DNA from: Marinilabiliaceae bacterium
Lineage (GTDB): Bacteria; Bacteroidota; Bacteroidia; Bacteroidales; Marinilabiliaceae
Direction: 5' to 3'
Assembly (NCBI GenBank): GCA_039811485.1
Contig: JBDHYT010000001.1
Location: 1-28,937 of the forward strand
DNA: 28,937 nt
The notes beneath the pieces were generated by a model. That model was not told where the DNA came from. It did not search any database and saw only the letters and a program-made list of their open reading frames with translations. Made by a program: the position numbers and the translations under genes. Below are positions 1-28,937 of this stretch, piece by piece (positions within the stretch are counted from its first letter, which is position 1; every line of letters begins with the position of its first letter).

Positions 1-682
1 CGGGATCGAACTTCAGTACTATCTCCTCCGGATTGGCCTGCATCGGATGTGTGATGCCGTAGCAATGATTTTAAACTCGGTTCATGTCGAACTCTGTGTC
101 TCTTACAAACTTAATGCCTGTAACCAAAAGATTATGAAGGCGGTCTAAAGCAAAACTCTTAATGATATGGTCTTTTGTGTCGGTGGCCAGCACATACCAG
201 CGGTTGCGAAACTCCTTGAGTCCCAATGGCTCTGCAGTGCGAACCGTCTCTATGCCGTTTCCAAAGCTCCTGTAGCTAAAGGTGATACGCTCCCTGTTTC
301 TGATGGCATCAAGCAGGGTAGCCATATTTTCGGTACCGCGTGGCAGACGCTGCTCAAAATGCAGATAGTCGGAGAGCTTTTCGCCCATATTGAAGGCATT
401 GAGTATGTCGAACGACTCCATTATGCGGCGCGATGCTTCGCTCTGGTTCTCCTCACTTATATAGTAAACCCTGTGCGAATTATCGAAGCGTATGTCGATA
501 TTGTAGAGCTGCCTTATATCGTTCAAATCGCGCTGAAAGGTGCGCTTCGACACCGTGAAGTCGGTACCCTGCACCTCCGAGTTGAGACGGAGATAATCGT
601 AAATCTCACTGAACGACGCCTCCTTTATCCGAAGCTTCCTGATAATATAATCGTATCTCGCTATCGATTCCCTTTTCGACAT
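1..682 (-). pseudogene. HTH-WYL(-WCX) transcriptional regulator, interrupted by an in-frame TAA at 71-73; runs off the left window edge
   Basis: N-terminal wHTH-like segment (SFSEIYDYL...VSKRTFQRDLNDIR) and WYL motif (EPLGLKEFRNRWYVLA...KSFALDRL). After the TAA the same frame stays open to position 1 and reads NHCYGITHPMQANPEEIVLKFDP, which resembles the usual WYL-to-WCX linker. Family call is strong; pseudogene versus sequencing error is unresolved. Confidence 0.75.
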
Positions 683-771
683 ATAACCTAACTTTTTTGC
701 TGTTTGGAGTACAAGATAGTGATTTTTTTTATGTTAGATTAATTGGGGTTTTCTACAAATCTTATCCTCAG

Positions 772-1662
772 TTATCGGGGAGGAGTAAAGTTTATTTCAG
801 TTTTATACTCTGTTTGCGGTTCTTCAAAAAGAAATAATTCTAATTCCCTGTTATTATTGAAACCACCTATTTTTTGTCTGTATGATGCTGATATTTTGGG
901 GTTCTCTATTTCCAATTTGCGGTTTTTGCTTATTATCAAAAATTCCTCTTCCTGGTCAATTCCCAAAAATCTTCTGTTCGTCAGATTAGCAGCTATACCT
1001 GTTGTCGAACTGCCTGTAAAAGGATCTAAAATCCAGGTGTTTGGTTTTGTTGAAGCTAAAATCAGCCTGGTTAGTACAGATAATGGCTTTTGTGTCGGAT
1101 GTTTTCCGCATGATTTTTCCCATGGAGCAATTGCAGGTAATTTCCAAACATCTTTCATTTGTTTATCACCATTAAGTTGCTTCATTAACTCATAATTGAA
1201 GTAATGTGGAACTTTTTCGCTTTTCCTTGCCCATATAATTTGCTCGGTCGAATAGGTAAAATAGCGACACGAAAAATTTGGTGGCGGATTAGTCTTCTCC
1301 CATGTAATGATATTGAGTATTTTGAATCCCAGTTCTGACAAGATTTGGCCTACTGAAAAAATATTGTGCATGGTGCCGCTAATCCAAATTGTAGCGTCTT
1401 CTTTCATTTTGTCACGGACTAATGACAACCATCTTCTGTTAAAAGCATTGATAAATTCAAAACCTTCGGATTTATCCCATTTACCCTTATTAACGCTTAC
1501 AATTTGTCCGCTTTGTATTGAGAGTCCGTTATTTGATAAAAAATAGGGTGGATCTGCAAAAACCATATCAAATTTATGCTCAAACTGTGGCAAAAGCTCC
1601 ATTGTATCTCCTTTTAGAAGATTGAAGTTTTTGTCTGTAGATTTAAAATATGGTGTTATCAT
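772..1662 (-). CDS. Beta-class N6/N4 DNA methyltransferase, DpnA (DpnIIB)-like
   Basis: Catalytic motif IV (VFADPPY) precedes motif I (LDPFTGSSTTG), the beta-class order; KHPTQKP motif; last gene of an operon containing a DpnII-type REase. Confidence 0.92.
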   Translation of the reverse strand: MITPYFKSTDKNFNLLKGDTMELLPQFEHKFDMVFADPPYFLSNNGLSIQSGQIVSVNKGKWDKSEGFEFINAFNRRWLSLVRDKMKEDATIWISGTMHNIFSVGQILSELGFKILNIITWEKTNPPPNFSCRYFTYSTEQIIWARKSEKVPHYFNYELMKQLNGDKQMKDVWKLPAIAPWEKSCGKHPTQKPLSVLTRLILASTKPNTWILDPFTGSSTTGIAANLTNRRFLGIDQEEEFLIISKNRKLEIENPKISASYRQKIGGFNNNRELELFLFEEPQTEYKTEINFTPPR

Positions 1663-1663
1663 T

Positions 1664-2218
1664 TTATCTTCTGTTATGAGTTGCTACATACACGATTTTG
1701 TATATGTCCTTATGTTCTTCAAGTGCTTTTAAAAGATTTCTAAACATATATGCAGTAGATAGATTTGTTTTTTCTTGTATCATTAATAGTTTGGCTATAA
1801 GATAAATAAATTTAATGCTGTACTCTCCTGTATTTGCAAGACCTGGATATTTTGCTGCCTCCTGATTTGCTTCACTTTTTAATAATTCAACATCTAACAA
1901 AGTATTTCTTTCTTCGGCAGATTTTAATGGCTTTATATGATTATCCCATTGATGAATCAAGAAGTTTAGAAACTTCTTTGTTTCACTACTATTTTGACTC
2001 ATTTTTAAAATAGCATCAACAGCCCAGTGAATATGTTTAGGTGTTCTTATTCTTGACCATCCTGATTTACTTGTGCTGTCTTTTTGTCTATACCTCAGCA
2101 ATAAGTCAAAATCTGATAGCTTTCCTTGATATACACCAAGAATGTAAGTGTCGTTAATTTCTATTATTGCCAAAGGTTTCTCCCCTTTGACTATCATGTG
2201 TGGGGATTTTTTCACCAT
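1664..2218 (-). CDS. Hypothetical protein (184 aa) embedded in the R-M operon
   Basis: ATG overlaps the REase stop (ATGGTGA, 7 nt) and the stop lies 1 nt before the MTase ATG. Same AT-rich composition as its neighbours. No domain recognised. Confidence 0.85.
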   Translation of the reverse strand: MVKKSPHMIVKGEKPLAIIEINDTYILGVYQGKLSDFDLLLRYRQKDSTSKSGWSRIRTPKHIHWAVDAILKMSQNSSETKKFLNFLIHQWDNHIKPLKSAEERNTLLDVELLKSEANQEAAKYPGLANTGEYSIKFIYLIAKLLMIQEKTNLSTAYMFRNLLKALEEHKDIYKIVYVATHNRR

Positions 2219-3054
2219 TCGTTTAATACAATTTCATTTTTAACTTTTTCAATAAAAGAACTCAAAGTTGTCAGATTATACATACTTGGAATAATATTGT
2301 ATGCCTCTTCCAATTTATTTTTGGCACTCAACCAACCTTGTCCATCAGTAATCCAGACGAATTCAAATGCTTCGTATTGATTAATTTTAGGTGCTACATC
2401 AGAATATGATCTTGCCGTTTCATTCAGCTTTGAACCACCTGAATTATAAAAGTTAGTTTCGATTAAATATGTTTTAAGTTTTGTTTTAATTACGAAATCA
2501 AATCGTTTCACATCAGCACCTAAGCTTACTATTTCAGGAAATGTTGTATTACTCACTTCCTTTTTATAGAATATTTTGGCTTGGTCAAAGAATTGCGAAA
2601 CTGCTTTTGACATATTTTCGCCGCCTCTGTTTTTTCTTGCATTTGTGTCTAAACCTACTTCAATACCAAAAACATAATCCACCAAATTTGTTATATCTTT
2701 GCTTCTAAAGATTTCTCCCAGACCTGTTTTTTCTATGTACTCATAAATGGTTTCAGTTGAAGAAAAGTAGGCATCAAGTAAAACAATATCACCCTTATTA
2801 TTGAATGTTTTGGCCTCCTTGTTTTTGCGAATTGCAATTAGAATATCCAAAACATCAAATACCTTCGGGTTTTCTTCGTAAAGTTCCTTTATCGCTTCTT
2901 TCAAATTCTCTTTGCCAATCAAATAATTTAATTGATTGAGTTTGATGGCAATTTTATTTACATTGACCTTGACTTTTTTAAAATCTGTAAAATAATCAAG
3001 CGTAGCATTAGTCTCAGAAAGTTGAGATAAAAAGATTTTAAATTGCTCGGACAT
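2212..3054 (-). CDS. DpnII-family type II restriction endonuclease (predicted GATC)
   Basis: GLDTNARKNRGG and KRFDFVI...YLIETNFYNSGGSKLNETARSY (PD-(D/E)xK-type core) and FVWITDGQGW, motifs characteristic of DpnII/MboI-like enzymes; flanked by two MTases. Confidence 0.9.
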   Translation of the reverse strand: MSEQFKIFLSQLSETNATLDYFTDFKKVKVNVNKIAIKLNQLNYLIGKENLKEAIKELYEENPKVFDVLDILIAIRKNKEAKTFNNKGDIVLLDAYFSSTETIYEYIEKTGLGEIFRSKDITNLVDYVFGIEVGLDTNARKNRGGENMSKAVSQFFDQAKIFYKKEVSNTTFPEIVSLGADVKRFDFVIKTKLKTYLIETNFYNSGGSKLNETARSYSDVAPKINQYEAFEFVWITDGQGWLSAKNKLEEAYNIIPSMYNLTTLSSFIEKVKNEIVLNEW

Positions 3055-3967
3055 ACTTTTTATTTTTCACTTGATTTGTGATTAGTAATTCTGTTAATTT
3101 TCCTCTTTTTTCAGGATTTGCATTTATACTGCGTTTTGCTTCAACTCGTTGAATATTAAAGTCGGAATACAAATCATCAAAAAAGTTATCGTTTTCATCT
3201 TTGCCTTTCACGTCAGAATTGCTTAGAATCCAAGTGTGATTTAAAACATCCAATTTGTGGCAAAAATCTTTTAAACGAATTTGTTCGGAGTCGTTAAACT
3301 CGTCTTTTGCATACGAATTAAAGCTTGACGTTTGACTTAATGGCTTATATGGAGGATCGAAATAGAAAAGTGTATTTTGATCTGCGTAGTTTAAGGTTTG
3401 CTCAAAGTCACCACAAAGAATCTCTACTTTCTGCAAAGCATTGCTTACAGCCAGAATATTCTCTTTGTCACAAATAGTTGGTCTTTTATAACTCCCTACA
3501 GGCACATTATATTCGTTTTTTCTATTAACCCTATATAAACCATTGAAGCATGTCCGATTGAGAAATATAAACAAAGCTGCTTGAACGCTTTTTGTCTCTT
3601 TTCTCAAATTGTATAAGTCTCTTTTGTGATAATAGTATAATTTTTTGTTCTCTTCATTTCCTTCTAATGAATGGTATTCGTTTTGATAAACTTCAAGAAT
3701 TGAAATCAATTCTTTAGGATGGGAAGCAATAACTTTGTAAGTGTTTATTAAATCTTCGTTTATATCATTAATAACCGCCCTTTGCAGTTTGGGAAAATTG
3801 TTCAACATCCAAAAAAGCACCGCACCACTTCCTACAAATGGCTCGATGTATGTAAAATTTGTATGCGTTATGCTGTTAGGTAAAACTCGTTCAATCTCTG
3901 TTATGAGTTGTGTTTTGCCACCCGCCCATTTCAAAAATGGCTTTGCTGCTGTCTTGTTTTCAGTCAT
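3038..3967 (-). CDS. Dam/DpnM-like alpha-class N6-adenine DNA methyltransferase (D12 class)
   Basis: KPFLKWAGGKTQL, EPFVGSGAV (motif I), LNRTCFNGLYRVN and YFDPPY (motif IV); stop overlaps the REase start by 17 nt. Confidence 0.93.
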   Translation of the reverse strand: MTENKTAAKPFLKWAGGKTQLITEIERVLPNSITHTNFTYIEPFVGSGAVLFWMLNNFPKLQRAVINDINEDLINTYKVIASHPKELISILEVYQNEYHSLEGNEENKKLYYYHKRDLYNLRKETKSVQAALFIFLNRTCFNGLYRVNRKNEYNVPVGSYKRPTICDKENILAVSNALQKVEILCGDFEQTLNYADQNTLFYFDPPYKPLSQTSSFNSYAKDEFNDSEQIRLKDFCHKLDVLNHTWILSNSDVKGKDENDNFFDDLYSDFNIQRVEAKRSINANPEKRGKLTELLITNQVKNKKYVRAI

Positions 3968-3986
3968 TTCATTCAGTTCAAAGTTT

Positions 3987-3994
3987 CAAAATTA
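3987..3994 (-). promoter_or_regulatory. Candidate Bacteroidota -7 promoter box for the R-M operon
   Basis: TAATTTTG on the minus strand (TAnnTTTG consensus), 20 nt upstream of the MTase ATG; no clear -33 element; AT-rich context lowers specificity. Confidence 0.4.
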
Positions 3995-4188
3995 CAATTA
4001 AATTTCGGATTGCAGATTCACTATTCCCGAATCTCTTTCGGTAAAATTGATCTCCCTCACTTTTATCCATTGCTATCCGAAGTATATGTCAATGAGTGCA
4101 TTAAGTCTCATTATTAGCATAATGCACTGTCACTTCGTTTCAATGCAGTGTGTATTTTCTTTAAGGCAAAAATATTGATAAGGATAAT

Positions 4189-5352
4189 TCACCTATTTTT
4201 TCCCGGCAGCACCACTCTTATGGTCGTTCCTTTGCCCGGTTCACTCTCTTTTACAAATATTTTTCCCTTATGATATTCGCCTATAATACGCTTTGTCAAT
4301 GTAAGACCTAAGCCCCAGCCTCTTTTTTTGGTTGTGAAGCCTGCATCAAATATATGGCGTATCTGGTTGCGTCTCATCCCTTTGCCGTTGTCTGTGATGT
4401 CGATTACAGCCTTGTCCTGCTCGCGGTGAAGATAAATACCAACCCTTCCTTCGCCATTTATTGCATCAAGGGCATTTTTTATCACATTTTCCAAAGCCCA
4501 TTCAAACAAAATAGGATTTATGCTGGCAGTAATCGAAGCGTCACTCTGGGGGTAGATGGCAATATTTACCTTTCCCGATTGACGGCGCGACAGATAGAGT
4601 GTGAGGTTTTCAATAAGCGGAAAGAGCTCCATTGGCTGCCTGTCGGGCTTGGAGCCGATCTTCGAAAACCGGTCGGCCACATTCTGAAGCCGTGCCAGAT
4701 CTTTGCCCATCTCGGCAGTAGTCTCAGGAGCCAGACCCTTCATCTTCAGGTAGTCAACCCAACCCATGAGCGACGATGTTGGGGTGCCAAGCTGGTGTGC
4801 CGTCTCTTTTGCCATTCCTGCCCATACCCTGTTCTGCTCGGCACGCCTCGACCCGCTGAAAACAGTATAGGCAAGAATGATAAATAGTGCCACCAGGCCA
4901 AGCTGTACGTAGGGGAAACGCGACAACTGCTGTATTACCGATGAGTCGTAGTAGTAGAGATACTGTTTGTCGTTTTCGTCAAGCACAATCTCAATCCGTG
5001 TCCCTTTGGATAACATCTTCTGATATTGGCGTTTAAGAAGAAGTGAATCGACATTGTCGTTTTCGGTAATATTGCGGTGGAAGAGTATATTGCCAACACT
5101 GTCGCACAGTATCACCGGGATGGTGGTGTTTTGCGATATTACATCCAGCACTAAGTTAATCGCCCCCTCTTCCGACGATTCGGGCGAGGCGAGAACCCTG
5201 GTAGCCTCACTCCACAGCTGCATCCGCTTGTACTCCTCATCTTTGAGCTTGTTGGCCAGACTGTTGCTGTAGAACAGGATGAATGCTCCAATCCCCATAG
5301 CCATCAGAAATAGAAGCAGCTTAAATAGTTGCTTTCGCTTGTATGAATCCAT
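4189..5352 (-). CDS. Membrane sensor histidine kinase (HisKA + HATPase_c), orphan
   Basis: Two hydrophobic segments, H-box MAKETAHQLGTP, N-box NVIKNALDA, G1 DNGKGM, F/G2 FDAGFTTKKRGWGLGL; no response regulator in the window. Confidence 0.93.
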   Translation of the reverse strand: MDSYKRKQLFKLLLFLMAMGIGAFILFYSNSLANKLKDEEYKRMQLWSEATRVLASPESSEEGAINLVLDVISQNTTIPVILCDSVGNILFHRNITENDNVDSLLLKRQYQKMLSKGTRIEIVLDENDKQYLYYYDSSVIQQLSRFPYVQLGLVALFIILAYTVFSGSRRAEQNRVWAGMAKETAHQLGTPTSSLMGWVDYLKMKGLAPETTAEMGKDLARLQNVADRFSKIGSKPDRQPMELFPLIENLTLYLSRRQSGKVNIAIYPQSDASITASINPILFEWALENVIKNALDAINGEGRVGIYLHREQDKAVIDITDNGKGMRRNQIRHIFDAGFTTKKRGWGLGLTLTKRIIGEYHKGKIFVKESEPGKGTTIRVVLPGKNR

Positions 5353-5571
5353 CAGTGTTGAAACGATTTGTTAAAACCAAAATGTTGATATCAGTAAATA
5401 TATAAAATTGGTGGAAGTTGACGTCATAACAACCGATAAATAAGTTGTTTAGCAAGTGTGCAACCTCCATCTCCGGCCCTTCGGAACCATAAGGTTCAAA
5501 ATAAGCCGGCATCAATAATAACAATCTTTATCCAATTTTATTATTTTTGATTTGTCATAAACTTAATATCG

Positions 5572-7155
5572 ATGAGAAGAGAGTATGATTTTCTTGTGAT
5601 TGGCTCTGGTGCTGCCGGGCTTAGCTTTGCCCTTAAAGTGGCTGCCTATGGCCGCGTGGCTCTTGTTACCAAAGATGCAATCGACAACACAAATACCTGC
5701 TATGCGCAAGGTGGTATAGCTGCAGTGACATCGCAGTTGGATAATTTTGAAAAACATATAAAAGATACCCTTATCGCCGGTGACGGTTTGTGTGACCCGG
5801 ATGTTGCCCGGATGGTGATTGTTAATGCACCAAGCCAGATACAGCAACTGATAGAGTGGGGGACTGAGTTCGATAGAAATAACGAAGGGAGCTACGACCT
5901 GCACCGCGAAGGAGGACACTCGGAGCACCGCATTCTTCACCACCGCGACAATACTGGCTTTGAGATTCAGCGTGCATTGGTGTCGCAGATTCGCAACCAT
6001 GCAAATATCGATATCTACGAGCAGCATTTTGCAATCGACATAATAACCCAGCACCACTTAGGCCGTGCCAACGAGCCCTGGATGACTGATACCGAGTGCT
6101 ATGGCGCATATATCCTTGATGAAAAAAATAACCGTGTCGATACTTTTCTATCAAAAATAACAATGATTGCCACAGGCGGAATAGGGGACGTTTATCAGAC
6201 TACAACCAACCCAACCATTGCCACAGGCGACGGTATAGCCATGGTTTTCAGGGCAAAGGGCGTAATTCAGAATATGGAGTTTGTTCAGTTTCACCCCACT
6301 TCACTCTATAACCCTAAGGAGACGCCATCATTCCTGATTACTGAGGCGATGCGGGGGTACGGTGCCATTCTCCGTACCGCCAAAGGCAAAGAGTTTATGC
6401 ACAAGTACGACAAGCGTGGCTGCCTGGCACCGCGCGACGTGGTGGCACGTGCCATCGACAACGAACTTAAAGGAAGTGGCGATGAGTTTGTCTATCTCGA
6501 TGTGCGCCATAAACCCGCCGAAGAGACAAAACAGCACTTCCCGACAATATACCACAAATGCCTGTCGGTAGGTATAGATATCACCAAAGAGATGATTCCG
6601 GTAGTGCCGGCAGCCCACTATCTTTGTGGAGGCATCAAAGTTGACATTAACGGCCGCAGCTCCATCAACAGACTATACGCAGCCGGCGAGTGCAGTTGTA
6701 CCGGACTTCATGGTGCCAACCGATTGGCCTCCAACTCGTTGCTCGAAGCATTGGTATATGCCGATGTAGCCGCAAAAGACTCATCCCAATATGTTAATAA
6801 TATCAGTTTTAACCATCTTATTCCTGACTGGAACGATGAAGGCACAACCCACAACGAAGAGATGATTCTCATCACTCAGGCCAACAAGGAGGTGGAAACC
6901 ATCATGAGCAATTATGTGGGCATAGTTCGTTCCAATCTGCGGTTAAAACGTGCACTCGACCGCCTCGAAATTATATACCACGAGACTGAAAATCTTTATC
7001 AGCGTTCTACGGTGTCGAAAAAACTGTGCGAGCTGCGCAATAAAATCAACGTGGGTTACCTCATTATCAAGATGGCACAAAAAAGAAAGGAGAGCCGTGG
7101 ATTGCACTACACCCTCGACTATCCCGGCAAAAATGAGTTCCTGACTCTGTCGTAA
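5572..7155 (+). CDS. nadB: L-aspartate oxidase
   Basis: FAD-binding GSGAAG, NTCYAQGGIAA, EGGHS, QFHPT, HYLCGG and GLHGANRLASNSL; 527 aa. Confidence 0.96.
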   Translation: MRREYDFLVIGSGAAGLSFALKVAAYGRVALVTKDAIDNTNTCYAQGGIAAVTSQLDNFEKHIKDTLIAGDGLCDPDVARMVIVNAPSQIQQLIEWGTEFDRNNEGSYDLHREGGHSEHRILHHRDNTGFEIQRALVSQIRNHANIDIYEQHFAIDIITQHHLGRANEPWMTDTECYGAYILDEKNNRVDTFLSKITMIATGGIGDVYQTTTNPTIATGDGIAMVFRAKGVIQNMEFVQFHPTSLYNPKETPSFLITEAMRGYGAILRTAKGKEFMHKYDKRGCLAPRDVVARAIDNELKGSGDEFVYLDVRHKPAEETKQHFPTIYHKCLSVGIDITKEMIPVVPAAHYLCGGIKVDINGRSSINRLYAAGECSCTGLHGANRLASNSLLEALVYADVAAKDSSQYVNNISFNHLIPDWNDEGTTHNEEMILITQANKEVETIMSNYVGIVRSNLRLKRALDRLEIIYHETENLYQRSTVSKKLCELRNKINVGYLIIKMAQKRKESRGLHYTLDYPGKNEFLTLS

Positions 7156-7222
7156 CAGAAAAATTTTGTAACCTCACAGCAATAATATCGTATCATGGCG
7201 TGTAAGTTTTAAAACAACCATC

Positions 7223-8257
7223 ATGATTAGATTTTTATTTCTTTCGATTTTTCTATCTGTTGCCTCGGTAGCAGGCTTGTCGGCAGTGGAGGCACAGCAG
7301 ATGAAAACAGTTTTTGAAGGTAGCGATAGCTATTCGGGAATCAGCAAGGTAACAATTATTGGCAAATTCTGTAAGGTAAGGATTGTACCGGCTGAGGGCA
7401 ATGATGTGAATGTCAAAAGTATCATTGAGGCAATGGAAGTTCACAACGACTACAGGATTGTGAGCGAAACAGCCAATAACGAACTCACCATAAATGTGCA
7501 GGTTCCCCAGCTTGATTTCGCATCGCACGCCGGCGAAATCACCATCTCGGCAACACCCAATCTTCAGATTGTTATCGAAAATACATCAGGATATGTGGAT
7601 ATGCAGCAGGTTGTTGATGCAAATATTTCAGCCTCAACAACATCGGGCAAAATTCTGGCCAAGCAGTCCAGAGGAATTATCACACTGCAATCGAAATCGG
7701 GAAGTATCGATGCCACAAACCTTCAGGGCACCATCAAATTAACTTCGTCAAGTGGCAATCAGTATGTCAATAATCTTGAAGGCGATATTACTCTCGATTC
7801 GCCCGACGGTCCTATAGTGGCCGAAAATATCAAAGGCAAACTTAATATCTCTACCATTGCCGGTTCGCAAACTCTGGCCAATATCGAAGGTGAAGTGATT
7901 CAGCGTTGCAGCACCGGTGCCATCAAGGTATCAAACTCAAAGATTACTCTCACCACCCAGTCGCTCAACGGCTCTGTGAATCTGTTCGGCAGCACAGGAG
8001 TTTTTAATATCACTACCACCAAAGGCCTTATTGCCGGAAGCCAGGTGAAACTAATTGGTTCGTCGAGTTTTACCACCACCGAGGGTAAGATAAAAATCAA
8101 ATTCGACAACAAAAAAGAGGAGTTGACTTTTGCCCTGAAATCGGAAAAGGGACCATTGATCGCAATGGGAACTTCAAAGATGAAAAAACTGAACACAGGA
8201 ACCGGTGCAATAGTCGTAACAGGTTATAGCACAACCGGAGGCCAGAATTATCTGTAA
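7223..8257 (+). CDS. Secreted DUF4097-like beta-strand repeat (adhesin-like) protein
   Basis: N-terminal signal peptide; repeated S/T-x-SG-x-I units (TTSGKI, SKSGSI, SSSGNQ, SPDGPI, TIAGSQ, CSTGAI). Confidence 0.75.
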   Translation: MIRFLFLSIFLSVASVAGLSAVEAQQMKTVFEGSDSYSGISKVTIIGKFCKVRIVPAEGNDVNVKSIIEAMEVHNDYRIVSETANNELTINVQVPQLDFASHAGEITISATPNLQIVIENTSGYVDMQQVVDANISASTTSGKILAKQSRGIITLQSKSGSIDATNLQGTIKLTSSSGNQYVNNLEGDITLDSPDGPIVAENIKGKLNISTIAGSQTLANIEGEVIQRCSTGAIKVSNSKITLTTQSLNGSVNLFGSTGVFNITTTKGLIAGSQVKLIGSSSFTTTEGKIKIKFDNKKEELTFALKSEKGPLIAMGTSKMKKLNTGTGAIVVTGYSTTGGQNYL

Positions 8258-8289
8258 AATTTTCTCACACATACAAATTCTATTTAGCG

Positions 8290-8325
8290 CGAGGCTGCCC
8301 TTTCTGAAGGACAGCCTCGTTTTTT
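8290..8325 (+). terminator. Intrinsic terminator after the DUF4097-like gene
   Basis: CGAGGCTG-c-CCTT-tctg-AAGG-a-CAGCCTCG followed by TTTTTT; lies between convergent genes. Confidence 0.8.
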
Positions 8326-8378
8326 ATTTCCGTATATCGGCTTTTCTCAATCACCGTTGTCTGCTTAGAAGCCCTGCA

Positions 8379-9203
8379 TCAAAAACGATATACCACACCT
8401 AATGACAATCCCATGCTTACAGGTTTTACTGTACCTACATAATCGGTTGCCGTAACGCTTTGGTAGATATTGGGTTGCACTATTGCTGCACTCTCGTTTT
8501 TCACATCGCCTCCAATAGCTCCGTTAAATGACGCTGTCAGTAGCCATTTGCCGTTGAGCGAGTATTCTACTCCAACCTCAGCTAAACCCATAAGGGTGTT
8601 TCCGAACTGCTTTTCTGATGTTTTATTGATGAAATTGCTGAATGTGCCAAGTGTCTGTTCAGGCAGATTGTCCACAACCAAATCGTTTTTGGGGAAATAG
8701 GCAGTGCGGTTAATTGTTCCTTCAACAAATTCCACCTCTTCGGCTGTTGCAATGCCATAAGCAGCACCCACAGCAACCCGCATTGCCAGTCTCTCGTTAA
8801 TTGGTAAACGATAGCTTGCCAAGACAGGAATCATCAGATAATTAACATGTTGCTCCTCCTTGTTATTGATAATCTGATTTATGGTGTAGTCGTGCCCGTT
8901 GGGTTCCGTCAGTGTTGCTGAGGTCGAATTGAAATTTTGATTTTTGTAACCTGCCTTGAATGGCTGATATCTCAATCCGGTGCCAACGCCCCACCTATTG
9001 GTGATATGATAGGTATATCCCAGTTCGAATCCTAAACCCATCTCCCCATCGCTGTTGCCGTTGGTGCTTTCGTACATCAAATTACTGTACGACGGGTTTA
9101 TTTTGATCTCTATCGACTGACTGCCTTTTAGTTCCTTAGTTTGACCCCAGACAGTCGTTGCACATCCCAGCATCAGCGGGAGTATATATCTTGCTATCTT
9201 CAT
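8379..9203 (-). CDS. Outer-membrane beta-barrel protein
   Basis: Signal peptide, alternating amphipathic strands (GFELGYTYH, GVGTGLRY, YLMIPVLASY, GLAEVGVEY), C-terminal GVVYRF with terminal Phe (Bam signal). Confidence 0.82.
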   Translation of the reverse strand: MKIARYILPLMLGCATTVWGQTKELKGSQSIEIKINPSYSNLMYESTNGNSDGEMGLGFELGYTYHITNRWGVGTGLRYQPFKAGYKNQNFNSTSATLTEPNGHDYTINQIINNKEEQHVNYLMIPVLASYRLPINERLAMRVAVGAAYGIATAEEVEFVEGTINRTAYFPKNDLVVDNLPEQTLGTFSNFINKTSEKQFGNTLMGLAEVGVEYSLNGKWLLTASFNGAIGGDVKNESAAIVQPNIYQSVTATDYVGTVKPVSMGLSLGVVYRF

Positions 9204-9221
9204 TCTCTAAACGTTATTGGA

Positions 9222-11162
9222 TTATTTTACTACTATTTTTACAGTGTTTGTAGTGCCATTGCTTGACGAAACTTTAAGGATATAGGTTCCTGGTGTTGTC
9301 AAACCGCTAATTTTATATCCCAAATTCTCTTTGGCCACCGATGCTTTAACCAATGCACCGGTCAAATTGAAAATCTCTATTTTCTCATCATCATTGATTT
9401 GATTGTTCATGTCGAGGGTTAATGTTCGCCCTGCCATTACCGGATTTGGATATGCCTTTATGCCCGATGTAGTTGTGACAGTGTAGAATAGCTCTGCCAC
9501 CATTGCTTCGTTCACTACTATTTCTACCTTATAATTTGCAACGGGTATTGATCCCTCAAATCGGATATATTGCTTGTTGCCGTTGAGTCTTACACCATCC
9601 TTATACCAGCTGTAGGTGGCACTTCTAATCTCGTCGTATTTGTCGCCGTTGCTGACAGCCAATACATTGTTCCACAGTTTAATAACGGTAAGGTTGTTGT
9701 ATGCTGCCTTAATTTCCCATTGGAGTGGTGCAATTTGCGGAGCAAAGAAATTTGCTGCATCGTAATTCAGTTCTGCGGAGGCTGTATATTCTCCTACCGA
9801 CATGGCACTGTTGCCGGTATAGTTTTTTACCGTAACTCCCTCTGGAAGTTCTGTCAACAATACTGTTTTCGTTGATCCATCCATTATAAAGGGAGAAACA
9901 TAATCCCAGTGTGCCGCTTTCATGTCGTAGGTTGCCTTGGCTATGTTCCATCCAAAAGTCAAATCAGTTGTGGTTTGGTTGTCCCATTTACATCCAACCT
10001 TGTCTTTAAGCGAAACTCGGACCGTGTATTCTCCTACTGCAACTCCCGTCACATCGCCCGATACAGTGTAATTGTCTGTTGACGTGAGGTTTATGCCCTG
10101 TTCGCTACCGTTATAGGTAAATGTCGTATTACTGATGGTTGGTCGCGCAACGATTTTAATATCATTAGCAATTTTCCAAAATAATGGTTGCATAGTGGGC
10201 TGGTTATAATGTTGCTCGTCATAAGCCAATTCTACTATTGCCTGGTAGTCGCCAGGCTTAGTGCCACTGTTGCCAAAATAATTGCTTGCTCTAACGCCTT
10301 CAGGAAGCCCGATTACCGTTACTGTCTTAACCTTTCCGTCATATTTAAAGGGCTCGGTATAGTTCCATTTGGCCTCCGACATATTGTAGTTTCCCCTTTC
10401 GATACTCCAATTTATGGTGATGTCTTCATCCGTGCCATCACTCCAGGTATTGCCCTCCACCAGCTTAACCACCACTGTGTAAATGCCGATTTCGATGGCA
10501 TTTACTGTTCCGGTTATGGTATATCCTGCGTTAGCCGCAATGGTGATACCCTGTTGCTGACCGTTGTACTCAAACTTGGTTGTAGATACCGCAGGTTTTA
10601 ATAGCTGTGGTGAATAGTTGTAATTTCGCAGCTGCGAAAGTTTGGTTAGAAGCCCGGTGGTAGGGGTATATTTTACTTCGCCATTCACCGTATATGAGTC
10701 GTTTGCAAAAAAGGTTCCGTAATAACCGTCCTGCTCAAATACAAAACCCTTGTCGCCAAAGCCCATTAACAGACCGTAAGAACAGATGTTTTTTACAAAT
10801 GTGCCGTTCGACTCGTATAGTTTGAGTATTATGGTGTAACTGCTACCCGAATTAAATACATCATCGGTGTAGGCTCCCGAAATATCTTCTATTAAATCAA
10901 ACATCAGATAGCGACCCGTGCCCCAATCGATTGCTCTGCGTGTTGTGGCATCATAAGCCGTTTTGAAATAGTATAGATGCCACTCCGTGTTTGGTATCGG
11001 TTTGGCTGGCGTACGGAATGCATCCCACACATTCTCTTTGTAATATTTGCTGGTGAATAGTGGCGAACTTTCTTTAAAGTCCTGCAATTGTTGCGCTGTC
11101 TGCGAAAATCCCGATTGAATGACTATCAGGAAGAATAATAGGTAAAGTAAATCTCTTTTCAT
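9222..11162 (-). CDS. T9SS (type A CTD) secreted protein with tandem Ig/MBG-like repeats
   Basis: Signal peptide; C-terminal IKAYPNP...IEIFNLTGALV...PGTYILKV...KIVVK sorting domain; two ~144-aa internal repeats; pre-CTD Ig-like segment (KLWNNVL...YSWYKDG). Confidence 0.88.
   Translation of the reverse strand: MKRDLLYLLFFLIVIQSGFSQTAQQLQDFKESSPLFTSKYYKENVWDAFRTPAKPIPNTEWHLYYFKTAYDATTRRAIDWGTGRYLMFDLIEDISGAYTDDVFNSGSSYTIILKLYESNGTFVKNICSYGLLMGFGDKGFVFEQDGYYGTFFANDSYTVNGEVKYTPTTGLLTKLSQLRNYNYSPQLLKPAVSTTKFEYNGQQQGITIAANAGYTITGTVNAIEIGIYTVVVKLVEGNTWSDGTDEDITINWSIERGNYNMSEAKWNYTEPFKYDGKVKTVTVIGLPEGVRASNYFGNSGTKPGDYQAIVELAYDEQHYNQPTMQPLFWKIANDIKIVARPTISNTTFTYNGSEQGINLTSTDNYTVSGDVTGVAVGEYTVRVSLKDKVGCKWDNQTTTDLTFGWNIAKATYDMKAAHWDYVSPFIMDGSTKTVLLTELPEGVTVKNYTGNSAMSVGEYTASAELNYDAANFFAPQIAPLQWEIKAAYNNLTVIKLWNNVLAVSNGDKYDEIRSATYSWYKDGVRLNGNKQYIRFEGSIPVANYKVEIVVNEAMVAELFYTVTTTSGIKAYPNPVMAGRTLTLDMNNQINDDEKIEIFNLTGALVKASVAKENLGYKISGLTTPGTYILKVSSSNGTTNTVKIVVK
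9711..10598 (-). repeat. Two ~144-aa protein-level tandem repeats (10170-10598 and 9711-10145), each made of two subdomains
   Basis: KPAVSTTKFEYNG..GYTITG..GIYTVVVKL..W..W.I..Y.M..AKW.Y..PF.YDG..KTV....LPEGV...Y.GNS....G.Y.A..EL.YD..PL.W.I aligns with RPTISNTTFTYNG..NYTVSG..GEYTVRVSL..AHWDY..PF..DG..KTV..LPEGV..YTGNS..GEYTASAELNYD..PLQWEI. Confidence 0.85.
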
Positions 11163-11178
11163 ATACAGTTATTTTGGG

Positions 11179-11207
11179 CAAAACTATAACCGAATATGAT
11201 AACTCAA
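11179..11207 (-). promoter_or_regulatory. Candidate promoter of the T9SS cargo/barrel operon
   Basis: Minus-strand TAGTTTTG (11186-11179) fits TAnnTTTG, 17 nt upstream of the ATG; a TTG at 11207-11205 is 18 nt further upstream. Confidence 0.55.
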
Positions 11208-11218
11208 GAAAAACAAGA

Positions 11219-11264
11219 GGCGACAAAAAGTGGACAATGATGAAAATTTTTTCACTGTCCACTT
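11219..11264. promoter_or_regulatory. Repeat cluster (candidate operator, or terminator of the upstream regulator)
   Basis: Perfect 9-bp inverted repeat AAGTGGACA (11228-11236) / TGTCCACTT (11256-11264), plus a degenerate direct copy GGCGACA (11219-11225) 11 bp from GTGGACA (11230-11236). Confidence 0.5.
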
Positions 11265-11324
11265 GTAATGTAGTGATAATTAATTGATTGTGGTTGTTTT
11301 TGTTTCTCTCGGCAGGGACACAAG

Positions 11325-13829
11325 TTATAGAGATTGTATAAAACCAGATAGGTTGGTATCCCTGTTTATGCCGAGTTTCTTCCTTAACCTTAATCGCGCT
11401 TTTTTGAGTGCCTCCTCTGATTGAAATGTAATCTTGGCAATATCTTTATTGTTCATGTTAAGCTTTAAGAAAGCACATAATCTACGCTCATTTAGAGTGA
11501 GGTTAGGATATTGTCTATTCATTTTGTCATGGAACGAATGGTGTACTTTCATAAACAATGTTTCAAACTCCTCCCAGTTGGAATCGTACAAAGGGGACTT
11601 ATATTGCGAGATCATTAGATTTATGAAGGTTTTAGCCTCGTTCGACGAAAGTATGGCAATATCTTCAAGAGCTTCAATGTTGCGTGCATCCCTTTCGGCA
11701 TTCTGAACCAGTTTGAGTGCAGCTGCCGCCATATTTTTCTGGTTTGTTTCAAGTTCGTAGTTTGCCCTTTCAAGCTCATTTTCAAGCAGTTTTTTCTGTA
11801 GTCTCTCTTTTTCAATCAGTGCCTCTTCTGCCTTTTTTTGAACATCAATATTGCGAATGTTCGATAGAATTGCGTTTATTGCCCTGTGGTTGAGGTGGTT
11901 GTGTGTCACCGCTTCAAGCCATATATAGCCGTCGGTACCATTCCGGTATCTGAATTGTACTCTGTCTGTTATGGTTTTGTCGCTGGTAATTTTGTTCCAG
12001 TGGGCTACAATTTTCACTACGTCATCAGGGTGTATTGCATCAAACTTCAAGCCTCTAATATCATTTTCATCTAATCCTGTTATCTTCAAGGCTGCATCAC
12101 TCAAGAATTGGACACCACCTTGAAAATCCAATAAAAGTATGGCATCGTTGGAGTTACTAATTATCAGTTGAAGTTTTTCTTCATTCTCCTCAATCTTTTG
12201 TTTTGCTGTTGTTAGTTCCTTGTTTGACGCTGAAAGCAATTCGTTCACCACTCTATACTCTTCGTTAAACTCTTCAATCTTCGACTTTTGTTCCACCAAT
12301 GCCTTATTGGTTTTTCTTTTGAGACGGTAGAGTCTTATCATCGTTAAGGTTAGCAGCAAAAGTAGGGTAGAGGCTGCCAACAATGAATATATTAGGGTTC
12401 GTTGGTTTCTTATCTCCAAAGCCCTGTTCTCTCTCTCCATCTCAAACTGCTGACGCTCTTTGTCAAATTTATAAGCACTCTCCAAATCGGCTATCTTCCT
12501 TATGTTGTTCTCGTTGTATATGCTGTCATTCAGTGATTTATACTCTTTGTGGTGCTCGTACGCCTTTTTGAAATCATTGGTCATGGCATATATTTCCGAC
12601 AATAGATTATTAGTCTCCTTTTGAAGACTAATTATACCTAACTGACCAGCCAATTCGTTGCTTTTTAGTGTGAAATCCAATGATTTGGCATACTCCTTTT
12701 GAAGTAATAGTTGATTGCCGATACTGTACCATACCTGTGCCATCTCATACTTTAACCCGCCATTCTCTGCCAACTCTTTTGCTCTGTTTAGACTTAGCAT
12801 TGCATTTATGTTGTCGCCTCTTTTTCCGTAAATGGTTCCAATACTTGTTAATATGTTTATCTTTTGTGCACTATTGTTATTACCAGTCAGTGCCAATCCT
12901 TGTTGCAGATTCTCCAACGCTCTGGCATCACCCATTGTTAAATATATGTTCCCTATATTTGTGTAGCAAATCGACAGTCTTGAGTCATCTTCCATTTTTT
13001 TTGCAATCTCCAACCCCTCCTCAATGTTGCTTAGTGCACCTTCGTAATCTTTCTGTTCTGCTTTTATCCCGGCTAAGTTGATTAGGTTTGTCCAAATACC
13101 GGGCTTATTGTCCGTCTGCTCATTAATGGCCTTTGCTTTAAGTAAAAATTCAATCGCTAAAGGAAAATTACCCTGGCGTTGGAATATTGTGCTAATGCTC
13201 GTATAACAACTGGCCATCAATGGTTTGTCGTCTATCTGGGTTGCCATTGAAGCTGCCTTTTCTAACTGTTCTAATGCTTTGATCGGCTCGCCTCTTTTAT
13301 TGTGCACTCTCGACAGGTTTATTAAGTTCTTTATTTCAAGATTCTTGTCTTTTATCTCTCTCGCCATCTCTATTGCCTGTTGATAGCTATTCATTGCCTG
13401 AGACTCTTCATCCATCTCAAGAAGAATATTGGCCGACGCCATTAAATAGTTGGCCATGCCTTGTTTGTCGTTTATAGAATGTGCTATCGAAAGGGCATTC
13501 TGAAAATATTCCAGTGATTGGTTTTTGTCTCGCCTTTGCACCAACAACCCGTTAATCCATAAACTCACAGCCTTTCCCTTCTGATAATTCAGCTTGTTCG
13601 ACAGTCTCTCCGACTGGTCGGCATATTCTTTTGCCAATGAGGGATTCTCCTTGTAAATTATCTGTGCTATGTTGTTAAGAATATCAACCTTTTCACTATC
13701 ATCGCTTCTGTGGTTTTGCAATACTGTAGTCAGACTGTCCACGACGTTTTTTTGTGCATGGACCATCGTCGCTGATATTAACAAGGATAATATCAGAAAA
13801 CATACTCTTATTAATTTCATATTTTTCAA
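11325..13829 (-). CDS. One-component membrane regulator: signal/TM, TPR array, TM, PAS, LuxR-type HTH
   Basis: Multiple TPR units (e.g. LSICYTNIGNIY..G....AL..LQQGL), TM LIYSLLAASTLLLLLTLTMI, PAS (NSNDAILLLD..G...FLS..IHPDD..YIWLE), C-terminal NLTLNERRLCAFLKLNMNNKDIAKI...KARLRLRKKL. Confidence 0.85.
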   Translation of the reverse strand: MKNMKLIRVCFLILSLLISATMVHAQKNVVDSLTTVLQNHRSDDSEKVDILNNIAQIIYKENPSLAKEYADQSERLSNKLNYQKGKAVSLWINGLLVQRRDKNQSLEYFQNALSIAHSINDKQGMANYLMASANILLEMDEESQAMNSYQQAIEMAREIKDKNLEIKNLINLSRVHNKRGEPIKALEQLEKAASMATQIDDKPLMASCYTSISTIFQRQGNFPLAIEFLLKAKAINEQTDNKPGIWTNLINLAGIKAEQKDYEGALSNIEEGLEIAKKMEDDSRLSICYTNIGNIYLTMGDARALENLQQGLALTGNNNSAQKINILTSIGTIYGKRGDNINAMLSLNRAKELAENGGLKYEMAQVWYSIGNQLLLQKEYAKSLDFTLKSNELAGQLGIISLQKETNNLLSEIYAMTNDFKKAYEHHKEYKSLNDSIYNENNIRKIADLESAYKFDKERQQFEMERENRALEIRNQRTLIYSLLAASTLLLLLTLTMIRLYRLKRKTNKALVEQKSKIEEFNEEYRVVNELLSASNKELTTAKQKIEENEEKLQLIISNSNDAILLLDFQGGVQFLSDAALKITGLDENDIRGLKFDAIHPDDVVKIVAHWNKITSDKTITDRVQFRYRNGTDGYIWLEAVTHNHLNHRAINAILSNIRNIDVQKKAEEALIEKERLQKKLLENELERANYELETNQKNMAAAALKLVQNAERDARNIEALEDIAILSSNEAKTFINLMISQYKSPLYDSNWEEFETLFMKVHHSFHDKMNRQYPNLTLNERRLCAFLKLNMNNKDIAKITFQSEEALKKARLRLRKKLGINRDTNLSGFIQSL

Positions 13830-13952
13830 TTGTGATAGGTAAAATACTCTTAGTCATTCAAATATCGTAATTTTTATTCTATATGCTTCTTTATGGATAC
13901 ATTTTTTATATAATTGGTCAATATTTATTATTTTTGATATAAACAATTGTAA

Positions 13953-14867
13953 ATGAAACGGTACAATAGCTCTTTTTCTGCCTATGCCGGCCTCTCTCTG
14001 ATGACTTTTATAGTTGGGTTCTCGTTTATCTTCGTCAAAATAGGGTTGCGTAGCTGCAATATCTACGATTTTCTTGCTCACCGTTTTACTGTGGCTTTTG
14101 TTGTGGTTGTGATACTCTATATTGCCGGCTATTTTAAGATTACTAAAAAAACCCCAAGGCAGTGGCTCACCATTGTTGCGGTTTCCGGGCTCTACCCGGT
14201 TCTCTTCTTTCTGTTCCAAACCCTTGGTATGCAGTACTCTTCGGTGGCTAATGCAGGAATTATTATGGCTCTTCTTCCGATTGTTACCGTAATAGGCGGG
14301 ACTCTGTTTTTAAAGGAAACAACTACTCTTTATCAAAAAACAGGTATCGCTATTTCTGCCGTCTCTCTTGTTTTCATTTTCGTTATGGGAGAGGAGGGTG
14401 GCGTAACATTCTCTCTCAGAGGTTCTCTTTTTCTGATTGCCTCCGTTGTTGTGATGGCGGCGTACTACCTTAAAGGAAAGGTACTTATGCGTCAGTTTAA
14501 TTATCTCGAACTCACTTCCATTATGATAACAGTCGGGTTCTTGTTTTTTAATTTTGTCAGCCTGATTCGGCACGGATTATCAGGAACATATAATGGTTTC
14601 CTTCAACCATTTGTTGATGTTGAATTCTTATTGTCTGTTCTATATCTCGGCATACTGTCGTCGGTGCTTACATCCTTCCTGTCCAACTTTGCCCTTGCAC
14701 ATATCTCTACCTTTCAGGTTAGTGTATTCAACAATGTGAGCCCGCTCATCACTATATTCGCCGGAGTGATTGTTATGAACGATTCACTGACGGCAATTCA
14801 GTTGGCAGGCTCTTTTGCTGTGCTGGCAGGTGTTGTGCTGGTTCTCTACAGCAAAAAGTCACCCTAA
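13953..14867 (+). CDS. EamA/DMT family transporter
   Basis: About 10 hydrophobic segments in two repeats; IVGFSFIFVK, LAHRF, LYLGILSS and VFNNVSPL motifs. Confidence 0.9.
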   Translation: MKRYNSSFSAYAGLSLMTFIVGFSFIFVKIGLRSCNIYDFLAHRFTVAFVVVVILYIAGYFKITKKTPRQWLTIVAVSGLYPVLFFLFQTLGMQYSSVANAGIIMALLPIVTVIGGTLFLKETTTLYQKTGIAISAVSLVFIFVMGEEGGVTFSLRGSLFLIASVVVMAAYYLKGKVLMRQFNYLELTSIMITVGFLFFNFVSLIRHGLSGTYNGFLQPFVDVEFLLSVLYLGILSSVLTSFLSNFALAHISTFQVSVFNNVSPLITIFAGVIVMNDSLTAIQLAGSFAVLAGVVLVLYSKKSP

Positions 14868-14886
14868 TTTATCTGTTATCTATCGC

Positions 14887-16026
14887 TTATTGGGCTGTAA
14901 CGGCTTGTTTGTAGCTCTCGTCACTATTTACTCTCATCTTAAATCCAATCAGTTTCTGGATGTCGTTAAGTTCGCCTTTCTGGTCGCTGTCGCAAAACGA
15001 TACAGCCACTCCGTCCTTACCGGCCCTGCCTGTACGCCCAATACGGTGGATATAGGTTTCGGGCACGTTGGGAAGCTCATAGTTGACCACAAAGGGGAGT
15101 TCGTCAATATCTATTCCGCGGGCTGCAATGTCGGTGGCAACCAAAACTCTTATTTTTGAACTTTTAAAGTCGCTCAGGGCTCGCTGACGCGAATTTTGTG
15201 TTTTGTCGCCATGGATGGCTGCTGCATTTATACCCTTACGGCTCAGTTGCTTCACCAATTTGTCGGCTCCATATTTGGTGCGGGTGAATACCAATGACCG
15301 CTCTATGCTCTTGTCTTTCAGGATGTGGATGAGCAGGCCTGCCTTCTCCGGCTTTTCAACAAAATAGACCGACTGCTGCACTGTCTCGGCAGTTGACGAT
15401 ACCGGCGTAACTGCTATCTCTGCCGGATTGTTGAGTATGGTTGAGGCAAATTTCCTTATCTCCTTCGGCATGGTGGCCGAAAAAAACAGGGTTTGCCGCT
15501 GGGCCGGTACTTTGGTAAGTACCCTCTTTATGTCGTGTATAAAACCGATGTCGAGCATGTGGTCGGCCTCGTCGAGCACCAATATCTCAACCGACGACAG
15601 GTTTACGATTCCTTGTTGCATAAGGTCGAGCAGTCGACCCGGCGTGGCAATAAGTACCTCAATGCCGCCGCGTAGTGCCGAAACCTGGCTTCCTTGTGGC
15701 ACACCACCAAATATTGCAAGACTCTTTTTGTTGATATATTTGGAATATGTCTTAAAGTTTTCGTCTATTTGAAGTGCCAATTCCCTTGTGGGAGTGAGTA
15801 TTAGACATCTGATGGCACTCTGACGGCCATTCTGGTGGAGCTGCTGAAGGATGGGAAGCGCAAAGGCCGCCGTCTTGCCGGTGCCGGTCTGGGCGCATCC
15901 GAGAATATCGCGTCCCTGAAGTGCAAGTGGAATCGCTTTGTTCTGAATCTCAGTAGGTGTAGTGTATCCTGCTTCATCAATAGCTTTAAGAAGCGGTTTT
16001 ATAAGATTTAATTGTGTAAATTGCAT
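14887..16026 (-). CDS. DEAD-box RNA helicase (RhlE-like), core only
   Basis: Q motif (GYTTPTEIQ), AQTGTGKT, PTRELA, ATPGRL, DEAD, SAT, ARGID and HRIGRTGRAG. Start chosen at ATG 16026 (MQFTQL) instead of the track's 16053. Confidence 0.95.
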   Translation of the reverse strand: MQFTQLNLIKPLLKAIDEAGYTTPTEIQNKAIPLALQGRDILGCAQTGTGKTAAFALPILQQLHQNGRQSAIRCLILTPTRELALQIDENFKTYSKYINKKSLAIFGGVPQGSQVSALRGGIEVLIATPGRLLDLMQQGIVNLSSVEILVLDEADHMLDIGFIHDIKRVLTKVPAQRQTLFFSATMPKEIRKFASTILNNPAEIAVTPVSSTAETVQQSVYFVEKPEKAGLLIHILKDKSIERSLVFTRTKYGADKLVKQLSRKGINAAAIHGDKTQNSRQRALSDFKSSKIRVLVATDIAARGIDIDELPFVVNYELPNVPETYIHRIGRTGRAGKDGVAVSFCDSDQKGELNDIQKLIGFKMRVNSDESYKQAVTAQ

Positions 16027-16208
16027 ATAATTCTCTGTTGGTTTGTGCATCACCCCGGGTGTTATCCATCTGAAGTGATGCTTTACATTAAATGAAGTAA
16101 AATATTCGTATTCAATAAAATGGATTTGGCATAATAGACGGAGGAGTCATATTGACTTATGTATGCCTGCCAGTAAATGTGAAAGGAATAGTTTAATTTA
16201 TATCGATG

Positions 16209-16216
16209 CAAATATA
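16209..16216 (-). promoter_or_regulatory. Candidate -7 promoter box for the helicase
   Basis: Minus-strand TATATTTG followed by CA, about 180 nt upstream of the start codon. Confidence 0.5.
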
Positions 16217-16351
16217 AGGCCAATACCTCATTAACTATCATATACCGGCACTTTTAACAGAATTACACAATTTGTGATTGATTAAAATAGGCACAATAGA
16301 GTAACATCCGCTTGGTGGTTGAGCGGTTACATTCCATGTTTTTTCTTCTAT

Positions 16352-17371
16352 CTATCGTGGTTCGCCAAAACTTACGCCCATTCTTCTGCCCTCTATCACA
16401 AGGTGGTGGTCGGGGTTCACCAATCGCACCATGCCGCCTACATCGCTAAGAGGCACCGAGGTTATTGTATTGCCCTGTAGCGATACCATGCGGCCAAACT
16501 GATGGTTGTGAATAAGTTCGGCAGCCTCCGCTCCGTAGCGTGTGGCCAGTATCCGGTCGGCCGGGCTGGGACTGCCGCCTCGTTGGATATAGCCTAAGAT
16601 GGTCTCGCGTGTCTCAAGCCCGGTAAGTTTGTTTATCTTTTTTGCTATATACGCTCCTGCCGATTTTTTCTTCGGATGGTCTATACCTTCGGCAACCACC
16701 ACAATCGAATAGGGCTTGCCTTTGTGAAAACGGTCTGTAAGTGTCTCTGCTACTGCCTCTAATGAGTAATCTATCTCCGGAATCAGAATTACATCGCCGC
16801 CCGAGGCCATACCCGAAAATAAGGCTAGCCACCCTGCCGTGTGGCCCATCACCTCAATCACCATCACCCTTTTATGCGAGTTGGCCGTGGTATGAAGCCT
16901 GTCGATAGCCTCTGACGCTATATTTACCGCCGTGTCGAAACCAAAAGTAATGTCGGTTCCCCACACATCGTTGTCAATGGTTTTAGGTATGCCTATAATG
17001 TTGAGCCCCTGTTGAGCCAGCAGATTGGCTGTTTTCTGTGTCCCGTTGCCACCAATACACACCAATGCGTCAAGCCCCAAATCCTTATAGTGTTTGATTA
17101 TCACACCTGGCTTATCTTCCACAGTGTCACCCTCTTCCACCTTAAAAGGCTTCATTCGTGATGTTCCTAAAATCGTTCCCCCCAGTGTGAGAATCCCCGA
17201 TAGGAGTGTCTCGTTGAGTGGTATTATCTCCTTGCTAACCAAGCCGGTGAAACCATTGGAGATCCCTATTACCTCCATCCCATATTCATATATGGCTGTC
17301 TTGCCTACACCTCTGATTGCCGCATTTATGCCCGGACAATCACCTCCTGCCGATAATATCCCGATACGCAT
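16352..17371 (-). CDS. pfkA: 6-phosphofructokinase (PfkA family, group III/mixed-substrate type)
   Basis: GGDCPGINA, GGTILGTSR, IGGNGT, PKTIDND, TFGFDTA, EVMGH and LGYIQRGG. Confidence 0.93.
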   Translation of the reverse strand: MRIGILSAGGDCPGINAAIRGVGKTAIYEYGMEVIGISNGFTGLVSKEIIPLNETLLSGILTLGGTILGTSRMKPFKVEEGDTVEDKPGVIIKHYKDLGLDALVCIGGNGTQKTANLLAQQGLNIIGIPKTIDNDVWGTDITFGFDTAVNIASEAIDRLHTTANSHKRVMVIEVMGHTAGWLALFSGMASGGDVILIPEIDYSLEAVAETLTDRFHKGKPYSIVVVAEGIDHPKKKSAGAYIAKKINKLTGLETRETILGYIQRGGSPSPADRILATRYGAEAAELIHNHQFGRMVSLQGNTITSVPLSDVGGMVRLVNPDHHLVIEGRRMGVSFGEPR

Positions 17372-17455
17372 CCTTCAGTTATTTTTAAAGTTTATAATAT
17401 CATTCTCTAATTTAAGCCAATTTCAGAAGACTTGTTCCCTTTGTGCCAAATTATT

Positions 17456-18277
17456 TTAATCGCCCATCACCAATATCGGAATCCTGATGTGGTTCATCAC
17501 ATCATTCAAATTCATACTGCTGTATCTGTGAAGCAGATTCTTGTCCCGTTTTGTGATGGTCAACAGTTGGATTTCGTTTCTGGCAATATACTCCTCCAAC
17601 GATTGTGTGATATTTTTTGATGTTACATAATTCACTATAAATGTGGTTCCTCGATATGTCTGAGTCATGTAATTCTTCAATTCATTCAGGGCATTAATCT
17701 CTCTTTCAGTATATTTCTGTTTGCTGAACTCAACACAGTGAATCACCGAGCCGTGTTCTGCCATTAAACTCAACACCTGATGAAGTGCTTTGTAGTCGCA
17801 TCCCGTTATCTCGATGCTCAAAAGGATTTTTGGACTCTCTTCCTTTCGCTGATAATGCGACGGTATCATTATTACCGGAGTTTTTGATTTCGTCACCACA
17901 TCCTTTGTTGTACTGCCGGTTATCTCCTTTATATCCTGTTCGGGGCAGCTACTCGACATTACTATAAGATTGTACTCCTTTGATAGTTTTATTATTACAT
18001 CCTCCGGATAGCCATATTCGAGTCGGCTTTCAACCTCTGTGTTGCTGTTTAGTGACGAACCGCGCATCTGCACATAACGCACAAACTTATTCAGGTATCT
18101 GCGCTGCTCCATCACAAATAGTGAGTGGGTCTCGTTGACCAAACCCTTGTCTATTATATCGGGGATGCAGTTCAATAATGTGATATGGCACTGCAGATGG
18201 CGGGATATCAGAAATGCCATCTCGATACAGTTGGTGTCGCCCTTCGAAAATGTTATGGGAATTAATATTTTAAGCAT
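17456..18277 (-). CDS. Universal stress protein (tandem USP domains)
   Basis: KILIPITFS, YGYPEDVI, LIVMSS..ITGSTTKDVV..SKTPVIMIP, second domain KILLSIE...IPILVM. Start chosen at ATG 18277 (MLKILIP). Confidence 0.88.
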   Translation of the reverse strand: MLKILIPITFSKGDTNCIEMAFLISRHLQCHITLLNCIPDIIDKGLVNETHSLFVMEQRRYLNKFVRYVQMRGSSLNSNTEVESRLEYGYPEDVIIKLSKEYNLIVMSSSCPEQDIKEITGSTTKDVVTKSKTPVIMIPSHYQRKEESPKILLSIEITGCDYKALHQVLSLMAEHGSVIHCVEFSKQKYTEREINALNELKNYMTQTYRGTTFIVNYVTSKNITQSLEEYIARNEIQLLTITKRDKNLLHRYSSMNLNDVMNHIRIPILVMGD

Positions 18278-18478
18278 ACCCAAATTTTTATTTAAAATAA
18301 GCAAAATATGTGAATCTTCAATCGAAAAAAGCAAATTGGCTCTTTTTTTTGTGTTTTTATTTCAAATCATGATTTTTATGGTATGTTATTCAATCAATTA
18401 ATGTGTATATTGGCATCGGCATACTGTAAAAATGGTGTGTTAATAAACTGTTTGATTTTTAATTTTTAAACCCAAATC

Positions 18479-19642
18479 ATGAAGTTAAGAAAAGCACTCT
18501 CAATGGTGGCTCTTTCCTCGGCCATCGTCGCAGGCTGTAATGCTCCTACAGCTAACAAAGAGCAAACTGCACAAAACGAAGCGAAGCCGGTGGTAATCGG
18601 TTATGTGGGCGGATACAACGGTAATGTTGTTGATATCAACGGTATTGATGCAAACCGTCTTTCGCATATCAACTACGCCTTTGTTGATGTAAAGGATAAT
18701 CTGGCATTCCTTACCAATGAGGCTACCGACACTACTAACTTCCGCCTGCTCAACACTCTTAAAAAGACAAATCCCGATCTCAAGATTTTGATCTCTGTGG
18801 GTGGATGGACCTGGAGCAAGAACTTCTCCGATGCCGTTCTCACCGAAGAGTCGAACAGTGCATTTGCACAAAGCTGTGTCGATATTGTGGCCAACAACGA
18901 CCTTGATGGCGTAGATATCGACTGGGAGTATCCCGGAATGGTGGGTGACGGAAATGTGTTCCGTCCCGAAGATAAAGCCAACTATACACGTATGTTTAAG
19001 GCTATTCGTGAAAAGCTTGACATCCTGGCCCATACAACCGGCAAAAAGTATCTCGTTACAACCGCCATTGGTGGCTCGCTCGAATTCCTTCAGCACACCG
19101 AAATGGAAGTTGCTCAGCAGTATCTCGACTATATCAATCTAATGAGCTACGATTACGACGGCACTTACGACAATATTGCTGCACACCACACCAACCTTAT
19201 GTCGCCGGCCAACATGCCATATATCTACTCGGCCGATTTCAGCATCAGTAACCTGAAGAAAGTGGGTGTCGATATTTCAAAGGTAGTTATGGGTCTCGCA
19301 TTCTACTCAAAAGGCAATGTGGTTGCATCGGCCGACAATAATGGTTTGTACCAGATTCCGGTTAAGCCTATGTGGGGCGGCGGATATTCGTTCCTGAAAG
19401 ACAGCCTAGTTAACCAAAAAGGATTCGTTCGTTACTGGGACGATGCCTCAAAAGCTCCTTACCTGTTCAATGCCGAGAAGAAGATATTTATTACTTATGA
19501 TGATGAAGAGTCGGTGAAACTGAAATGTGACTATGTGAAGGCTAATGGTCTGGCCGGAGTTATGTTTTGGGAATATTTCAGCGATAGTAAACTCTATCTG
19601 CTTAAAACTATCAATAAAGAACTTGGCTATACAGTAGAGTAA
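18479..19642 (+). CDS. Glycoside hydrolase family 18 (chitinase-like) lipoprotein
   Basis: Lipobox IVAG-C; SHINYAF, ISVGGW, catalytic DGVDIDWEY (DxxDxDxE), NLMSYD, insertion-domain YWDDASKAPY and GVMFWE. Confidence 0.94.
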   Translation: MKLRKALSMVALSSAIVAGCNAPTANKEQTAQNEAKPVVIGYVGGYNGNVVDINGIDANRLSHINYAFVDVKDNLAFLTNEATDTTNFRLLNTLKKTNPDLKILISVGGWTWSKNFSDAVLTEESNSAFAQSCVDIVANNDLDGVDIDWEYPGMVGDGNVFRPEDKANYTRMFKAIREKLDILAHTTGKKYLVTTAIGGSLEFLQHTEMEVAQQYLDYINLMSYDYDGTYDNIAAHHTNLMSPANMPYIYSADFSISNLKKVGVDISKVVMGLAFYSKGNVVASADNNGLYQIPVKPMWGGGYSFLKDSLVNQKGFVRYWDDASKAPYLFNAEKKIFITYDDEESVKLKCDYVKANGLAGVMFWEYFSDSKLYLLKTINKELGYTVE

Positions 19643-19692
19643 TACTTTAATATAGCTATTGTAAGGTATTTGTTTTCAATGATTATTCGATT

Positions 19693-19735
19693 ATTCCACC
19701 TCCTAAAATTATTTTAAGGAGGTGGAATTTTTTTT
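19693..19735. terminator. Intrinsic terminator between the convergent GH18 and polA genes
   Basis: 12-bp perfect stem ATTCCACCTCCT / AGGAGGTGGAAT followed by a T-run on the plus strand. Confidence 0.85.
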
Positions 19736-19739
19736 ATTC

Positions 19740-22514
19740 TCAATGTGCTTCCAACCAGTTGTTGCCCATCCCCATGTCGGCCACCAGTGGAACTCTAAGC
19801 TTGCAGGCACTCTCCATACACCGTTTCACTATCTCTCGCACAACATCCAATTCGCCGGGTTCTACGTCGAAATTCAATTCGTCGTGCACTTGAAGTATCA
19901 TTTTAGATTTAACTCCCAATCGACTCATTTCCTTATGAATATCTATCATTGCTATTTTTATGATATCGGCAGCCGTTCCTTGAATTGGTGCATTTATGGC
20001 ATTTCGCTCTGCCATGCCTCTCACCACTCCGTTGCGCGAATTAATGTCGTCAAGTTGTCGGCGGCGACCGAAGAGGGTCTCCACATAACCTGTTTCGCGG
20101 GCTTTAGATATGCACTCATCCATATAGCGTTTCACCCCGGGGAAGTTGTCAAAATAGCCGTCTATTATCTCCTTTGCCTCACTGCGCGATATGTTTAATC
20201 TCTCTGCAAGACCAAATGCCGATATGCCGTAAATGATGCCGAAGTTTGCAGTTTTGGCTTTTCGGCGCATATCGGATGTTACCTCTTCGTCGGCTACCTT
20301 AAATATCTTAGCCGCTGTGGCTCTGTGAATATCGGCTCCTCTATTAAAGGCTTCGATGAGGTGCTCATCTTCGCTGAAATGTGCCATCAGTCGTAACTCA
20401 ACCTGTGAGTAGTCGGCCGAAAGAAATATCCTGTCGGCACTTCCCGCTGTGAATGCCTTGCGTATCTCCTTGCCGTTCTCGTCTCTTATCGGGATGTTTT
20501 GAAGGTTGGGATTTGTGCTGCTTAATCGCCCCGTCACCACAACAGTCTGATTGTAAGATGTGTGTATCCGCCCGGTAGCAGGATTGATAAGTTTCGGAAG
20601 TGCTTCGACATAAGTGCTTAATAGCTTTTGCAATCCTCTGTGTTCCAATATTAACTGAACAATAGGATGGTTGTTTTTCAGCTTCTGGAGTGTCTCCTCG
20701 TTGGTGCTGTACTGGCCGGTTTTTGTCTTTTTTGCATCCTTGTCTATCTTAAGCCGGTCAAACAGTATTTCGCCCACCTGCTTCGGACTTGATATATTGA
20801 ACGTTATGCCGGCCATATCCTGAATCTTTGCTTCAAGTGATGCAATCTCTGCTTTGAGTATCAGTGCATACTGATTTAGCGATTCGCTGTTTACCTTTAC
20901 GCCTGTGTGCTCCATGTCGGCAAGTACACTCACCAATGGCATTTCGATATTAGTAAAAAGTTCTCCGCTCTTGCTCTCTTTAAGTTTTGGTTCAAATAAT
21001 CTGTATAACTGCCAGGTAATATCGGCATCTTCGGCAGCATACTCCTTAATATGTTCCACCGCTATATTCCGCATGCTATCCTGGTCTGCTCCCTTTTTGC
21101 CTATCAGCTGCTCTATCGGAATGGTGCGGTATTTCAAATATGTCTCGGCCATGAAATCCATTCCGTTTTTCAAACCCGGATATAAAAGGAAGTGGGCAAT
21201 CATTGTGTCGAAGAGTTGGCCCTTGACCTCTAATCCGTAGTTTTTCAGCACTAGAATATCGTATTTGATATTCTGACCGATTTTTAAAATATTGTCATCT
21301 TCAAACACCGGACGGAGTGAATCAATAACTTTTTGTGCCTCTGCTCTATCGGATGGCACCGGCACATAGTATGCTTCGTGTTCCATCCACGAAAAAGAGA
21401 TGCCCACCAATTCGGCCTCAGTAGCCTCTACTGATGTTGTTTCGGTATCGAAACAAAACGCCGGTTGGCTACCTAAACTCATTATTAAAGAGAATAGAGC
21501 CATCTCATTGTCTATGAGATAGTAATTATGCGGCGTTGAACCTGCATCCTTTAGCGACGATGGCTCTGCCTGTTGCACCACCACTCCGGCCTGTGAAAAC
21601 AAATCGCCTGCAAATGCAGGTTGGGCCAATCCAAAGTGGGTTTCAATCCTGTTAATGAGTGTTCTGAATTCCAGCTCATCGAAAACCTCTTTCAGGGCTT
21701 TCATGTCCGGCTTCTCCATCTTTAGGTCAGCCTCTACGAAATCTATCGGCACGTTTGTATCTATTGTTGCCAGTTGATAGGAAAGAAGAACCTGCTCTTT
21801 GAAGTTGATGAGGTTCTCTTTTTGTTTGCCTTTCTGGGTCTCTATATTTTCGTATATGCCGGCAATGCTCTTAAATTCTGCAATAAGTGCTTTAGCCTTT
21901 TTCTCGCCAATTCCCGGGCAACCAGGTATATTGTCGGCCGAATCGCCCCATAAGCCCAGAATGTCAATTACTTGAATCGGACTCTCCACCTCAAAGTTTT
22001 CGCAAACCTCCTTTACGCCCCATATTTCATTTTCATTGCCATTACTCTTTGGTTTATACATCTTTATGTTGTCGCTAACCAACTGGGCGTAATCCTTGTC
22101 GGGTGTTACCATATATACGTTATAGCCTGCCGTTTCGGCTCTTTTTGCCAGTGTCCCTATCACATCATCGGCCTCATATCCCGGTTTTTCAAGTATCGGG
22201 ATATGCATCGCCTTCAATATTTGCTTGATGTAGGGCACCGCCAGTTTGATATCCTCCGGTGTTGCTTCGCGGTTGGCTTTGTAATCGGCAAAAATATCGT
22301 GTCGGAATGTGGGACCCGATGGATCGAAGGCTACCGCAAGGTGATCGGGCCTCTCTTTGGTAAGTACTTCCAATAACGAATTGGTGAAACCAAAAATCGC
22401 CGATGTGTTCAAACCCTTTGTGTTTACACGCGGATTACGGATAAATGCATAGTATGCCCTGTATATAAGTGCATAAGCATCAAGTAGATATAGTTTGTTT
22501 GTTGAACTACTCAT
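19740..22514 (-). CDS. polA: DNA polymerase I (5'-3' exo, 3'-5' exo, polymerase)
   Basis: LLDAYALIYRAY, YEADDVIG; ExoI FDTETT, ExoII QNIKYD, ExoIII YAAEDAD; motif A DYSQVELR, motif B RRKAKTANFGIIYG, motif C QVHDEL. Confidence 0.98.
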   Translation of the reverse strand: MSSSTNKLYLLDAYALIYRAYYAFIRNPRVNTKGLNTSAIFGFTNSLLEVLTKERPDHLAVAFDPSGPTFRHDIFADYKANREATPEDIKLAVPYIKQILKAMHIPILEKPGYEADDVIGTLAKRAETAGYNVYMVTPDKDYAQLVSDNIKMYKPKSNGNENEIWGVKEVCENFEVESPIQVIDILGLWGDSADNIPGCPGIGEKKAKALIAEFKSIAGIYENIETQKGKQKENLINFKEQVLLSYQLATIDTNVPIDFVEADLKMEKPDMKALKEVFDELEFRTLINRIETHFGLAQPAFAGDLFSQAGVVVQQAEPSSLKDAGSTPHNYYLIDNEMALFSLIMSLGSQPAFCFDTETTSVEATEAELVGISFSWMEHEAYYVPVPSDRAEAQKVIDSLRPVFEDDNILKIGQNIKYDILVLKNYGLEVKGQLFDTMIAHFLLYPGLKNGMDFMAETYLKYRTIPIEQLIGKKGADQDSMRNIAVEHIKEYAAEDADITWQLYRLFEPKLKESKSGELFTNIEMPLVSVLADMEHTGVKVNSESLNQYALILKAEIASLEAKIQDMAGITFNISSPKQVGEILFDRLKIDKDAKKTKTGQYSTNEETLQKLKNNHPIVQLILEHRGLQKLLSTYVEALPKLINPATGRIHTSYNQTVVVTGRLSSTNPNLQNIPIRDENGKEIRKAFTAGSADRIFLSADYSQVELRLMAHFSEDEHLIEAFNRGADIHRATAAKIFKVADEEVTSDMRRKAKTANFGIIYGISAFGLAERLNISRSEAKEIIDGYFDNFPGVKRYMDECISKARETGYVETLFGRRRQLDDINSRNGVVRGMAERNAINAPIQGTAADIIKIAMIDIHKEMSRLGVKSKMILQVHDELNFDVEPGELDVVREIVKRCMESACKLRVPLVADMGMGNNWLEAH

Positions 22515-22554
22515 TTAATTGATTTTTTGTTTTTGAAAGAGGGTGTTATCATAA

Positions 22555-22585
22555 CAAAGATAGTTGCATTGTAGCAACTCTGCAA
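22555..22585 (-). promoter_or_regulatory. polA promoter (-33/-7)
   Basis: Minus strand: TTG (22585-22583), 20-nt spacer, TATCTTTG (22562-22555); matches the Bacteroidota consensus. Confidence 0.65.
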
Positions 22586-22703
22586 CACGCTCTTTATTTA
22601 CTGCTATTGGTAATAGTCAAAAAATTTGTTCTTAATGATGCTAAATATCACGTTTTAAACCTTTTTTAATATTTTCAGCACCTCTATTGACAAAAAAATG
22701 GTG

Positions 22704-22711
22704 TAACTTTG
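22704..22711 (+). promoter_or_regulatory. typA -7 promoter box
   Basis: TAACTTTG followed by CA, 21 nt before the ATG at 22732. Confidence 0.6.
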
Positions 22712-22731
22712 CACTCCTTATAAACAACTAT

Positions 22732-24525
22732 ATGCAGAAGATACGTAATGTGGCCATAATTGCCCACGTTGACCATGGTAAAACGACCCTGGTTGATAAG
22801 ATGTTGCAGGCCGGAAGACAGTTTAGGGACGGCCAGAAAGAGGTTGTCTCGATGGATAACAATGAGCTGGAGCGAGAGAGAGGAATCACCATTCTTGCAA
22901 AAAATGCTGCTGTCACTTGGAAGGACTATAAAATTAATCTTATCGACACTCCTGGCCACTCCGACTTTGGTGGTGAAGTGGAAAGGGTGCTCAATATGGC
23001 CGACGGCGTGCTACTGTTAGTTGATGCCTTTGAAGGACCGATGCCTCAAACACGCTTTGTGCTTCAGAAAGCTATCCAGATGGGATTGAAACCAATTGTG
23101 GTCATCAACAAGGTGGATAAGCCAAACTGTCGCCCCGAAGAGGTTCACGAAGCTGTGTTCGACCTTATGTTTGCCCTCGAAGCCAACGAAAACCAGCTCG
23201 ATTTCCCATCAGTATATGGTTCGGCAAAAGAGAACTGGATGAGCTCCGACTGGAAAGTGCGCACCGAAAATATCGATGCAATCTTCGAAGCTATAATCAA
23301 TCATATTCCGGCACCCGAAAAAATTGAGGGAACACCGCAAATGCTTGTTACCTCTCTCGAATATTCCTCTTATACAGGTCGTATTGCCATCGGGCGGATT
23401 CACCGTGGCGAATTGCGTGTTAACCAGGATGTTAGCCTTTGCAAGCGCGATGGACGTATTGTGAAGACCCGAATCAAGGATCTCTTTCTTTTCGATGGCC
23501 AGGGAAAAGTTAAAACCGAAAAAGTACCCTGCGGCGAGTTGTGTGCCATTGTTGGTTTAGATGGTTTTGAAATTGGTGACACTGTAGCCGATATCGAAAA
23601 TCCGGAACCAATGGATCCTATAGCAATAGATGAACCAACAATGAGTATGTTGTTCACTATCAATAATTCACCATTCTTTGGTAAGGAGGGTAAGTTTGTA
23701 ACTTCTCGTCATGTTTACGACAGGCTTCAAAAAGAGTTGGAGAAAAACCTCGCTCTCCGTGTTGAACCAACCCCAAGTGCCGACTCATGGAATGTGTTCG
23801 GACGCGGCGTTCTTCACCTCTCGGTGCTTATCGAAACAATGCGTCGTGAGGGTTATGAGCTGCAAGTTGGTCAGCCTCAGGTGATTATCAAAGAGATTGC
23901 CGGTGAAAAGAACGAGCCCGTTGAAGAGCTTGCCATCGACCTCCCAGAGGAGTACTCGGGTAAAGCAATCGAATTGGTGACTCAGAAGAAAGGCGAGCTG
24001 TTGTCTATGGAGCGCAAGGGCGACCGTATTCATCTCGAATTTAAAATTCCATCGCGCGGTATTATCGGTCTGCGGAGCAATATGCTCACCGCCACAGCCG
24101 GCGAAGCCATTATGGCCCACCGCTTTGTTGGGTTTGAACCATGGAAAGGAAATATAGAAAAACGCCAAAACGGCTCGCTTATAGTTCTCGAACCGGGTAC
24201 TGCATACGCCTATGCCCTCGATAAACTACAGGATCGCGGTAAATTCTTCATACATCCTATGGAAGAGGTATATATGGGGCAGGTTGTGGGCGAAAACAAC
24301 CGCGAAGGCGACCTGACAATTAATGTTACCAAGTCGAAAAAGCTAACCAATATGCGTGCATCTGGTTCCGACGATAAAGCTAAACTGGCACCTCCCATTG
24401 TCTTTAGTCTCGAAGAGGCTCTGGAGTATATTCAAGAGGATGAGTATGTGGAGGTTACACCAAAAAGTATCCGTCTGCGCAAAATACTTCTTACCGAAGT
24501 TGAACGAAAACGGGCAGGCAGATAA
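22732..24525 (+). CDS. typA: Translational GTPase TypA/BipA
   Basis: [40 protein letters not shown] and [11 protein letters not shown]. Start set at ATG 22732 (MQKIRN) instead of the track's TTG at 22687. Confidence 0.97.
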
Positions 24526-24547
24526 TTGTCATATTTTCACTATATTT

Positions 24548-24570
24548 AAGGGTCGTTTTTTACGGCCCTT
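24548..24570 (+). terminator. Hairpin after typA (possible weak terminator)
   Basis: AAGGGTCG / CGGCCCTT stem with one G-U pair; poor U-tract. Confidence 0.35.
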
Positions 24571-24586
24571 ATTCATTTAGTTTAAT

Positions 24587-25255
24587 ATGACTCCTTTTGT
24601 AGATATTCATACCCATAAATTATTGATTGGCAACCGTATGATAGGCGTCACCAATATTATGCCTTTCGACGAAGTTCCCGCAAACAGGTATCTGTTTTCA
24701 GCCGGTATTCATCCGTGGCATATCGATGCCGGAACGGTTGATGAATACAAAAGATGGTTGGCTCTTGCAGTTTTATCGGAGCAGTGTATTGCCATTGGCG
24801 AGGCGGGCCTCGATAATAGATGCAGTACCGGAGTTGAGTTGCAGATGGATATTTTCCGCTGGCAGGCCGAGTTGTCTGTTTCACTTGGTAAACCGCTTAT
24901 TATCCACTGTGTAGGTATGTATAATCAAATCTATACTTTAAGTAAGGAGTATCCAAACCATCCCGTTTGGATTCTTCACTCCTATGGCTCTTCCGTTCAG
25001 ATGGTATCTCAGCTTCAGAGCGAAAATGTGATGTTTTCGTTTGGCAAAGGTCTGTTCGGTAAGTCGGCAAAACAGTATGAGGCTCTGAAAGCAGTTCCCC
25101 TTAATCGTCTCTTTCTCGAAACCGATGACTCGGAGGTGGATATTGAAGAGGTATATAGTATTGCAACAGTTAAACTAAATATTGAAATAGATATACTTAA
25201 AACACAATTATTCAATAACTTTAATATAATTTTTAATGGCAGTCAACTGGCTTGA
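24587..25255 (+). CDS. tatD: TatD family metal-dependent nuclease/hydrolase
   Basis: DIHTH, GIHPW, IGEAGLD, IIHCV, ILH and ETDDS. Confidence 0.9.
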   Translation: MTPFVDIHTHKLLIGNRMIGVTNIMPFDEVPANRYLFSAGIHPWHIDAGTVDEYKRWLALAVLSEQCIAIGEAGLDNRCSTGVELQMDIFRWQAELSVSLGKPLIIHCVGMYNQIYTLSKEYPNHPVWILHSYGSSVQMVSQLQSENVMFSFGKGLFGKSAKQYEALKAVPLNRLFLETDDSEVDIEEVYSIATVKLNIEIDILKTQLFNNFNIIFNGSQLA

Positions 25256-25952
25256 ACGTACCCAATTGCTGATTGGTGAAGAGAAACTTGCAAAACTTAA
25301 AAATGCCCATGTGCTTGTTGCAGGCCTTGGTGGTGTTGGCTCTTATGCAGTAGAGCAGCTTGCCAGGGCTGGTATAGGCAGCCTTACCATCGTTGATGGT
25401 GATGTGGTCCAGCCAAGTAACCGCAATCGTCAGCTCCCTGCACTTACTTCAACTATAGGTTTAAGTAAGGCGGCAGTTGTTGCTCAACGACTTGTTGATA
25501 TTAATCCCGAGATTAATCTTACCGTAAAAGATGGCTTTATGATGGGTAAGGATTTTGAGGAGCTGCTTCAGCAACCTTTCGACTTTGTGGTGGATGCAAT
25601 AGACTCTCTTAGTCCAAAGGTATTTCTGATTGCCAATACCGTGAAAAAGGGTTATCCCATAATATCATCCATGGGGGCTGGTGGCAAGTTAGATCCTTCA
25701 CTTGTCGGAATCACCGATTTGTCGAAGACCTATAACTGTAAACTGTCGCGGATGGTAAGGAAGAGATTGGGGAAGTTTGAAATTAAAAAGGGAGTAACAG
25801 TTGTTTTTTCACCCGAAGAGGTTGATCCATCCGTTGTTATACTTACCGAAAACGAACGCAACAAGAAGACGACCACCGGAACCATTAGTTATATTCCTGC
25901 CATTTTTGGTCTCTATGCAGCATCTCACGTAATCAGGTCTTTAATATCTTAA
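25236..25952 (+). CDS. tcdA: tRNA threonylcarbamoyladenosine dehydratase (ThiF/E1-like)
   Basis: GLGGVGS, DGDVVQPSNRNRQ, VVDAID, SSMGAGGKLDP, CKLSRMVRKRL and GTISYIPAIFG; overlaps tatD by 20 nt. Confidence 0.88.
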   Translation: MAVNWLERTQLLIGEEKLAKLKNAHVLVAGLGGVGSYAVEQLARAGIGSLTIVDGDVVQPSNRNRQLPALTSTIGLSKAAVVAQRLVDINPEINLTVKDGFMMGKDFEELLQQPFDFVVDAIDSLSPKVFLIANTVKKGYPIISSMGAGGKLDPSLVGITDLSKTYNCKLSRMVRKRLGKFEIKKGVTVVFSPEEVDPSVVILTENERNKKTTTGTISYIPAIFGLYAASHVIRSLIS

Positions 25953-25954
25953 TT

Positions 25955-26494
25955 ATGTCGTTATCAATCAATTATCTTGCTGAATCTCAATTAAAAGATG
26001 TAGTGGATATTTCCAACTCCCAGTTTGGAGTGGGCTACCTCAATACATCCGATTTCACCTCCGATGGGGCAATAGTTCTTGTGGCCACTGACGATGAAAA
26101 GGTAGTTGGGTTCGCCCTTTTCTATATTATTGGCGGAGATGATTTTCCTGCCCAACTCTCAATATTTTATCCCGTAGCGCACACATCTGTTTTTTTCAAA
26201 TCAATTGCGGTTCTCCCCGGATTCGAAAACCGTGGTGTTGGCAGCCATCTGATGCAAATGGTTTTAAATCTGGCACGAAACCAAGGTGTACTCTGCTGCT
26301 ATGGATATCTGTGGGTAAAAGATGGCAAAATGGCCCTGGAATCTATCGCTCGTCATCATGGTTTTCATGACGTTAAAGTGATGCCCCGTTTTTGGCAACA
26401 GGTTAGTATCGACAAAGGGTTTGACTGTCCGGTGTGCGGCAATCCATGCCGGTGTGATGCTCTGATGGTTTGTCGCCCCTTTGTGAAGCAGTAG
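25955..26494 (+). CDS. GNAT family N-acetyltransferase with Cys-rich C-terminus
   Basis: Motif A IAVLPGFENRGVGSHL; C-terminal CPVCGNPCRC; starts 2 nt after the tcdA stop. Confidence 0.8.
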   Translation: MSLSINYLAESQLKDVVDISNSQFGVGYLNTSDFTSDGAIVLVATDDEKVVGFALFYIIGGDDFPAQLSIFYPVAHTSVFFKSIAVLPGFENRGVGSHLMQMVLNLARNQGVLCCYGYLWVKDGKMALESIARHHGFHDVKVMPRFWQQVSIDKGFDCPVCGNPCRCDALMVCRPFVKQ

Positions 26495-26622
26495 TTTAAT
26501 AATCTTGGTGTTGTGTTGTAGAGCATTTTTATTTTCTGCATTAGATGTTAAAAGTCATTACAAAATAAGCAACTATGCACTATATTAGCTTTTTTAAGAA
26601 CTAATTCAATAAACCAAATATT

Positions 26623-27642
26623 ATGAGTAGTATCGATTGGAGTAATCTCTCTTTTAGTTATATGAAGACCGATTACAATGTTCGCTGTTATTATCGCAAC
26701 GGTAAATGGGGCGAGTTGGAAATCAGCTCATCCGACCAGATAAGCATACACATGGCAGCCACCGCATTGCATTATGGTCAGGAGGCCTTCGAAGGGCTTA
26801 AGGCTTTCAAAGGTAAAGATGGTAAAATACGTGTGTTCAGGGTTGAAGAGAATGCAAAACGGATGCAGGACTCGGCCGACGGCATACTTATGGCTCGTGT
26901 TCCTGTTGAACTTTTTGTTGATGCCGTAAAGAAGGTAATTAAACTTAACGAACATTTCGTGCCTCCTTACGAGTCGGGTGCCGCACTCTATCTGCGTCCG
27001 TTGCTTATAGGTACAGGCCCTAAGGTTGGCGTGTCACCTGCCGACGAGTATATGTTTATGATTTTTGTTACACCGGTGGGCCCTTACTTCAAGGAAGGTT
27101 TCAAACCGGTTAATATGATGATTAGCAGAAACTACGATAGAGCTGCACCAAATGGAACCGGACACATAAAGGTTGGTGGCAACTATGCTGCAAGTCTTAT
27201 TGCCGGCCGCCTGGCACACGAAAAAGGCTACTCGTCGGTGTTATATCTCGATAGTAAAGAGAAGAAATATATTGATGAGTGTGGACCAGCCAACTTCTTC
27301 GTTATCAAAGATAACACCTATGTGACGCCCGAATCTCACTCTATCCTTCCGTCAATCACCAATAAGAGCCTTTACGAACTGGCCAAAGACAGCGGCCTGA
27401 AGGTCGAGCGACGCCCTATTTTGTTGGAAGAACTCGAAAGTTTTGAAGAGGCAGGTGCTTGCGGTACAGCAGCAGTAATCAGCCCAATTGGCCGGATTGA
27501 CGATATCGACACAGGCAAATCGTATGTGTTCAGTAAAGACGGAAAGCCCGGCAAAGTATGCGAAATGCTTTACAACCGCCTGCGTGCAATACAGTATGGC
27601 GACGAAGCAGATAAATTTGGTTGGGTAACGATTATCGACTAA
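26623..27642 (+). CDS. ilvE: Branched-chain amino acid aminotransferase (PLP fold type IV)
   Basis: LHYGQEAFEGLKA, LYLRP, PLP lysine in HIKVGGNY, ECGPANFF, ILPSIT and GTAAVISP. Confidence 0.96.
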   Translation: MSSIDWSNLSFSYMKTDYNVRCYYRNGKWGELEISSSDQISIHMAATALHYGQEAFEGLKAFKGKDGKIRVFRVEENAKRMQDSADGILMARVPVELFVDAVKKVIKLNEHFVPPYESGAALYLRPLLIGTGPKVGVSPADEYMFMIFVTPVGPYFKEGFKPVNMMISRNYDRAAPNGTGHIKVGGNYAASLIAGRLAHEKGYSSVLYLDSKEKKYIDECGPANFFVIKDNTYVTPESHSILPSITNKSLYELAKDSGLKVERRPILLEELESFEEAGACGTAAVISPIGRIDDIDTGKSYVFSKDGKPGKVCEMLYNRLRAIQYGDEADKFGWVTIID

Positions 27643-27677
27643 ATTATAATGTGACTCAGGATTGATGAGTAATAATA

Positions 27678-27714
27678 AAAAAAGCTGCCTTTGTTTGGGC
27701 AGCTTTTCTTTTTT
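27678..27714. terminator. Bidirectional intrinsic terminator between ilvE and the S41 peptidase gene
   Basis: AAAAGCTGCC...GGCAGCTTTT stem with an A-run on the left and T-runs on the right. Confidence 0.85.
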
Positions 27715-27729
27715 CTGATATCGTGGTTC

Positions 27730-28937
27730 TTAATCGTTTTCGATTTTACTGAAACGTTTGTCGCCGGCATGGCTCAACACAGTACCATTAAGCAGACCAT
27801 CGTATTGTGCTTTGTCGTTCAGTGCTTTAACAGCCTCTGCCATCACCTTGTCGTCGCGAAGACTAAATTGTATGGCTCCCTTCTGGTAATAGTAGCGGCG
27901 CATAAACTCAAGCGACATCAGCTCTTTAATCTCTGATGCAGCAATATTCATATCTTTTTCAACATTCAGCTTAAGAGCCTCTTCCATTGCTTTAAACTCG
28001 TTTTCTGCACTCTTGTAGTACTCTTCGCGCTCTGCCGTCTCTTTCAATTTCTTAAGCGTCTCAAGTGAGCGGCTTGTATATTTGAAATCTTTGCGTGCTG
28101 CAACAAACTGCTTGAAGTCGTCGAAAACAGCATCCGAAACCTTAAATTCTGTTGGTGACGCAATGGTTGGATTCTGAAGGCAGAACCTGGTGGCATATTC
28201 AAATATAATCTGCTGTGCCACAATGGCGAAGGTGATATTGCTGTAACGCTCTTCAGTAACTTTTATGTCGGGCGATACTCCGCCACCGTCATAAACCTTC
28301 CTGCCAAGACGCGTTTTGTATTCCGATATCAGAGAGTCGGGTACAAAACCTACCGAGCCGTCGTCGTTGCGGTGGGTATAATCCAAAGCCTGAATGCATC
28401 GTCCCGAAGGAATGTAGTATTTGGCTGTGGTAACCTTTAACTTGGTGTTGAAGTCAAGATTGCGTGTAGCCTGTACCAAGCCCTTGCCAAACGAACGCTG
28501 GCCAAGTATCACTGCACGATCCAAATCCTGGAGTGCTCCGGCCACAATCTCCGATGCCGACGCCGAGCCACGGCTAATAAGAACAGCAAGCGGCATTACG
28601 GTATCGATGGGCTGTCGGGTGGCTGTATATGCCTTGTCCCACTGCTTAACTTTACCTTTGGTACTAACAATGTCAGAACCCTTTGGAACAAAGAGGTTTA
28701 CTATTTTTATTGCCTCGTCGAGTAATCCTCCCGGGTTGCCGCGCAAGTCAAGTACAACCCTTTTGGCACCCTGTTTCTCCTTTAAGTCAACAAATGCGTT
28801 TTCTACTTCGCGGGCGCAATCCTGGGTGAAATTGTTGAGGATGATAAGCCCCGTTTGATTGTCGAGCATACCGTAGTAAGGAACCGCATTTATCTGAATG
28901 TTTTTTCTGACAAGATCAATATTAAGCGGCTTATGTG
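27730..28937 (-). CDS. S41A C-terminal processing protease (Prc/CtpA family), 5' end outside the window
   Basis: DLRGNPGGLL, SASASEIVAGALQD (Ser), GQRSFGKGLVQ (Lys). The frame stays open upstream of the track's ATG to the window edge (HKPLNIDLVRKNIQINAVPYYG-MLD). Confidence 0.93.
   Translation of the reverse strand, partial: HKPLNIDLVRKNIQINAVPYYGMLDNQTGLIILNNFTQDCAREVENAFVDLKEKQGAKRVVLDLRGNPGGLLDEAIKIVNLFVPKGSDIVSTKGKVKQWDKAYTATRQPIDTVMPLAVLISRGSASASEIVAGALQDLDRAVILGQRSFGKGLVQATRNLDFNTKLKVTTAKYYIPSGRCIQALDYTHRNDDGSVGFVPDSLISEYKTRLGRKVYDGGGVSPDIKVTEERYSNITFAIVAQQIIFEYATRFCLQNPTIASPTEFKVSDAVFDDFKQFVAARKDFKYTSRSLETLKKLKETAEREEYYKSAENEFKAMEEALKLNVEKDMNIAASEIKELMSLEFMRRYYYQKGAIQFSLRDDKVMAEAVKALNDKAQYDGLLNGTVLSHAGDKRFSKIEND

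What the first reader, a model, noticed from the sequence alone, without database searches (positions are those of the whole stretch)
1664..2218. Unrecognised fourth gene locked inside a DpnII-like restriction-modification operon
Seen: a 184-aa ORF sits between the REase and the DpnA-like MTase, overlapping the REase stop by 7 nt and ending 1 nt before the MTase start, with the same AT-rich composition. I see no MTase, HTH or clear nuclease motif and no TM helix. Distinctive segments are SRIRTPKHIHWAVD (HxH plus Trp/Asp), GEYSIKF and QEKTN..AYMF. Established: the Streptococcus pneumoniae DpnII locus has three genes (dpnM, dpnA, dpnB), and C-protein controllers are short HTH proteins, which this is not. 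Inference: a dedicated accessory component of a four-gene GATC defence system, e.g. a second effector or back-up, an REase modulator, or a metal-binding enzyme. This is the best candidate for an undescribed system in the window.
Basis: partly seen in the sequence, partly recalled or inferred. Interest (0 to 1): 0.75.

Follow-up and report, generated by a model that had tools for sequence, protein, structure and literature searches.

The report
Unknown-fold gene tied to GATC methylases
The extra gene in this restriction-modification operon is a real member of a large unnamed protein family with no recognisable fold; it nearly always sits beside GATC-type DNA adenine methylases, whichever restriction enzyme is present or none, so it is probably an undescribed DNA-acting partner of GATC methylation.

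Summary
A 184-aa ORF (177 aa from the internal ATG) lies at 1664-2218(-). It is tightly packed between a DpnII-family nuclease and a DpnA-like methylase, inside a 3.4-kb AT-rich island.

It belongs to a large family: about 900 clusters at 90% identity and 220 at 50%. The family has no Pfam, NCBIfam, PADLOC or PHROG match. The AlphaFold model is very confident (pLDDT 94), and no structure library matches it.

In 86 related loci from more than ten phyla, 85 have an N6-adenine methylase next to it, either Dam-type or DpnA-type. The nuclease varies: DpnII-type, MutH/Sau3AI-type, a third unnamed type, or none in at least 11 full-length loci. A near-identical operon lacks the gene.

So it is not a dedicated DpnII subunit. 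It is an optional module tied to GATC methylation.

My best guess, at about 0.4, is a methylation-checked DNA-cutting or nicking effector that acts as a dimer. This rests on four things:
- two-gene methylase pairs;
- 15 signature residues kept where no nuclease is present;
- an adaptor domain fused either to this protein or to a PD-(D/E)xK domain;
- a tandem form that may be a pseudo-dimer.

Nothing shows catalysis. This scan has noted the same family on other DNA (e1-2048461, e1-4704878).

The parts
3038..3967 (-). Dam-type (alpha-class, D12) N6-adenine DNA methyltransferase, first gene of the operon
   Evidence: PF02086 E 1.4e-67; TIGR00571 dam E 1.6e-89; PADLOC MTase_II E 1.1e-96
2212..3054 (-). 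DpnII/MboI-family type II restriction endonuclease; overlaps the methylase gene by 17 nt
   Evidence: PF04556 E 2.5e-96 covering 1-277 of 278 profile positions; PADLOC REase_II E 1e-88
1664..2218 (-). The finding: 184-aa protein (177 aa if started at the ATG at 2197) of an unannotated family. Three N-terminal strands plus a six-helix bundle. Signature residues G32 D38 Y43 R58 P60 H62 H64 W65 D68 K72 G131 Y133 E149 K150 N152.
   Evidence: 872 homologous clusters, all named 'hypothetical' where named. Model pLDDT 94.1. No family or fold match. Conservation.
772..1662 (-). DpnA/MboC-like (beta-class, N6_N4) DNA methyltransferase; starts 1 nt after the stop of the unknown gene
   Evidence: PF01555 E 1.5e-56; PADLOC MTase_II E 3.9e-94
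700..4100 (.). AT-rich island (about 29-35% G+C, flanks 48-52%) holding exactly the four genes; no terminator-like site inside
   Evidence: Composition profile; terminator scan found none

Best explanation
SHOWN. The ORF encodes a folded, basic protein (pI 9.6) of a widespread, unnamed family whose predicted fold matches nothing solved or named. It is an optional, horizontally mobile gene whose one constant neighbour is a GATC-type N6-adenine DNA methyltransferase. Here it is co-transcribed, and probably translationally coupled, between the DpnII-type nuclease and the second methylase of an MboI-like M-R-M operon.

INFERRED, my commitment. It is a DNA-acting effector that the neighbouring methylase keeps harmless to the host. 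In other words it is a second, methylation-sensitive restriction-like nuclease or nickase, built on a new fold.
- Proposed active site: the conserved cluster at the sheet-helix junction (D38, R58, H62, H64, D68, K72, E149), holding a metal ion.
- Proposed working form: a dimer on the palindromic site.
- Proposed role: in the four-gene operon it would add a second cutter to DpnII. In the two-gene modules it would be the only one.
For: (1) Linkage. 85 of 86 loci carry a Dam-type or N6_N4 methylase next to it, including members only about 30% identical.

(2) Independence from the nuclease. Neighbours are DpnII-type, MutH/Sau3AI-type (PF02976), a third weakly PD-(D/E)xK-like protein, or none. On the family tree the nuclease context changes at least 12 times.

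(3) Self-contained methylase-plus-this-gene pairs. They lie between housekeeping genes (L046, L075, L080, L057, L072), or sit convergent with a Dam gene on an integrative element (L107). That is the layout of a minimal restriction-modification pair.

(4) Selection without a nuclease. All 15 signature residues are intact in every nuclease-less locus, and in 85 of 87 sequences overall. L018, L027 and L035 lie inside DpnII clades and lack DpnII but keep this gene.

(5) Chemistry. The invariant residues are acidic, His and Lys, as in metal-dependent hydrolases. The family's median pI is 9.1.

(6) Domain swapping.
- An 86-aa repeat domain stands alone in this slot in L094.
- It is a separate gene just upstream of this gene in L054 and L076.
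- It is fused to this protein in the 280-aa subfamily (P0128, P0134, P0142, P0159).
- It is fused to a NOV_C/DUF3883 domain in L001/L022.
DUF3883 was assigned to the PD-(D/E)xK nuclease superfamily in PMC3424549.

(7) Operon side. In L099-L102 the gene sits in the nuclease-side operon (MutH-like, DUF7004, this protein), divergent from the two methylases.

(8) Tandem form. The 336-aa form models confidently (pLDDT 91.4, pTM 0.88). Both halves have the same order of three strands and about six helices. This is consistent with a pseudo-dimer.
Against: - The PADLOC restriction-enzyme models do not hit it.
- In most sampled loci it accompanies an intact DpnII-type enzyme for the same site, which looks redundant.
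- It is dispensable, because a near-identical operon lacks it.
- Invariant polar residues could read the GATC site instead of catalysing anything.
- The two halves of the 336-aa form share no detectable sequence similarity (hhalign probability 0.5%).
- The single Dam fusion (P0226) rests on one 2.7-kb contig and could be an assembly artefact.
- Some 'nuclease-less' loci may hold a nuclease that I could not recognise.
Confidence: 0.4

Rival explanations
1. It is a non-catalytic DNA-binding factor that reads GATC or its methylation state. It would resemble SeqA in role, or act as a regulator that times expression of the methylase or nuclease. The invariant polar residues would contact bases rather than catalyse.
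For: - Strict linkage to GATC methylases of several classes fits a shared DNA site better than a shared protein partner.
- The protein is basic.
- A family that always reads the same site would keep its recognition residues invariant.
- Methylase-only pairs recall the dam-seqA pairing, which is established knowledge for E. coli.
Against: - No HTH or other DNA-binding family or fold was found, and SeqA is not among the fold matches.
- Three invariant acidic residues are unusual for a DNA-binding surface.
- It lies downstream of the nuclease, not upstream as controller genes do.
- It shares an adaptor domain with a PD-(D/E)xK-type domain.
Confidence: 0.2
2. It is a maintenance or repair enzyme serving the methylase. 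The analogy is Vsr beside Dcm-type cytosine methylases. It would deal with a lesion, a nick or a by-product created at, or because of, adenine methylation at GATC. Alternatively, the second methylase might need it for activity.
For: - The linkage pattern is the Vsr pattern (Vsr-Dcm overlap is established knowledge). The gene is tied to the methylase, is independent of the nuclease, is optional, and is tightly coupled to the methylase start. Here the gap is 1 nt, and the stop and start overlap in L028, L030, L031, L032 and L041.
- In PMC5608340 a second GATC-assigned methylase of Prevotella intermedia 17F gave no protection when cloned alone, and an unannotated 867-bp gap separates the two methylase genes. 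This is a lead only. I could not check whether that gap holds this gene.
Against: - No lesion specific to N6-methyladenine at GATC is known to need dedicated repair.
- The partner methylases belong to at least two classes and several subtypes, so a direct helper role is unlikely.
- No similarity to Vsr, glycosylases or AlkB-type enzymes was found.
Confidence: 0.13
3. It is a latent back-up toxin (abortive-infection effector) riding in restriction-modification operons, released when a phage disables the primary system. The model is PrrC with EcoprrI.
For: - The slot between nuclease and second methylase is a hot spot for varied cargo. Examples are DndB plus a NOV_C protein, DUF7004, small ParB-like proteins and YaaC.
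- Several loci lie in defence islands with WYL regulators and type IV enzymes.
Against: - It persists with a methylase alone, between housekeeping genes, where there is nothing to guard.
- It has no HEPN or other toxin fold or family match.
- It has no partner antitoxin-like gene that is constant across loci.
Confidence: 0.1
4. One reading: it is a dedicated subunit or modulator of the DpnII-type nuclease.
For: In the window it overlaps the nuclease stop. It follows a DpnII-type gene in 54 of the 86 related loci (55 of 87 counting the window).
Against: - It occurs with two other nuclease types, and with none in at least 11 full-length loci.
- Its signature residues are unchanged there.
- DpnII operons without it exist. 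Three of the four DpnII-bearing genomes in a 401-genome sample lack it, including a close sister operon.
Confidence: 0.05

Closest known systems
MboI / DpnII / LlaDCHI-type GATC restriction-modification operons (Dam-class methylase, DpnII-family nuclease, DpnA/MboC-class second methylase)
   Same: Three of the four genes match these families at full length. Their order (methylase, nuclease, methylase) is that of MboI as I recall it. The whole unit is an AT-rich mobile island.
   Different: The described systems have three genes. Here a fourth gene of an unknown family sits between the nuclease and the second methylase. The same gene also travels with other nuclease families, or with none.
SsuDAT1I of Streptococcus suis (four-gene GATC system with two methylases and two isoschizomeric nucleases; from memory, not checked here)
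   Same: It is a precedent for a GATC operon with two methylases and two nucleases. That is what this operon would be if my best explanation holds.
   Different: As I recall, both SsuDAT1I nucleases are DpnII homologues. The extra protein here has no similarity to DpnII or to any known nuclease.
Vsr endonuclease next to Dcm-type cytosine methylases
   Same: The linkage logic is the same. Each is a small optional enzyme tied to the methylase rather than the nuclease, tightly coupled to it, and found both in full systems and beside orphan methylases.
   Different: There is no sequence or fold similarity. The partners here are adenine methylases, and no matching lesion is known.
Controller (C) proteins of type II systems
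   Same: Both are small extra genes inside restriction-modification operons.
   Different: C proteins are helix-turn-helix proteins of about 80-100 aa placed ahead of the nuclease gene. This protein is 177-184 aa, has no HTH hit, lies after the nuclease, and persists without one. Several relatives carry a separate XRE-type HTH gene as well.
Sau3AI-type pseudo-dimeric nucleases (an active MutH-like domain plus a degenerate copy; established knowledge)
   Same: The 336-aa subfamily models as two packed halves with the same order of secondary-structure elements. Only the C-terminal half keeps the signature residues.
   Different: The fold is different. Duplication is inferred from topology only, with no sequence signal.

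Membership tests
DpnII/MboI-type GATC restriction-modification operon (the locus as a whole) | DpnII-family nuclease (PF04556) | tested here: met
   E 2.5e-96, full profile
DpnII/MboI-type GATC restriction-modification operon (the locus as a whole) | Dam-class (D12) methylase plus a second beta-class N6_N4 methylase in one operon | tested here: met
   PF02086 E 1.4e-67 and PF01555 E 1.5e-56; genes overlap or are 1 nt apart
DpnII/MboI-type GATC restriction-modification operon (the locus as a whole) | Recognition and methylation of GATC | not testable with these tools
   Inferred from homology only; needs a methylome or a digest
Controller (C) protein | Helix-turn-helix DNA-binding domain in a protein of about 80-100 aa | tested here: not met
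   No HTH family hit for the protein or for any of 72 relatives; length is 177-184 aa
Controller (C) protein | Gene placed upstream of, and regulating, the nuclease gene | tested here: not met
   It lies downstream of the nuclease here and in most loci, and occurs without any nuclease
Known restriction-nuclease folds (PD-(D/E)xK, HNH, GIY-YIG, PLD, half-pipe) | Sequence-profile or structural match to one of these folds | tested here: inconclusive
HEPN RNases | Rx4-6H motif at the start of the last core helix of a four-helix bundle | tested here: inconclusive
   The invariant pair is R58-x3-H62. R58-x5-H64 fits the spacing, but H64 is kept in only 64 of 72 and lies before the first helix. No HEPN structure is among the fold matches
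HUH endonucleases | His-hydrophobic-His on a strand of a five-stranded sheet, plus a catalytic Tyr on a helix | tested here: inconclusive
   H62-I63-H64 and conserved Y43/Y133 exist. The motif sits at a helix start in a three-stranded protein. No HUH structure matched
SeqA (binder of hemimethylated GATC) | SeqA C-terminal DNA-binding domain | tested here: inconclusive
   No Pfam hit; SeqA is not among the fold matches
Vsr | Vsr endonuclease domain beside a cytosine-5 methylase | tested here: not met
   No Vsr family hit; the neighbouring methylases are adenine-type

The most novel reading that the evidence does not exclude
The protein founds a new structural class of methylation-sensitive GATC endonuclease or nickase, built as a three-stranded sheet plus a six-helix bundle with a His/Asp/Lys/Glu centre. 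With a single adenine methylase it would form a previously unrecognised two-gene restriction-modification system. Many 'orphan' GATC methylases in Aquificota, Patescibacteria, Elusimicrobiota and Bacteroidota would then not be orphans.
Probability: 0.3. Interest if true: 0.8.

Novelty: new variant of a known kind. Interest (0 to 1): 0.6.

Why it matters
GATC systems (DpnII, MboI, Sau3AI, Dam) are among the best-studied restriction-modification systems and are everyday laboratory tools. Even so, a family of several hundred sequence clusters, with a confident but unmatched fold, travels almost exclusively with their methylases and carries no name in Pfam, NCBIfam, PADLOC or PHROGs.

If it is a nuclease, three things follow:
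- it adds a new catalytic fold to the restriction enzymes;
- it reclassifies many 'orphan' adenine methylases as two-gene systems;
- it may yield a new GATC-directed reagent, for example one specific for single strands or for nicking.

If it is instead a reader of methylation state or a methylase-linked repair enzyme, it would be an adenine-side counterpart of SeqA or Vsr outside the Gammaproteobacteria.

Either way the question can be tested directly, using four small genes and standard E. coli dam-minus hosts.

Tried and rejected
FAMILY AND FOLD SEARCHES THAT FOUND NOTHING
- Pfam, NCBIfam, PADLOC and PHROGs on the protein gave nothing.
- Pfam at E <= 5 on all 72 aligned members gave only scattered single hits.
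- A profile search against PDB sequences gave 0 hits at E <= 10.
- The ESM Atlas feature search gave no usable hit.
- Fold searches of the 184-aa model:
  - Foldseek against PDB, best E 0.14;
  - AlphaFold DB clusters, only unnamed relatives plus one 'DUF2299' entry at E 7e-3;
  - Swiss-Prot models, nothing;
  - BFVD, nothing;
  - ESM Atlas by shape, TM <= 0.37.

OTHER SEARCHES
- tblastn against phage and plasmid collections gave no match.
- The search for related loci with the alignment failed for lack of a conserved stretch; it worked with the single protein.
- A homologue search with the N-terminal 172 residues of P0137 found only P0137 itself.
- A literature search for DUF7004 returned one unrelated paper.

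TESTS WITHOUT A RESULT
- hhalign of the N-terminal half of the 336-aa form against the family profile gave probability 0.5%. The duplication idea therefore rests on topology alone.
- The homodimer prediction gave no verdict. The engine could not fold the chain without an alignment (pLDDT 47, score 0.00). It counts neither for nor against pairing.

IDEAS CONSIDERED AND SET ASIDE
- HEPN: the motif spacing and position do not fit.
- HUH endonuclease: the motif is present but in the wrong structural setting.
- Tyrosine-recombinase-like R/K/H/W/Y set: no fold support.
- AlkD-like glycosylase with a Trp/Asp centre: no fold match.
- The unknown 174-aa and 167-aa genes in the same slot in L003 and L001 as paralogues of this gene: no similarity.
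- WYL as a conserved partner: none of loci L008-L087 has a relative of the window's WYL gene.

Full report
1. OBSERVATION

The minus strand of 772-3967 carries four tightly packed genes:
- a Dam-family methylase at 3038-3967 (PF02086 E 1.4e-67; TIGR00571 E 1.6e-89);
- a DpnII-family nuclease at 2212-3054 (PF04556 E 2.5e-96, full profile);
- the unknown ORF at 1664-2218;
- an N6_N4 (DpnA/MboC-like) methylase at 772-1662 (PF01555 E 1.5e-56).

The 7-nt overlap with the nuclease stop and the 1-nt gap before the methylase start are as reported. The four genes fill an island of about 29-35% G+C between flanks of 48-52%. No terminator-like site lies inside it.

The start is ambiguous. The gene on record for this contig begins at the ATG at 2197 (177 aa, P0001). 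That Met aligns with the start of most relatives. The closest relatives also keep the seven extra residues.

2. THE PROTEIN IS REAL AND UNNAMED

It has 872 homologous clusters at 90% identity, 944 with a profile. There are 220 representatives at 50% identity. Every name that any source gives is 'hypothetical protein'.

It has no hit in Pfam, NCBIfam, PADLOC or PHROGs. None of 72 diverse members gives a consistent Pfam hit.

The 72-sequence alignment (A1) shows a sharp signature:
- G32, D38, Y43;
- R58-x-P60-x-H62-x-H64-W65-x-x-D68-x-x-x-K72;
- G131-E-Y133;
- Q148-E149-K150-T-N152.
The protein is basic, with pI 9.6 and a family median of 9.1.

3. FOLD

AlphaFold2 with this alignment gives pLDDT 94.1 and pTM 0.89. 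The model has three N-terminal strands (17-46) followed by six helices (62-180). The RxPxHxHW motif opens the first, long helix.

No library recognises the fold.
- Foldseek against PDB: best E 0.14.
- AlphaFold DB clusters: only unnamed relatives.
- Swiss-Prot models, BFVD and the ESM Atlas: nothing.
These absences do not prove that the fold is new. They do mean that no function can be borrowed from a known structure.

4. GENOMIC CONTEXT, THE MAIN RESULT

I examined 86 loci. Six came from exact-protein look-ups and 80 from a scan of one genome per species.

Hosts span Bacteroidota, Spirochaetota, Aquificota, Patescibacteria lineages, Elusimicrobiota, Ignavibacteriota, Chloroflexota, Pseudomonadota, Bacillota and a Woesearchaeota bin.

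I classified neighbours by tblastn, with Pfam checks.
- 85 of 86 loci have an N6-adenine methylase beside the gene, either Dam-type D12 or one of several N6_N4 subtypes. The exception, L082, is a 3.6-kb contig.
- 54 loci have a DpnII-family gene, mostly in the order Dam, DpnII, this gene, N6_N4. Some have this gene last.
- 5 loci have a single-domain MutH/Sau3AI-like nuclease instead (PF02976).
- 4 loci have a different 290-aa protein with only a faint PD-(D/E)xK signal.
- 11 loci on long contigs, plus some of the 12 on short contigs, show no nuclease at all.

In several nuclease-less loci the methylase and this gene form a clean two-gene insert between housekeeping genes:
- L046, after an HhH-GPD glycosylase gene and before phosphofructokinase;
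- L075, between a radical SAM gene and DUF1284;
- L080, followed by ACT and DUF711 genes;
- L057, between a glutamine amidotransferase gene and an NlpC/P60 gene;
- L072, after an AIR-synthase-like gene.

Members only about 30% identical keep the association. In L107 the gene is convergent with a Dam gene on an integrative element. L108 has an HTH-Dam fusion, N6_N4, this gene, DpnII and another N6_N4.

5. THE GENE IS OPTIONAL AND MOBILE

In 400 other genomes sampled across the phylum the family was not found. DpnII was found in three.

One of them, L094, is a sister operon. Its flanking genes are 79-82% identical in nucleotides (82-88% in protein) to the window's. It carries an unrelated 86-aa gene exactly where this gene sits.

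On a maximum-likelihood tree of the family, the nuclease context changes at least 12 times. Nuclease-less rows appear inside DpnII clades (L018, L027, L035), and they dominate a diverse non-Bacteroidota clade.

All 15 signature residues are intact in every nuclease-less locus, and in 85 of 87 sequences overall.

The protein therefore does not depend on the DpnII-type enzyme. Its constant companion is GATC-type adenine methylation. The partner methylases belong to different classes, so a shared DNA substrate explains the link better than a shared protein contact.

6. FUSIONS AND NEIGHBOURS THAT BEAR ON FUNCTION

(a) The 86-aa repeat protein of L094.
- It is a separate gene just upstream of this gene in L054 and L076.
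- It forms the N-terminus of the roughly 280-aa subfamily (P0128, P0134, P0142, P0159; BLASTP E 4e-9 to P0128).
- It forms the N-terminal ~150 residues of a NOV_C/DUF3883 protein in L001/L022.
- DUF3883 was assigned to the PD-(D/E)xK nuclease superfamily by Steczkiewicz et al. 2012 (PMC3424549).
The same adaptor is thus joined either to a nuclease-fold domain or to this protein, in the same operon slot. That suggests the two are equivalent effector modules.

(b) The roughly 336-aa subfamily (P0127, P0129, P0133, P0137, P0139).
- It models at pLDDT 91.4 and pTM 0.88.
- Its N-terminal half has the same order of three strands and about six helices as the C-terminal half, but lacks the signature residues.
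- This looks like a degenerate tandem copy, that is, a pseudo-dimer.
- There is no sequence signal for it, and I could not superpose the halves.

(c) In L099-L102 that form lies in the operon 'MutH-like, DUF7004, this protein, 200-aa unknown'. The operon is divergent from the two methylases and sits inside a defence island with a type IV-like SRA-HNH gene and a WYL regulator.

(d) One 462-aa protein (P0226) joins a Dam domain to this domain. It rests on a single 2.7-kb contig.

7. INTERPRETATION

Shown: the gene is real, conserved and optional. It travels with GATC-type methylases independently of the nuclease, and its fold is unmatched.

Inferred: I favour a DNA-acting effector kept harmless by the methylase, that is, a second restriction-like nuclease or nickase (about 0.4). 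The reasons are:
- methylase-plus-this-gene pairs have the anatomy and patchy distribution of minimal restriction-modification systems;
- the invariant residues are of the catalytic kind;
- the adaptor swap equates the protein with a nuclease-fold domain;
- it can sit on the nuclease side of divergent operons;
- the tandem form hints at dimeric action on a palindrome.

Against this reading:
- no nuclease fold or motif was recognised;
- it looks redundant with DpnII in most sampled operons;
- recognition residues would be conserved just as strongly as catalytic ones.

Rivals:
- a non-catalytic reader of GATC or its methylation state (0.2);
- a Vsr-like maintenance enzyme or methylase helper (0.13);
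- a latent back-up toxin (0.1);
- a dedicated DpnII modulator (0.05), which the distribution largely refutes.

A lead for the helper idea comes from Prevotella intermedia 17F (PMC5608340). A second GATC-assigned methylase gave no protection when cloned alone, and 867 unannotated bases separate the two methylase genes. I could not check whether a family member lies there.

8. COMPARISON AND NOVELTY

The locus is a member of the DpnII/MboI class of GATC systems, and three genes meet the family definitions. The fourth gene belongs to no described family.
- It is not a C protein: it has no HTH, and its size and position are wrong.
- It shares only linkage logic with Vsr.
- It would parallel the two-nuclease SsuDAT1I system only if it proves to be a nuclease.

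I rate the locus a new variant of a known kind.

The same family was noted earlier in this scan on other DNA.
- e1-2048461 reached the same 'optional cassette that travels with GATC methylase operons, no recognisable fold' reading.
- e1-4704878 is an unchecked first-reader note of a 184-aa extra gene in a DpnII cassette.

- the sister operon lacking the gene;
- the adaptor-domain swap with a PD-(D/E)xK domain;
- the pseudo-dimer form;
- retention of the signature residues in nuclease-less loci;
- the family tree.

Noticed in passing
L094:1197-1457 (-); also L054:7676-7933, L076:3102-3359, L095 about 1075-1452, N-terminus of L001:4286-5110: An 86-aa protein with two 'RHKCAxCAxExGY'-like repeats and no Pfam match. 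It occupies the slot between the DpnII-type gene and the second methylase. It occurs free-standing, fused to the unknown protein, or fused to a NOV_C (PD-(D/E)xK-type) domain.
   Followed up: partly
L018:8518-9042, L050, L099:5318-5983: DUF7004 (PF22539, E 5e-65 in L018) is another recurrent unknown gene in these GATC methylase operons, next to the unknown protein.
   Followed up: no
L058:8949-9821; similar genes in L025, L029, L082:125-649, L097: A 290-aa protein, truncated to 174 aa in L082, with only a faint PDDEXK_11 signal. It recurs in GATC-type methylase operons where no DpnII or MutH-like gene is seen, and may be a third nuclease family for these systems.
   Followed up: partly
L084:7551-7868, L051:4455-4781: Small proteins of 105-108 aa with a 'DGQHR' ParB/sulfiredoxin-like motif sit just upstream of the unknown gene in MutH-type operons.
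   Followed up: no
L002:6562-7103; L011, L012, L021, L036, L038 between the unknown gene and the N6_N4 methylase: A divergent pair is inserted ahead of the second methylase: a 70-aa XRE-type HTH on the opposite strand and a conserved 84-aa protein of unknown function ('...VEIDPT...VLVRW.D..EGFND...'). It may be a controller module for that methylase.
   Followed up: no
window 71-682 (-): A 203-aa WYL-domain protein (PF13280 E 3.6e-16) lies just beyond the island, in normal-G+C DNA. WYL regulators also lie near the 336-aa fusion forms (L098, L099). No relative of the window's WYL gene was found beside the family in loci L008-L087.
   Followed up: partly
L103-L106: One distant subfamily (P0207) translates only with TGA read as Trp, so the family also occurs in organisms with a recoded stop codon.
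   Followed up: no
L001:3119-5110: In Flavobacterium buctense a DndB-like gene (PF14072) and a NOV_C-domain gene are inserted between the DpnII-type nuclease and the second methylase of the same operon.
   Followed up: partly
window 4189-5352 (-) and 5572-7155 (+): The genes flanking the island on the far side look, from their translations alone, like a sensor histidine kinase and an FAD-dependent oxidase of the L-aspartate oxidase / succinate dehydrogenase flavoprotein type. They were not checked against family libraries.
   Followed up: no
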